Origin: Thermodesulfobium acidiphilum
Lineage (GTDB): Bacteria > Thermodesulfobiota > Thermodesulfobiia > Thermodesulfobiales > Thermodesulfobiaceae
Assembly: GCF_003057965.1 (NCBI RefSeq)
Contig: NZ_CP020921.1
Coordinates: 1,290,916 to 1,354,915, forward strand
Length of the DNA: 64,000 nt
Direction of reading: 5' to 3'
Positions 1-64,000 of the stretch are shown one piece after another (the stretch's first letter is position 1; the number at the start of each line of letters is the position of its first letter). The notes below the pieces were generated by a model. That model saw only the letters and a program-made list of their open reading frames with translations. It did not search any database and was not told where the DNA came from. Both the position numbers and the translations under genes were made by a program.

Positions 1-191
1 ACATCAACTGATTTATCGGGCATAGCCTCTAAGTCTTTGTATTTCACATCAGCAACTGTAGGCGCCCAAAACACTACTTCTAGAGAGGGTAGTACATCTA
101 CAAGGGTCTCCGAAATATCAACTATAGCCATATCACAACCGCCGCAGGCCCCCGCCATTAAAACAGCCAATCTAAGTTTTTTGTCTGCCAT
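1..191 (-). CDS. mvhG: F420-non-reducing [NiFe] hydrogenase small subunit, 5' part (runs off the window)
   Basis: Not in ORF track. Manual translation from ATG at 191: MADKKLRLAVLMAGACGGCDMAIVDISETLVDVLPSLEVVFWAPTVADVKY..., with the CGGC proximal-cluster motif. ATG overlaps the mvhD stop (TAATG). Confidence 0.88.
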   Translation of the reverse strand, partial: MADKKLRLAVLMAGACGGCDMAIVDISETLVDVLPSLEVVFWAPTVADVKYKDLEAMPDKSVD

Positions 192-607
192 TATACTCCC
201 TCCTTTACTCTGCAGGGTCCTAATTCTCTAATGTTCTTTTCAAAAGTGGTCATAGCCTCAGCAAATCTCTTCCCTTCAGAACCAGAAATCCACTCTAATT
301 GAAATCTTTCCTTTTCTATCCCCATATCAATAAGGATCCGTTTTAATAGATCGAATCTTCTTATAGCCTTATAGTTTCCTTCTTTATAATGGCAATCTCC
401 TGGGTGACATCCTCCAATAAAGACTCCATCAGCCCCTCTCTTAAAAGCCTCAACTACAAATTCAGGCTCTACTCTACCGCTACAAGGGACTCGAATTATC
501 TTTATATTTGCTGGATAATCATATCGCAAGCTCCCTGCAAGATCAGCCCCCTGATAAGTACACCAGTTACACGCAAAAACTATTAAGTTAGGCGTCCATT
601 CGCTCAT
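191..607 (-). CDS. mvhD: [2Fe-2S] hydrogenase/Hdr adaptor subunit MvhD
   Basis: FACNWC, RVPCSGRV and GCHPGDCHY motifs; 138 aa; lies between hdrB and mvhG. Confidence 0.95.
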   Translation of the reverse strand: MSEWTPNLIVFACNWCTYQGADLAGSLRYDYPANIKIIRVPCSGRVEPEFVVEAFKRGADGVFIGGCHPGDCHYKEGNYKAIRRFDLLKRILIDMGIEKERFQLEWISGSEGKRFAEAMTTFEKNIRELGPCRVKEGV

Positions 608-629
608 AATTTATTGAACCTCCATAATA

Positions 630-1523
630 CTAGTTTATCTTCTTTAGCTTTCCTAATATTCCACTCAGATCCGTTGTACTAAGTCCTACAACTTGCTGTG
701 GATCTGCCCCCAAACAAAGAGCTAACAACTGTACATAATGAACAGAAGGAATCTCATAATTAATCTTATTTTCCCTTTTCATAGGAGCCTGAGCAGTATC
801 GAATTGGATAAGACAAGAGCTACATCCTGTAACCAAAAGATCTGCTTTTATTTCATCTTTCATTGAATCAAGCTTTGTTTTTACCAATTTATATGAAGCC
901 TCAACGTTCGTAGATCGCATTCCACCCATCCCACAACAATCTACAATACGACTATAATAAGGAGCAGATGCTCCAAGGGCTTCACACAACTCCCTCAACA
1001 TAACTGGATGAAATGGATCTTTTTCTCCTTCCTGATAAACTTCACTTGGCCACAGTGAATGACATCCTGGTTGAACGCCAATAGTTACACCTTCCAAAGT
1101 ATATTTCAATGAATTTTTAATTTTTTCAATACCTACTTCGTTGTACAAAAAGTTAGTCGCAAGTCTAATCCTCGTCGTTCCCTTATATTCTTTGCCAATA
1201 GCTTTAAGCATCTCGTTTACCTTTTCTCTTAGTTCTGGTTTCTTTTCCATTTTATATTTACTCTCTGACAAACTCCCATAGCAACTTCCACAAACTGTAA
1301 CCATATCAACGTTCTTTTCTTCAGATATTATAAAGTTACGCGCTCCTAATGCACACCACCCGGCTTCGTCAACAGAAGGCATCGTCCCCCAACTTGGGCA
1401 ACAAGATTGACCCTCTAAATCGTCAATTTCAATACCAAGCGCGTCAAATACGAAACGAAATGCCTTTTCCAGATCTGGTCTATTAAATGCAGTATTACAT
1501 CCTATAAAAAATCCTACTTTCAT
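630..1523 (-). CDS. hdrB: Heterodisulfide reductase subunit B
   Basis: Two CCG domains (GC..SCC..CGSC and GCH..DCCG..CSSC); hdr operon context. Confidence 0.93.
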   Translation of the reverse strand: MKVGFFIGCNTAFNRPDLEKAFRFVFDALGIEIDDLEGQSCCPSWGTMPSVDEAGWCALGARNFIISEEKNVDMVTVCGSCYGSLSESKYKMEKKPELREKVNEMLKAIGKEYKGTTRIRLATNFLYNEVGIEKIKNSLKYTLEGVTIGVQPGCHSLWPSEVYQEGEKDPFHPVMLRELCEALGASAPYYSRIVDCCGMGGMRSTNVEASYKLVKTKLDSMKDEIKADLLVTGCSSCLIQFDTAQAPMKRENKINYEIPSVHYVQLLALCLGADPQQVVGLSTTDLSGILGKLKKIN

Positions 1524-1526
1524 CGG

Positions 1527-2093
1527 CTACACCTCACAACAAGTGACATCGGATAACCCTGAGTCCATTGGGATAATTCCCAACGAAGACAGTGCTGACT
1601 TGTTCATTAGAATTCTTAGCTCTTTTAGAGCTTGTTCATTACTTGCCGTTGTAGGAGGCTTTTCCGGCAAACCTATTTTCTTTCTAATTTCACCTGCATT
1701 AGAAAAGTATACGGCGTGGCCTACATCATATAATGATTTCAAACCTTCTACTGCAAGAGTTGGCAACGCAAACTCTCTAATTGCAGAACGCCTCATTGCC
1801 ATAACCACACCAAAAGGCTCTACCTTTCGTGGGCACACCTCAGTACATCTATTACATGCCTGACAAGCCCAGATAGAACTATCATCAAGCAAAATCTCCT
1901 TTTGACCTATTAGAATTGACTGAATAATACGCTTATTGAAAAATTCAAAACCTGCAAGAACCATCGGACACGCAGCAGCACATTTGGCACACTGGATACA
2001 ATCCAACAATTCCTCTGCTCCAAGTTTCATTATCTCATCAGAAAAACCTGGCTCACCCTCTGAAATATTAAGAACTTCTATTACTTCAGCCAC
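1527..2093 (-). CDS. hdrC: Heterodisulfide reductase subunit C
   Basis: CIQCAKCAAACP and WACQACNRCTEVCP; GTG start with AGGAGGTGA RBS. Confidence 0.92.
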   Translation of the reverse strand: MAEVIEVLNISEGEPGFSDEIMKLGAEELLDCIQCAKCAAACPMVLAGFEFFNKRIIQSILIGQKEILLDDSSIWACQACNRCTEVCPRKVEPFGVVMAMRRSAIREFALPTLAVEGLKSLYDVGHAVYFSNAGEIRKKIGLPEKPPTTASNEQALKELRILMNKSALSSLGIIPMDSGLSDVTCCEV

Positions 2094-2107
2094 TAACGTT
2101 CACCTCC

Positions 2108-2386
2108 TTAAAAAGTCAAATTCTCTATTTGAGATTCAATTTCTTCAGTAGTAAAGCCTTCTAAAATTATTGCTCTAGAAGGACACGCAGCCACACATAC
2201 CCCACATCCTGTACAGAGAGCTGGATCTATGTGTGCCCTCTTCTTGCCCTTGTATTCTATCCAACCAATAGCAGAGTAGGAACATAATGGCAAGCAAACG
2301 CCGCATCCACTACACTTATCAAGATCAATTTCTGAGACTAAAGCTTCAACGTTATCTGTAATTTTAGGGATCTCAGTTACTGCCAT
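2108..2386 (-). CDS. 2x[4Fe-4S] ferredoxin, free-standing paralog of the HdrA C-terminal domain
   Basis: Two CxxCxxCxxxC motifs; 63/80 aa identical by hand count to the HdrA C-terminus; own RBS AGGAGGTGA at 2393-2401. Confidence 0.9.
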   Translation of the reverse strand: MAVTEIPKITDNVEALVSEIDLDKCSGCGVCLPLCSYSAIGWIEYKGKKRAHIDPALCTGCGVCVAACPSRAIILEGFTTEEIESQIENLTF

Positions 2387-2407
2387 TACCGTTCACCTCC
2401 TCATTTT

Positions 2408-4444
2408 TTAAAAAGTAAGGGCCTCTATTTGTGACTCAATCTGCTCGGTGGTAAAACCATGTAAAGTTATTGCTCTAGAAGGACATGCTGAAGCACATAC
2501 TCCACATCCTGTGCAAAGAGCTGGATCTATGTGTGCCCTCTTCTTATCACCATATTCCTTCCAGCTAATAGCAGAATATGGACAAAGTGGTAAGCATATA
2601 CCACACCCACTACACTTATCTGCATTCACCTCAGAAATTAGAGGTTCTACTACAACTCTGCCCGTTGTCAACGGTACTGCCGCTGCTGCTGCTGCTGCCC
2701 TAGCTTGAGATACGCTTTCTGGAATATCTTTTGGTCCTTGAGCACAACCAGCAATGTAAATACCTTTGACTGAGGTCTCTACAGGATAAAGCTTGGTATG
2801 TAATTCTTTCAAAAAACCTTCTCCACCACATTGTATTCCAAGCTTCCTTCCAAGCTCTTCAATCCCAGGCGGAGGCTCTATTGCAGTAGCAAGAATAACC
2901 ATATCAGATTCTAATTCTACAGGAGCTCCCATATCTACGTCATATGCACGTACGCGCAAACGATCGCCCGGTAATTCATCTACACCTCCCACACGACCTC
3001 TTATCACTCTGATACCTAGCTCTCTGCAGTAAGTATAATATTCTTCAAAATCCTTACCTGCAGTACGTACGTCAATAAAGAATATATAAACGTTAATATC
3101 TGGGTATTTCTCTTTGATTAACCTCGCTTCCTTCAACATATACATACAACAAACTTTGGAACAATAGCGATGATAATTTTTATCTCTACTGCCCACACAT
3201 GAAATAAAAGCAACCGTCTTAGGATGTTGATTGTCAGAAGGCCTAAGAAGTTCACCTTCCGTGGGACCAGTAGCAGAAAGTATTCTCTCAAACTGCAAAG
3301 AAGTAAGAACATTTGGTGATTGAGGAGAATACTCTTTGAATGGAGTTTTATCCATAGCCTTAAATCCAGTCGCTGCAATTATTGTACCTACTTTTATTTC
3401 GATCAATTGACCTTTAGGATCCCATGGTATAGATCTATCACATGCACCTGTTGGGCATGCCTTTTCACAGGGAGACAAAATTGGCTCCCCTGTCTTTGGA
3501 TGGGGTTTTGGTTGAGTTCCAATAGTTCTCCCAGCACAGTTTAAACAATGATCTATGTCTACTACTGCTTTTTTAGGCACTGCCTGAGGAAATTCAATAT
3601 ATACAGCCTTTCTCTTGTCCATGTTTTCATTAAACTCATTATCAACTTTGCCCGGACAAGCTTCTACACAAGCACCACAACCGGTGCATTTATCCCAATC
3701 AATATAAGTCTGCTTTTTACGCACAAGAACCTTGAAATTTCCAATAGAACCATCTATCGATTCTACTTCTGAATAGGTCAAAAGCTCAATATTTGGGTGC
3801 GTTCCAGCAGAAACCATTATTGGTGTTAAAATACATGCTGAACAATCATTTGTAGGAAAGGTTTTATCAAGCTTTGCCATGTTCCCGCCAATTGAAGGCT
3901 GTCTGTCAAGTAAATAAACCTTATAGCCCATATTGGCAATATCAAGAGCAGCAAAAATTCCTGATACACCCGCCCCAATCACGAGGGTAGCTTTTGTAAC
4001 ATCGACATAAGAGTCTTCTAGAGGTTCAGCCAACCTTACTTTGGCAACAGCACTTGCAACCAATTTTTTTGCCTTCTCTGTAGCTCCAGCCTTATCATGC
4101 CAGTGTGCCCAGCTATCTTGATCTCTAATGTTAGCCATTTCAAAGAAATACTTGTTTAAACCCGCATCTGATACAGCTTTTCTAAAGATTGGTTCGTGAG
4201 TTCTGGGCGTACACGCAGCAACGACAACTCTGTTTACAACCCCGTTTCTAATGTCTTCTTTAATTAACTCCTGCCCTGGGTCAGAACACATAAACATATA
4301 ATCTCTTGCAATAGCAACATTGGGTAAAGATTCAGCAAATTTTCTGACCGCTTCGACGTCTACCGCACCTGCGATATTCTCGCCACAATGACATACGTAG
4401 ACACCAATTTTAAGAGCATCTTCCCCGCTAGCACTCATACTCAT
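2408..4444 (-). CDS. hdrA: Heterodisulfide reductase subunit A (FAD/FeS, electron bifurcating)
   Basis: VYVCHCG, VVVAACTPRTHE, GAGVSG FAD motif, LDKTFPTNDCSAC, CVGSRD..YCSKVCC, C-terminal ferredoxin domain. Confidence 0.96.
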   Translation of the reverse strand: MSMSASGEDALKIGVYVCHCGENIAGAVDVEAVRKFAESLPNVAIARDYMFMCSDPGQELIKEDIRNGVVNRVVVAACTPRTHEPIFRKAVSDAGLNKYFFEMANIRDQDSWAHWHDKAGATEKAKKLVASAVAKVRLAEPLEDSYVDVTKATLVIGAGVSGIFAALDIANMGYKVYLLDRQPSIGGNMAKLDKTFPTNDCSACILTPIMVSAGTHPNIELLTYSEVESIDGSIGNFKVLVRKKQTYIDWDKCTGCGACVEACPGKVDNEFNENMDKRKAVYIEFPQAVPKKAVVDIDHCLNCAGRTIGTQPKPHPKTGEPILSPCEKACPTGACDRSIPWDPKGQLIEIKVGTIIAATGFKAMDKTPFKEYSPQSPNVLTSLQFERILSATGPTEGELLRPSDNQHPKTVAFISCVGSRDKNYHRYCSKVCCMYMLKEARLIKEKYPDINVYIFFIDVRTAGKDFEEYYTYCRELGIRVIRGRVGGVDELPGDRLRVRAYDVDMGAPVELESDMVILATAIEPPPGIEELGRKLGIQCGGEGFLKELHTKLYPVETSVKGIYIAGCAQGPKDIPESVSQARAAAAAAAVPLTTGRVVVEPLISEVNADKCSGCGICLPLCPYSAISWKEYGDKKRAHIDPALCTGCGVCASACPSRAITLHGFTTEQIESQIEALTF

Positions 4445-4482
4445 CCCTCCTTAGAGAATTTATAAAAACCATCCTAAAATTA

Positions 4483-4511
4483 AGTTTAAACTACTGATAT
4501 ACTAGTGTCAA
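4483..4511 (-). promoter_or_regulatory. sigma70-type promoter of the hdr-mvh operon
   Basis: TTGACA (4511-4506), 17 bp spacer, TAAACT (4488-4483). Confidence 0.65.
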
Positions 4512-4814
4512 TTGTGATTTAAATAATTAAAAATAAAAATATAATTATTAAATTTTCTTTAAAAAAATAATGTAATTATTAAAACAGCTTAATATAAAGC
4601 CATTAAATCAATATAGTTAGATTAAAAAGTTTATAAATTTAACTAATAACGTAATTTTGCTTATACATTAATAAACAAGGCTTATTATTAAAATAAGCCA
4701 TCATTTTTATAATGAAATTTTGGGTGTTCGTTGGTAAATTTTTTTAAAATTTTACAAACCATTGTAAATTATTTAAAATTAAGGAAAACTAATAGAGAGG
4801 GAGTAAAGATTTTT

Positions 4815-7442
4815 ATGGATAAAACATACCAACACAACAATACAGAGAAAAAGATATTAAATTTTTGGCTCGAAAATCATATTTATCATGCTGATGTGAA
4901 TTCCAATAAAGAAGCCTTTTCTATAGTAATACCCCCACCAAATGTAACAGGGTCTCTTCATTTAGGACATGCCCTTGATGATACGCTTCAAGACATAATT
5001 TGCAGATATAAGAGATTGATGGGATACGAAGTATTATGGTTACCCGGAACCGATCATGCAGGTATAGCCACACAAAACGTTGTTGAAAAGATGTTACAAA
5101 AAAAGGGCATTACCAGACATCAACTTGGTAGAGAAAAATTTGTAGAAAAGGTTTGGGAATGGAAAGAACAATACGGACAAAGAATTATTAACCAATTAAA
5201 GTCTTTGGGCGCTTCGTGTGATTGGGATAGAGAAAGATTTACAATGGATGAAGTACTTTCCAAAGCTGTAAAAAAAGCTTTTGTAACACTCTATAACATG
5301 GGATTAATATATAAAGGTACGAGAATAATAAACTGGTGTCCTAGATGTTCTACAGCTCTAGCTGATCTAGAAGTAGAACATGAAGAGAAAGAGGACAAGT
5401 TATATTTTGTGAAATATAGGTTCCTTGAAAATCCAGACCAATTCATTACAATAGCAACAACGAGGCCTGAAACTATATTTGCAGATACAGCAGTAGCTGT
5501 AAATCCAAGGGATGAAAGATATAAATCCCTAGTTGGTAAAAAGGTAATTGTTCCAATGACTGAAAGAGTGGTGGAAATTATCACTGATGAAAGAGTAGAA
5601 ACAGACTTTGGCACAGGTGCCTTAAAAATAACACCTGGACACGATCCTACAGACTTTGAAATTGGTTTAGATCATAACCTTAAAGTACTAATAGCTATCG
5701 ATTCTAATGGAAAAATGACCGAAATTGCTGGAGAACTAAGTGGTTTAGATCGAGAGATTGCAAGAAAAAGATCTGTAGAAATTCTTAGGGAAATTGGATC
5801 TCTAGAAAGGGTCAAAAATTTAAAACACGCAGTTGGTCATTGCTATAGGTGCAAAACTGTAATCGAACCGTATGTATCTGAGCAGTGGTTTGTAAGAAGC
5901 ACTCCACTTGCAAAAAGAGCAATAGATGCCGTAAAGAGTGACACTATCCAGTTTTTCCCAGAACGATGGGAAAAAATATACTTTGATTGGCTGGAAAACA
6001 TAAAAGATTGGTGTATATCAAGGCAGATTTGGTGGGGTCACAGAATACCTGCCTGGTATTGTAATAACTGTAATGAGATTATTGTTTCTGAAGATGAACC
6101 AAAAAGATGCCCAAAATGTAATTCAAGCAATTTAAGACAGGATGAAGACGTATTGGATACATGGTTTTCCTCTTCACTATGGCCTTTTTCTACAATGGGC
6201 TGGCCAGAAAATACTCCAGAATTAAAAAAGTTCTTTCCAACGAGTGTACTTGTTACTGGTTTTGACATAATATACTTCTGGGTTGCAAGAATGATTATGA
6301 TGAGTCTCACTCTAACAGGCAAGGAACCTTTTAAAAATGTAATAATTCACGGCTTAATAAGAGATTCTCAAGGGAGAAAAATGAGCAAATCTGTTGGAAA
6401 CGTTATTGATCCGATGGACATCATTGAAGAGTCAGGTGCAGATGCACTAAGATTTTCTTTAGCCAGCCTTTCAAACCCATCTGGCCAGGACATAAAGATG
6501 TCTAAAGAAAAGGTTAAGGGAGCACGTAACTTTGCCAATAAACTTTGGAATACAGCAAGATTCGTCTTAGGATATGAAGAATACTTCACTAACTATAATA
6601 TTTCTAGCGAAGATATTAATGTTATGGAACCTGAAGATATCTGGATACTTTCAAGATCTATCTCAGTTATAAAAGATTTATGCCTAAAACTAGACGAATA
6701 CAATTTCTCAGCAGCTTCTACAGAAGTTTATAATTTTATATGGGATGAATTTTGCGATTGGTATATTGAACTTACCAAGTTTAGAATAAAAAATAATTTC
6801 AAAAGCACACTAGCTATAAAAGTTTTATTTTGTGTCTTTAAACAATCTTTAATTATGCTACACCCTTTTATGCCATTTATTACTGAAGATCTATATAAAA
6901 GATTACCAGAAAACAAAGGTTCTATAACCTTTGAAACTTTGAAAGGGTTTGATTATTCGCTAAATTTAAAAAAACTTAAGAATATGGGTGCTCTTATTGA
7001 AGCCACAAAATGTACAAGAAAATTAAGAAGTGAATATAAGGTTGCGCCAGATCATATAACTGAGCCTATTTTAATTATGCCAGAGAATATTAAAGACCGA
7101 TTTATTTCTGAAATAGAGAAGTTTTGTTTTCTTACAAAATCCAAAAATCCTAAAATCGCATTGGAGATGCCAAAGGATTTAAAAGGCTATGCTATAGAAA
7201 GAAACACCTCTATTACTGTCTTATTATATTTAGAAAAAGGAGAACTAGAAAGAAGCAGAGAATTAATAGAAAAAACTCTTCAAAAGCTGCTAAAAGAATC
7301 TGAAATTTCAAAACAAAGACTTAATGATCCAAAATTTTTAAATTCAGCTCCTAAAGAAATAATAGAATCTGAAAGAGAAAAACTAGATAACCAAAAAAAA
7401 TCAATTGAAATCCTTGAAAGAAAATTAAGTTTCTTAAAATGA
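4815..7442 (+). CDS. valS: Valine--tRNA ligase
   Basis: PPPNVTGSLHLGH, DWCISRQIWWGH and KMSKS; likely start is ATG 4815 after GAGAGGGAG rather than 4731. Confidence 0.97.
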   Translation: MDKTYQHNNTEKKILNFWLENHIYHADVNSNKEAFSIVIPPPNVTGSLHLGHALDDTLQDIICRYKRLMGYEVLWLPGTDHAGIATQNVVEKMLQKKGITRHQLGREKFVEKVWEWKEQYGQRIINQLKSLGASCDWDRERFTMDEVLSKAVKKAFVTLYNMGLIYKGTRIINWCPRCSTALADLEVEHEEKEDKLYFVKYRFLENPDQFITIATTRPETIFADTAVAVNPRDERYKSLVGKKVIVPMTERVVEIITDERVETDFGTGALKITPGHDPTDFEIGLDHNLKVLIAIDSNGKMTEIAGELSGLDREIARKRSVEILREIGSLERVKNLKHAVGHCYRCKTVIEPYVSEQWFVRSTPLAKRAIDAVKSDTIQFFPERWEKIYFDWLENIKDWCISRQIWWGHRIPAWYCNNCNEIIVSEDEPKRCPKCNSSNLRQDEDVLDTWFSSSLWPFSTMGWPENTPELKKFFPTSVLVTGFDIIYFWVARMIMMSLTLTGKEPFKNVIIHGLIRDSQGRKMSKSVGNVIDPMDIIEESGADALRFSLASLSNPSGQDIKMSKEKVKGARNFANKLWNTARFVLGYEEYFTNYNISSEDINVMEPEDIWILSRSISVIKDLCLKLDEYNFSAASTEVYNFIWDEFCDWYIELTKFRIKNNFKSTLAIKVLFCVFKQSLIMLHPFMPFITEDLYKRLPENKGSITFETLKGFDYSLNLKKLKNMGALIEATKCTRKLRSEYKVAPDHITEPILIMPENIKDRFISEIEKFCFLTKSKNPKIALEMPKDLKGYAIERNTSITVLLYLEKGELERSRELIEKTLQKLLKESEISKQRLNDPKFLNSAPKEIIESEREKLDNQKKSIEILERKLSFLK

Positions 7443-8713
7443 GCGAAAAAAAATTTATTAATTTAATCAAAACAATTTCAGTAGAACACTGGAATTTTGG
7501 TCTTGAAAGAGTCAAAAATGCCCTTGAAATACTGGAACTAAATAGATTGCCATATAAAATAATTCTAGTCGGGGGAACAAATGGTAAAGGTTCAACAGTA
7601 AAGTTTATTCAACACATATTAGTAGAACATGGTATAAGAACAGGGCTCTTTACCTCTCCACATTTAATTGAATACAACGAGAGATTTAATATAAACTTAG
7701 ATAACCTCCCCTATTATGTCTTAATCGAAGGACTCAGTGAAATAAAAGACAAAATTAAAGGCTTAAACTTAACTGAATTTGAAGTTCTTACAATATTATC
7801 CCTTTACTTGTTCAAAAAACTATCAGTTGACGTTTGTATTCTTGAAGTGGGCTTAGGCGGAAGGCTTGACGCTACAAATGCCATAGAACCTGATATCAGC
7901 GTATTAACTAGAATAGATGTTGATCACAAAAATTTTCTTGGGAATACAATAGAAGAAATAGTAAAAGAAAAGACAAAAATTTCTAGAAAGGATAAACGAT
8001 TAGTTATAGCAAAACAAACTAATGAAACTCTTAACATAATACTCGAAGATATTGATCTGATTGGTTCAAACCCAATTTTATCAGATGATGAAGTAAAAAC
8101 AGAATTTAAATTTAACAAAGTGAAGTTTATTTTTAATGAGTTTGAAACAGATTATATAACTCCATCCCTCACAGCTGATTATCAGATAGAGAATATGAAA
8201 ACAGCTCTTGTCACTTCTTATATCTTCTTAAGAGACTTTCTTAATGTAAGATTTGAACATCAAAAGTTTCAAAGGGCGATAGAAAAAACTAAATGGCCAG
8301 GAAGATTTCAAGTAATTAAAGAAAATCCTTTATTATTACTTGACGGATCTCACAATCCATCTGGTTTTAAAGCTCTAAGCCAATCACTAGAAAAAATTTT
8401 GAAATATGAAAAAGCAGTTTTTATAATAGGAATTTTAAAAGATAAGGATGCAGAAAATATGATAGATAAAATCATTTTATTTTCAAAAGAAATAATATTT
8501 ACTCAGGTACCATCAAACAGAACAATGACTTTAGGAGATTACAAAAAGGTCTTCAGTAACCTCAATTTTACCTATATGGATATCGAAAAAGCAAAAACGT
8601 TCATTTTAAAACGTTATCCCTTTGAAAATATAGTAGTCTGTGGCTCACTTTACTTAATAGGTGAGATCTTAAAAACTTTAAAGCAAAACAAAGATTTCCA
8701 ATTATTAGCTTAA
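7439..8713 (+). CDS. folC: Folylpolyglutamate synthase/dihydrofolate synthase
   Basis: GTNGKGS, FTSPHL, EVGLGGRLDATN, WPGRF, DGSHN; ATGA overlap with valS. Confidence 0.95.
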   Translation: MSEKKFINLIKTISVEHWNFGLERVKNALEILELNRLPYKIILVGGTNGKGSTVKFIQHILVEHGIRTGLFTSPHLIEYNERFNINLDNLPYYVLIEGLSEIKDKIKGLNLTEFEVLTILSLYLFKKLSVDVCILEVGLGGRLDATNAIEPDISVLTRIDVDHKNFLGNTIEEIVKEKTKISRKDKRLVIAKQTNETLNIILEDIDLIGSNPILSDDEVKTEFKFNKVKFIFNEFETDYITPSLTADYQIENMKTALVTSYIFLRDFLNVRFEHQKFQRAIEKTKWPGRFQVIKENPLLLLDGSHNPSGFKALSQSLEKILKYEKAVFIIGILKDKDAENMIDKIILFSKEIIFTQVPSNRTMTLGDYKKVFSNLNFTYMDIEKAKTFILKRYPFENIVVCGSLYLIGEILKTLKQNKDFQLLA

Positions 8714-8740
8714 CTATCAACTAAAGGGGGAGTATAAAAA

Positions 8741-9097
8741 ATGAAAGACAAGTTGAAGTTTATAACTTTTGGAATATTGGGCGGTTTGGCTTCAGGATTA
8801 CTAGGAATTGGTGGTGGTTTAGTATTTGTCCCTCTTTTAACAAACTATGCCGGATACTCTCAAAAAGAGGCGCATGCCACATCGCTCGGTGCAATTATTC
8901 CTGCAGCCATTGTAGGCGCACTTATATATAATGTAAATGGCTTAAACAGTTTTACAGCCAGCATTTATTTAGCTTTGGGAGGCATTATAGGTGCTCAAAT
9001 CGGATCAAGAGCAATGTACAAATTTTCAAACAAATGGCTTAGAAAAACATTTGGAGTTTTTCTTTTGTTAATGTGTATAAGGATGGTATTAAAGTGA
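8741..9097 (+). CDS. Half-size TauE/SafE (TSUP) sulfite exporter family protein, unit 1
   Basis: GLLGIGGGLVFVP..AHATSL motif; hydrophobic, 118 aa. Confidence 0.85.
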   Translation: MKDKLKFITFGILGGLASGLLGIGGGLVFVPLLTNYAGYSQKEAHATSLGAIIPAAIVGALIYNVNGLNSFTASIYLALGGIIGAQIGSRAMYKFSNKWLRKTFGVFLLLMCIRMVLK

Positions 9098-9444
9098 ACA
9101 TTATTTTATTTCTTGTTGTAGGGCTTTTTACAGGTGTTGTTAGCGGCATGATGGGAGTTGGCGGTGGACTAGTGATGATACCTGCAATGGTATTATTTAT
9201 GTCTGTGCCCCAAGGTATGGCACAAGGAATATCTCTAGCTGCAATAGTACCAATAAGTTTGATGGGAGCATGGGTACACTTTAAGAAAGGTGGATTAAAA
9301 AAAGACGCAATATTGATAGGATTGGGTGCCATACTAGGCGCGTCTATTACAAGTAGTATTATACCGTATATACCTATAAACGCTTTAAAAATGATATTTT
9401 CCTTAGTTTTATTTTATTTTGCTTTAAGAATGATATTGAAGTAA
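9094..9444 (+). CDS. Half-size TauE/SafE (TSUP) family protein, unit 2
   Basis: GMMGVGGGLVMIP..AQGISL motif; probable GTG start at 9094 overlapping the upstream TGA (GTGA). Confidence 0.83.
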   Translation: MNIILFLVVGLFTGVVSGMMGVGGGLVMIPAMVLFMSVPQGMAQGISLAAIVPISLMGAWVHFKKGGLKKDAILIGLGAILGASITSSIIPYIPINALKMIFSLVLFYFALRMILK

Positions 9445-9719
9445 CGTTAGAAATGTGATACAGTGTGGGTAAATATAAGCTTCTATGAATCTTTATAGTT
9501 TTTGCAATGCCATAACATCGGGATTACCCGGTAAAGGGAGATATAATATTTGTACCTCAATAAATTTTAATTGCAAATTTAACCAAAAGGGTGTTCATGC
9601 TATATCTGTAGGTGCCGTAGCATGTTGGTGTATACTAATTTAATTTCCTAAGATGGTATTTTCACTTATCCTTAAATTATTTTTAGTAGCAAGAATGATT
9701 ATTTTGTAGGAGGTAAATT

Positions 9720-10172
9720 ATGAAAAAAATATTAGTTATAAATGGTCCAAACCTTAATATGCTAGGAACCAGAGAACCAAATATTTATGGCAATATTACT
9801 TTACATAGCTTAGAAGAGTTAATATTAAACTTTGCCAAAGAACTGGAAATAAAAGTAGATTTCTTTCAGTCAAATCATGAAGGAGATATTATAGACAAAA
9901 TTCACAGAACTTACGACGCATATAATGCTTTTATAATCAATCCAGGTGCCTTCACTCACTACTCCTATGCAATAAGAGATGCTATTGCCTCAATTAACAT
10001 CCCCGTTATAGAGGTGCATCTCTCAAACATTCACGCAAGGGAGGAGTTTAGAAAATCTTCAGTGATAGCACCAGTTTGTCTTGGGCAAATAAGCGGCTTG
10101 GGAGAATTATCCTATTTAACTGCAATAGTTGCCATAGACAAATACCTACAAAAGTCAGCAAAAAAGATATAA
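9720..10172 (+). CDS. aroQ: Type II 3-dehydroquinate dehydratase
   Basis: NGPNLNMLGTREP, QSNHEG, EVHLSNIHAREEFR. Confidence 0.96.
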   Translation: MKKILVINGPNLNMLGTREPNIYGNITLHSLEELILNFAKELEIKVDFFQSNHEGDIIDKIHRTYDAYNAFIINPGAFTHYSYAIRDAIASINIPVIEVHLSNIHAREEFRKSSVIAPVCLGQISGLGELSYLTAIVAIDKYLQKSAKKI

Positions 10173-10192
10173 TAGATGCTTTTTTATCGACA

Positions 10193-10495
10193 CTATTCCT
10201 TTTCTGGCATTCCAGAATACACTACTCCATACTTTGTAAGTATTTTTGCCTTGCCTCTTACCTTCATTGCTGAAGTATTATCGGTGAACTGTGCTATTAC
10301 TACTTCACCAACGTCAATTCTTTCAGAGTGATGAAATTTTGTTTCTTTTCCCCTTGTCATGCCAGATATCATTACCCCATCAGCCAAAGCTTTTATTACT
10401 ACGTAATCAGCTAAAGTAGAAATAGGTTTTGTATCAAGAGGAAACATAAGATTTTCTACTTTTTCATCTATATTATTGTTATCTGATTTATCCAT
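10193..10495 (-). CDS. mtrB: trp RNA-binding attenuation protein TRAP with N-terminal extension
   Basis: [44 protein letters not shown] matches TRAP; start at 10495 or 10504, overlapping the hisIE end. Confidence 0.92.
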
Positions 10496-11138
10496 CCTTC
10501 TCATCCTTCTTTCTTCTAATTAACTCTTCATAAATATTATCAAAACTCAAACCAAAAGTATAAAGTGAAAGTGCTATATGAAAGTATAAGTCTGTTACCT
10601 CATAAACAAATTCGCTTTTATCCCCTCTCATACCAGCTATAATAGTTTCAACCGCTTCTTCTCCAAGTTTTTGAAGTATTCTACTTTTTCCTTTATTCAG
10701 TAGTTTACTAACATATGAATCCGGTTTCGGGTTTTCTTCTCTATTTTTAAAAGTTGAAAACAAATACGATAAAATAGCTGACTTTGACTTCTCTTCTACT
10801 AAGCCGCTATTCTCTATCTTCCTATAAAAGCAACTTCTGTTTCCTGTATGACAGGCAATCCCACCAACTTGTTCTACTAAAATAAGAAGAGTATCCCCAT
10901 CGCAATCAACTTTTATCTCTTTAACCCTTTGTATGTGGCCACTCGTTTCGCCTTTATGCCACAAACACTTTCTCGATCTGCTATAAAACCATGTTTCGTT
11001 AGTTTCAATTGTTTTCTTTAAGGACTCCTCATTCATGTACGCCATCATTAGAACATCTAATGTATAAAAATCCTGAACAATAGCTGGAACAAGACCAGAT
11101 TTATCAAATTTAATTTTAGATATTATATTATCTATCAA
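10488..11138 (-). CDS. hisIE: Bifunctional phosphoribosyl-AMP cyclohydrolase/phosphoribosyl-ATP pyrophosphatase
   Basis: [33 protein letters not shown]. Confidence 0.95.
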
Positions 11139-11692
11139 TCGTTTAATATCTCCCTTTCTTTGTTAGAAAGAAGTTTATCAATTTCTTGGATAAAAGAATC
11201 CGTTATCTTTTGGAACTCGTTTTTAAACCTCTTCAGATCATCTTCTGAAATCTCTTTATTTTTTACCTTTTTCTCCAAAATTTCAAGTTCGTCTCGCCTT
11301 ATATTTCTTACAGCTACCCTCGCCTCTTCAGCCATCTTTTTAACAACCTTTACAAGTTCCTTCCTTCTCTCCTGAGTTAGAGTAGGAATCACTATTCTCA
11401 AAACCATCCCATCCACTTGAGGAGTAAGTCCTAAATCAGATAATCTAATTGCTTTATCTACTGCTTGAAGAGCATTCTTATCATAAACGTTAATAAGAAG
11501 AGTTCTTGCATCTTGTTGAGAAACGTTCGCAAGCTGTTTAATGGGAACAGTAGTCCCATAATAATCAACCTTAACGTGATCTAAAAGAGCGGGAGACGCT
11601 CTTCCTGTTCTTACAGAAGCAAATTCTTTTGAAAGATTATCAATAGCTTTTGACATTCTCTGTCTTAAGTGTTCTACTTCTTTTGAATTCAA
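11135..11692 (-). CDS. frr: Ribosome recycling factor
   Basis: [29 protein letters not shown]. Confidence 0.97.
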
Positions 11693-11733
11693 TTAATACA
11701 CCTCCTTTTATCAGATATTAATTGAAAAGTTAA

Positions 11734-12459
<726 letters not shown>

Positions 12460-13059
12460 TTATACGCTCTCTCCTAAAGAAAAACGAGAAAATCTCCTTA
12501 CTACAATGTTTTCCCCAACTTTGGCAATCATCTGGTTTATTAGATCAGAAATCTTAATAGAAGGATCTTTTACAAAGGGTTGTTCTAAAAGACAAACTTC
12601 TTCATAAAACTTCTTAATTTTACCCTCTACAATTTTATCAAGCATATTTTCTGGTTTGCCTTCCTGTCTTGCTTGATTTTTGAGAATTTCCTTCTCAGAA
12701 TTTAACACTTCTTCTGAAACATGCTCTTTAGAAATATAAATAGGATTAGATGCAGCAATCTGCAGAGCAATATCATGTGCAAGATTCAAAAATTCATCAG
12801 TTCTTGCAACAAAATCAGTCTCGCAATTAAGCTCCAAGAGTACTCCAATTTTTTTGTTTTGATGGATATAAGCTTCAATTATTCCTTCCTTTGCTTCTTT
12901 ACCAGCTCTTTTAGCAGCCTTTGCAAGCCCTTTTTCTCTCAAGTATTTTATTGCCTTCTCCATATCACAAGAGCACTCTTGCAGAGCCTTTTTGCAGTCC
13001 ATAATTCCTGCTCCGGTTCTCTCTCTTAGCTCTTTAACGATTTCACTTTTTATTTCCAC
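12460..13059 (-). CDS. tsf: Elongation factor Ts (short form)
   Basis: [26 protein letters not shown]; 199 aa. Confidence 0.97.
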
Positions 13060-13112
13060 TTTATATCTACTCCTTAAAATAGTTTATTATTTAGATTTTA
13101 GATTTAATAAAT

Positions 13113-13856
13113 TTATACAGCTTCTTCTGTACTTTCCTGAAATTCCTTACTTTCAGATACCTCAACAGCATCTTGCCCTTGTTTTGCCTCAATAATTGCA
13201 TCTGCAATTTTCCCAGCAATGAGCTTTATAGCCCTAATTGCATCATCATTAGCTGGAATTATGCAGTCGACTAAATCCGGATCACAATTGGTATCTACTA
13301 TACCTATAACAGGTATGCCAAGCTTCCTTGCTTCAAGAACTGCTATTTGATCCTTCTTTATATCAGCAACAAATAAAGCACCAGGCAATCTGTTCATGTT
13401 TTTCATGCCACCAAGACTACTTTGAAGCTTAGCAAGCTCTTTTTTGAGCTTCATAGCTTCTTTTATAGGATACAAATCTATTCTTCCGCTTGCCTGAAGT
13501 TCTTCCAATTCTTTTAATCTTGTAATTCTGCTCATAATTGTTACAAAATTTGTAAGCGTACCGCCAAGCCATCTGGTATTTACATACGGCGAACCACACC
13601 TTATAGCTTCTTCTTTAATGGCATCTTGAGCCTGTCTTTTAGTTCCAACAAACAAAATTTCTTCACCTTCAGAAGCAATTTTTCTAGCAAAATCATAGGC
13701 TGCTTCGAAACAACGAAGAGTTTTTTGAAGATCAATAATATAGATTCCATTTCTAGCAGTAAAGATGTAAGGTTTCATTTTCGGATTCCACCTTCGCGTC
13801 TGGTGCCCGAAATGTACCCCTGCTTCTAAAAGCTGTTTCATAGAAATTATTGACAC
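13113..13856 (-). CDS. rpsB: 30S ribosomal protein S2
   Basis: [28 protein letters not shown]; likely GTG start at 13856 after AAGGAGG. Confidence 0.97.
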
Positions 13857-13874
13857 TACAACCTCCTTAAATAT

Positions 13875-13925
13875 ACCTCCGCCAAAAGAAAAAAATTGGC
13901 GTGCGAATTTACCGAACAATCGGCT
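13875..13925 (-). promoter_or_regulatory. Putative structured rpsB 5' leader (possible S2 autoregulatory element)
   Basis: Hairpins CCGA-ttgt-TCGG and CGCCAA..TTGGCG followed by GAGG; lies downstream of TATAAT (13950-13945). Confidence 0.4.
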
Positions 13926-14028
13926 AAAAAAGTTTATCACAAACATTATATTCAGTAAAGACTCAAAACTTTCTTTAAGTGTTAAAATAAATTAATTTCT
14001 TCTTTTTAAATTTTGGAGGATCTAATTT

Positions 14029-14511
14029 ATGGAAATAATTTTTATAAGACACAGCAACGCTGAAACCATCGGCATAGAACAGAAAGATTTTGACAGGAAA
14101 CTAACTCCAAAGGGTGTTAAAAAGGCAAAAAAGATTGCGAAGGGCCTAAAAAAGATCTTTAACAATGAAATTGTAGAAATCTGGACCAGCCCAGCTCAAA
14201 GGGCATTTCAAACATCAAAAATAATAGCAGAAACTTTAAAGTGTGAAAACGTAAAAGAAATGGATTCTCTCTGGGAGAGTGATTTTATAAAATTTTTGCA
14301 TGATATAAAAAACGTAGATGAAAATGTAAGATTAATATGTATAGGACATCAACCCACTCTCACAGACTGGGTAAAAAGTCTTACGGGATCAATAGTATCA
14401 TTTAAAAAGTGTTCATGTTTGAGCCTTACAATAGATCCTACCAACCCTCACTCAGGAACCCTTAACTGGTTTTTTGATGTAAAATTTATAGAAAAAATCC
14501 TGGACGTCTAA
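14029..14511 (+). CDS. SixA-like histidine phosphatase
   Basis: IRHSNA..DFDRKLT, TSPAQRAFQT, IGHQP. Confidence 0.85.
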   Translation: MEIIFIRHSNAETIGIEQKDFDRKLTPKGVKKAKKIAKGLKKIFNNEIVEIWTSPAQRAFQTSKIIAETLKCENVKEMDSLWESDFIKFLHDIKNVDENVRLICIGHQPTLTDWVKSLTGSIVSFKKCSCLSLTIDPTNPHSGTLNWFFDVKFIEKILDV

Positions 14512-14546
14512 GTTCTACCTTGATAATTATCTCCGTTTTCTCTAAC

Positions 14547-14696
14547 CTAAATAAATCTATCCCTTTTTGTACCCTATCAAGGGCATTTCCAATCATTTGG
14601 CAAGTCTTTAAACTAACTATCAGCAGGAATACTATTCTCTAATTTTTATAATATGAAAATCGTATTTATATCCTCTATAAAATGATAAATTTCCAT
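14547..14696 (-). pseudogene. Rubredoxin pseudogene
   Basis: GGAGG RBS then ATG; reads MEIY.., frameshift, GYKYD.., frameshift, ENSIPADS*FKDLPNDWKCP**GTKRDRFI*. This matches the rubredoxin pattern GYxYD..GIxxGTxFxDLPxDWxCPxCGxxKxxF and the ~50-codon length. Confidence 0.85.
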
Positions 14697-14753
14697 AAAT
14701 TTCCTCCAATTGAATCAGTTCTTATTTTCGTTATAATATAATTACAGAAAAAA

Positions 14754-15500
14754 ATGTTAAGAAAAAAAGTTTGTAAAAGATGCAATACAATAAATTTTGC
14801 CGATGCAAAGTTTTGCAGAAATTGTGGAAATTCATTAATAATCTCAAAGGAAATTAGAGATGAATTAAACAACATTGAAAACGATGATTTTTCACTTGCT
14901 ACACCAATTGGAGGTCCCATCTGGACATTTCAATTACTATTTTCAAATTGGGCAAAAAAACAAGAAAAAAGATATTTAAAATATATAAATAAATTTACAT
15001 CATTAAAAACTTTATTATATGCAATTATTTTAGCAAAAAGTACTTATAAGGAGTTTGTTTTTGATAAAAAAAACAACAACTTAGCTTTAAGTTATATAAA
15101 TTTATATATTTTAAATTTTCTAATTGGATACATCTTCTCTCTGGGCTTTTCATTAAATCTTTTGTTAATTGCATTATTGCTAAGCCTCACAGAGGCAGCA
15201 ATAATATTTGCCAAAATTATAGTATTGAAGTTTTTGACTCATACGCTGGTAAAGGTGTCTTTTCCAAACGATTTATTTTTAAGATTGATCTCTATCACAT
15301 GCGCACCGCTATTCTTAAGCTTCATACCTTACAGTTGGGAAATTTTGAAAATTTATATATTTTTTACCCAGGCAGTTGGCATTAGGGATATAACAAACTG
15401 CACAACATTAAAGTCTTTTTTCATAAGTCTATGTTTATCAATAGTAGACATCATTATTTGGGGAACGCTAAGCCCTTATATTCATTCTATTAAATTTTAG
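14754..15500 (+). CDS. Zinc-ribbon plus Yip1-like multi-TM membrane protein
   Basis: N-terminal CKRC..FCRNCG; hydrophobic C-terminal half. Confidence 0.65.
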   Translation: MLRKKVCKRCNTINFADAKFCRNCGNSLIISKEIRDELNNIENDDFSLATPIGGPIWTFQLLFSNWAKKQEKRYLKYINKFTSLKTLLYAIILAKSTYKEFVFDKKNNNLALSYINLYILNFLIGYIFSLGFSLNLLLIALLLSLTEAAIIFAKIIVLKFLTHTLVKVSFPNDLFLRLISITCAPLFLSFIPYSWEILKIYIFFTQAVGIRDITNCTTLKSFFISLCLSIVDIIIWGTLSPYIHSIKF

Positions 15501-15582
15501 ATTTATTAAAAAATTGTTATATAATCTAAATTAATAGTATTATGAAGTCAATAGATTAAAAATCTGGAAGAGAGGAAACGGT

Positions 15583-17943
15583 GTGGATAAGGATATAAAG
15601 GATATAAAAGAAAATCAAAACGAAACAAAAGAATTACCCTATAGGGAATTACCCTTAATACCTCTAAAAGATACGGTAATCTTCCCTCATATGGTAGTAC
15701 CTCTTTTTATAGGAAGAGATAAATCGCTAAAAGCACTTGAAGAAGCAATGTTAAAGTATGAAAAACACGTTTTGGTAGTCTCTCAAAAAAAGCCCGATGA
15801 AGAAGCTGAAATAGAAGGCCTTTATCAGGTTGGAGTAATAGCAAATATACTTCAAATATTAAAATTGCCTGACGGTCATGCAAGAATAGTTGTGCAAGGC
15901 ACAGATAGAGCAAAAATTTTATCATTTAAACAAACCGATCCATTTTTTCTTGTCGAATTTGAGAAACTAGAAGAAGAAGATTCAAAGGATCCAGAAATTG
16001 AAGCAATGGTAAGAGTCCTTATTAGCAAATTTGAAGAAGCTACAAAACTTGGGAAAAATATTCCAAGTGAAGCTGTGATAGCCATATATAATATAAGTGA
16101 ACCATCAAGATTATCTGAATATATAGCTACTCATCTTATAAACAGCACAGAAGAAAAACAACTTATTCTTGAAACCACTGACCTAAAAGAAAAACTAAAA
16201 AAGTTACTCAAATATGTGCAAAAAGAAATTTCTATTCTAGAAGTAGAATCAAGAATCAAGAATCAAATAAACCAGGAGATGGAAAAACATCAGAAGGAAT
16301 TCTACCTTAGAGAACAAATTAAAGCGATCCAAAAAGAACTTGGAGAAGCAGAAGAAAAACAAGTGGAATTAGAGGATCTTAAAAACAAAATTAAAGAAGC
16401 AAAAATGCCCCCAGAAGTAGAAAAAAAGGTTTACAAAGAAATTTCCAGATTGGAAAAAATGCCCTCTACTTCTGCAGAAGTACCAGTAATTAGAACATAC
16501 CTTGATTGGGTTATAAATCTTCCCTGGTCAAAAAAGTCGAAAGATAATCTCGATATATTAAAAGCTGAAAAAATTTTAGAAAGAGAACACTATGGGCTTA
16601 AAAAAGTAAAAGAGAGAATAATAGAATTTTTAGCTATAAGAAAGTTAACAAAAAGTCTTAAGGGACCAATTCTTTGTTTTGTAGGACCACCTGGTGTAGG
16701 AAAAACTTCTCTTGGAAAGTCAATTGCAGCGGCATTAAACAGAAAATTCATAAGAATCGCGTTGGGCGGCATGAGAGATGAAGCAGAAATAAGAGGACAC
16801 AGAAAAACATATGTAGGAGCACTACCAGGTAGAATTATTCAAAGTATTTCTCAAGTGCAAACTAATAATCCTGTATTTATGATGGATGAAATAGATAAAG
16901 TTGGTACCGATTTCAGGGGCGATCCAACAAGCGCCCTACTTGAAGTTTTAGACCCAGAGCAAAACCATTCTTTTACTGATCACTACTTAGAAGTTCCTTT
17001 CGATCTTTCAAACGTTATGTTCATAACTACTGCAAATCTAATTGATCCTATTCCAGAACCTTTAAGGGATAGAATGGAAATAATAGAGATCCCGGGATAT
17101 ACAGAAGATGAAAAAGTAGAAATTGCTATGAGACATCTTTTACCCAAGCAACTAAAATTTCACGGTTTAAATAAAGAAAAAGTTAAAATCAACAAAGATG
17201 TAATAATAAAAATTATACGGGAATACACCCACGAAGCAGGTGTAAGAAATTTAGAAAGAAATATTGCATCTTTATGTAGAAAAGCAGCAAAATTAATTGC
17301 TACCAACAAGGCAAAAAGCGTAACCTTTACCGTTAAAAATCTAGAAAAATATTTAGGAGTAGCAAAGTATAGCTACGGAATGGCAGACGAAGTAGACAGG
17401 GTAGGTGTGGTAACAGGCCTTGCATGGACACCTAGTGGAGGAGACATCTTGTTTATCGAAACCCTAATATATCCGGGTAAAGGACAATTAACCCTAACTG
17501 GCCAACTTGGTGATGTCATGAAAGAATCAGCTCAGGCAGCACTTAGCTATATTAAATCCAATGCAAAAACATTGAATATTTCTGAAGAAATTCTTAGTAA
17601 GAATGATATGCACATTCACGTACCAGAAGGCGCAATACCTAAAGATGGACCATCAGCAGGAGTCGCAATTGCTACCTCAATGGTATCAGCTCTTACTGGC
17701 AAAAAAGCAAACAAAAACGTTGCAATGACAGGAGAAATAACGCTTAGAGGACAGGTGTTACCAATAGGAGGTATTAGAGAAAAGCTTCTTGCAGCTCATA
17801 GAGCAGGGATTAAAAAAGTTTTAATTCCTGAAAAAAATAAGAAAGAAGTTGCAGAAATCCCAAAAAATGTATTAAAAAATTTAGAAATAACTTACATTAA
17901 AGAAGTTCAAGAAGCCTTTCAGGCTACTCTTTTAGACAATTAA
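15583..17943 (+). CDS. lon: Lon protease (endopeptidase La)
   Basis: GPPGVGKTS, DEAEIRGHR, PKDGPSAG catalytic Ser motif. Confidence 0.97.
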   Translation: MDKDIKDIKENQNETKELPYRELPLIPLKDTVIFPHMVVPLFIGRDKSLKALEEAMLKYEKHVLVVSQKKPDEEAEIEGLYQVGVIANILQILKLPDGHARIVVQGTDRAKILSFKQTDPFFLVEFEKLEEEDSKDPEIEAMVRVLISKFEEATKLGKNIPSEAVIAIYNISEPSRLSEYIATHLINSTEEKQLILETTDLKEKLKKLLKYVQKEISILEVESRIKNQINQEMEKHQKEFYLREQIKAIQKELGEAEEKQVELEDLKNKIKEAKMPPEVEKKVYKEISRLEKMPSTSAEVPVIRTYLDWVINLPWSKKSKDNLDILKAEKILEREHYGLKKVKERIIEFLAIRKLTKSLKGPILCFVGPPGVGKTSLGKSIAAALNRKFIRIALGGMRDEAEIRGHRKTYVGALPGRIIQSISQVQTNNPVFMMDEIDKVGTDFRGDPTSALLEVLDPEQNHSFTDHYLEVPFDLSNVMFITTANLIDPIPEPLRDRMEIIEIPGYTEDEKVEIAMRHLLPKQLKFHGLNKEKVKINKDVIIKIIREYTHEAGVRNLERNIASLCRKAAKLIATNKAKSVTFTVKNLEKYLGVAKYSYGMADEVDRVGVVTGLAWTPSGGDILFIETLIYPGKGQLTLTGQLGDVMKESAQAALSYIKSNAKTLNISEEILSKNDMHIHVPEGAIPKDGPSAGVAIATSMVSALTGKKANKNVAMTGEITLRGQVLPIGGIREKLLAAHRAGIKKVLIPEKNKKEVAEIPKNVLKNLEITYIKEVQEAFQATLLDN

Positions 17944-17985
17944 GCAAAAAATTGTCAAATATATTCGAAAACATAATATCTCAAA

Positions 17986-19002
17986 ATGATTAAACTAATC
18001 TTAAATCGTATAAAACGAGAAATTTTTCTAGTATTTTTTATCATTTTATTTGGAACATGTGGATACATGTTTCTAGAACATTACACTCCAATTGAAGCAC
18101 TTTTTATGACAGTCATAACAATAACAACTGTTGGTTATGAAGAAGTAAAGCCTCTTGACAATGCTGGAATGTTATTTAGCATAATTTTAATACTATCAAG
18201 TTTTGGCATATTTGCATTCGCTATCTCAAGAATAGTAGATTATATGTTTAGCTCATATTTCGAAGAAAGAGAGAAGATGAAAATGGAAAACAAGTTAAAA
18301 AAACTTAAAGATCATATTATAGTATGTGGATATGGCAGAATGGGTTCTATCGTAGCAAAAGATTTGAGAAAAAACAAAAAAGACGTAGTAATAATAGAAA
18401 ATAATCCCCAAACTTGTGAACTTGCAAAAAAAGATGGGTTTATCGCTATCGAAGGAAATGCTACTAATGATGAAATGCTAATAAAAGCTGGCGTAAAAGT
18501 AGCAAAATCAATAGTAGCTACTACCTCATCTGAGCCAGATAATGGGTTTATAAGTCTTTCTGCAAAAAAACTTAATCCGCAAATATTAGTTATCAGTAGA
18601 GCCAGTAATACAGAATGGATATCAAAATTACACCTTGCTGGTGCAGATGAAGTGATATCTCCACATACCTTTGGTGCAAGGAGAATTGTAAACTTTATAT
18701 TAAATCCAGGGCTTGTTGAATTTCTCGACATTTTAAGAGATGAAAATATTGACATATTTATGGAAGAATTAATTGTAAAACCTAACTCCATACTCAATGG
18801 CAAAACTTTTAAATCATGGGAGGATTTAAGATTATTCTTAGATGTTCCATCTCTAATACCTTTAACATTTTGTATCGAAAAATATAATAAGTGCCCACAT
18901 AACGAGGAGTTTACATTAAAAGAATCTGATAAAATAATCATAATCGGTTCAAAATCGGATATAGAGAGAGTTAATAAACTTGTATTGCAAAATAGCAATT
19001 GA
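17986..19002 (+). CDS. Two-TM potassium channel with TrkA/RCK domain
   Basis: TITTVGY pore motif; HIIVCGYGRMG RCK domain. Confidence 0.88.
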   Translation: MIKLILNRIKREIFLVFFIILFGTCGYMFLEHYTPIEALFMTVITITTVGYEEVKPLDNAGMLFSIILILSSFGIFAFAISRIVDYMFSSYFEEREKMKMENKLKKLKDHIIVCGYGRMGSIVAKDLRKNKKDVVIIENNPQTCELAKKDGFIAIEGNATNDEMLIKAGVKVAKSIVATTSSEPDNGFISLSAKKLNPQILVISRASNTEWISKLHLAGADEVISPHTFGARRIVNFILNPGLVEFLDILRDENIDIFMEELIVKPNSILNGKTFKSWEDLRLFLDVPSLIPLTFCIEKYNKCPHNEEFTLKESDKIIIIGSKSDIERVNKLVLQNSN

Positions 19003-19067
19003 CTATCATAAGTTTTTTATTTGTATAAATTTTAGGTATTTTAAAAAGTTGAAAGTAAGCTTGTATC

Positions 19068-20093
19068 ATGGGTAAATCTTTTTTAAGCTTTTTACCAATA
19101 TATATTTTGATAGCTATAACAATTTTCGTGTTTGCATTCAAAGATTTTATTATTCAAGTACTTCTTGCCCTTATTTTTGCTATAGTTTTATCTCCTCCTG
19201 TAGACTTTCTTGAAAAAAAGAAAATTCCAAGATTTTTTGGATCTTTAATAATATTTTTCTCGGTAATCTCATTTATGGTCATTATTTATTTACTTATTGC
19301 ACCTATTTTGAATTTCGAAATCCAAAAATTAGTCGCATCTTTTCCAGATTATCTTAAAAATTTTGATGACGTCTTTCAAAATTTTTTAACCAATTTACAA
19401 ATAAATCCAGGACATTATATTTGGTTGAATTTAATTCTCCAAAAATTAAGGGATCACTTTCAGGAATGGATTGGTAATGCATTAAATATTTTAGGTGCAT
19501 CAACATTTGATTTAATAAATAAAGCCATATCCTGGCTAGTTTTCCCTATTCTAACTTTATTTTTTATGAAAGATCTTCCAATCCTTACCAAAGGTATTTT
19601 AGAAATATTTCCACAAAACAAAAGAACTCTCATAAAAGAAATTGGATCCTGTCTCACTCACGGCATTAGAGCCTATGTAAAAGGACAACTTATTTTGTCA
19701 GTCACTATAGGATTTTTGACAGGTCTAGGATTATTCTTTTTAGGTATCGAATATTTCCTTCTTCTTGGTGTTTTGGCAGCTATTTTAGAATTTATTCCTT
19801 ATCTGGGGCCAATGCTTGCTTCAATTCCTGCTCTTATAGTTTCAATAGCAATTTCACCTTTGAAAGCTTTCATAGTACTTATTTTCTACATTATACTTCA
19901 TCAATTTGAAGGAGTAATAATAGCGCCAAACATAATGAGCAAAAGCATCGACGTGCCTCCATCTCTGGTAATAATTGTGCTCACTATTGCTGCAGCACTT
20001 GGCTCAATTCCTGGAATGCTTTTATCAATCCCTCTTACTGCTATTTCTAAATCTCTTTATGAATATTGGCAAAAGAGCCGCACTAAACCCTAA
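19068..20093 (+). CDS. AI-2E (PerM) family transporter
   Basis: YVKGQL, EFIPYLGP, QFEGVIIAP. Confidence 0.88.
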   Translation: MGKSFLSFLPIYILIAITIFVFAFKDFIIQVLLALIFAIVLSPPVDFLEKKKIPRFFGSLIIFFSVISFMVIIYLLIAPILNFEIQKLVASFPDYLKNFDDVFQNFLTNLQINPGHYIWLNLILQKLRDHFQEWIGNALNILGASTFDLINKAISWLVFPILTLFFMKDLPILTKGILEIFPQNKRTLIKEIGSCLTHGIRAYVKGQLILSVTIGFLTGLGLFFLGIEYFLLLGVLAAILEFIPYLGPMLASIPALIVSIAISPLKAFIVLIFYIILHQFEGVIIAPNIMSKSIDVPPSLVIIVLTIAAALGSIPGMLLSIPLTAISKSLYEYWQKSRTKP

Positions 20094-20124
20094 AAGTATA
20101 ATAAATATTTTTTCAGGAGAAAAG

Positions 20125-21015
20125 ATGAAAGCTATACGCGTTTTGGGACTCACAAAATCCTATAAATCAGAAACCAATATAGTTGCCGTAAACAATTTAT
20201 CCTTTGAAGTAGAAGAGGGACAGGTTTTTTGTCTTTTAGGTCCTAATGGTGCTGGTAAAACTACTACTATAAGAATACTCAATACACTTTTAAAAAAGGA
20301 TAAGGGTCAAATCTATTTTTTTAATATTGATTTAGACAAAAAACCACAAGACATAAAAAATATTATCGGTGTGGTCCAACAGCACACAAATGTCGATTCA
20401 GAACTTACGGTATGGGAAAATCTTTTGATTCACTCTATGCTTCATAAAATGAATAAAATGTTGTTTAAAGAAAGAGCGAATCAGCTTTTAGAAGCTATAG
20501 ATATGATTGACAAAAAAAACAGGTTTGCAAATAAACTCTCTGGTGGAGAAAGGAGAAAGCTTTCTATTATTAGAGCGCTTTTACACAATCCAAAAATTAT
20601 ATTCTTAGATGAACCAACTGTTGGACTAGATACTTTTACTAGAAGATCTATCTGGGAAAATATAAAACAACTCAAGTATTCTGGCAAAACAATAATTTTA
20701 ACTACACATTATATTGAAGAAGCTCAAATGCTTTCAGATCTCGTCTTAATAATAAACAAGGGGAAAAAGCTTATTGAGGAAACTCCAAATACTCTAATAA
20801 ATAGATTGGGCAAAGTTACACTTGAATATCAAGAAAATGGTAAAACGATATATAAATTTTTTAATACCAATCAAGAAGCAAAAGATTTTAGCGTAAATCT
20901 TAAAGATTTAAATTCTATCCTTATTAGAGAAACAAATTTAGAAGACGTTTTCGTCACAATGACAGGAAATGGAGGTGAAGATTATTGCAACTCTTTAGAG
21001 AAGTGTTTCCCATAG
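20125..21015 (+). CDS. ABC-2 exporter ATP-binding protein (NodI/DrrA-like)
   Basis: GPNGAGKTT, LSGG, LDEPTVGLD, TTHY; ATG 20125 after AGGAG. Confidence 0.9.
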   Translation: MKAIRVLGLTKSYKSETNIVAVNNLSFEVEEGQVFCLLGPNGAGKTTTIRILNTLLKKDKGQIYFFNIDLDKKPQDIKNIIGVVQQHTNVDSELTVWENLLIHSMLHKMNKMLFKERANQLLEAIDMIDKKNRFANKLSGGERRKLSIIRALLHNPKIIFLDEPTVGLDTFTRRSIWENIKQLKYSGKTIILTTHYIEEAQMLSDLVLIINKGKKLIEETPNTLINRLGKVTLEYQENGKTIYKFFNTNQEAKDFSVNLKDLNSILIRETNLEDVFVTMTGNGGEDYCNSLEKCFP

Positions 21016-21749
21016 TCTTAAGAGATCTGATAGTTTTAAAAAGAAGACTTATAATATTAATTGGTTCTAATCTTATGGGACCAATTTTATATCTTACGGC
21101 ATTTGGCTGGGGTTTAGGCTCACAAATTCACACTTCAGAAGGTTCATATCTCAACTTCGTTCTACCTGGCATATTATCTCTTACAGCAATGACATCTGCA
21201 TTTAATGGTTCTGGTCCTTCAATAACAATCTCAAGAATATATACCAAAACTTTTGAAGAACTCTTAATAGCTCCTATTAAAACATCAAGCATCGCCATTG
21301 CAAAAATAATCACAGGTTTAATTAGAGGAATACTTGCCTGTATCTCTCTAATATTTGTATCATTTTTTTACGGCGCGAATCCTTTTTTATGGAACGCTAT
21401 ATTTATAATTCACTTAACTTTTTGTCTTCTTATCTTTTCGTCTATGGGAGTGGTAGCCGGGCTTATAGCCTCATCTCATGAAACAATGAACCGTCTTAAT
21501 TCTTTTTTTATAACTCCAATGGCTTTTTTAGGCGGTACTTTCTTTAATACAAGTTTACTGCCTTTTCCAATAAACCAAATTATAAGTCTTCTCCCTATTA
21601 CCCCATGTTCAAATGGCTTAAGAGCAGCAGCTTTAGGAAAACCTCAAAATTTAAGCTTTTTCTTCCTTGAATCTATTTGGCTCATTTTTCTTGTAAGTAT
21701 TATAATTTATATTTTAAAAAACAAAGAATTAACCACCCCATACTCATAG
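20985..21749 (+). CDS. ABC-2 exporter permease (NodJ-like)
   Basis: YLNFVLPG, PMAFLGGTFF; about 6 TM segments. Confidence 0.88.
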   Translation: MQLFREVFPIVLRDLIVLKRRLIILIGSNLMGPILYLTAFGWGLGSQIHTSEGSYLNFVLPGILSLTAMTSAFNGSGPSITISRIYTKTFEELLIAPIKTSSIAIAKIITGLIRGILACISLIFVSFFYGANPFLWNAIFIIHLTFCLLIFSSMGVVAGLIASSHETMNRLNSFFITPMAFLGGTFFNTSLLPFPINQIISLLPITPCSNGLRAAALGKPQNLSFFFLESIWLIFLVSIIIYILKNKELTTPYS

Positions 21750-21755
21750 CTTTTT

Positions 21756-22733
21756 TTAAAGATTTAAAACAGTATATTTACCCATATTTGCATATTTATT
21801 CCATTTTGCAGCCTTTCTCTTTTCTTCGCTTAGGCTTAAAAGATTGGAAATATTTCTTATTATGCATTCCTTAGTTTTTTCTATAGTTAAATCTATATCT
21901 CTATGTGCACCACCAAGGGGTTCTTCGATTATCTCGTCAATTATACCTAACGAAAGCAGATCATAAGATGTCATCTTAAGAGCGCTAGCTGCTTCATCAG
22001 CAAATTTTGCGTCTCTAAAAAGTATAGATGCACAACCTTCTGGGGATATAACAGAAAACACAGAGTTTTCAAGCATTGCTATTCTGTCAGCAACAGAAAT
22101 TGCTAAAGCACCACCCGATCCACCTTCTCCAATAACAATTGCTAACGATGGAATAGAAAGAGAACTCATAAGACAAATAGACTCCGCAATTGCATTAGAC
22201 TGTCCTCTTTCTTCAGCCTCTATACCTGGATATGCGCCTGGAGTATCTATAAACGTGATCAAAGGAAGATTAAATTTCTGGGCGTGCCTCATTAATCTCA
22301 TAGCCTTTCTGTAACCCTCTGGATGAGGCATTCCAAAGTTCCTGTACATATTACTTTTGGTATCGCTACCCTTTTGATGCCCAATAAAAACCACGCTCAA
22401 ACCAGAAAGCCTTGCTATTCCACCTATTATTGAGGGGTCATCACGATATAACCTATCTCCTTTCATTTCAAACCAGTCATCAAAAATTCCTTTTACAAAG
22501 GTAAGAGTACCTGGTCTTTTTGGATGTCTAGCTATTTGAAGCCTCTGGTAAGGAGTTAGATCTTTCATAGTAATCTTATACAAGTTCTCCACTCTTTTTT
22601 GAAGAGATTCTATCTCTCCTGTCATGTCAACACCAGTTTCAGCAGATACTCTTTTTAACTCTTCAATTTTGTTATAAAGGTCTATTATTGGTTTTTCAAA
22701 ATCAATATATTGATCTTTTTTATCAATAGCCAT
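21756..22733 (-). CDS. accA: Acetyl-CoA carboxylase carboxyltransferase alpha
   Basis: RNFGMPHPEGYRKA, IDTPGAYPG, GEGGSGGALA. Confidence 0.97.
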   Translation of the reverse strand: MAIDKKDQYIDFEKPIIDLYNKIEELKRVSAETGVDMTGEIESLQKRVENLYKITMKDLTPYQRLQIARHPKRPGTLTFVKGIFDDWFEMKGDRLYRDDPSIIGGIARLSGLSVVFIGHQKGSDTKSNMYRNFGMPHPEGYRKAMRLMRHAQKFNLPLITFIDTPGAYPGIEAEERGQSNAIAESICLMSSLSIPSLAIVIGEGGSGGALAISVADRIAMLENSVFSVISPEGCASILFRDAKFADEAASALKMTSYDLLSLGIIDEIIEEPLGGAHRDIDLTIEKTKECIIRNISNLLSLSEEKRKAAKWNKYANMGKYTVLNL

Positions 22734-23538
22734 GCCAGCTCACCAACTTATTTAAAGTCTCTTTAATTGCTTTTCTTTCAATTACAGCATCTATCATACC
22801 ATGTTCTAAAAGATACTCCGACCTTTGAAATCCTTGTGGCAATTTTTGCCTTATTGTCTGCTCTATAACTCTTGGTCCAGCAAAACCTATCAAAGCACCA
22901 GGCTCAGCAATAATTACATCTCCCAGTGTTGCAAAGCTTGCAGAAACACCTCCCGTCGTTGGATGCAATAAACAAGAAATATAAAATCCTCCGCTCTCCT
23001 TGTATTTTCCAATAACCATTGCAGTTTTAGCCATCTGCATAAGAGAAAACATTCCTTCTTGCATTCTTGCTCCACCAGATGCACTAAACAGTACAAGCGC
23101 TAATCTTTTTTCTCTGGCATAATTGGTAATTCTAAATATCTTTTCTCCTACCACAGATCCCATACTTCCGCCAATAAAGTCAAAGTCCAAAATTCCTACA
23201 GCAATCTTCTTATCACCAATTGTACCAACTCCAACTATTATTGCTTCTTCTTTAAGAGTTTTAGACTGAGCTTCCTTAAGTCTTTCAGAATATGGCATTG
23301 TATCAACAAAATTAAGACTGTCCACCGGAAGAATCCCTGAAAACATTTCTTCAAAATTATCAAATGTAATATCTATTCTTTCTTGAACGGTTAGTCTAAA
23401 ATGATAATTACAATGATGACAAACTTTAAGATTATCGTTTAATTCACGAGTATATATTGCATTACTGCAATTTGGACATTTTGTCCAGAGACCTCCTGGT
23501 ATCTCCTTTTTTTTAACGTTAAAAAATTTATCTAGCAA
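22723..23538 (-). CDS. accD: Acetyl-CoA carboxylase carboxyltransferase beta
   Basis: LWTKCPNC..CHHC zinc finger, GGSMGSVVGEK, SGGARMQEG. Confidence 0.97.
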   Translation of the reverse strand: MLDKFFNVKKKEIPGGLWTKCPNCSNAIYTRELNDNLKVCHHCNYHFRLTVQERIDITFDNFEEMFSGILPVDSLNFVDTMPYSERLKEAQSKTLKEEAIIVGVGTIGDKKIAVGILDFDFIGGSMGSVVGEKIFRITNYAREKRLALVLFSASGGARMQEGMFSLMQMAKTAMVIGKYKESGGFYISCLLHPTTGGVSASFATLGDVIIAEPGALIGFAGPRVIEQTIRQKLPQGFQRSEYLLEHGMIDAVIERKAIKETLNKLVSWHGY

Positions 23539-23542
23539 AATT

Positions 23543-24046
23543 TCACCTCAATCCTTCAAAAACAATTAATAAATATACCAAAAGAATCAAAAATTCCAAA
23601 GGAGTTCTGCTCTTAAACCATCCAGTAAGAGGAAATGAAAAACTTCTTTTGCTAAAAGGATAAAAAAGCTTCACTCCCTTATTCCCTATCATATCAAAAA
23701 AGATATGAAGCAGATAACACATGGTAAAAAAAATTATAAAGCTTACAAAAAAATTAAAATCTATATTCATTAGAAATCTTAACAGAAAAGTAAACAAAAA
23801 GTCTACTATAATTACTGCAGATAAAGAGTGCCAAAAACCTCTATGTGAGAAAAAGATGCCAAAAAAAGGATTTCTCACCAAAGTAGATATCTTTGAAGTA
23901 GGCGAATCAATGTCTGGAAACAATGAGCCTAAAAAACTGCCCAAAAAAACTCCAATTTCATTGAAGTTCTTCACCCATTCAGGATGATTAACATATATAG
24001 CAACTGTGCTACCAACTCCAGCCACCAAATGAGTAAAACCTGTCAA
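23543..24046 (-). CDS. YdjM-family membrane-bound metal-dependent hydrolase
   Basis: TH, PDID, HRGFWHS and HIFFD motifs. Confidence 0.85.
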   Translation of the reverse strand: MTGFTHLVAGVGSTVAIYVNHPEWVKNFNEIGVFLGSFLGSLFPDIDSPTSKISTLVRNPFFGIFFSHRGFWHSLSAVIIVDFLFTFLLRFLMNIDFNFFVSFIIFFTMCYLLHIFFDMIGNKGVKLFYPFSKRSFSFPLTGWFKSRTPLEFLILLVYLLIVFEGLR

Positions 24047-26835
24047 GATCTACCAAACCATTCTTTAAGATATTTACCCGTAAAAGAATTATTCACTTCC
24101 ATTATTTCTTCGGGAGTACCAAAAGCAACTATCTTTCCCCCTTTATCACCGCCTTCAGGACCTAAATCAATGACCATATCACTGGCATAAACTACATCAA
24201 GGTTGTGTTCGACAACAATAACAGAATCTCCTCTATCAACTAATCTGTGCAAAACATTGATCAACTTTTTTATATCATCAAAATGAAGTCCAGTAGTGGG
24301 CTCATCAAGCAAATATAAGGTATGGCCCCTAAACTTTTTTGTAAGTTCATATGCCAGCTTTAATCTTTGGGATTCCCCACCAGAAAGAGTGGTTGCGCTT
24401 TGGCCTAACCTTATATAACCAAGTCCAATATCACTCAGAACAGATAGCTTTCTAGATATTGCCGGGTGAGAAGAAAAAAATTCCCTTGCTTCATCTACAC
24501 TCATATTCAAAATTTCAGATATATTTTTCCCTTTAAATTCTACTTTCAAAGTGTCTTTTTGATACCTTGTGCCATTACAAACATCACAAGGAACGTATAC
24601 ATCGGGTAAAAAAAGCATCTGGATTTTTTTGAAACCTTCGCCTCTGCAAGCTTCACATCTTCCACCCTTTACGTTGAAGCTAAAATGGCCAGGCTTAAAA
24701 CCTAATCTTTTAGATTCAGGAAGCTGAGCAAACAAACTTCTTATATCATCTAATACCCCAGTATATGTGGCGGGATTAGACCTTGGCGTTCTACCTATAG
24801 GAGATTGATCCATTAAAAGAACCCTATCAATTTTCTCAACGCCCTCGATTGATTCATATTGACCTGGCATTTCTCTGAAACCCTTCTCCTTTTTTATACC
24901 TTTGTATAAAATTTCATATAGAAGCGTGCTTTTCCCCGAACCAGAAACACCTGTTATAGTACAAAATATTTTCAACGGTAAGTTTATATCTATATTTTTT
25001 AGGTTAAACTGACTTGCACCAAATACTCTTAAAAAGCTATCTGTCTTCCTTCTAAAAGTATTCTCTACAATCCTTAACTTCCCTGAAAGATATTTGCCAG
25101 TCAAGGTATCTGATTCGTACAATCCCTTTATATCTCCCGAATACACTACTTTTCCACCTCTTTCTCCTGCATATGGCCCCATATCCACTACAAAATCTGC
25201 TGCCTCAATGGTTTCCCTATCATGTTCTACAACTATAACTGTATTGCCTATAAGTGAAAGTTCTCTCAAACTGTCTACCAATCTTGATATGTCTCTTGGA
25301 TGAAGTCCAATACTTGGTTCGTCAAGTACATAAAGAACTCCAACCAGACCAGAACCAATTTGGGTGGCAAGTCTTAACCTTTGCACTTCGCCTCCAGAAA
25401 GAGTCATCGTGGCTCTATCCAAAGTTAAATAATCTAAACCAAGATCTAGAAGATATCGAAGCCTCTTTTTTATTTCTTTAAAAATAGGTCTTGAAATCTC
25501 TTCTTTTTCACGAGCATGTGTCTCGTACTCATAAATATTTTTCTCATAGTCTTCAATAAATGCCAAGATCTTTTCTGGAACAAGCTTCAAAAGATCAGCA
25601 ATGTTCATTTTGTTTATATATACGCTAAGCGCTTCCTTTCTAAGCCTTGTGCCATTACATAGGCTACAAGTTCTCATTATAAAAAAATCTTTAAACTCAT
25701 CCCAGGATTCATTAAACGATTCTGAACGTTTTCTTTCAATATACTTTGCTATACTTTCAAATGAATTATCCTTTTCTATATTCGAGACATCACCAAATAG
25801 AAGGAGATTTATTTCTTCAGAACTTAACATTTTTACAGGTTTGCTAATACTTATTCCTTTCGATCTCGCAAAACTTAACAGGTTATATACGTAATATTGG
25901 TTATATCTACCTCTAAAAACTCTCGCAGCCCCTTCTTGTAAAGACAAATTCATATCAAAAACCTTTTCAGGGTCTAATTCTTCCACAAATCCCAGTCCGT
26001 TACACGCTGGGCAAGCTCCATATGGGCTATTAAAAGAAAAAAGTCTTGGACTCAATTCTACAAGACTAAAACCACATTTAGGACACGATAGTTTTTCACT
26101 ATACAAATCAAATTGCCCATCTTTTCTTTGAACTCTAATTACACCATTTCCCACTTCCAAAGCTAGTCTAACAGCTTCGCTTAATCTCTTTGTTTTATCA
26201 CTGCTAAGCGTTATTTCATCAATAACTAAAATTATAGTGTGTTTTTTATTTTTATCTAAAAGAACTTCTTCCTCAGAAATATCGTAGGTTTTTGAGTCAA
26301 TTATCATTTTGAAAAAACCTTGTTTTCTATATCTATTAATTAGATCTTTAAACTCACCCTTCCTTCCATCAATTAGAACTGAAGTTATCATTATCAATTC
26401 GTTTGGATATTTCTTGTATAAGTCACTAACTATCTCATCCAAAGAAGTTGCTTTTATCGGAATATTACATTTTGGACAATATGCCACCCCTATTCTTGCA
26501 AAAAGTAATCTAAAATAATCATATATCTCTGTAAGAGTCCCCACTGTAGAACGAGGGTTATGAGTCATACCCCTTTGATCTATAGAAACTGCAGGGGAAA
26601 GTCCCTCAATAGATTCAACCTGTGGTTTTTTCAACTGTCCTAAAAATTGTCTGGCATAAACTGACAATGATTCTGCATATCTTCTTTGTCCTTCAGCGTA
26701 AAGGGTATCAAATGCAAGTGACGATTTTCCCGATCCTGACACTCCAGTAAAAACCACAAATTTGTTTCTTGGAATGTCTAAATTCACATCCTTTAAATTG
26801 TTTTCTTTTGCACCTCTAATTCTTATATAATCCAC
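24043..26835 (-). CDS. uvrA: Excinuclease ABC subunit A
   Basis: Two ABC modules (GVSGSGKS twice), AEGQRRY, zinc fingers. Confidence 0.97.
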   Translation of the reverse strand: MDYIRIRGAKENNLKDVNLDIPRNKFVVFTGVSGSGKSSLAFDTLYAEGQRRYAESLSVYARQFLGQLKKPQVESIEGLSPAVSIDQRGMTHNPRSTVGTLTEIYDYFRLLFARIGVAYCPKCNIPIKATSLDEIVSDLYKKYPNELIMITSVLIDGRKGEFKDLINRYRKQGFFKMIIDSKTYDISEEEVLLDKNKKHTIILVIDEITLSSDKTKRLSEAVRLALEVGNGVIRVQRKDGQFDLYSEKLSCPKCGFSLVELSPRLFSFNSPYGACPACNGLGFVEELDPEKVFDMNLSLQEGAARVFRGRYNQYYVYNLLSFARSKGISISKPVKMLSSEEINLLLFGDVSNIEKDNSFESIAKYIERKRSESFNESWDEFKDFFIMRTCSLCNGTRLRKEALSVYINKMNIADLLKLVPEKILAFIEDYEKNIYEYETHAREKEEISRPIFKEIKKRLRYLLDLGLDYLTLDRATMTLSGGEVQRLRLATQIGSGLVGVLYVLDEPSIGLHPRDISRLVDSLRELSLIGNTVIVVEHDRETIEAADFVVDMGPYAGERGGKVVYSGDIKGLYESDTLTGKYLSGKLRIVENTFRRKTDSFLRVFGASQFNLKNIDINLPLKIFCTITGVSGSGKSTLLYEILYKGIKKEKGFREMPGQYESIEGVEKIDRVLLMDQSPIGRTPRSNPATYTGVLDDIRSLFAQLPESKRLGFKPGHFSFNVKGGRCEACRGEGFKKIQMLFLPDVYVPCDVCNGTRYQKDTLKVEFKGKNISEILNMSVDEAREFFSSHPAISRKLSVLSDIGLGYIRLGQSATTLSGGESQRLKLAYELTKKFRGHTLYLLDEPTTGLHFDDIKKLINVLHRLVDRGDSVIVVEHNLDVVYASDMVIDLGPEGGDKGGKIVAFGTPEEIMEVNNSFTGKYLKEWFGRS

Positions 26836-26861
26836 AAATACCTCAATTTAGCAAATCCAAA

Positions 26862-27467
26862 TTATTTATATAAGTTAAATCTTTTAATATATTCTATAGT
26901 AGAAGGATCAAGAAACTCAGATAAATTTTCATTTAACGCTACTTTTTTTCTAATGAGATTTGATGAAATATCGGGTATATCAACTTCAAAGAAATCTATA
27001 TTATGAAAAATTTCTTCAGGTAACTTTTCAATTGAATTATCTTTGTCGACATTTCTTTTGAAAACCACAAACTTACAAATTTTCAGTATATCATCAATTT
27101 TATACCAATTTGTTAGAGAAAGTGCAGTATCCAAACCCATAATAAAATATAACTGTGAACCAGGATACCGCTTCTTGATTTCTACTAGAGTAAGGTAGGT
27201 ATAAGATGGTTCCTTTCTAATTAATTCCAAATCGCTCAAAGTATATCTTTTTTCATTTTTTATACACTCATAAAGCATACACCATCTGTGAAAGTCGCTA
27301 GCATAAATCCTATTTTTTAAAGGAGATCTTTTAGCAGGTATCCAAAAAAGAGTGTCTGGATCAATAATGTTAAGCGCACTCTGCCCTAATTTCAAATGGC
27401 CAATATGAACCGGATCAAAAGTGCCACCCAAAATTGCTATTCTATGTTCTAATTTGACCATTTCCAA
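26862..27467 (-). CDS. nadD: Nicotinate-nucleotide adenylyltransferase
   Basis: GGTFDPVHIGH, SYT, FIMGLD, ISS. Confidence 0.94.
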   Translation of the reverse strand: MEMVKLEHRIAILGGTFDPVHIGHLKLGQSALNIIDPDTLFWIPAKRSPLKNRIYASDFHRWCMLYECIKNEKRYTLSDLELIRKEPSYTYLTLVEIKKRYPGSQLYFIMGLDTALSLTNWYKIDDILKICKFVVFKRNVDKDNSIEKLPEEIFHNIDFFEVDIPDISSNLIRKKVALNENLSEFLDPSTIEYIKRFNLYK

Positions 27468-28707
27468 ATATAACGTATTTCATTGTAGTTAGTGCCTCAA
27501 GACCCATAGGTCCTCTTACGTGAAGTTTTTGAGTACTTATTCCTACTTCTGCGCCAAATCCAAATTCACCGCCATCTGTAAACCTCGTTGATGCGTTGGC
27601 ATAAACTGCACTAGCATCAACATCTCTAAGAAATCTCCTGATACTTGAATAGTTTTCTGAAACTATAGCCTCAGAATGTTTAGAACCATATTTATTAATA
27701 TGACTTATAGCCTCCCTTAGATCTTTAACTATTTTAATAGCAACAATTAGGTCGTGATATTCTTTATACCAATCCTCTTCAGTAGCTAAAATCGCGTCCT
27801 TTACATATTTCAAAGTTTGCTGACACCCCCTTATCTGGACATCTCTCTTTTTAAATTCCATAACGAGAGGTACAAGTATATTTGAAGCAATATTTTTATG
27901 AATAAGGACTTTTTCTATAGAATTACATACAGATGGTCTTTGAGTCTTTGCGTTTATCGCTATCTTTAAAGCCATCTCAACGTTAGCTGATTCATCTATA
28001 TATAAATGACAGTTACCTATACCAGTTTCAATCACAGGAATGTGAGAATTTTCAACAACATGCTTAATTAAACCTTCAGAACCTCTTGGAATGATAACGT
28101 CTATAAGTCCTCTCTGTTTTAAAAGCACATCAACTGCTGATCTGTCAGTAGTTTCTATAAATTGAACTGCCCTTTCATCTATCTGCGCTTCTTTAAGCGA
28201 TTCTTTAACAAGGTCTACTAATACTTTATTTGTATTTATAACTTCACTACCACCTTTCAAGATTACTGCATTTCCAGATTTAATAGCAAGAGTTGTAATT
28301 TCTATAGTTACATTTGGTCTTGCCTCATATATTATTCCTATACATCCAAGAGGTACCCTTTTACAATAAATTTCAAGTCCATTTGGCCTTTTGGTGCCAA
28401 AAGTTACGCTTCCAATAGGATCTGGAAGATATGAAACTTTTTTACAACCTTCAGCCATCTGTACAATTCTTTTGTGATCCAAGAGCATTCTGTCAATCAA
28501 ACTAGAAGACGTGCTCTTCTGTCTGGCAGCTTCTATATCTGAAGCGTTAGCGCTTATAACTTTTTTTTCACTTTCAATTAATTTTTTTGACAAAATGTTT
28601 AAAAAGTTATTTTTAGTGTTTGTATCCAAAGATGCAATATTGTATGTTGATTCTTTCCCCTCTCTACACAATTTTTCCACATATTCTTTAATTTCAACAG
28701 TTTCCAT
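27442..28707 (-). CDS. proA: Glutamate-5-semialdehyde dehydrogenase
   Basis: IYEARPNVT, NASTRFTDG, GISTQKLHVRGP. Confidence 0.96.
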   Translation of the reverse strand: METVEIKEYVEKLCREGKESTYNIASLDTNTKNNFLNILSKKLIESEKKVISANASDIEAARQKSTSSSLIDRMLLDHKRIVQMAEGCKKVSYLPDPIGSVTFGTKRPNGLEIYCKRVPLGCIGIIYEARPNVTIEITTLAIKSGNAVILKGGSEVINTNKVLVDLVKESLKEAQIDERAVQFIETTDRSAVDVLLKQRGLIDVIIPRGSEGLIKHVVENSHIPVIETGIGNCHLYIDESANVEMALKIAINAKTQRPSVCNSIEKVLIHKNIASNILVPLVMEFKKRDVQIRGCQQTLKYVKDAILATEEDWYKEYHDLIVAIKIVKDLREAISHINKYGSKHSEAIVSENYSSIRRFLRDVDASAVYANASTRFTDGGEFGFGAEVGISTQKLHVRGPMGLEALTTMKYVIFGNGQIRT

Positions 28708-28732
28708 AATTTTATTAACCTCCCCTAGACAT

Positions 28733-29815
28733 TTAAATAATTATCATGTAATCTTTATGTACTATCTCATCAGAAAATTTATAACCTAGAATATCATAAA
28801 TATTCTTAGTATTAGACCCTTTTATTCTTAAAATTTCATTAGACGAATAATTGGTTAATCCTTTAGCAACGACATTACCAGATTGATCAGTAATCTCAAT
28901 AATATCTGCTCTTTTAAAATTACCAACAACATCTACAACACCCGATGGCAAAAGACTTTTGTTTTTAAAAAGAGCTTCCTTTGCACCTTGATCAATCACA
29001 ATTTTACCCTTTGTTTTGCTATTGTGTTTTAACCATGACATCTTTTGCGAACTCTTTGTAGATGGCTCAAAAAATGTACCTATATTAATATTTCTATCTA
29101 CCATATTGAAAAATTCCTTTATTTTTTTATTGGAAACAATATGTACAGAAATTCCTGCATCAGTTGCTATCTGTGCTGCCTTAAGTTTTGTAAACATCCC
29201 ACCAGTACCAAATTTTGAATTTGCTTGACCAGCAATATTAAAAAGTTCGCTATCAATTCTTTTAACTCTTTTGATAAGGGTGCTTGGATCATTTTTATTC
29301 ATATACAATCCATCAACATCAGTAAAAATAGTAAGAATATTTGCTTTAACCAATAAGGAAACCAGAGCAGAAAGCGTATCGTTATCACCAATCTTTATTT
29401 CTTCTACAGCAACAGTATCGTTTTCATTTACAACAGGTACAATATTTGATTTTAGCAATACCTTAAAGGTATTCTGGATATTTAGAAATCTTTCACGATT
29501 AGATAAATCTGCAGCAGTAAATAAAAGCTGTGCACATTGAATATCTCTCCTATCGAAAGCCCTTTTGTAAGCATTCATCAAATAAAGTTGTCCTACAGAA
29601 GCTGCAGCTTGCTTTTCAGGAATTGATTTTGGGTTTTTTATATTGGTATAAAACTTTCCAAGGCCTATTGCTCCCGACGAAACGAGAACAAACTTCATCC
29701 CCTTTTTCATATTCAATGACACGCCTTCAGCAATCATATCTATGAATTCTTCATTAATAGAATTTTGTTTAACTATCGAGGATGTGCCAATTTTCAAAAC
29801 AATTCTCATACTCAT
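28733..29815 (-). CDS. proB: Glutamate 5-kinase
   Basis: [27 protein letters not shown]-terminal PUA domain. Confidence 0.96.
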
Positions 29816-29861
29816 TTAAATTTCATCCCTAAAAAACGTTGTCCTCACAGATTAAAAAATT

Positions 29862-30872
29862 TTAAACAAGAATTTTGGATTCAGAAACTAATTCTAAAAT
29901 TATATTTTTCAAAGCTTCAACGCTAGTTCTATCAAACGTACTTATAGAATAAACTTTTTCATTTAATCCATTAAAATAAGATAAAAGCTCATTTTCTGTA
30001 ATTTTATTGATCAAATCACGCTTATTTAACAAAATTATTCTCTTTTTCTGCAACAAATCTCTATTATACTGCTCAAGCTCTTTTATAATTATATTATAAT
30101 ACTTTATCGGATCTAAACTTGCATCTAAAACAAATATAAGAAAATTGGAACGCTCTATATGTCTTAAGAAGATATTCCCCAAACCCTTGCCCTTGCTTGC
30201 TCCTTCAATAATTCCAGGAATATCGGCTAAAACTATTGCCTTTTCATTATTTGATAACACTCCAAGAACTGGTTTTATAGTTGTAAAAGAATATTCCCCA
30301 ACAATTGCTTTAGCATTTGTCAATGCATTTAAAATCGAAGATTTACCAGCATTAGGAAACCCTATCAAAGAAGCATCCGCAATAATTTTTAATTCAAGTA
30401 AAACATTTTTTTCCTCACCAGGCTCTCCATCTTGAGCATAATGGGGAACTCTGTTTGTAGGCGTAGCGAAGTTAGAATTACCCAATCCTCCCTTTCCACC
30501 CTTCGCAACCAAAAAGACTTTCCCATTATGATCAAGATCACATATAATCTCGTTTGTATTTGGGTCCTTAACCACTGTTCCTACGGGTACATGAAGATAT
30601 AAATCTTCAGCATCCTTTCCGTGCATCTTTTTAGAAGATCCAGGTTCACCGTTCTTTCCCCTGAACTCGCGATTGGATTTAAAAAAAGATAGATCGCTTA
30701 CTTCTCTGCTAGCAACAAGGTATATATTTGCTCCTCTTCCACCATCTCCGCCATCCGGTCCACCCTTTGGAATATATTTCTCCTTCCTAAAGCTTACACA
30801 TCCTCTTCCACCATGCCCCCCCACAAATTTTACTTTTGCAGTATCAGGAAAAATATAAGATTTTAAAGACAT
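29862..30872 (-). CDS. obgE: GTPase ObgE/CgtA (short, no C-terminal OCT domain)
   Basis: GGPDGGDGGRG, GFPNAGKS, DIPG, FLRHIER. Confidence 0.95.
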   Translation of the reverse strand: MSLKSYIFPDTAKVKFVGGHGGRGCVSFRKEKYIPKGGPDGGDGGRGANIYLVASREVSDLSFFKSNREFRGKNGEPGSSKKMHGKDAEDLYLHVPVGTVVKDPNTNEIICDLDHNGKVFLVAKGGKGGLGNSNFATPTNRVPHYAQDGEPGEEKNVLLELKIIADASLIGFPNAGKSSILNALTNAKAIVGEYSFTTIKPVLGVLSNNEKAIVLADIPGIIEGASKGKGLGNIFLRHIERSNFLIFVLDASLDPIKYYNIIIKELEQYNRDLLQKKRIILLNKRDLINKITENELLSYFNGLNEKVYSISTFDRTSVEALKNIILELVSESKILV

Positions 30873-30878
30873 AAAACT

Positions 30879-31130
30879 TTAATTAGGGATAACTTCAGCT
30901 ACAACTTTTCCAGCTTTCTTTATAAAATTAACTCTGCCATCAATCTTAGCAAAAATAGTATAGTCTCTCCCTATTCCAACATTATTACCTGGATGAATCT
31001 TTGTTCCACGTTGCCTTGCTATAATAGATCCAGCGCTTACCAACTCACCACCATAAGCTTTAACCCCAAGATATTGAGGATTACTATCTCTTCCGTTTCT
31101 AGAACTGCCTCCACCTTTTTTGGATGCCAC
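30879..31130 (-). CDS. rpmA: 50S ribosomal protein L27
   Basis: [18 protein letters not shown]. Confidence 0.97.
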
Positions 31131-31164
31131 TTAAATCACCTCTCACAAAATAGCTTAAAATAAT

Positions 31165-31452
31165 TTATATTTCAGAAATTCTTAACATGGTAAACTTTTG
31201 TCTATTGCCTTTTTTATTCCTATAACCTTTTTTAGGCCTATATTTAAAAGCGATTACAGTTCTCTCCTTACCGCTTCCTTCAACAATCGTCTCAACATTT
31301 GAAGTTTTAATCTCAGGTTCTTCATCAAAAACTAGAGCGTTTTCAACAACAAATCTTTCGCCTTCCTTTAAACCTTCGATAAAGGGCACTTTAATTTTAT
31401 CGCCTGGAACAGCTAAAAACTCTTTGCCCCTAATTTTTAAAACATAAACCAC
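31165..31452 (-). CDS. rplU: 50S ribosomal protein L21 (divergent)
   Basis: FKYRPKKGYRNKKGNRQKFT; directly upstream of rpmA. Confidence 0.88.
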   Translation of the reverse strand: MVYVLKIRGKEFLAVPGDKIKVPFIEGLKEGERFVVENALVFDEEPEIKTSNVETIVEGSGKERTVIAFKYRPKKGYRNKKGNRQKFTMLRISEI

Positions 31453-31475
31453 TATTTATTCCTCCTTAAAAAATA

Positions 31476-31567
31476 TGGCGGAGAGAGAGGGATTCGAACC
31501 CTCGAAGCAGTTTTGGCCGCTTACTCCCTTAGCAGGGGAGCGCCTTCGACCACTCGGCCATCTCTCC
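31476..31567 (-). tRNA. tRNA-Ser(GCT)
   Basis: GGAGAGATGGCCGAGTGG..CTCCC-CT-GCT-AA-GGGAG, long variable arm, GGTTCGAATCC, encoded CCA; 92 nt. Confidence 0.97.
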
Positions 31568-31579
31568 ATCAGCAGGAAA

Positions 31580-31607
31580 ATTATAACAAAAAATTAAACT
31601 TTTGCAA
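31580..31607 (-). promoter_or_regulatory. Promoter for tRNA-Ser-rplU-rpmA
   Basis: TTGCAA, 16 bp spacer, TATAAT with TGn extension. Confidence 0.6.
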
Positions 31608-31682
31608 ACAACTTAGTGTGCTATTATATCACAATTTTTATAGCTTATCTATTTATTTAGTATAAATAAAACAATATTAACA

Positions 31683-31723
31683 AAAAACTAAAAACGCGCA
31701 ACCATACAAATATAGCTGCGCGT
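31683..31723 (-). terminator. Intrinsic terminator after the ferredoxin gene
   Basis: ACGCGCAGCTA..TGGTTGCGCGT stem followed by a T-rich tract on the minus strand. Confidence 0.75.
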
Positions 31724-31735
31724 ATATAATAATTT

Positions 31736-31924
31736 TTAGAGCTCAGTTACCGTAACTGCACCAGTTGGACAAACTGAAACACAGGTCATACAGCCAACAC
31801 AATCATCCGCCCTTGTTGGCTGAGATTTACCATTGACCATGTCAAAAACTTGATTTGGACAATTATCTGCGCATGCACCATCTCCGTTACAAAGATCCTG
31901 ATCTACTTTTACTACATAAACCAT
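31736..31924 (-). CDS. Small dicluster ferredoxin
   Basis: CNGDGACADNCP and CVGCMTCVSVCP; AAGGAGGT RBS. Confidence 0.93.
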   Translation of the reverse strand: MVYVVKVDQDLCNGDGACADNCPNQVFDMVNGKSQPTRADDCVGCMTCVSVCPTGAVTVTEL

Positions 31925-31986
31925 GAAAATTACCTCCTTCGAGTATATTAAATGAGTTATATTTTATCAAATTTAAATAAATAAAT

Positions 31987-32017
31987 AAATACCTCCCTCT
32001 TGATGAGGGAGGTATTT
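31987..32017 (-). terminator. Intrinsic terminator of the dsr operon
   Basis: Perfect 13-bp inverted repeat AAATACCTCCCTC/GAGGGAGGTATTT just after dsrD. Confidence 0.8.
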
Positions 32018-32031
32018 TGATTTAAAGTTAA

Positions 32032-32265
32032 CTATTTAGGCGTATAGTGCCAGTTTGGATCGTTGTGGTACTCATCCTTAAGTACTACAAATGAAGTAGT
32101 AACGTAGATGTACTCAACTATCCCTTCATTTGCTAACTCAGCAATTGCAGCATCTACAGCCTTTTTGTCCTCACCAATTTTTTCTGCAATCTGCCTATTT
32201 TTTGCCTGTTTAACAGTTTTTAAATACTCACATATCTTAATCTTTATCGATGGATCAGCAGCCAT
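32032..32265 (-). CDS. dsrD: DsrD-like winged-helix protein (divergent)
   Basis: 77 aa immediately after dsrB; IAELANEGIVEYIYVTTSFVVLK resembles the DsrD segment LVNxxVLEYWSSGSTTMYGLK. Confidence 0.72.
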   Translation of the reverse strand: MAADPSIKIKICEYLKTVKQAKNRQIAEKIGEDKKAVDAAIAELANEGIVEYIYVTTSFVVLKDEYHNDPNWHYTPK

Positions 32266-32301
32266 CTATTTTCACCGCCTTTATTTTAAAAGCCAATTTA
32301 A

Positions 32302-33360
32302 TTACCACTTAAATGTAGCAGTGGAGCGGAAAGTTGGAACGGAGAAGATATAATCATCGATATGCTTATCGGTAAATGGCAAGCCCGTAACCTGGAAAAA
32401 CTTCTCCCAACCAATTCTATTAATCCACTCGCCGTAGCGCTCCCCTTCCTTTGCATCCTTTGCATAGACATCAATAAGTAATCTTATAGTCTTAACCAGC
32501 GTTGGCCATCTTGGAGGTTCGTTTGGAATATAAGGAACAGCCAACTTAGAAAACATCGCTGGATGCCTTGCATCAGAAACCTTACCACCTACAAATATTG
32601 CAGCTCCATCGTTCTTTGGATCAAATATTGGCATTGCAGGGCACATAGTATAGCAGTTACCACAGTACATACACCTTTCATCGTTTACAACGACAGATTT
32701 TTTGGCTGGTTCTGGTCTAATTGCTCTTGTAGGACATGCAGCTACCACGTTAGGTATTTCACACATCTTAGAAATTTTATCGTCCTGAACTTTTGGCGGT
32801 ACTCTGTGAACGCCTACTATCGCGACATCAGAACAATGAACTGCGCCGCACATATTCAAGCAGCATGCCAAAGCAAGCCTGAGCCTCGCTGGAAGTTTTG
32901 CTTCCTTGTAGTACTCAAAAACCTCATCCATAACTGATTTTACTATACCAGATGCGTCAATTGCAGGAGTGTGGCAGTGAATCCAACCTTGAGTGTGAAG
33001 CATATTTGAAATAGTATTGCCTACTCCACCAGGTGTATAGCCCATTGCGTGAAGTTCTGCCTTCAAGGGTTCAATGTTTGCTTCATCTTCAATAAGAAAT
33101 TCGACTGAATGTCTGCTAGTAAATCTGAAGAATCCACCACAATATTTATCAGCAAGATCACAAAAAGCCCTTACTGTATCAATATGCATAAGCCTTGGTG
33201 TGGCAGCTCTAACTGTATATAGCTTTTCACCGCTTTCTGATACATGAACTAATGTTCCAGTATCCAAAACTTCATGATATTTCCACTTGCCGTAATTCCT
33301 TTTACAAAGATCGGACATCATGTCCAAATATTTTGGTGGTCCAAAATCTGTTTTAACCAT
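32302..33360 (-). CDS. dsrB: Dissimilatory sulfite reductase beta subunit
   Basis: [43 protein letters not shown]. Confidence 0.97.
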
Positions 33361-34550
33361 TATTGGTTCACCTCCTCTTTATCCCAGAAGTAGAATGGAT
33401 TGGCACGTGGATGTAAGACCATCTGAGGAACAGCAGGAAGTCCTGTCGCCTTCAAGAAGCTCCTCATACCCAATCTGTAAATAAGCTCACCAACTCTTTC
33501 CCTCATTTTTCCGTTCTCGTCCCACCATTCCCAAATCTTCTCGAGGAGTTCAGAAACTTCATCATAAGGAGGCTTCATTTCCATAAATGGAACAATAACC
33601 CAGGACATAAATGCCGATTGTAGAATAGGAGCATGAGCACCAATCAATATAGTGGCACCTGTTATTTTGCCCTGTCGAAGAGCTTTTGGCATCTTATTTA
33701 TACAGTTGTGGCACCTTACACAGTTGCTGTTATCGATTGAAAGAGATTTGGTTACTGGATTGTAAGAAATACACTTTGTCGGACATTTATCAACTACCTG
33801 ACCAATAATGTCAAATCCACCATTTACATAATTTATAACTTCTGTTCTGTTAATTTGAATGTTATCTTTCCAGGTACCGATAATTGAAAAGTCAGCTCTA
33901 GCTTTTGCGGCTACGCCATCGTTCGCACAGCCTGAAATCTTAATCTTAAACTTATATGGCCACATTGGTCTGTGGAGCTCATTTTGATACCTTCTTGTAA
34001 GAGTATCTACAATATCAAGCGTATCAATACACGCCCACTCACACCTGCCTGGTCCTACGCACGCACTTGGGGTTCTAAGATCTGAACCCGATCCGCCCAA
34101 GTCCCAACCTTCATGTGCAAGGTCATCTACGACAGGCTGTAATTGATCGGTATGAGTACCAAGCAAAATAATATCGCCTGTTGCACCGTGAAAGTTCGTC
34201 AAACCGCTTCCACGCTTCTCCCATATGTCGAGAAATTTTCTTAGCCTATCTGTTTTATAAAACCATCCAGCAGGCTGATTGATTCTCATGGTGTGAAATT
34301 CAGTCAATCCTGGAAATTTTTCAGGGACATCAGAATAACGACCGATTACTCCACCACCATAACCCGTAACACCTACAATTCCACCGTGTTTCCAGTGCGT
34401 AACCTTTTCTTCGTACGAAAGCTCTAACTGACCAAGAAGGTCATTACAAGCTTCGTTTTTTTCAGCACCTTTTTTGATCTCTTTCACAAAGCTTGGAAAT
34501 GGACCATCAAGAAGCTGATCTAGCATTGGCGTTTTTCTTAATTCTGGCAT
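33360..34550 (-). CDS. dsrA: Dissimilatory sulfite reductase alpha subunit
   Basis: [48 protein letters not shown]. Confidence 0.97.
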
Positions 34551-34624
34551 TTAATCAGTACACCCCCTTAAGGTGAAATAAAATTTTGTTTAAAGAAATG
34601 GGTAAGCTTATCACCTCCCCTGAA

Positions 34625-34942
34625 TTAAACACATCCTGTCGGTTTAGGTAATCCTGCAATTTTACAAGCACCCTTTGCAGGACCAGTTGGAAACAGCTCG
34701 TAAATCTTCTTGAGGTCCACTCCGTTATCCTTACAGAGTTTTCTAACCATTGGAGCAATCTGGTACTTCTTAAAATAGTCATGCAAATAATTTACTATCT
34801 TCCAGTGCTCTTCTGTCAACTCTTCCACCTGTTCAGTCTTCGCAAGATAACGGGCTACATCCTCGTTCCACTGTTCTGGATCCTGGATGAAACCGTCCTC
34901 ATCAACTTCTAATTGTTTACCATTAACTTCGATAAATGGCAT
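34625..34942 (-). CDS. dsrC: DsrC sulfur carrier
   Basis: C-terminal arm GPAKGACKIAGLPKPTGCV with both conserved Cys. Confidence 0.96.
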   Translation of the reverse strand: MPFIEVNGKQLEVDEDGFIQDPEQWNEDVARYLAKTEQVEELTEEHWKIVNYLHDYFKKYQIAPMVRKLCKDNGVDLKKIYELFPTGPAKGACKIAGLPKPTGCV

Positions 34943-34987
34943 AATCTAACACCTCCAAAATTTATTTTCAAAGTAAGATACAGCAAA

Positions 34988-36493
34988 TTAGGATTTCGCA
35001 TACTTTCCTGCAGGGAATGGAAAGTCCACAATAGCATCGCCCACCAGATCAACCAAACCCTTAATTTTTACGTGATCGAGTTCTTTTTTATATCCATCGT
35101 GAACTATAAAAGTATTATGCGCCTTGCCAATAGAACATATAACTACAGCTATATCAGGATTTACTGACTTATACTGTTCAGCTTTGTTTTTCGAAAGTTT
35201 AATTCTCAGATTAATACTTTCAGGGTCATCCCATAATATTCCAGCTCCACCTCCACAACACCAGTTCATCTCACGATTAGGAGTCATTTCAACAAAAGAA
35301 CCTTCTGGCAATATCTTCGAAAGCACATATCTGGGTTCTTCAATAAGACCTCCTGCTCTAGCATTGTTACAAGAGTCGTGAAGCGTTACTCTCATGCCCT
35401 CATATCTCGACGGATCCACTTTAATAATTCCATTATCTATTAGCTCAATCAATTTATGAACAAGGTGTATATAGTGAAATCTTTTATCAACCCATTCACC
35501 GTTTATAGTTTTGGTCATCATCTTCCACGTTCTCCATCCATGAGCACACTCGCCCAACACAACTTCTCTACAATTCTTCATTTTAAAAGTCTGATCTATA
35601 AGGCGCTTGTTTAACATCCTCATCGTATTCTCGTGTAAGAATAAACCAAAGTTACCTGTTTCTATTATATCGCTTGAAATCGTCCACCTTATTCCTGCAG
35701 CATGCATTACTTTTGCCACACCCATCATAGTATCAGGATAGGCAAAAAAGTCAGCAGAAGAAGGATTATAAAGTAACTCAGCATCCCAGTCATCAACCGG
35801 TATCTTTATGTCCACACCTGTTTCTTCCTTTAGTTCTTCTTCAAGAAATTCTACAGTATCCATCAAACCAGGTTTGGTGATAACCATGTGATTGCCAGTC
35901 TTCCACATAGAGGTCAACACGCTCCAGTGAAATTGAGAAACAAAACCACACTGAACGAGTATCTCTCTGCCATATCTTGTAATCTCAGCAGTATCTATTC
36001 CCATAGGACAATAATACGAACACCTTCTACATTGCGAACACTGATAGAAATAGTAATACATTTCCTTAAGGCCCTCAAAGGTAACTCTTTCTGCCCCAAC
36101 AATAGGCCCAAGAATTGCTCCCTGAGTAGTAAAGTATTTCTTGTAATACCTCCTTAAGAGATCAGCTCTCATCACAGGTATATTTCTAAGCTCACCCGTT
36201 CCCTGGTAAGTATGACAGGCGTTCACACATGCTCCGCACTTCACACAGCTTTCCATATAAACTTTCAATTGTCTATGCTGAGCCAAAACTCGAGCAAACG
36301 CGCTCACAAAGCGTGATTCTAATTCTGTTTCGTCAAAAGGTTTGTCTAATGGTTCAAGAGGATAAATTTTTGGGGCCAAAAAGGGTACTAAATGCTTTTC
36401 GCCCTTATCCATAGTTTGAACTGTTTTTAATCTTTCATCTTCCCACCATCTCTGGGGAAATCTTCCCTTTTCTACGTTTCTATCGAAGTTCAT
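34988..36493 (-). CDS. dsrK: DsrK (HdrD-like FeS/CCG protein)
   Basis: CVKCGACVNACH, CSQCRRCSYYCPMGIDT, GECAHGWR, HDSCN..WCCGGG. Confidence 0.92.
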   Translation of the reverse strand: MNFDRNVEKGRFPQRWWEDERLKTVQTMDKGEKHLVPFLAPKIYPLEPLDKPFDETELESRFVSAFARVLAQHRQLKVYMESCVKCGACVNACHTYQGTGELRNIPVMRADLLRRYYKKYFTTQGAILGPIVGAERVTFEGLKEMYYYFYQCSQCRRCSYYCPMGIDTAEITRYGREILVQCGFVSQFHWSVLTSMWKTGNHMVITKPGLMDTVEFLEEELKEETGVDIKIPVDDWDAELLYNPSSADFFAYPDTMMGVAKVMHAAGIRWTISSDIIETGNFGLFLHENTMRMLNKRLIDQTFKMKNCREVVLGECAHGWRTWKMMTKTINGEWVDKRFHYIHLVHKLIELIDNGIIKVDPSRYEGMRVTLHDSCNNARAGGLIEEPRYVLSKILPEGSFVEMTPNREMNWCCGGGAGILWDDPESINLRIKLSKNKAEQYKSVNPDIAVVICSIGKAHNTFIVHDGYKKELDHVKIKGLVDLVGDAIVDFPFPAGKYAKS

Positions 36494-36496
36494 GCC

Positions 36497-37306
36497 CTAT
36501 TTACCTCCCTTCCACTCACAAACCTTACTTCTCCAGTCGAAAACCATAACTTTTCTTGGATCATAGTTGGTAATCATCCAACGAGCGAAGAATATACCAC
36601 AAGAATGCATAAGTTTACTAAAAGGAAAATAAATAAGCAAAATTTCTACAAGAAATAGATGCCAAGTAAAAATGGGGTTATCAGGGAGAGGCACAGGATG
36701 TAAAGTAAAAAGACCTATTATCCACTTTTGAGCAACGTCATATTCTACTCCATAAGTAGAATTAAATCTCATAAAGTTCCCCATACAAGAGATGCCCAAA
36801 ATTAGCAAAACAACCAAGTAATCAATACCATCTGACATGACTCTGACAATAGGATTAAAAAATCTTCTCAGTAATAGATAAATTAAGCTTAAACTAAGGA
36901 AAACTCCCGAAATAGTTCCTAACAGTTCTGACATATGTAAGCTTGTTTCAGGACTTACCCCTAAAATGGTGAACTGATGGCCCAAAGTTCCAATCCCAAC
37001 AATATGACCTATAACAATAAGAGCAAACGATACGTGAAAAATCCATCCTCCAAGCCATAAATCAGTCCATTTTCCGGTATAAACGATTGAATTATAGATT
37101 TTTAAAAGAATCGGACGAAATAAAAAAGCATCAAGAAGTACCTTTATAAAAGCTCCCTCTGCAGTTCTTGGTGCTGGAAAATCTGTCAAAGGATATACCA
37201 CGGGAATCTTCATCCACCTATAAACTTGAAGTGGAACCCCCACAAAAAAAACAACAATTGCTAAATAAGATAAAACATTACCGACTAAAAAAGAGAACCA
37301 ATCCAA
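36497..37306 (-). CDS. dsrM: DsrM (NarI-like diheme cytochrome b)
   Basis: WIFH..IGH and WHLF..FPFSKLMH heme-His pattern; probable TTG start at 37306 after GGGGTGA. Confidence 0.9.
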   Translation of the reverse strand: MDWFSFLVGNVLSYLAIVVFFVGVPLQVYRWMKIPVVYPLTDFPAPRTAEGAFIKVLLDAFLFRPILLKIYNSIVYTGKWTDLWLGGWIFHVSFALIVIGHIVGIGTLGHQFTILGVSPETSLHMSELLGTISGVFLSLSLIYLLLRRFFNPIVRVMSDGIDYLVVLLILGISCMGNFMRFNSTYGVEYDVAQKWIIGLFTLHPVPLPDNPIFTWHLFLVEILLIYFPFSKLMHSCGIFFARWMITNYDPRKVMVFDWRSKVCEWKGGK

Positions 37307-37369
37307 TAGACACTCACCCCTTCGTTTTCGTTTGAAATTTTCACCCCATGGGTTTTTACTATTATTTAA

Positions 37370-37398
37370 ACTATAACAAAATTTATTAGAATTAACAA
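37370..37398 (-). promoter_or_regulatory. Promoter of dsrMKCABD
   Basis: TTGTTA, 17 bp spacer, TATAGT with TGn extension. Confidence 0.55.
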
Positions 37399-37470
37399 GC
37401 AAAACTTATATAACTTTTAATAAAATAATATTATATTTCCATAAAAAATACTTATTAAATAATAAATAAT

Positions 37471-38211
37471 TTATATATTTAGTTGCTTTTTCATTTCTTC
37501 CTCAAGAAGCAACCTTGCCCAGGAAGCCATATGCTGATGCATTACTTCCCAATTGTTATACCCTTGATGAAGCCAATTTTTGATCTTTATTCTCTCGCTA
37601 TCTTTGCTATATGGACATTCTGTTTCTATAGGATTTATGCCTTGAATCTTTTTTGAGAGTATTTTAATATGTTCTTCTTCAACCAAGAGCAACGGTCTAA
37701 TTAGGTAAATGTCTCTTCTTGACAAATATTTAATAGGAACAAGAACATTAGGTCTTCCATTCATAGCTATTGTCATTACTATTCCCTCTAAGAGATCGTC
37801 TAGATGGTGACCCAAAGCTAAATGAGTAGCTCCCATTATCTTTGCTCCATCTACCAATGCTCCTCGCCTAAGATGAGAACAAATCGCACAGGGAGATTCA
37901 GTCTTTGATAAGGAATTATATATGTAAGATTTCTTCTCTATATAAGGTATATCATTTAAAAGCAAATAATCTTTAATTTTATTATAACTAAAGCCTGGAA
38001 ATCCTTGATCAACCAGGATTGCACAAAGCTTATATTTTTCTTTTCGATGTCTTAAAACCTCATTTAGGGCCCAAAGCGTAATTAAACTATCTTTTCCTCC
38101 AGATAAACCAACAGCAAGAGTAGTACCATTTGGAAGTATTGAATATTTATAATCAAGCTCTAATATTTTGTTAAGAGTTCTTTTAATCAGTCCCAATAAT
38201 AATTCCACCAC
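37471..38211 (-). CDS. ttcA: TtcA-family tRNA thiolation ATP pyrophosphatase
   Basis: SGGKDS PP-loop, PCAICSHLRRG, GHHLDD, IRPL, ECPY. Confidence 0.75.
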   Translation of the reverse strand: MVELLLGLIKRTLNKILELDYKYSILPNGTTLAVGLSGGKDSLITLWALNEVLRHRKEKYKLCAILVDQGFPGFSYNKIKDYLLLNDIPYIEKKSYIYNSLSKTESPCAICSHLRRGALVDGAKIMGATHLALGHHLDDLLEGIVMTIAMNGRPNVLVPIKYLSRRDIYLIRPLLLVEEEHIKILSKKIQGINPIETECPYSKDSERIKIKNWLHQGYNNWEVMHQHMASWARLLLEEEMKKQLNI

Positions 38212-39196
38212 CTAGTAGTTCTCTATTGTCTAAAGAATAAAATGACGCAATTTGCCCTGGAGTTGGAGCAAAAACCTTTTCATGAAAATTTGCGTACAAT
38301 TTACTTTCTCGAAAATGTATATCACAAATAACCGGTTTTGCCTGATATCTTATCTGCACTAAACATCTATTTGGAAGCTTGTTAAAAAAATTAAGATCTG
38401 CTACAACTATTAAACTTTTGTAGCAAAACTCCCTTGTATTCAAATATACTTCATTTTTTTCGTGATTTAAACTCTCTACATAGAGCTTTACAGGTTCTTT
38501 GTGCCCAAGTCCTCTGCTTTCTCCAAGCGTATAAAGATATGAACCCCAATGATTTGCAACTACTCTATTTTTATACAAAAATTTTCCAAATTTTACTCCA
38601 CATTTATCTTGAATTAACTTTTTATAACCCTTTTTTACAAAACAAAGGTCCTGACTGGATGAAATATCTTTCCAAAATAAATATTTTTCTTCCATAACTC
38701 TTTTTACATACTTCTTTGTAAAATTTCCTAGTGGGAAAATAGCGTTTTTAAGATAGATCGAAGGAACTAAAGCCAAAAAGTAACTTTGATCCTTTTTTTC
38801 ATCAAATCCTCTAAAAATTTTAGTTGTACTATTGTGAAAAATTTTTACATAGTGACCCGTAGAAATATAGTCATAATTAGAGTCAGATCTTATCTTTTCT
38901 AATATTCTAAACTTTATTTTCATATTACAAAAAGCACACGGATTTGGAGTATACCCAGAAAGAGTCATATTAATAGATCTATCAATAACTTCCTTTTTAA
39001 ACTCCTTTATAGCATCGTAAAATTCAAATTTCGCTCCCAGAAGATCACTTAACATTTTCGCTCTCAAGAAAACCTCATGGTTATCAAATAGATTGATATA
39101 CAAACACATTACATCAAATCCACGTTCTTTAAGCAAAAAAGCGGTATAGAAACTATCTATACCGCCGCTAATTCCTACGACTACTCTTTTATTCAA
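38183..39196 (-). CDS. mnmA: tRNA 2-thiouridine(34) synthase
   Basis: SGGIDS, TPNPCAFCN, TGHY, KDQSYFL, SQDLCF, TPGQ. Confidence 0.93.
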   Translation of the reverse strand: MNKRVVVGISGGIDSFYTAFLLKERGFDVMCLYINLFDNHEVFLRAKMLSDLLGAKFEFYDAIKEFKKEVIDRSINMTLSGYTPNPCAFCNMKIKFRILEKIRSDSNYDYISTGHYVKIFHNSTTKIFRGFDEKKDQSYFLALVPSIYLKNAIFPLGNFTKKYVKRVMEEKYLFWKDISSSQDLCFVKKGYKKLIQDKCGVKFGKFLYKNRVVANHWGSYLYTLGESRGLGHKEPVKLYVESLNHEKNEVYLNTREFCYKSLIVVADLNFFNKLPNRCLVQIRYQAKPVICDIHFRESKLYANFHEKVFAPTPGQIASFYSLDNRELLGGGIIIGTD

Positions 39197-39219
39197 TTTT
39201 CAAAAATCAATAAAGTGAA

Positions 39220-39531
39220 CTAAGCTAAAAATGGTGAAATTTCTCTTGTTATCTTTTCCTTTGCTACCGCACCAACAATTCTCTTTTGCTCTTCTCCATC
39301 TTTATACAAAATTAAGGTTGGGATGCTTACAATCCTAAGACTTTGCGCAAGCAATCTATCATTATCTACATTTACTTTACATATTTTCAGTTTTCCAGCA
39401 TACTCTTTGTCCAACTCTTCCAGTATCGGCGCAATCATTCTACAGGGGCCACACCATGGTGCCCAAAAGTCCACCAAAGTAACACCACTTGATATCTCAT
39501 CCTTAAAATTTAGTTCGCTTAATTCTCTCAT
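39220..39531 (-). CDS. trxA: Thioredoxin
   Basis: WAPWCGPC. Confidence 0.96.
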   Translation of the reverse strand: MRELSELNFKDEISSGVTLVDFWAPWCGPCRMIAPILEELDKEYAGKLKICKVNVDNDRLLAQSLRIVSIPTLILYKDGEEQKRIVGAVAKEKITREISPFLA

Positions 39532-39673
39532 AGTTTATCACTCCTTAATAAAAAATTAGCGTCTTCAAAAAATTTATCAAATATACATAATATATTAAAC
39601 TAAATTTATATTTTAGACAATTATTAGTAAAGATGCTAATATTTATCAATTGCATTGGAAGGAGTGAGGTTAT

Positions 39674-41935
39674 TTGTTTAAAACTAGTGTAGTAGGTTAT
39701 CCAAGAATTGGTGAAAAAAGGGAATTAAAGTTTCTTCTGGAAAACTTTTGGCAGGGTAAAATCGATGAAGACGAATTTATATTAAAGTATCATGAACTAG
39801 AACTTTCAAGATGTAAACTACAGTCAGAATTTGGCATAGATTTAATACCCGTAGGTGATATGTCAATGTACGATCACGTACTTGATACAGCTTATATGTT
39901 TGGAGCAATTCCAAAAAGGTTTGGCAAACCCAATGGTCTTGATTTATCAGTTTACTTTTCTATGGCTAGAGGTTCTAAAGATGCCCCAGCAATGGAAATG
40001 ACAAAGTGGTTTGATACGAATTATCACTATCTTGTGCCAGAAATAGATGATGAACAAAAATTTTATTTAAATTACCCCTTCGTATTAGAATCGTTTAAAA
40101 GAGCAAAAGAGGCTGGCATTATTGCAAAACCTGTAATTTTAGGCGGTTTTACCTTTCTTAAATTATCAAAGTCATATTCTCCAAAAAGATTCAAAGATCT
40201 TTTGTTAAAATTAGCCCCATTATATGTTGAACTAATTCAACTATTAGAGAAAGAGGGTGCAAAGTACGTTCAAATAGATGAACCATATTTAGTTTTAGGT
40301 CTTACATCCGATGAGCTAAAAATATTTAGAGAATTTTATTACAGCATTTTGCCATATCTAAGCTGTAAAACCATTTTACAAACTTATTTTGAAGGCGTAC
40401 CAGAACTAGAAATGCTTTATGAACTTCCATTCAAAGGTTTTGGACTTGATTTTTGCAGATCAGACGAAAATCTTAATAAGATACTAAACACAGACTTTCC
40501 TGAAAACAAGTTTTTGGTAGCTGGTTTGATAAATGGTAGAAATATCTGGAAATCAGATTTAACTAAAGTCATAAAGATTCTGGATAAAATTAAAGTCAAA
40601 GTACATCCGGATAAAATTATACTTTCTACAAGTTGTTCTCTAATGTTTATCCCTTCTTCTGACAAAAACGCTGAGGATTTTCCTAAAGAGCTAATTAATA
40701 GGCTTTCTTTTGCAAAAGATAGGCTTAAAGAACTCTACACTCTAAAGGAATTCTTAAACGGTAACAATTTATTTTCTTCAAAGATAGAAGAATCACACAA
40801 AATATGGGAAAAAACACCTGAAACCTTTTTCATAAAGGAAGTACACAATAGAATAAAGAACTTGAAAAAAGAAGATTTTATAAGAAAGGAACCCTTTGAA
40901 GAAAGATACAATATTCAGATGGACGAGCTTAAACTTGGTTTGTTTCCTACTACTACTATTGGTAGTTTCCCGCAAACCAAAGAACTTAGGGCAAAGAGGG
41001 CCGCATTCAAATCCGGTTCAATTTCTAAAGAAGAGTACACATCATATATCAAAAATCTTATAGAAGATGCAATTAAAAAGCAGGAGGACTTAGGTCTTGA
41101 CGTATTTGTACATGGCGAATTTGAAAGAACTGATATGGTAGAATTTTTTGGAGAAAAACTACAGGGTTTTGCCACATCAAAATTTGCCTGGGTTCAATCT
41201 TATGGCTCAAGATGTGTAAGGCCGCCTATAATTTATGCTGATATTATGAGAAATGCTCCAATGACTTTAGACGAAATAATATACGCTCAATCATTAACAA
41301 AAAAGCCTGTAAAGGGTATGTTAACAGGTCCTGTTACAATACTCAATTGGTCATTTGTAAGAGAAGATATTCCACGAGAGGAAGTAGCTTATCAAATAGC
41401 TCTTGCTCTTGCAGATGAGATATTAGATCTTGAAAAGAACGGCATTAAAATAATTCAAATCGATGAACCGGCATTTAGAGAAGGCTTACCTTTAAGAAAA
41501 TCAAATAGAGAGAAATATATTGATTGGGCTATAAAATCCTTTAGATTGACAAATAGTAATGTAAAAAAGAATACCCAAATTCATACACATATGTGCTATT
41601 CTGAGTTCAATGAAATGATTGAAGCAATCTATGCAATGGATTCCGACGTTATTTCTATAGAAGCATCAAGAAGTAAAGGCGATATCCTTGAGGTTTTTGA
41701 GAAATTCAAATACGATCACGGCATAGGACTTGGAACTTATGATATTCATAGTCCAAGAGTACCATCTGTTTCCGAAATACTCGAAATATTAGAACGATCC
41801 ATAAAGGTTATTGATAAAAAACTTATCTGGGTTAATCCAGATTGCGGTCTTAAAACAAGAAATTGGGAAGAAACCATACCCTCATTAAAAAATATGGTTG
41901 AAGCTGCAAAAATTATGAGAGAAAGAAATAAATAG
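39674..41935 (+). CDS. metE: Cobalamin-independent methionine synthase
   Basis: MTKWFDTNYHY, PTTTIGSFPQT, HTHMCYSE, WVNPDCGLKTR. Confidence 0.97.
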   Translation: MFKTSVVGYPRIGEKRELKFLLENFWQGKIDEDEFILKYHELELSRCKLQSEFGIDLIPVGDMSMYDHVLDTAYMFGAIPKRFGKPNGLDLSVYFSMARGSKDAPAMEMTKWFDTNYHYLVPEIDDEQKFYLNYPFVLESFKRAKEAGIIAKPVILGGFTFLKLSKSYSPKRFKDLLLKLAPLYVELIQLLEKEGAKYVQIDEPYLVLGLTSDELKIFREFYYSILPYLSCKTILQTYFEGVPELEMLYELPFKGFGLDFCRSDENLNKILNTDFPENKFLVAGLINGRNIWKSDLTKVIKILDKIKVKVHPDKIILSTSCSLMFIPSSDKNAEDFPKELINRLSFAKDRLKELYTLKEFLNGNNLFSSKIEESHKIWEKTPETFFIKEVHNRIKNLKKEDFIRKEPFEERYNIQMDELKLGLFPTTTIGSFPQTKELRAKRAAFKSGSISKEEYTSYIKNLIEDAIKKQEDLGLDVFVHGEFERTDMVEFFGEKLQGFATSKFAWVQSYGSRCVRPPIIYADIMRNAPMTLDEIIYAQSLTKKPVKGMLTGPVTILNWSFVREDIPREEVAYQIALALADEILDLEKNGIKIIQIDEPAFREGLPLRKSNREKYIDWAIKSFRLTNSNVKKNTQIHTHMCYSEFNEMIEAIYAMDSDVISIEASRSKGDILEVFEKFKYDHGIGLGTYDIHSPRVPSVSEILEILERSIKVIDKKLIWVNPDCGLKTRNWEETIPSLKNMVEAAKIMRERNK

Positions 41936-41943
41936 AAAACTTT

Positions 41944-41977
41944 ACCCCAGAGTATTTCTTAACTCTCTGGGGTTTTT
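41944..41977. terminator. Terminator between convergent metE and helicase genes
   Basis: ACCCCAGAG..CTCTGGGGT stem followed by Ts. Confidence 0.65.
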
Positions 41978-43817
41978 ATCCTACAATAGAAACATCAAGA
42001 TAACTATCCTTTTCTCTTAAAAAGGGAGAGATAGTGTTTTTCGCAAAATAGCCTCTATTTTTCTTTGAATGTCTGGGAAATATGAATAAAAGTCTTTGTT
42101 TTGCCCTAGTTATTGCTACATAAAATAGTCTTCTCTCTTCTTCTATTTCATCAGTCGATTGGGCTTTAAAGTGTGGATAAACGCTTTCGATCACTGATAA
42201 CAAGAATACTACGTCAAATTCCAATCCCTTTGCTGAATGAATAGTGCTTAAGATTACATTATTATTGTCAAATTCAACCCTTTCAACCGGATTAAGTGTA
42301 AAAGCTTCAAGATAGTCTACCAAATTATCATAATTAGAACTCATATCCATGAATTTGATTAAATCTGCTTCTCTTTCTTCATAATTTTCAGGGTAAAGTC
42401 TGATCATTATATCCTTATAAAAATTAAAAATTAATTCTAGGATATCATGCCAGTCGGTAGTTTCAAATAATTTTTCAAAAAAAAGATTTAATTCTTCAAG
42501 ATTTTTTTCTTTAGACAATGCAATCTTTAAATTACCTCCATTAATCACAGCATTTTTAATCTTTTCTGCTTTTTTTTCGCCAATTCCAGGAAACATCCTC
42601 AAAATTCTAATCAATGCTATTTCATCCTTTGGATTTACAAAAACTCTCAAAAACGACATAAAATCTTTAGCATGAGCGCTTTCAGTTAATTTTTGACCTC
42701 CATAAAAAGAATATTTTATTCCCATAGAGTTAAGTTGGCTTTCAAGGTTTCTACCAATATACGCTGCCCTATATAAAGCTGCCACCTTTAAACCCTTTTC
42801 ATTGAATTTTTGCATTTCTCTAGCCACATACCTTGCTTCTTCCCAGTCGTCACTAACAATTACCAATTTAGGCTTAACGTTATCCTTTAGTTTTACATTA
42901 GCTATCAATTCCTTTTTAATAGAATTATATGAAGACTGAATGATAGAATTAGCAATATCCAAAATTGGTTGAGTTGACCTGTAGTTTGAAGAAAGAATAA
43001 TTTTTTCAGCATCAAGTCTTTTGATAAAATCAAACATATTTTTATAATAAGCCCCCCTAAAAGAATAAATGCTTTGAGCGTCATCTCCAACTGCACTTAT
43101 CCTTGAACCTAAATAATAGAAACGGTACAACATTTCGGCCTGAATTTGATTTGTATCTTGAAATTCATCTACCAAAACTTCGTCGAAAGGACTTTTTTCA
43201 AGAGCTTTAATTGAAAGCAATCCGTACATCAAAAGATCGTCGAAATCCAAATAATTTCTTTCTCTTTTGCTTAGTTCATATAAATTTACAATCTTTTTGA
43301 TATCTTCAAAGTTAACATATTTATATTTTCTTTGAATGATCTCAATAAAATCCTGGTTATTATTTCTTGCATATGAATATATTGATAAAATATCTTTTGG
43401 TTTAAATATCAGCGAATCAAGTTTTTCTTTACTATATATTCTAGAAAATACCTTCTTCATCAGGTCAAGAGAGTCAGATTCATCAATTATGACAAAATCG
43501 TTGGTCAACCCAATTCTTTCTGAATGCCTTCTAATTATATTCGAACAAAAGGAATGAAAGGTTCCAGAATAAAGCCTATTTTTAGTGTCTTCTCTTATCA
43601 AGTCCCTAACTCTTGTAGTCATTTCCATTGCTGCCTTCTTAGTAAATGTGAGCAAAAGATACCTCGCATCCGGGTTCTCTTTTATAAGTCTTGCTGCCCT
43701 GGTTGTTAAAACCCTTGTTTTGCCTGTGCCTGCACCAGCTACTATCAAAAGCGCCCTGCTATCAGAGTATACAGCCCTTTTTTGTTCTTCGTTTAAGTTT
43801 GAATCCAAAATATACAC
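41976..43817 (-). CDS. UvrD/PcrA/Rep-family SF1 DNA helicase
   Basis: AGAGTGKT, VDEFQD, VGDDAQSIYSFRG, NYRS, STIHSAKGLEF, EERRLFYVAITRAK. Confidence 0.93.
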   Translation of the reverse strand: MYILDSNLNEEQKRAVYSDSRALLIVAGAGTGKTRVLTTRAARLIKENPDARYLLLTFTKKAAMEMTTRVRDLIREDTKNRLYSGTFHSFCSNIIRRHSERIGLTNDFVIIDESDSLDLMKKVFSRIYSKEKLDSLIFKPKDILSIYSYARNNNQDFIEIIQRKYKYVNFEDIKKIVNLYELSKRERNYLDFDDLLMYGLLSIKALEKSPFDEVLVDEFQDTNQIQAEMLYRFYYLGSRISAVGDDAQSIYSFRGAYYKNMFDFIKRLDAEKIILSSNYRSTQPILDIANSIIQSSYNSIKKELIANVKLKDNVKPKLVIVSDDWEEARYVAREMQKFNEKGLKVAALYRAAYIGRNLESQLNSMGIKYSFYGGQKLTESAHAKDFMSFLRVFVNPKDEIALIRILRMFPGIGEKKAEKIKNAVINGGNLKIALSKEKNLEELNLFFEKLFETTDWHDILELIFNFYKDIMIRLYPENYEEREADLIKFMDMSSNYDNLVDYLEAFTLNPVERVEFDNNNVILSTIHSAKGLEFDVVFLLSVIESVYPHFKAQSTDEIEEERRLFYVAITRAKQRLLFIFPRHSKKNRGYFAKNTISPFLREKDSYLDVSIVG

Positions 43818-44284
43818 CTCTAAGCTCCTATTATTTAAAAACTTTATTATATATTAGAATCGAAAATAGAAGTTAAATATGTTAATGAAATTCTAAAATT
43901 TTCTCTAACAGTGTAAAATTAATTTTATCATCCACTATCTCTTATCATGGACGATCTGATTTTACGAGAATTACCCAAAGAATTCAAAGTTATATTTAGA
44001 AAAGATTGTGCTGCTTAATAAACAAATGTATTGAAAAGGCAATATATTTAATAATGGGTTATAGTTTTTATAAAAGAAGTCTAAATGAAAAAAATTATAT
44101 TTATGACTGATAGCATTGTAAGAACTTTATTACTAGCTGGTTTAAGGATACCATATTAGACAGATATATTTAAACCAGTAAATTTCTCTAAAATTTTTAA
44201 GCATGTTAACTAAAAAAACTTTTGATATTATATTCTTATGTTAAAATAGAGTGTTAATTTTTTGTAGAGCATAAGGAGAGAATA

Positions 44285-45544
44285 TTGAACTACAAAGCGC
44301 CCAAAGGAACTTTTGATATTTTCGGGGAAAGGGTTAAAATTTACGAAAAAATAGAAAGCGTTGGCAAGAAAATTATGAAATTATATGGTTTTTCACAGAT
44401 AAGAACGCCAATCTTTGAGGATGCAGGACTTTTTATAAGAAGTCTCGGCGAGACTTCAGATGTAGTCCAAAAGGAGATGTATCTGTTCAAAGATAAAGGT
44501 GATAGGTTACTAGCTTTAAGACCAGAAGGTACAGCTCCAGTAATAAGAGCAATAATCGAAAACAACCTTGCCCAAAATAGCCCTACAAAACTCTATTACA
44601 CAGGTCAGATGTTTAGATACGAAAGGCCTCAGGCAGGTAGATTTAGGCAATTTCATCAATTTGGAGCAGAAATAGTTGGGACACAAGACCCTATTTCCGA
44701 TTTTGAAATAATCGATTCCTCCACAAAAATATTAAAAGAATTGGGCATAGAATATGAATTACATCTTAACTCGGTAGGTTGTAAAGGTTGTAGAGGAGTT
44801 TATAAAGAGGCTTTACTCGCTTTTTTAAAAGATCATGAAAATGAGTTGTGTAACAATTGTAAAACCCGAATGTACAAAAACCCACTAAGAGTTTTGGATT
44901 GTAAAGAACATCAGTGCATGCTTGCAATATCAAATGCACCTAAAATTACAGATTATCTATGCAATGACTGTAAAATTCATTTTGAAAAATTGCAGAGCTA
45001 TCTTAAGAAATTTAAAATAGAATATGTTCTAAACCCTCGTCTCGTAAGAGGTCTTGATTATTACACGAAAACTGCATTCGAAGCATTAAACTTTTCACTT
45101 GGTTCACAAAATGCAGTTTTAGGCGGAGGAAGATATGACGGGCTTGCAGAAGAGCTCGGAGGTAAAAATCTTCCAGGAGTAGGGTTTGCATCAGGAATAG
45201 AAAGACTCGTTACCATTTTAGAAAAATCGGATAAAACTTATGAAAAGGAACATAAATTTATGGTAATTCCTGTAACAGAAAATGAGTTTAGCTTTGCTTT
45301 GGAGTTTTTAGCACAATTAAGAAATTTTGTAAGTTCTTTGTTTCCATATGACTATAAAAACTTAAAATCTGCTATGAAACTTGCTTCTAAATCTAATTGT
45401 GACTACGCAATATTAATTGGCCAGGATGAAATAAATAATAATACGATCAGCATAAAAAATCTTGAAAATGGCCAGCAAAAGAGTTTTTCTAAAGATAAAT
45501 TTCTAAATATCTTAAGTAATGAGAGGTGTAATTTTGGCTTATAG
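44285..45544 (+). CDS. hisS: Histidine--tRNA ligase
   Basis: LRPEGTA, FRYERPQAGRFRQF, LVRGLDYY, GGGRYDGL. Confidence 0.97.
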   Translation: MNYKAPKGTFDIFGERVKIYEKIESVGKKIMKLYGFSQIRTPIFEDAGLFIRSLGETSDVVQKEMYLFKDKGDRLLALRPEGTAPVIRAIIENNLAQNSPTKLYYTGQMFRYERPQAGRFRQFHQFGAEIVGTQDPISDFEIIDSSTKILKELGIEYELHLNSVGCKGCRGVYKEALLAFLKDHENELCNNCKTRMYKNPLRVLDCKEHQCMLAISNAPKITDYLCNDCKIHFEKLQSYLKKFKIEYVLNPRLVRGLDYYTKTAFEALNFSLGSQNAVLGGGRYDGLAEELGGKNLPGVGFASGIERLVTILEKSDKTYEKEHKFMVIPVTENEFSFALEFLAQLRNFVSSLFPYDYKNLKSAMKLASKSNCDYAILIGQDEINNNTISIKNLENGQQKSFSKDKFLNILSNERCNFGL

Positions 45545-47306
45545 AACACACACGTTAAGAGATATAAACAAATCTTTAGAGAACAAAATTATCACTATAT
45601 GTGGTTGGGTTAACAAAAGGCGTGATCACGGAAATCTTATATTTCTTGATATTAGAGACAGATATTCTCTTTTACAGGTTGTAGTAGACTCAGAAAACAA
45701 AGAAAATTTTAAGAAAGCAGAGGAAATCAGATCTGAATATGTGGTACAAATAACAGGAGAACTAAGAAAAAGACCATTGGGTACAGAGAATACAAAAATT
45801 TCAACTGGAGAATTCGAATTAGTTGCCAACACTATAAATATATTAAACAAATCAAAGGTACCACCATTTTCTATTTCTGATGATCAAAAGGATTATGACG
45901 AAAAATTAGGATTAAAATACAGATATCTTGATCTCAGAAGACCTGATAAAAAAGAAAATATCATAAAAAGACATATAATAACTAACACTATAAGAAATCA
46001 TTTTTTAGAAAACGATTTTCTCGAAATAGAAACACCATACCTTACAAAAAGCACGCCGGAAGGTGCAAGAGATTTTCTTGTTCCCTCAAGACTTCAACCG
46101 GGAACTTTTTATGCGCTTCCGCAATCACCACAACTTTTCAAACAAATTTTGATGGTGAGCGGATTTGATAAATACTTTCAAATAGTAAGATGTTTTAGGG
46201 ATGAAGATCTAAGAGCTGATAGACAGCCAGAATTCACTCAGATAGACGTTGAAATGTCATTTGTAGAACCAAATGATGTAATAACCATTACAGAAGAACT
46301 CTTCAAAAAATTAAACTCACAATTCGGCATAGAATGTAACTACCCTATTAAAAGAATGAGTTATAAAGAAGCTATGAATAAATATGGGACAGATAGGCCA
46401 GATCTTAGAAATCCTCTTGAAATATGTGATTTTACTGAAATTCTAAGAAATACAAAGTTAAAGATATTTAGAAGTGTAATCGAAAGGGATGGGTATATTA
46501 AGGGTTTTATATTAAAAAATAAAGACTGCCATAATTCTCGGCCAATTCTTGAAAAGATAAACAATATGGCAAAGGATTTTGGACTCCCAGGCATTGCATG
46601 GATACTATTCGATGGCTCTGAGATAAGATCCCCAATAGCAAAATTTTTATCTGAAGATGAAATAAACTCTTTCAAAAAAATATTTGATATCGGAGACAAA
46701 GATGCCATTCTTCTTGCTGCAGGTAAAGACGGCCTTTTACAATCTCTTGGTTTGCTAAGAATATTTCTTGGAAACGAGTTTAAGTTGATAAATGAGGACG
46801 AATTTAAATACTTGTGGGTTGTAGATTTTCCCTTGTTCGAATACGACGAAAAGGAAAAAAGGCTAAGTTCTGTTCATCACCCATTTACTGCTCCACATCC
46901 AGAAGACCTGGAAAAATTAGATACAGATCCACTTTCTGTTCGCTCCCTTGCCTATGACATCGTCCTAAACGGAAACGAATTAGGCGGAGGAAGCATTAGA
47001 ATAAACAATACCCATTTGCAAAGCAAGATATTCAAACTCCTCGACATTTCGACAGAAGAAGCACAAATAAAATTTGGCTTTCTTCTGGAGGCACTAGAAT
47101 ATGGCGCCCCTCCACACGGAGGCATTGCACTTGGGCTCGACAGAATAACTATGCTATTTACTGGTGCAAAGTCTCTGAGAGATGTAATAGCCTTTCCGAA
47201 GACCCAGAGCGGGACATGCCTTCTTACCGATGCGCCGTCACAGGTGGACAAAAAGCAGCTTGACGAATTGTCTATTTCTGTGAATATAAAGAAAGAGCAA
47301 GACTAA
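45534..47306 (+). CDS. aspS: Aspartate--tRNA ligase, probably non-discriminating (Asp/Asn)
   Basis: TPEGARDF, PQSPQLFKQ, GAPPHGG; RRDHG and RPLGTEN carry the His/Gly signature of non-discriminating enzymes; TTG start at 45534. Confidence 0.96.
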   Translation: MAYRTHTLRDINKSLENKIITICGWVNKRRDHGNLIFLDIRDRYSLLQVVVDSENKENFKKAEEIRSEYVVQITGELRKRPLGTENTKISTGEFELVANTINILNKSKVPPFSISDDQKDYDEKLGLKYRYLDLRRPDKKENIIKRHIITNTIRNHFLENDFLEIETPYLTKSTPEGARDFLVPSRLQPGTFYALPQSPQLFKQILMVSGFDKYFQIVRCFRDEDLRADRQPEFTQIDVEMSFVEPNDVITITEELFKKLNSQFGIECNYPIKRMSYKEAMNKYGTDRPDLRNPLEICDFTEILRNTKLKIFRSVIERDGYIKGFILKNKDCHNSRPILEKINNMAKDFGLPGIAWILFDGSEIRSPIAKFLSEDEINSFKKIFDIGDKDAILLAAGKDGLLQSLGLLRIFLGNEFKLINEDEFKYLWVVDFPLFEYDEKEKRLSSVHHPFTAPHPEDLEKLDTDPLSVRSLAYDIVLNGNELGGGSIRINNTHLQSKIFKLLDISTEEAQIKFGFLLEALEYGAPPHGGIALGLDRITMLFTGAKSLRDVIAFPKTQSGTCLLTDAPSQVDKKQLDELSISVNIKKEQD

Positions 47307-47726
47307 TTATTTCTTGATATAATCTTCGGCTATATCAATAGCCCTTCCCAGAAGAGAAACGTCTTCTGGATAATTGATTATGGTTGATGGAGTTTTATCT
47401 TCTAATATCAAGATATTGTTTTCAGAAAATGTCTTGTATTCCAGCATTCTGGTTGGCAGCAAGATGTCTTTTATATCAGTAGAATATCTCTTCAAGCTCT
47501 TAACAACATCCTTATCAAAGTGTATCTCACTTAAAACCCAGAATTTCATAGTGTGATCGTTTTTGTCATAAACCACACTGTCAGCATCCACATAATCTTT
47601 TCTAACCTCTCCCGATGAAAGTGTCAGTGTGCCAACATACTGCCAGTTGGTAGCAAACGCAAAATCTGATTTCGGAAAGAAAAATATTATTGCAAAACCT
47701 ATTATTAGAAGAAGTTTAGCTCTCAT
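47307..47726 (-). CDS. Secreted hypothetical protein (surface-adhesin-E-like)
   Basis: Signal peptide ending AFA, then TNWQYVG..YVDADSV..KFWV. Confidence 0.6.
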   Translation of the reverse strand: MRAKLLLIIGFAIIFFFPKSDFAFATNWQYVGTLTLSSGEVRKDYVDADSVVYDKNDHTMKFWVLSEIHFDKDVVKSLKRYSTDIKDILLPTRMLEYKTFSENNILILEDKTPSTIINYPEDVSLLGRAIDIAEDYIKK

Positions 47727-47862
47727 AAAATCTTCATCCCTCCTATATTTAGCATATTATTATATTTTATATCATAATCTCAGCAAATTGATCGCACAAT
47801 GCAAGAAATGTTAGAATCTAATATCCTAAATTATTTAAAATTAAATAACTCTGGAGGAATTT

Positions 47863-48774
47863 ATGAAGCGATTATTGGTTTCAATTTTTCTAATACTATT
47901 CATCTTGATCTCAAAAAGTGCTTATGCAAATCAAGAGTTTTACGATCTGTTAAGTAACACGTACACAAGGTACACAAATACTGAGTCTTCAATAATAGCC
48001 TACAAGATTTTAGGCGAAAAAAATAAAAAGACTATTGTAATGCTGGAGCCTTTTTCAAGCAGCATGAACAGTTGGGATGATTCGTTGGTTATGAGCCTGC
48101 TACAAAATTTCAGACTCATCTTTATAGATTATCCGGGTATCGGACAGTCCAGGTTTCTCTCAAACAACGATCCAGATATAAGAGAGCTGGCACAAGCTGT
48201 AAAAAATGTTTTAAGGAATGAGAAGATAAAGAGCGCAAATATTCTTGGATACTCTCTGGGAGGATTTGTAGCACAACAATTCGCAAGGATGTACCCTGAT
48301 ATGGTAGACTCCCTCATATTAATTAGTACCAATGCAGGAGGACCTAACGCTATAAAGCCTCAAGACTATGTAGTAGATGCTCTTTTCAATCCATTGCCAG
48401 ACATAGAAAAGCAGGGCGAAAGAGTTATGAAGGTGCTATTCCCAAAAGACGAAGTTGACAATTACAAAATTAAGATGGCGCTCATATACCAAAGATCTTC
48501 TCCAGACATTACTCCAAGAGTTTTTAACTACGAGAAACAAATTATATCTGCATGGTATCTTAGCAATGTTAACCAAGAAGAGCTTAAAGGCAAAGATTTT
48601 AAAACTCTTATACTCTCATCCGATCAAGATCTGGTAGTCCCACCCGAAAACGCATCAATACTTCACAAGATTTTACCAAACTCAAAATTAATAATTTTCA
48701 AAGGCGCAGGTCACGCTCTTATCTACCAGATGCCATCAGAAGTAGCAACAGCTATTAGAAAATTTCTTGAGTAA
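47863..48774 (+). CDS. Exported alpha/beta-fold hydrolase
   Basis: Signal peptide (AYA), DYPGIG, GYSLGG nucleophile elbow, DLVVP, GAGH. Confidence 0.88.
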   Translation: MKRLLVSIFLILFILISKSAYANQEFYDLLSNTYTRYTNTESSIIAYKILGEKNKKTIVMLEPFSSSMNSWDDSLVMSLLQNFRLIFIDYPGIGQSRFLSNNDPDIRELAQAVKNVLRNEKIKSANILGYSLGGFVAQQFARMYPDMVDSLILISTNAGGPNAIKPQDYVVDALFNPLPDIEKQGERVMKVLFPKDEVDNYKIKMALIYQRSSPDITPRVFNYEKQIISAWYLSNVNQEELKGKDFKTLILSSDQDLVVPPENASILHKILPNSKLIIFKGAGHALIYQMPSEVATAIRKFLE

Positions 48775-49351
48775 ATTTTTGTACGTAAAGAATATAGCCT
48801 TCTTCATCGTCCTTTGTGTGTAGTATTGAAAATCCTTTATCCTTTGCTATCTCCTGTACGATCTCTACGGGTAAAAGCACGTGGTCTTTTACTTCTTCTT
48901 TTCTTGAATGAACCATATTTATGTGCTGTCTCGAAGAGTTATGTAATATCAAGATTTCGCCTCTATTGTCCAATAGCTTTGAAGATTTTGTAAACACCTC
49001 CTCCAATTCCCCCAAATGCGGCAAAACATTTATCATAAGAATAAGGTCAAAAATGCCCTCTACATCGAAGAAATTCTTTATATTAACTGTGAACCTTGCA
49101 TCCTGTATTCTCTCAATAGCCCTTCTAACCATCTTTGCTGATATATCTATTGCGAACAACTTTGCATTAGATTTTAATCTTTTTAAAATATAACTAGTTT
49201 CAACTCCTGTAGCACATCCAACTTCTAGCACTCTTGTAAACGAATTCCAGTTAACAAGCTCAAGCCCCCTCTCCAAGACGTCTATATCTCCTCTTGAAAA
49301 GATATCGTCCCATTCATCAGACAATCGATCAAAAAAGTCTACACTATCCAT
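48755..49351 (-). CDS. Class I SAM-dependent methyltransferase
   Basis: FFDRLSDEWD, VLEVGCATG, IDISAKM. Confidence 0.87.
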   Translation of the reverse strand: MDSVDFFDRLSDEWDDIFSRGDIDVLERGLELVNWNSFTRVLEVGCATGVETSYILKRLKSNAKLFAIDISAKMVRRAIERIQDARFTVNIKNFFDVEGIFDLILMINVLPHLGELEEVFTKSSKLLDNRGEILILHNSSRQHINMVHSRKEEVKDHVLLPVEIVQEIAKDKGFSILHTKDDEEGYILYVQKFTQEIF

Positions 49352-49365
49352 TCTACCTCCAAAAC

Positions 49366-50112
49366 TTAAAAGATTAAAAAGGGTCTGCCATCTATATTTT
49401 TAATCTTTACCATAACTCCAAAAACCTCACTAAAATTTTCTTCAGTTATAATTTCCAATCCTCCTGAGGAAAATATTTTCCCATCTTTCATCAAAATAAA
49501 CTTGTCTATAAATCTAAGCGCAAGGTTTATATCATGAATGGCCATAAGAGCCGAAATTTTTTTATCCTGCACAATTTGCCTGACAATATTCATAACTTCG
49601 ATCTGACTCTTTATATCAAGATTGTTAGTCGGTTCATCCAGAAGAATTAATAAAGGCTCTTGAACCAGTGCTCTTGCAACTATCACTTTTTGAAGCTCTC
49701 CTCCACTTAATTCATCCACAAATCTCATGGAAATTTTCTGGAGAGAGAGCATTTCTATAACACCTTTTGTAATTTCAAGGTCTTTCTTCGATATTCCCCA
49801 TGTAACGTATGGTTTTCTCCCCAATAGCACTGCATCAAAAACTGTAAGTCTCGTAACCTGATTTCGCTGAGAAACATAAGAAACCTTTTTTGCAATTTCA
49901 GAACCTAATTTTTCCACATCCTGTCCTTCAATCAATATTGTCCCAAATTTTGGTTTCAAAATTCTATTTATACACTTTATCAAAGTAGACTTGCCCGCTC
50001 CGTTGTTACCAAGGATAGCTATAAGATCGCCCTTTTCTATATAAAAACTTACGTCTTTTAATACATCAACACTATTATAAGAAAACCTTATATTCTTAGC
50101 CTGAATAAACAT
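49366..50112 (-). CDS. Metal-chelate/cobalamin-type ABC ATPase (FecE/BtuD-like)
   Basis: GNNGAGKST, LSGGELQ, LDEPTNNLD, HDINLA. Confidence 0.9.
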   Translation of the reverse strand: MFIQAKNIRFSYNSVDVLKDVSFYIEKGDLIAILGNNGAGKSTLIKCINRILKPKFGTILIEGQDVEKLGSEIAKKVSYVSQRNQVTRLTVFDAVLLGRKPYVTWGISKKDLEITKGVIEMLSLQKISMRFVDELSGGELQKVIVARALVQEPLLILLDEPTNNLDIKSQIEVMNIVRQIVQDKKISALMAIHDINLALRFIDKFILMKDGKIFSSGGLEIITEENFSEVFGVMVKIKNIDGRPFLIF

Positions 50113-51161
50113 TATCTGGTCTTTCCTTTTAAATATAGAATATAAATAAAAAAGGGCGCTCCCAAAAATGATGTAATTGCTCCAATAGGCAAAATAACAG
50201 GTGAAAAAATTGTTCTGCTGACGATATCTGCTATTATAAGCAATATTGCACCCGACAATGCACTGGCAGGCAAAATAAATCTGTAATCAAAATCTATTAT
50301 TCTTCTCATCGCCTGAGGCGCTACTAATCCAATAAAACCTATTATTCCCAAAAATGACACTATCACTGCAGTTATAAGAGAAGATATTATCATTGATATA
50401 AATCTTATCTTATCGACATTAATACCCAAACTCTTAGCACTTTCATCGCCTATTTCCATTGCATTATAGTTCAGACTGTTCAACAAAAAATATACAAAAG
50501 AAAAGGTTACTACAACAAACATTATCAAAATCTCATTCCAGTAAGCACGACCTACATCACCAAAAGTCCAAAAAACCATACTAGCAACTGCTACCTCATT
50601 TGAAAAATACTGAAGTATAATGATCATAGCCGAAAAGAGCGCCCCAAGAGCTACTCCCGAAAGAACTATAGACTCAGGACTAAAACCTTTGAGTTTTGCC
50701 AGAAATATTATTGTAAAGGTAGATATAAGCGATCCAAAAAAGGCACAAGCAGTAACGAAATATGGATTATTGATTATTATATTCGACCCAAGAGAACCTT
50801 GACCCAACATCACTATCCCCACACAAGCTCCAAATGCTGCTCCCTGAGAAACGCCCAGCGTAAAGGGTGAAGCAAGCGGATTTCTCAAAACGTTTTGCAT
50901 CACACAGCCTGCTATTGAAAGCCCAACTCCAGCTACAAATGATGAGGCTATTCTTGGAAACCGCACATTAAACAAAACTGCGCCCTCTCTCGAACCCGGG
51001 TTAAAAAAGGAAAAAATAATATCTGAAAAACTAATGTTAAACGTGCCAGTCTTTGTAGAAAATATTATAAATAGCAAAGATAAAATAAAAAGCAATATCA
51101 CAATGAAAATTTTTTTCTTGTAATAACTTTTATAACTCTTCAAAATATCTTCTTTGTTCAT
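50112..51161 (-). CDS. FecCD/BtuC-family permease
   Basis: RFPR, LRNPLASPFTLGVSQGA, GIIGFIGLVAP. Confidence 0.92.
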   Translation of the reverse strand: MNKEDILKSYKSYYKKKIFIVILLFILSLLFIIFSTKTGTFNISFSDIIFSFFNPGSREGAVLFNVRFPRIASSFVAGVGLSIAGCVMQNVLRNPLASPFTLGVSQGAAFGACVGIVMLGQGSLGSNIIINNPYFVTACAFFGSLISTFTIIFLAKLKGFSPESIVLSGVALGALFSAMIIILQYFSNEVAVASMVFWTFGDVGRAYWNEILIMFVVVTFSFVYFLLNSLNYNAMEIGDESAKSLGINVDKIRFISMIISSLITAVIVSFLGIIGFIGLVAPQAMRRIIDFDYRFILPASALSGAILLIIADIVSRTIFSPVILPIGAITSFLGAPFFIYILYLKGKTR

Positions 51162-52255
51162 AAAACTTTAAAATCTATTTTTACAAATCCAGGATAATTT
51201 TTCGTAATTTCATTGAACATAGATTTTCCCAAAAATTCTTTAAATATCTCATCTGCTTTTGTATTAATATTTACGTCAGAAAATCTTTCAGGATAGATAA
51301 CTTTGCCAGCAAAATAGGTGTCTATCAAGGCTATCTCTACATTTGTAGCATAATAATTAAATGGTAGCTGCCCATAGATCTTATTGTTTTTGAATGCTTT
51401 TAATTTATCATAAAATGCCCTATTTTTTTTATAGTCCTCTTTTACCAAGGGCAATCCCCCCTCGTCAAGAAATATAATATCGGGATTTAACTTTATTAGA
51501 TATTCTTTATCCAGCATCAAGCTACCAGAACCCTTTATTTCATCAGCAACGTTTTTTGCATTAATTAAAGTAAAAGGAAGATATCTTGCCTGTGTACTTT
51601 CAATCCCGTGAACACCAGCCATTCCAAGCGCTCCTACATAAACGCTAGGTTTTTTATCAGGTAAAATATCTTTTGTTCTATTCCTTAAATCTTCTTCTAT
51701 ACCTTTTATATAGCCGATTAGCTGATTTGCCCTATCAGATTTACCTGAAACCTCACCTATAACTCTTAAAGAGTTATATATATCATTTATATCAAGACTA
51801 GCAAGCTGGCCATAGCTAAGCAATATTACAGGTATATTTGTCTTAGATTGAATTGCATCAGCCTGATCCTTCGTTAAATATGCAGCAAATATCACATCAG
51901 GCTTCACAGCTATGATACTTTCCAGATTGGGATTTGGACGAGGACCTCCTTGACCTATCCCTGGCAAATTTTTTAACTGTGGATATGCAAGAATATATGG
52001 TCGTGAGGTAGCGCCCCATTCTTTTTCTGAATCCTCTACTCCTACTACTGAATCTGCGAGCTTCATATAACAGACAAGTCTGAGCGCACCTGGTCCTATT
52101 GCCACAATTCTTTTTACTGGCCTCTCTTTCAGAACAACCTTTCTTCCAAAAACATCGGTAACGGTTAAATTAGAATTATCTTCCTGGGTTAAATTATTAC
52201 AACCCGAAAGAAAAAATAACGCAGTTATTAAAAAAAGTATCTTTAGAAATTTCAT
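51158..52255 (-). CDS. Class III (BtuF/FecB-like) substrate-binding lipoprotein
   Basis: Lipobox LSGC, TDVFGRKV, PNLESIIAVKPDVI. Confidence 0.9.
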   Translation of the reverse strand: MKFLKILFLITALFFLSGCNNLTQEDNSNLTVTDVFGRKVVLKERPVKRIVAIGPGALRLVCYMKLADSVVGVEDSEKEWGATSRPYILAYPQLKNLPGIGQGGPRPNPNLESIIAVKPDVIFAAYLTKDQADAIQSKTNIPVILLSYGQLASLDINDIYNSLRVIGEVSGKSDRANQLIGYIKGIEEDLRNRTKDILPDKKPSVYVGALGMAGVHGIESTQARYLPFTLINAKNVADEIKGSGSLMLDKEYLIKLNPDIIFLDEGGLPLVKEDYKKNRAFYDKLKAFKNNKIYGQLPFNYYATNVEIALIDTYFAGKVIYPERFSDVNINTKADEIFKEFLGKSMFNEITKNYPGFVKIDFKVL

Positions 52256-53010
52256 TGTAAAATTGAATTTATAAGATTTAGGTCTTCAATAGTTAGTTTT
52301 TCGCCTTTGAGATTTGCCTTTGAGATCTCTCTATTAAACGGCAAAAATCCATTTACTTTTATTTTTTTCTCAGCAAGCAGTCTCTCAAGTTCCAATTTGC
52401 TCTCATCACTAACTTTGTTCAATATTACTTTATATGGTTTGGCATGCCTTCCCTCTGAGATTAAACCTATAGTTTTCTCACAAAGCGCAATTGATTCAAA
52501 AGATGGTTCTATAACAAGCCAGACGAGATCTATAGCTTCGTGTACGCCTCTTCCAAAGTGTTCTATCCCTGCTTCAGTATCCACCAAAACATATTGATTA
52601 TCCTTAACTTTTAACTTTTTTAAAAACTCCCTTGTTACTGCCCCCATTGGGCAGGCACAGCCCTCCATACCGTGTTCAATTTTACCAGTTCGAATAAAAC
52701 CTATATTGTCCTTCCATGAAGAAAACTTTTTCAAATCCTCAAATGTGAGTTCATTTATAAACATTGGAGTTTTTTCTTTCCCCTCAGATTTTAAAAAAGA
52801 TAGAAGAGCTTTCTTTACCTCAGCCTTACCACCAAGATATCCCATTAAGGTTTTTTCAGAATCGATCCCAAGCATGTTTGAAAGACAAAGATTTGATTCA
52901 TCAGCATCCAATACAAAAACCTCGCCCCTTTTTGAAAGGGTGTTAGCAGCAATTGCTGTAAGGGTACTCTTTCCGCATCCGCCTCTTCCGCAAACTAAAA
53001 TCTTCGGCAT
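52252..53010 (-). CDS. CooC/AcsF-like nickel-insertion ATPase (MinD family)
   Basis: GRGGCGKST deviant Walker A, DADES, EGCACPMG CXC motif, DTEAGIEHFGRG; ATG 53010 after AGGAGG. Confidence 0.88.
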   Translation of the reverse strand: MPKILVCGRGGCGKSTLTAIAANTLSKRGEVFVLDADESNLCLSNMLGIDSEKTLMGYLGGKAEVKKALLSFLKSEGKEKTPMFINELTFEDLKKFSSWKDNIGFIRTGKIEHGMEGCACPMGAVTREFLKKLKVKDNQYVLVDTEAGIEHFGRGVHEAIDLVWLVIEPSFESIALCEKTIGLISEGRHAKPYKVILNKVSDESKLELERLLAEKKIKVNGFLPFNREISKANLKGEKLTIEDLNLINSILQ

Positions 53011-53035
53011 AATTAATAAACCTCCTAAATAAGAT

Positions 53036-53090
53036 AAGCCATAAAGGCTAATAACACAAGTTGTTGTGCATATAACAGCCTTCATGGCTT
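53036..53090 (-). promoter_or_regulatory. Long hairpin in the leader of the cooC-like operon
   Basis: 14-bp outer stem AAGCCAUGAAGGCU/AGCCUUUAUGGCUU and inner stem GCACAA/UUGUGU; function unknown. Confidence 0.6.
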
Positions 53091-53252
53091 CTAAAAAGAG
53101 TTCTACTCTTTGTTTTTTTATTATACAATAAGTTCTAATTTTATAATAATTTTGAATACTATAGTAAGGTTTAAAGTGTAATTATGAGATAATAATTCCT
53201 TAATAAAGGACCGGTTTTTTAAAATTTTAATATTCAATTCGGAGGTAAAAAA

Positions 53253-54131
53253 ATGAGAATTGATCCACAAACAACTAATGTAGGTTTCATTGGTACAGGG
53301 GTAATGGGAAAAAATATGGCCGGGCATATTCTAGATGCTGGATACAAACTTTTTGTCTATAATAGAACCAAATCAAAAACTGAAGAACTTTTAAAAAAGG
53401 GAGCTATATTTTTACCAATTGATGAATTAGCCAGAACTTGTAATCTGGTAATAACTATGGTTGGATTTCCAAAAGACGTTGAAGAAGTTTATTTAGGAGA
53501 TAATGGGCTTCTAAAAAATGCAAGGAAAGATTCAATTTTAATTGATATGACTACTTCTCCTCCTTCTCTCGCCGTAAAAATAGATACAGAAGCAAAAAGG
53601 AGGGGCATATATTTCCTGGATGCACCAGTTTCTGGTGGTGACATTGGTGCAAAAAATGCTACCCTCTCTATAATGGTCGGTGGAAATAAGGAAATTTTTA
53701 ATACTGTTCTTCCAATCTTTAATCTAATGGGTAAAAATATCGTTTATCAAGGAAAGGCTGGTTCAGGTCAACACACTAAGATGTGTAATCAAATTGTAAT
53801 AGCTACAAATATGATAGGTGTAGCAGAATCACTTTGTTATGCTATCAAATCAGGACTTGATCCGGAAAAAGTACTAAAGAGCATCGGAGGTGGTGCTGCC
53901 GGTAGTTGGTCTCTGACAAATCTTGGGCCAAAGATGTTAAAAGGAGATTTCGCTCCTGGATTTTATGTAAAACACTTTATAAAGGATATGAAAATAGCGC
54001 TTGATGAAGCAATAAAAATGGGAATAAAACTTCCTGGATTAGAGCTTGCTCTCTCATTATATGAAGAACTATCAAAAATAGGCGAAGATAATAGCGGCAC
54101 CCAGGCAATATTTAAATTGTATATGAAATAA
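53253..54131 (+). CDS. NAD(P)-dependent beta-hydroxyacid dehydrogenase (HIBADH/YkwC family)
   Basis: GFIGTGVMG, LDAPVSGGD, GQHTKMCNQ. Confidence 0.92.
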   Translation: MRIDPQTTNVGFIGTGVMGKNMAGHILDAGYKLFVYNRTKSKTEELLKKGAIFLPIDELARTCNLVITMVGFPKDVEEVYLGDNGLLKNARKDSILIDMTTSPPSLAVKIDTEAKRRGIYFLDAPVSGGDIGAKNATLSIMVGGNKEIFNTVLPIFNLMGKNIVYQGKAGSGQHTKMCNQIVIATNMIGVAESLCYAIKSGLDPEKVLKSIGGGAAGSWSLTNLGPKMLKGDFAPGFYVKHFIKDMKIALDEAIKMGIKLPGLELALSLYEELSKIGEDNSGTQAIFKLYMK

Positions 54132-54138
54132 AATAAAG

Positions 54139-54172
54139 AGCGCAAAAACACTCGAAGGAGGTGTTTTGCGCT
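54139..54172. terminator. Terminator between convergent genes
   Basis: AGCGCAAAA(A)CAC..GTGTTTTGCGCT stem. Confidence 0.7.
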
Positions 54173-54179
54173 ATAAAGT

Positions 54180-54830
54180 TTAATAACTTTGATAAATCAT
54201 CCTTTTTTGCTGATTTCTTGCTATAACCGAAAGAGTATAGTTAATTACAAAATACGTTGATGCTATCATCCCAAATAACACAAAAACTTGTGCTGGCTCT
54301 GCATATTGTCCCATAATTATCATCCCCCTGCCCGTTAACTCTTCGATGCCAACAGCCCATGTAAAAGATGTATCCTTTATGGTTGTAATAAATTGTGAAA
54401 TAAGAGGTGGTATAACTTTTCTTATGGCTTGTGGCAATACTATATAAATAAGCGTTTGAGTATAACTAAGACCTTGCGAAGCAGCAGCTTCCCACTGACC
54501 TTTATCGATTGAATTAAGCCCCCCTCTAACAATTTCTGCTATCATTGCAGTAGTAAAAATAGTCATAGCAAGAATAGCCGCATGTATTGGGGGGATGGGT
54601 ATCATAAATCTGCAAGCAAGTATAAACAACAAAAGTGGGATGTTTCTAATAGAATCTATATAAATTGAAGCAATCTGGCTAACAAAAGGCTTTCTTGAAT
54701 ATTTTGCTACTCCAAGAATTATTCCAAAAAACGTACTAAAAATTATGGTAAATACTGCTATAGTAAGAGTTACCTGCAATCCTTTTAGTAGAAAAATTAA
54801 AATATTAGGAGCAAAAAGTTCTTCTATCAT
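54180..54830 (-). CDS. Polar amino acid ABC permease (GlnP-like)
   Basis: RNIPLL, AEIVRGG..GQWEAA, KDTS. Confidence 0.92.
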
Positions 54831-55504
54831 GGATTCATCTTAGCCTTTCTTTCAAGATAATCAGCAAACCTAGCAAGTGGCAAGCAAAGACTTAAATATA
54901 ATAGACCTACTACCACATATGCTGGCCCATAATATAAATTATTGCTTGACCATGAATCTGCATGATACATCAGATCTCCTCCAGCTACCATAGCCATTAC
55001 TGAAGTATTTTTTATCAAACTGACAGCCTGATTAGTTAAAGGAGGAAATATTATTATCTTTGCCTGAGGTAAAATTATATATCTCATAGCTTGCCAGAAG
55101 GTAAAACCTTGAGAATATGCAGCTTCCAATTGGCCTCTGTGAATAGCCTGAATTCCTGCCCTTATAACCTCTGCAATATATGCTCCGTGATAGACTCCTA
55201 CTCCAATTACCCCAACAGCAAAAACAGGTAAAACTATATCCAGATGTGGAAGACCATTATAAAGAAAAAACACCTGTATTACTAAAGGGGTATTTTGGAT
55301 AAATTCAACATATATCCGATTAATTATTTTAGCACTTCTAAATTGACTGGTTGCAAGAACACCAAAGATTAAGCCTAATACAAGCGCTAATAAGAGACCA
55401 AGAAATGAAACTGATATTGTAGTAAAGAAACCCTCTGCAAAGATCCTCCAATCAGAAAATAATTTCTCCCATTTAAATAATGCAAAGGGTCCCGTTTCAA
55501 ACAC
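54827..55504 (-). CDS. Polar amino acid ABC permease (GlnM-like)
   Basis: [23 protein letters not shown]. Confidence 0.92.
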
Positions 55505-56316
55505 TACTTAAGTCCCCACTTCTCCTTTAACTTCTGAAGTGTGCCATCTTTTTGCATTTCTTCAAGAGTTGAGTTCACTAATTTAAGCAGGCCGTCATTT
55601 CCTTTTTTCATCGCTATACCATAATTTTGTGGAGCAAATCTGTCAGGAAGTATGGTAGTAGAATCGTCAACATAACCATAAAGTATTGCACCATCTGTAG
55701 AAAAGGCTTGAACTCTTCCAGATTCAAGTGCTGCCTTTATTTCTGGATAACTAGCAAATTCAAGCACATTGACCTTTATACCTTTTGCTTTTGCCTCAGC
55801 CTCTATTGCACCCTTTGTAGTTGCACTTTGTGCAACCCCAATTGTTTTGCCATTCAAATCTGTAAAACTCTTAATACCAGAATCTTTTTTTACCAAAAGT
55901 GCTACTCCATCAGTAAAATACGGTATTGAAAAGTTAAAACTTTTTTCTCTTTCTGGAGTAATAGTAAAGGTTGCAATAACCATGTCAACTTCACCGTTAT
56001 CCAAAAGAGGACCCCTCGTTTTAGGTGTAACAGCTATCAAATTAACTTTATCAGGATTACCAAGGATCTTTTTTGCCATTTCGTGAGCAATATCAATTTC
56101 AAATCCTTCAACCTTACCTGTCTTTGGATCCTTATATCCAAACTTTGGAACATCGTACTTTACACCTACATTAAGAATACCTCGATCTTTGATGGCCTTA
56201 ATGTCTGGTGGCACTGCAGAACTCTCCTGAGGCTTTTGCGCTTGTTGAGAGCATCCAGTAATAACAAAACCCAGAAAAATAACAATGCCTAAAAACAATA
56301 ACTTCAAATTCTTCAT
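55504..56316 (-). CDS. Gln/Glu/Asp-binding lipoprotein (GlnH/PEB1a-like)
   Basis: Lipobox ITGC, GVKYDVPKFG, ATFTITPER. Confidence 0.92.
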   Translation of the reverse strand: MKNLKLLFLGIVIFLGFVITGCSQQAQKPQESSAVPPDIKAIKDRGILNVGVKYDVPKFGYKDPKTGKVEGFEIDIAHEMAKKILGNPDKVNLIAVTPKTRGPLLDNGEVDMVIATFTITPEREKSFNFSIPYFTDGVALLVKKDSGIKSFTDLNGKTIGVAQSATTKGAIEAEAKAKGIKVNVLEFASYPEIKAALESGRVQAFSTDGAILYGYVDDSTTILPDRFAPQNYGIAMKKGNDGLLKLVNSTLEEMQKDGTLQKLKEKWGLK

Positions 56317-56367
56317 TTTTATTCCTCCTTTTTTTAAATTTACTAAAACTTTTATTAAAAGCTAAAT

Positions 56368-57102
56368 TTAGACCTGAATCTTGTTTAACTTTTCAAGAAA
56401 AGCCTGAGTTCTTTCATGTTGAGGATTATTGAAAATCTGATCTGGGGTGCCTGTTTCAATGATCTGACCATCGTCCATAAAAACAATTCTATCTGCAGCT
56501 TGTTTTGCAAAACCCATTTCGTGCGTTACTACAATCATCGTCATCCCCTCTTTTGCAAGAGCTACCATAATATCAAGAACTTCCTGAATCATTTCGGGAT
56601 CAAGAGCCGATGTAGGCTCATCAAACAGCAAAAGATCAGGTTTCATATTCAAAGCCCTTGCAATCGCAACTCTTTGTTGCTGCCCACCAGAAAGTTGAGA
56701 TGGATATTTATTATATACATCCTTCAAGCCGACCTTCTCAAGAAGAGCAATTGCGCTTTTTTCAACTTCATTTCTATCTCTCTTTTCAACAAGAATCGGC
56801 GCAAGCATCACATTCTCAAGTGCCGTCTTATGTGGGTAAAGATTAAAATGTTGAAAAACCATGCCTATTTTTTGTCTTACTTTATTTAGCTGAATTTTAT
56901 TAGCAGTTATTTCCACACCGTTTACAAAGATCTTGCCAGATGATGGCTTCTCTAAAAAGTTAATACATCTTATCAAAGTACTTTTTCCTGAACCACTTGG
57001 TCCCATTATTACCAGTCTCTCTTTGAACTTTACATGAAGATTGATATCTTTAAGAACGTGATGAGTACCAAAGTATTTGTTTACATGCTCCATTTTTACC
57101 AT
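56368..57102 (-). CDS. glnQ: Polar amino acid ABC ATPase
   Basis: [31 protein letters not shown] 57102 after GGAGGG. Confidence 0.9.
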
Positions 57103-57277
57103 AAAATTTTTACCCTCCACAAATAAAAAGAAAACGTTCGATTGTATATTATACATTAAAACTTGATTAAATTTTAATTAAAATTATATAAAATTTTATA
57201 TAAGATATTTTTATACATTTTAAAGAAAAATTTGATATGATTATATTTAAATTTATATTATTAAGGAGGTAAGAAAA

Positions 57278-57556
57278 TTGAATTTGGATCAAATTATTAA
57301 GATTTCTAATGCTTTAGCAAATGATTCAAGGTTTAAAATCCTTCAATCGATTTCTTCAAACCCTAAAATTTCTTGCACTGAAGTCATTAAAGCTCTTGAC
57401 ATAACTCAACCAGCAGTCTCTCATCACTTAAAAATTTTAAACGATGCAGGTTTAATTGAAATAAACAGAAAGGGTCAATATGGATTATGCTCTTTAAACA
57501 ATGCTGTTCTAGAAGACTACCTAAAATCAATACAAAAAATATTTTTAAAAAGGTAA
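57278..57556 (+). CDS. ArsR/SmtB-family transcriptional regulator
   Basis: ALANDSRFKIL, TQPAVSHHLKILNDAGLI. Confidence 0.92.
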   Translation: MNLDQIIKISNALANDSRFKILQSISSNPKISCTEVIKALDITQPAVSHHLKILNDAGLIEINRKGQYGLCSLNNAVLEDYLKSIQKIFLKR

Positions 57557-57713
57557 AACCAGGATTTTAAATCTTGTTGTTTTTAATACATAAAATAACC
57601 TTTTCTTTGATTTTTTATTTCAAAAAATTAAAGAACTAACTAAATTTTATTTTATCCTCATAAGATTAATAAGTGATATATAATTTTATTCAGATACTGT
57701 TTTAAAGAAGGAG

Positions 57714-59462
57714 TTGAAAGATATATATTTTAGACTTTTGAAATATCTAAAACCATATGTAAAATATTTTGTTTTAGCACTATTTTTTATGTGTTTAGTC
57801 TCGGCAATCATGGTAGCCATTCCTTGGACTTTAAAAGTTTTGATAGATTCTGCACTAATAAAGAAAAACGCCTTTATTTTAAATATTTTAGCCTTGTCAA
57901 TGATAGGTTTATATATAATCAAAGGAATACTAAGCTTTTGCCAGAATTATCTAATGATTTATATTACAAATAGCGTAATATCTGATATTAGGGAGCAGTT
58001 TTTTACTCATATGCAACTGATGCCTCTAGAATTCTTTAAAAAACACTCTACAGGTGAGTTGATGTCCAGATTGACAAACGATACATTTATATTACAGCAA
58101 GTTTTTTCTACAGGTTTAGTAAGCTTAGTGCTTGATACTCTTACTTTAATTGGAGTAGTTTGTTTTATATTTTATATTGATTGGAAACTAACGATGGCTA
58201 CAATATTTATTTTACCTCTTGCATTTTTAGCAGTTCAAAAGTTTGGCAGGAGATTAAAGAGCGTCAGCTATAGAATTCAAGAAAGGTCTGCTGACGTCTT
58301 TGCAGTTTTGCAAGAGATTCTCTCCTCTATCAAAATAGTACATGGTTTTGCGACTTATGAAAAAGAAAGCGAACGCTTTAAGAAAATAAATAGAGAATCA
58401 GTTAAAGCAGTTTTAAAGGCTGGTAGACTTAATTCTATTTATACCCCAGTGATGGAACTATTAGGAGCAATGGGAATAGCAGCTGTATTTTGGTATGGTG
58501 GCTATAGAGTTATAAATGGCCATATGACCATAGGAGATCTTATGGCATTTATTGGTTATATTGGTATCATCACCACTCCTGTAAGAAGAATGGGTTCAAA
58601 TCTTGGAAATATCCAACAGGCAATGGCTGCAGCACATAGAATATTTTCTGTTCTCGATATAGAACCTAGTATAAAGGATAAAGAGGACGCAATCGAAATT
58701 CAAGAAATTAAAGGCATGATCGAATTTGAAAACGTGTGGTTCAAGTATCCTGATGACGAAGAGTATATTCTAAAAGGATTAAGCTTTAGGATAATGCCTG
58801 GTCAAGTTTTTGCAATTGTTGGGCCTTCAGGAGCTGGAAAAACTACTATCATTGATCTAATTATGAGATTTTATGACCCTCAAAGTGGAAGCATTAAAAT
58901 CGACGGCTATGATGTAAGGGATTTATCTATGAGATCTCTTAGAAGGCATTTGGGACTTGTACCACAAGATATCATACTTTTTAACACAACAATTTCTGAA
59001 AATATTTCATATGGAAAAAATGACGCTACTACTGAAGATATAATTTGGGCTGCAAAAATATCAAACGCACACGATTTTATTGATAAGATGGAAAAAGGAT
59101 ATGATACTGTTCTGGGCGAAAGAGGAGTAAGATTTTCAGGAGGAGAAAGACAAAGAATTTCTATTGCACGCGCTGTAATAAAAAATCCAAAGATATTCTT
59201 GTTAGATGAAGCAACGTCCAATCTTGATGCCTCTTCTGAATCTCAGTTTCAAGAAGCTCTTAAGAGAGTTTTAAAAGGAAGAACCACTATAATAGTTGCT
59301 CACAGACTCTCAACAGTAATATTTGCAGATAAAATCCTGTATCTAGAAAACGGAAAAATAGTTGAAGAAGGTACCCACAGTGAACTAATGAGCAAAGAAA
59401 ATGGAAAATATAGAATGCTATTTGAACTTCAAACAAAAGAAAATATGTTCGCTTCACTATGA
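57714..59462 (+). CDS. msbA: Lipid A flippase MsbA-like ABC exporter
   Basis: Fused TMD-NBD (GPSGAGKT, SGGERQR, LDEATS); heads the waaA-lpxK-kdsB operon. Confidence 0.8.
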   Translation: MKDIYFRLLKYLKPYVKYFVLALFFMCLVSAIMVAIPWTLKVLIDSALIKKNAFILNILALSMIGLYIIKGILSFCQNYLMIYITNSVISDIREQFFTHMQLMPLEFFKKHSTGELMSRLTNDTFILQQVFSTGLVSLVLDTLTLIGVVCFIFYIDWKLTMATIFILPLAFLAVQKFGRRLKSVSYRIQERSADVFAVLQEILSSIKIVHGFATYEKESERFKKINRESVKAVLKAGRLNSIYTPVMELLGAMGIAAVFWYGGYRVINGHMTIGDLMAFIGYIGIITTPVRRMGSNLGNIQQAMAAAHRIFSVLDIEPSIKDKEDAIEIQEIKGMIEFENVWFKYPDDEEYILKGLSFRIMPGQVFAIVGPSGAGKTTIIDLIMRFYDPQSGSIKIDGYDVRDLSMRSLRRHLGLVPQDIILFNTTISENISYGKNDATTEDIIWAAKISNAHDFIDKMEKGYDTVLGERGVRFSGGERQRISIARAVIKNPKIFLLDEATSNLDASSESQFQEALKRVLKGRTTIIVAHRLSTVIFADKILYLENGKIVEEGTHSELMSKENGKYRMLFELQTKENMFASL

Positions 59463-60754
59463 AGTTTCGATCAGCAATATACGATCTTTTATTATTAATT
59501 GCTTCAATGTATGTTATTTTAAAATCTATCTCTAACGAGGGTTATAGGAAAACTATAAAATATAGATTTACTCTTTCTAAAAATGAACCGGTAATAAAAG
59601 ATTTTAAAAATCAGCAAAAAAAGAGTTCTTTTAATGGCTTGTGGATTCATGCAGCTTCTGTAGGAGAAGTTTTAGGAGCAGTAAATCTTATTAACAAAAT
59701 AAAACTCGAATATGAAAATTATCCAATATTTCTTACTGTAACTAATTATGCAGCACTAAAACTAATTAGAGAAAAATATCCCGACATTTATGTTAGGATA
59801 TCTCCTCTAGATTTCAGCTGGCTAATTTCAAAATTGTGTTCTATTCTACAGGTTCCAAATATCGTTATTGTTGAAGCCGAATATTGGCCTAATTTAATAG
59901 ATATCTTTTCTAAACATGGGCGGATATTTCACATCAGCACTAGATTTAGTAAAAAAGCTTTTAACAGATATAAGAGTTTTAATTTTTTGTTTAAAGACAT
60001 ATTTTCAAAAATTACCGCCTTTTTTGCGAAAACTGAAGACGATAAGAATAATTTAATTAAGTATGGAATAAAGGAAAATAAAGTGTTTACAGTTGGAGAC
60101 ATTAAAGCCTATCAAAATTACAAAGATTTCTGTTCAGAAGAAAATATATTTGATCTAGTAGCAGGTAGCACCCACAGGGGGGAGGAATCAATTTTGATAA
60201 AATTGTATTTGAAGTTTGAGAAGAATATATCGCTCGCAATTGCTCCCAGACACCTTTCAAGATTGGACGAAGTGATAATCGAATTAAAAAGAAATAATAT
60301 TAAATTCCTATTATGGTCAAAAGATAAAGATTTTATAAAGAGATATAAAAATCAAAAATCAATTATCTTGATAGATACAATGGGAGAGCTTTCTGATATA
60401 TATTCTCTTGGAAAAATTGGCTTTGTTGGTGGTACGCTTCAAAAGATTGGTGGACACAATCTATTTGAACCAGCAATATGTTCTAGACCAGTACTTTTCG
60501 GAAAATATTATCAAAGACAATCGTTTATGGCAGATACATTATTAAGAGAAAATAAAGAAATTTCAAATAACACACATAAAGGGGCTTATGTGATAGAAAA
60601 CTTTGAACAATTCTATAAGTTAGTAAAATATTTGCTTCAAGACAATAATTGGCTTGAAGAGGGGAAAATAGCCAGAAAGAAATTTGAATATGCCTCACAT
60701 TCTCTTGAAAGAACCTATAATCTCTTGAAGGACAAGTTTAATGTTTTTGTATGA
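59459..60754 (+). CDS. waaA: 3-deoxy-D-manno-octulosonic acid transferase
   Basis: WIHAASVGE, AGSTH, APRH, DTMGEL, GGHNLFEP. Confidence 0.94.
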   Translation: MKFRSAIYDLLLLIASMYVILKSISNEGYRKTIKYRFTLSKNEPVIKDFKNQQKKSSFNGLWIHAASVGEVLGAVNLINKIKLEYENYPIFLTVTNYAALKLIREKYPDIYVRISPLDFSWLISKLCSILQVPNIVIVEAEYWPNLIDIFSKHGRIFHISTRFSKKAFNRYKSFNFLFKDIFSKITAFFAKTEDDKNNLIKYGIKENKVFTVGDIKAYQNYKDFCSEENIFDLVAGSTHRGEESILIKLYLKFEKNISLAIAPRHLSRLDEVIIELKRNNIKFLLWSKDKDFIKRYKNQKSIILIDTMGELSDIYSLGKIGFVGGTLQKIGGHNLFEPAICSRPVLFGKYYQRQSFMADTLLRENKEISNNTHKGAYVIENFEQFYKLVKYLLQDNNWLEEGKIARKKFEYASHSLERTYNLLKDKFNVFV

Positions 60755-61811
60755 AAAGCTTTCTTTTTACTGGATAGAATGCGTTAAAAGCGGAAAAAAT
60801 AAAATATTTTTATCATTTTTATACCTTTTGAGTCGCATTTATAAAATGTTTGTTTTAAGGAGAAGAGAAAGAATCTTAGCGCTTCCAAAAAAGAAATTTG
60901 ATTTAAAGGTTATTGGAGTTGGAAATATAGTCCTTGGTGGCACAGGAAAAACACCCCTTGTAATCTGGCTTGCAAAGAAAAATTTAGAAAAAGGCCTACG
61001 AGTAGGAGTTGTTTTTAGAGGATATGCGGGAGAGGCAAGGGGAACATTAATAGTACAAGATGGAAAAAATATTTTATCAACTCCTTATATTGCAGGAGAT
61101 GAGGCATATCTCGTTTCAAAAAAGGTACCAAACGCAATAGTAATTGTAGACAGAGTCAAAGAGAGAGCTATCGAATTTCTTCAAAATGAACATGGTTGCG
61201 ATATTGTGATATTAGACGATGCATTTCAATATTGGAGCATACAAAAAGATTTAGATATCGTAACTATCGATGCGATCGATCCCTGGGGTGGTGGATATAT
61301 GTTCCCGAGGGGTTTCTTAAGAGAACCAAAGGAATCTTTATCAAGAGCTAACATAGTAGTAATATCAAGATTTGACCTTATTGACTACAAAGACCTGTTA
61401 AAATTAATACAAGACATAAAAAGTATTAATTTTAACGCAAAGATACTATTGATGAGATATGTTCCTAAAAAACTTGTAGATATGTCATTGTATAAAGAAT
61501 ATAATTTTAATGTTTTAAATAACAAAAGAGTTTTTGCATTCTGTGGTATTGGTAATCCTGATAGTTTTTTCCTTACATGTAAGAATTTAGGAATAAATAT
61601 AGTTGGTTCAACGTCTTTCCCCGATCACATAAGATATACAGAAAAAGATTTATTAAGATTATATAATAAGTCGAAAACCCTAAATGTTGATGTTTTCTTA
61701 ACAACAGAGAAAGATATAGTAAAATTAAACTTTTTAAAGGGTTCAAATCTTTTGTTATATGCATTATTAATCGAAGCAGAAATTTTTTCAGAAGGGGGCA
61801 AAAATGTATAA
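60741..61811 (+). CDS. lpxK: Tetraacyldisaccharide 4'-kinase
   Basis: VGNIVLGGTGKTP, GDE, LDDAFQ, PRGFLREP, FPDH, TTEKD. Confidence 0.95.
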   Translation: MFLYEKLSFYWIECVKSGKNKIFLSFLYLLSRIYKMFVLRRRERILALPKKKFDLKVIGVGNIVLGGTGKTPLVIWLAKKNLEKGLRVGVVFRGYAGEARGTLIVQDGKNILSTPYIAGDEAYLVSKKVPNAIVIVDRVKERAIEFLQNEHGCDIVILDDAFQYWSIQKDLDIVTIDAIDPWGGGYMFPRGFLREPKESLSRANIVVISRFDLIDYKDLLKLIQDIKSINFNAKILLMRYVPKKLVDMSLYKEYNFNVLNNKRVFAFCGIGNPDSFFLTCKNLGINIVGSTSFPDHIRYTEKDLLRLYNKSKTLNVDVFLTTEKDIVKLNFLKGSNLLLYALLIEAEIFSEGGKNV

Positions 61812-62541
61812 AATTTTAGGTGTAATTCCTTCTAGATTGAAATCTACCAGATTACCAGAAAAACCTTTAAGGAAAATTTTGAACAAGCCAATGATTCAAT
61901 GGGTATATGAAGGAGCATATAAAAGTAAACTATTATCAGATCTGATTATTGCTACAGATTCAGAAACCATAATAAGTATAGCAACTACTTTCGGTGCAAA
62001 GACACTTTTGACATCAAAATCGTGTAGAAGTGGGACAGACAGAGTAGCCGAAGTCGCAAGAATGCTAACAGATTATGAAATCATAGTAAATATTCAAGGC
62101 GATGAACCAATGGTAAACGAGGTAATAATTGATGCTCTTATAGAACCGTTCTCTGATAAAAAGGTAAATATGACTTCTCTTATGACCATTATTAAACCAG
62201 AAGAGGAGTCTGATCCTGCAGTAGTAAAGGTAGTATGCAAAAAAAATATGGATGCTTTATACTTTTCCAGGCATTCCATTCCATTTGATAGAGATGGCAT
62301 TGGAGTAACAAGATATAAACATTTAGGTTTCTACGCTTATAAAAGAGATTTTTTACTAATTATTTCCAATTTATCCCCCACTCCTCTAGAAAGGGCAGAA
62401 TCGCTAGAACAACTCAGAGTCCTCGAAAACGGCTTTTCAATCCGTATGAATCTTATCCCTTTCAGTACAAAAAGTGTAGATACAATAGAGGATTTAATAG
62501 AAGTTGAAAGGATATTGAAAGAAAAAATTGAGAAATTTTGA
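61804..62541 (+). CDS. kdsB: CMP-Kdo synthetase
   Basis: IPSRLKSTRLPEKPL, SGTDR, NIQGDEP, ESLEQLRVLENG. Confidence 0.96.
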   Translation: MYKILGVIPSRLKSTRLPEKPLRKILNKPMIQWVYEGAYKSKLLSDLIIATDSETIISIATTFGAKTLLTSKSCRSGTDRVAEVARMLTDYEIIVNIQGDEPMVNEVIIDALIEPFSDKKVNMTSLMTIIKPEEESDPAVVKVVCKKNMDALYFSRHSIPFDRDGIGVTRYKHLGFYAYKRDFLLIISNLSPTPLERAESLEQLRVLENGFSIRMNLIPFSTKSVDTIEDLIEVERILKEKIEKF

Positions 62542-63556
62542 TATAAAAAATATTAAGAAGATAGGTGTAATAGTAGGCAACCCTGGATTGGGTGATTTAT
62601 TATTTTCTTTCCCTCTTTTTTCTAATTTAAGAAGAAATTTTCCTGAAGCAGAAATATATTTTATTGGAAACCTTAGAGAATATACGATGTCTTTAGTATT
62701 AAGATCAAAAAATATTGACGACATAATTTATTATGAAGAGTACAAAATCCAGAAAATTCCAGGAGATTTACCTCATTTCTTCCTCAATTACAGAAAAGAA
62801 AAATTTGATTTGATATTCGATCTCCAGAGGCATTTTTTAATAACAACATTAACTAAATTTTCTGGAGTAAAAATATTTCAAAGCTTTTCAATGAAACAAA
62901 TTTTTTCAACCTACAAAGCTGATGATTCGCTAAGAAGAAAAGAACACAATGCTTTGCACCACTTGAGACTTTTAGAACCATTAGGAATAAATCCAGAACT
63001 AATTTGTGAATTAAACTTATTTGAAATTGACTTTAAAAAACCAAAAATATTTTTAAAAGAAAAAAATATTGACAAGTTCGTTGCTATAGTAGCTTCATCA
63101 GGATATAAATTGAAAAATTGGTCTCAAGAAAATTATGTTCAGATTATAAACTATCTATACAAAAATTTTGGTTACAAATCAATTTTAATTGGTTCTAAAG
63201 AAGATAAAAAAGTTTTGGAAGGAATTTCAAATTTTACAGAAAATGCAATTACAATGCCTGATGACTTCAAAATTGAAGAAACTGCTGCGCTCCTCAAGCT
63301 TTCCGCACTTACGGTGGGCAACGATTCTGGCCCCTTACATCTTGCATCTTTTCAAAACATCCCTGTAATAGGGCTTTATGGCTCAACAAATCCAAACCTT
63401 TGTGGTCCTCTAGGCAAAAATTCAGTAGTTTTACAAACTACTGTAAGTTGTGCACCCTGCTCCCTTTACTCTTGCCCTTACAATATGAAGTGCATTGATC
63501 TTATCAGTGTAGACGATGTAAGTATGTCAATTTCAAAAGTTTTAAAGCTAAAATAG
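62528..63556 (+). CDS. GT9 glycosyltransferase (LPS heptosyltransferase-like)
   Basis: LGD, KNW, GNDSGPLHLA, LYGSTNP, C-terminal CAPC..C..C. Confidence 0.9.
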   Translation: MRNFDIKNIKKIGVIVGNPGLGDLLFSFPLFSNLRRNFPEAEIYFIGNLREYTMSLVLRSKNIDDIIYYEEYKIQKIPGDLPHFFLNYRKEKFDLIFDLQRHFLITTLTKFSGVKIFQSFSMKQIFSTYKADDSLRRKEHNALHHLRLLEPLGINPELICELNLFEIDFKKPKIFLKEKNIDKFVAIVASSGYKLKNWSQENYVQIINYLYKNFGYKSILIGSKEDKKVLEGISNFTENAITMPDDFKIEETAALLKLSALTVGNDSGPLHLASFQNIPVIGLYGSTNPNLCGPLGKNSVVLQTTVSCAPCSLYSCPYNMKCIDLISVDDVSMSISKVLKLK

Positions 63557-63607
63557 TGTTAAGTGATATAATTTTCATTATGTTTTGATATTTTGAAAGG
63601 AGACGTC

Positions 63608-64000
63608 ATGGGCAAAAGGATTAAGTATGGCTTTATTTTGTTTTTGGTTTCAGTAATAGCGTTCTCGGCAGGCTTTACTCTGAAAAGCAATATGGCTTCA
63701 GGTAGTACCAATTGGGGAATGTTGCAGTATGTGTATAATCTTGTTGAAAATTATTATGTAGCACCTTCTACTCTAGATCCCACTAAACTGGTTGAGGGCG
63801 CAATTAGAGGTATGGTACAGGCGGTAGGCGATCCATACACAAGATATGTGGATCCAGAATCCTTTGCTCAGATGAAAGACCAGCTCGAAGGATCGTTTAG
63901 CGGCATAGGTATTGAAATGGGCGTTAAAGACAAAAGTATAGTAGTTATAGCCCCTATTGAAGGAACACCTGCATACAAAGCTGGCATAAAAGCAAACGAT
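63608..64000 (+). CDS. ctpA: S41 carboxy-terminal processing protease, 5' part (runs off the window)
   Basis: Not in ORF track. Manual translation MGKRIKYG..GAIRGMVQAVGDPYTRY..GSFSGIGI..VIAPIEGTPAYKAGIKAND (PDZ start); AAGGAG RBS. Confidence 0.9.
   Translation, partial: MGKRIKYGFILFLVSVIAFSAGFTLKSNMASGSTNWGMLQYVYNLVENYYVAPSTLDPTKLVEGAIRGMVQAVGDPYTRYVDPESFAQMKDQLEGSFSGIGIEMGVKDKSIVVIAPIEGTPAYKAGIKAND

Follow-up and report, generated by a model that had tools for sequence, protein, structure and literature searches.

The window, a 64,000-nucleotide stretch of the genome of the sulfate-reducing bacterium Thermodesulfobium acidiphilum, carries near one end an hdr-mvh operon that is read entirely from the minus strand. 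It contains a full-length hdrA (2408..4444; 678 aa), recognized from the list of open reading frames, from Pfam and from sequence matches to the HdrA chains 8rvv, 8rvu and 5odc of the PDB, which is followed, after an intergenic spacer of 21 nt (spacer 1, 2387..2407; GGAGGTGAACGGTA before ATG), by a small gene of 92 codons plus a TAA stop (2108..2386), referred to here as the mini-ferredoxin gene and supported by the open reading frame list, BLASTP, Pfam and a fold model. A second spacer of 14 nt (spacer 2, 2094..2107; GGAGGTGAACGTTA before the GTG) leads to hdrC (1527..2093; 188 aa, GTG start, Fer4_8 and Fer4_17), and then come hdrB (630..1523; 297 aa, two CCG domains, PF02754 in 2 stretches), mvhD (191..607; 138 aa, FlpD family, PF02662, E 1.5e-54) and the 5' part of mvhG (3..191), which leaves the window. 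Beyond it the genome holds the full mvhG (322 aa), mvhA (510 aa) and a HycI-type maturation protease (163 aa), after which DsrMK-like genes follow, in such a way that no mvhB is present in the operon. A terminator-like site was looked for between hdrA and hdrC and none was found. The genome also contains other small ferredoxin-like frames of 75-76 aa and two tandem HdrA-like pairs, and an [FeFe]-hydrogenase in genomes G000 and G001 carries an MvhD (64% identical) fused to a NuoF-type domain.

The mini-ferredoxin is a copy of the end of its neighbor. Its residues 13-92 align without gaps to HdrA residues 599-678, with 63 of the 80 positions identical (BLASTP, E 1e-43), and the parent copy, a C-terminal 2x[4Fe-4S] ferredoxin domain with its linker, occupies codons 589-678 and the stop of hdrA (2408..2680, minus strand). 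Base 2650 opens hdrA codon 599, so the interval 2108..2650 given in the initial annotation is exact. Two CxxCxxCxxxC motifs (C25/28/31/35 and C58/61/64/68) are invariant in the alignments and provide the eight ligand cysteines of a bacterial-type 2x[4Fe-4S] ferredoxin domain; the small protein scores 51 bits with Fer4 (cut-off 21.1) and 46.6 with Fer4_7 (cut-off 27), as well as with related models, and it shares with HdrA the final IESQIE-x-LTF. It is not the C-terminus of the flavin polypeptide, being a 92-aa frame of its own after the hdrA stop, with its own start and a ribosome-binding site, GGAGGTG, 7 nt 5' of the ATG. Over the 240-nt core the two copies share 75.8% of their bases; synonymous differences number 33.3 and non-synonymous ones 24.7 (dS 1.31, dN 0.146, Nei-Gojobori), a divergence that points to an old copy and not to an assembly repeat. 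The initial annotation, which had described a 92-aa gene repeating the last 80 residues of HdrA with all 8 cysteines, the common ending, a ribosome-binding site and many silent differences, was thus accurate in all these points.

Intact 92-aa orthologs are located between hdrA and hdrC in G000, G001 (95% identity) and G003 (83%), the gene occupying in the last two the same place in the operon, as would suit a subunit of HdrABC-MvhAGD, and a fourth 92-aa copy (P0002, 79%) comes from a further assembly. The fourth genome of the genus, G002, lacks an orthologous hdrA and mvhD, so that the gene is present in all three genus genomes that bear the operon. Neither stops nor frameshifts were found in the four copies, and the synteny survey proposed along with the annotation therefore yielded, within the genus, an intact gene at a constant position and no pseudogene. 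In the tree, HdrA C-termini and mini-ferredoxins of Thermodesulfobium form one clade (99/97), within which the mini-ferredoxins group together (86/87), and 11 nucleotide differences are fixed between both paralogs, which indicates that the mini-ferredoxin genes have not been overwritten wholesale by hdrA. Their N-terminal tail, MAVTEIPK-x-TDN, is nearly invariant. A proline after the fourth cysteine of each motif is typical of bacterial-type 2x[4Fe-4S] ferredoxins; the second motif reads CP in every copy, and in the first one the residue after Cys35 is Pro in G003 and P0002 and Ser in G000 and G001, with Pro in 91% of 148 HdrA C-terminal sequences.

We infer that the gene arose by tandem duplication of around 294 bp. 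The duplicated unit would begin at hdrA codon ~589, take in the rest of hdrA with its stop as well as the intergenic ribosome-binding site, and end in the hdrC start codon, which was probably part of it; spacer 1 would accordingly be a duplicate of the ribosome-binding site and spacer of hdrC. The homology between the hdrA tail and the mini-ferredoxin gene extends beyond the stop codon through GGAGGTGAACG, and spacers 1 and 2 are near-identical, with 15 of 16 positions coinciding in G003. The mini-ferredoxin gene begins ATG GCA GTA, hdrC begins GTG GCT, and the corresponding hdrA codons are GCG GCA GTA, a pattern in which Met1-Ala2-Val3 would derive from the hdrC start codon and from HdrA Ala589-Val590. 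At the junction the hdrA tail would have come into frame with the hdrC start, and the newborn gene would have possessed at once what translation requires, ribosome-binding site and start codon, together with an entire iron-sulfur domain. The 12-aa N-terminus is consequently new only in part, as residues 4-12 are the remodeled former linker, and the first three residues can be traced to hdrC and hdrA. The duplication occurred once, in the Thermodesulfobium lineage and before the split of the sampled species. Readthrough of the hdrA stop, yielding an HdrA with two tail domains, was considered and rejected, because the spacer keeps the frame in G000 and G001 (21 nt) but measures 16 nt in G003.

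The small gene is very probably real and under selection. Over its 92 codons dN/dS was 0.125 (G000-G001), 0.100 (G000-G003) and 0.119 (G001-G003), with an overall range among orthologs of 0.09-0.13, compared with 0.01-0.04 for the parent domain, and Fisher tests of changed versus unchanged sites gave p values of 6e-13 and 3e-5. Conserved positions were defined as those with at least 60% agreement among 148 distinct HdrA C-terminal sequences with which Thermodesulfobium HdrA agrees; 25 of those in the core are kept in all four mini-ferredoxins and 4 are changed in some, and the only 2 changed in all of them are both in the former linker. The dN/dS check and the conservation of core residues in the intact orthologs, three of three plus that of the further assembly, uphold the earlier proposal that the duplicate is maintained by selection. 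The protein nevertheless changes around fourfold faster than the parent domain (15 of 80 residues versus 4 of 80 between G000 and G003, p 0.013), indicating either relaxed constraint or a shifted role. Short gene-conversion tracts between hdrA and the mini-ferredoxin gene are hinted at by codon 22, which is CCT in both copies of G001 and TCT in both copies of G003, and by states shared at 10 sites over 3 same-genome pairs versus 4 over 6 cross-genome pairs; if such tracts are real, part of the similarity is independent of selection on the small gene. Recent transfer, which a low pS of 0.22 between G000 and G001 could suggest, was discarded, as other 80-codon windows of the operon gave 0.21-0.55.

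No free-standing copy uncut by a contig end was found outside the genus in the searches of metagenomes, species genomes and genomes of relatives. Among 80 metagenome loci, all frames below 200 aa were cut by a contig end, except for a weak 157-aa match with 43% identity (L091), and among 80 species-genome loci the same was true for all frames below 250 aa, except for a 224-aa HdrC-like fusion (L147). In 37 other genomes of relatives each match at E <= 1e-12 belonged to a frame of 327 aa or more, and in another two phyla (8 and 75 genomes) short frames all began in the first ~450 bases of their contigs (29, 336 and 448). Three candidates from the protein searches probably do not represent free-standing copies: a group of 85-aa homologs, in which P0015 and P0016 show the end of a longer protein; the 89-aa P0021, whose place in the tree is beside the C-terminal part of L114, a full-length HdrA from Nitrospiraceae; and the 89-aa P0003, placed among HdrA C-termini and whose closest relative among those fetched (L034, 82% identity) lies in a long hdrA frame. 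Being confined to one small genus, the gene must be dispensable for Hdr-Mvh in general. Our literature searches found no paper on it.

The predicted structure of the mini-ferredoxin (pLDDT 85) has HdrA chains as its best 7 fold matches in the PDB (TMq 0.63-0.70), and its nearest relatives both in sequence and in fold are HdrA C-termini. It resembles in motifs, fold and C-terminal helix the HdrA C-terminal domain of the HdrABC-MvhAGD, Fdh-Hdr-Fmd and Elp-Hdr structures (5ODC, 7BKB, 8RVU/8RVY), with 38-47% identity to their HdrA chains in the fold matches and E values of 1e-18 to 1e-20 in the sequence matches, the organism's own HdrA tail being closer still (79%). Unlike that domain, it forms a polypeptide of its own without a tether to the flavin core, and has a conserved 12-aa tail in place of the linker. 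Wagner et al. reportedly described in 2017 an order of electron transfer from MvhG through the HdrA C-terminal domain to MvhD. The initial annotation had likewise presented the parent domain as an electron relay between MvhG and MvhD. A position of this domain on the electron-input side of Hdr agrees with three reports (PMC13580544, PMC9012536, PMC13518236), in which the HdrA C-terminal domain, the HdrA N-terminal domain and MvhA/G/D make up the "mobile arm" of Hdr. In HdrA genes that are split or in tandem in ANME archaea, as described in PMC9012536, and in the two tandem HdrA-like pairs of this genome, HdrA domains are also spread over separate genes, with the difference that there they are shared out between two HdrA-like proteins, whereas here HdrA keeps its C-terminal domain and an extra stand-alone copy exists.

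A complex of MvhD with the mini-ferredoxin was predicted with a score of 0.47 (runs of 0.51, 0.47 and 0.41; maximum of 0.00 among 3 controls), the runs sharing at least 97% of contacts with a partner pLDDT of at least 75. Of 157 solved complexes 116 reach the docking mark, as do 2 of 215 mismatched pairs; only 18 of the 157, and both passing mismatches, do so with scores of 0.60 or less. The complex prediction suggested at the outset is thus weakly positive for MvhD, and the pass may reflect memory, since a similar Hdr-Mvh complex has already been solved. Docking of the mini-ferredoxin on MvhD/MvhG can be proposed only tentatively.

Because the parent domain belongs to the mobile arm, its conserved residues are kept and its linker has been remodeled, the mini-ferredoxin is most likely an electron-transfer partner of Hdr-Mvh, and we regard it as a somewhat probable reading that it is a selected iron-sulfur gene product working with this complex. 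Its gene would be co-transcribed with hdrA-hdrC-hdrB-mvhD-mvhG-mvhA, and the product, carrying two clusters, would serve Hdr-Mvh as a carrier or additional subunit for electron transfer, docked on the MvhD/MvhG side, in such a way that the hydrogenase would gain an iron-sulfur outlet without a tether to the bifurcating flavin. That it constitutes an undescribed extra subunit, as first suggested, is a reasonable hypothesis. Among the sequencing runs holding positions 1-4500 of the window no RNA run was found, a literature search for a Thermodesulfobium proteome or transcriptome gave nothing usable, and in PMC9326234 Thermodesulfobium appears only in the introduction and references. Complementation in trans of tail-less HdrA paralogs was rejected as a role: the HdrA-like paralogs with frames of 420 and 864 aa each adjoin a partner with a C-terminal domain, and hence there is no orphan in need of the mini-ferredoxin.

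The best-surviving alternative, which we consider rather unlikely, is that of a dedicated soluble carrier, a diffusible 2x[4Fe-4S] ferredoxin that takes low-potential electrons from HdrA or feeds other enzymes, like MvhB in class I methanogens, and does not bind at the Mvh-docking site of its parent. In line with this, the protein has a complete ferredoxin fold with 8 cysteines and is encoded in an operon without mvhB; the faster evolution also agrees, as it would fit a release from old interfaces. The polyferredoxins MvhB and FmdF of methanogen mvh/fmd operons are, like the mini-ferredoxin, extra iron-sulfur proteins from a hydrogenase/Hdr cluster, and similarity at the level of ferredoxin units is reflected in a summed E of 9e-23 to 9sw6_G. 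According to PMC13580544, MvhB, with six ferredoxin domains and 12 clusters, is the acceptor bound at the inserted ferredoxin domain of HdrA; the mini-ferredoxin is instead a single domain of 92 aa with two clusters, not six in tandem, and derives from a different HdrA domain. The retention of family-conserved non-cysteine residues and of the C-terminal helix ESQIE-x-LTF fits contacts of the parent type better. Minimal ferredoxins have around 55-60 aa, and a protein of 92 aa with a conserved 12-aa tail is unlike them. Short ferredoxin-like frames, moreover, already exist in this genome. Their presence also weighs against the docked-partner reading, as an ordinary carrier could work without docking.

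Still less likely is a stricter form of the partner reading, according to which the mini-ferredoxin takes the place of the HdrA domain on MvhG/MvhD as a piece of the arm in trans, so that Mvh would work off the flavin, with possible use by the [FeFe]-hydrogenase as well in G000 and G001. A very improbable option is that of a decoy or regulator that rivals the tethered domain for the hydrogenase arm and detaches or throttles Mvh, so that in certain conditions H2 oxidation would be uncoupled from bifurcation. Its 79% identity to the docking domain, the weakly supportive MvhD prediction and the exchangeability of Hdr input modules, attached via both terminal regions of HdrA and a VhuD helix according to PMC13518236, would suit such a competitor. 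However, a gene transcribed along with those of the complex, and whose ribosome-binding site is as strong as that of hdrC and identical to it, would be expressed whenever the complex is made, which is odd for a regulator; the tethered domain would have a large advantage in effective concentration over a free rival, and a pure decoy does not need the 8 cluster ligands that are kept.

Just as improbable is a non-functional passenger, a leftover frame that stays open because the operon around it is essential and because gene conversion with hdrA as donor repairs it. The hinted conversion tracts and the limitation to one genus are in line with this, but ortholog dN/dS of 0.09-0.13 (p down to 6e-13), a frame intact in 4 lineages across a dS of ~1, a clade of its own with 11 fixed differences from hdrA, and a near-invariant N-terminal tail without a donor in hdrA argue against it. 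An assembly or annotation artefact, by collapse or expansion of a repeat, has in its favor nothing beyond the repeat itself and can be practically dismissed, as 24% of the core bases differ between the copies and the same structure recurs in three genomes, two of them assembled as single contigs and one a draft, in agreement with the initial view that this is not a fresh assembly duplicate.

The interest of a partner of Hdr-Mvh of this kind lies first in the enzyme. How the mobile arm hands electrons to the bifurcating flavin is debated in recent cryo-EM work (PMC13580544 and PMC13518236), and a detached arm domain, kept by selection beside the intact enzyme, offers a natural handle on the binding of this domain and on the need for its tether. 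If the arm domain did act in trans, one hydrogenase could be switched between bifurcating and non-bifurcating delivery, and the genus would provide a natural dissection of the Hdr mobile arm. The locus also represents a clean and datable gene birth, in which a small tandem duplication would have taken the ribosome-binding site and start codon of a neighbor, with a complete cofactor-binding protein as its outcome.

The operon is read on the minus strand, in such a way that hdrA (4444..2408, 678 aa) is followed by the 92-aa ORF (2386..2108, here called mini), hdrC (2093..1527), hdrB (1523..630), mvhD (607..191) and, at the window beginning, the start of mvhG. In the source genome (G000, one 1.77-Mb contig; window G+C 34%), full-length mvhG (322 aa), mvhA (510 aa) and a HycI-type maturation protease (163 aa) lie beyond the window. 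Residues 13-92 of mini were aligned by BLASTP with HdrA 599-678 without gaps, with 63/80 identities (E 1e-43), exactly the hand count of the initial annotation, whose coordinates were also exact, since hdrA codon 599 begins at 2650. All eight cysteines that ligate the clusters are retained, as the alignments confirmed, together with the core conserved across the family and the helix at the C-terminus. Pfam matched 4Fe-4S ferredoxin models only, and the seven best PDB matches of an AlphaFold2 model (37-row alignment, mean pLDDT 85) were HdrA chains (TMq 0.63-0.70). By fold and descent, mini belongs with the C-terminal ferredoxin domains of HdrA; it is neither part of the HdrA polypeptide nor a polyferredoxin.

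In the database, mini is closest (95% identity) to a protein of Thermodesulfobium narugense DSM 14796 that its record names "4Fe-4S ferredoxin domain protein". Four genomes of the genus were compared, and a 92-aa mini was found between hdrA and hdrC in G000, G001 and G003. G002 (94% complete, 140 contigs) showed no orthologous hdrA or mvhD (best matches 38% and 31% identical), so that mini is present in 3/3 operon-holding genomes. A separate assembly contributes a fourth copy of 92 aa (P0002, 79% identity). No untruncated free-standing copy was detected outside the genus in the genomes and loci searched: all matches at E <= 1e-12 in 37 other genomes of relatives were within frames of 327 aa or more; two further phyla (8 and 75 genomes) yielded no short frames except ones that begin at most ~450 bases from a contig start; among the best 80 species-representative loci, frames below 250 aa were all cut by contig ends, except one 224-aa HdrC-like fusion; and the sole uncut frame below 200 aa in 80 metagenome loci was a weak 157-aa match. 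The database proteins P0003 and P0021 and an 85-aa group were rejected as independent cases, as they behave, where checkable, as pieces of long HdrA genes or as such genes with a wrongly called start.

The similarity between mini and the hdrA tail runs past the stop codon, through the spacer GGAGGTGAACG. In three genomes the 3' side of hdrA reads TAA-(AAAAT)GAGGAGGTGAACGGTA-ATG GCA GTA, ending in the mini start, and that of mini reads TAA-(GA)GGAGGTGAACGTTA-GTG GCT, ending in the hdrC start; in G003 both 16-nt spacers agree at 15/16 positions. Just upstream of the copied domain, hdrA carries GCG GCA GTA (Ala588-Ala589-Val590). The simplest reading is that mini would derive from a single tandem duplication of ~294 bp, which would have extended from about hdrA codon 589 into the first hdrC codons and, at its junction, placed the hdrA tail in frame behind the ribosome-binding site and start codon of hdrC. 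Residues 4-12 would then be a one-time interdomain linker; their resemblance to the hdrA linker is lost, and no mini keeps either of two residues that HdrA conserves there (Gly in 82% and Val in 71% of 148 sequences). Despite these changes, the N-terminal tail MAVTEIPK-x-TDN is nearly invariant across copies, and the first 36 nt of mini show just two differences between G000 and G003. As a gene-birth event the case is solid. In G000 and G001 a 21-nt spacer (window 2387-2407) places mini in the hdrA reading frame with one TAA between, an arrangement that is not conserved, as the G003 spacer has 16 nt.

Within G000, the mini and hdrA cores (240 nt) are 75.8% identical (dS 1.31, dN 0.146). In a maximum-likelihood tree of 19 C-terminal domains, Thermodesulfobium HdrA tails and minis form one clade (support 99/97), in which the four minis are a sub-clade (86/87) whose branches far exceed those of the HdrA tails in length. 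This sub-clade and 11 nucleotide positions with fixed differences between both gene sets point to one duplication, which would predate the divergence of the sampled species.

Selection on mini itself was measured by ortholog comparison. The dN/dS values were 0.125 (G000-G001), 0.100 (G000-G003) and 0.119 (G001-G003), compared with 0.012-0.038 for the same 80 codons of hdrA, 0.013-0.024 for whole hdrA, 0.017 for hdrC and 0.045-0.056 for hdrB. Together with Fisher tests of changed versus unchanged sites (p 6e-13 and 3e-5), these values bear out the initial proposal that mini is maintained by selection: it is clearly under purifying selection, less tight than on the hdrA tail. Between G000 and G003, 15/80 residues changed in mini versus 4/80 in the parent (p 0.013). 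Among core positions with at least 60% agreement in 148 distinct HdrA tails, and with Thermodesulfobium HdrA agreeing, 25 are kept in all four minis and 4 are altered in some, among them the Pro that follows Cys35, replaced by Ser in G000 and G001. States unique to both copies of one genome were found at 10 sites in three same-genome pairs versus 4 in six cross-genome pairs, which are small numbers, and codon 22 is CCT in both G001 copies and TCT in both G003 copies. This pattern suggests short gene-conversion tracts between mini and hdrA, so that some of their similarity may owe nothing to selection on mini. Synonymous divergence between G000 and G001 along the operon (window 2108-4444, orthologous loci L009/L027) varies more than two-fold, with pS in 80-codon windows of 0.21 at the hdrA 5' end, 0.53 at its 3' end, 0.22 in mini, 0.32-0.36 in hdrC and 0.47-0.55 in hdrB.

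The operon adjoins sulfite-reduction electron-transfer genes: 3' of mvhA and the protease (L033:1213-5960, G000:C1:1282212-1286959) are a DsrM-like membrane protein (306 aa), a DsrK/HdrD-like iron-sulfur protein (562 aa), a DsrC-like protein (108 aa) and, on the opposite strand, a small NIR_SIR-domain protein (209 aa). A second MvhD-like protein, 64% identical to the operon MvhD and fused to a NuoF-type 4Fe-4S domain (275 aa), is encoded at L194:4598-7216 (G000:C1:1008597-1011215, minus strand). Its gene immediately precedes that of a 590-aa [FeFe]-hydrogenase, after which come the large and small subunits of a second [FeFe]-hydrogenase and a cytochrome b. The fused MvhD was found in G000 and G001, which also have the most diverged minis, and not in G003.

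Electrons reportedly pass from MvhG through the C-terminal clusters of HdrA to MvhD. The parent domain of mini docks and wires the hydrogenase, and PMC13518236 describes hydrogenase or formate dehydrogenase binding via the HdrA N- and C-terminal regions plus a VhuD helix. Mini, putatively made from the message of hdrC with the same ribosome-binding site, is best read as an additional subunit or carrier for electron transfer in the Hdr-Mvh system that would still recognise the MvhD/MvhG side. The predicted complex of MvhD (41-row alignment) and mini (37-row alignment) scored 0.47 (runs 0.51, 0.47 and 0.41), with 0.00 for the best of three controls, at least 97% contact agreement between runs and partner pLDDT of at least 75. 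The mark that it passed is reached by 116/157 solved complexes and 2/215 mismatched pairs, and scores of at most 0.60 that reach it come from 18 of those 157 and from both mismatches. This lends weak support to the interaction initially proposed; as HdrA-MvhD complexes are already solved, the predictor may be repeating known structures, and its pass speaks for likeness rather than binding. In a rival reading, mini would be an ordinary diffusible ferredoxin that does the work of MvhB, a protein not encoded in the Hdr-Mvh operon of G000; in another, it would be a competing decoy. A passenger held open by conversion is disfavoured by the ortholog dN/dS, by the separate clade of the minis and by the conservation of their tail, which has no donor.

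Full-text searches on Thermodesulfobium or T. narugense with heterodisulfide reductase, HdrA, Mvh/hydrogenase or genome returned no paper discussing mini, no proteome or transcriptome of the genus was found in the literature, and no RNA sequencing runs matching the source DNA were listed. Split or tandem HdrA genes with complementary domains are already known, and two such pairs are also present in the source genome (G000:C1:431214-435907 and G000:C1:1546198-1549580), each with one member without the C-terminal ferredoxin domain (420-aa or 864-aa frame), a neighbour with it (727-aa or 604-aa frame) and a distant MvhD-like domain of its own, which is fused in the 727-aa frame at one locus and stands free, in a 136-aa frame, at the other. 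In those cases the domains are complementary between genes, whereas here full-length HdrA keeps the domain and the extra copy is free-standing.
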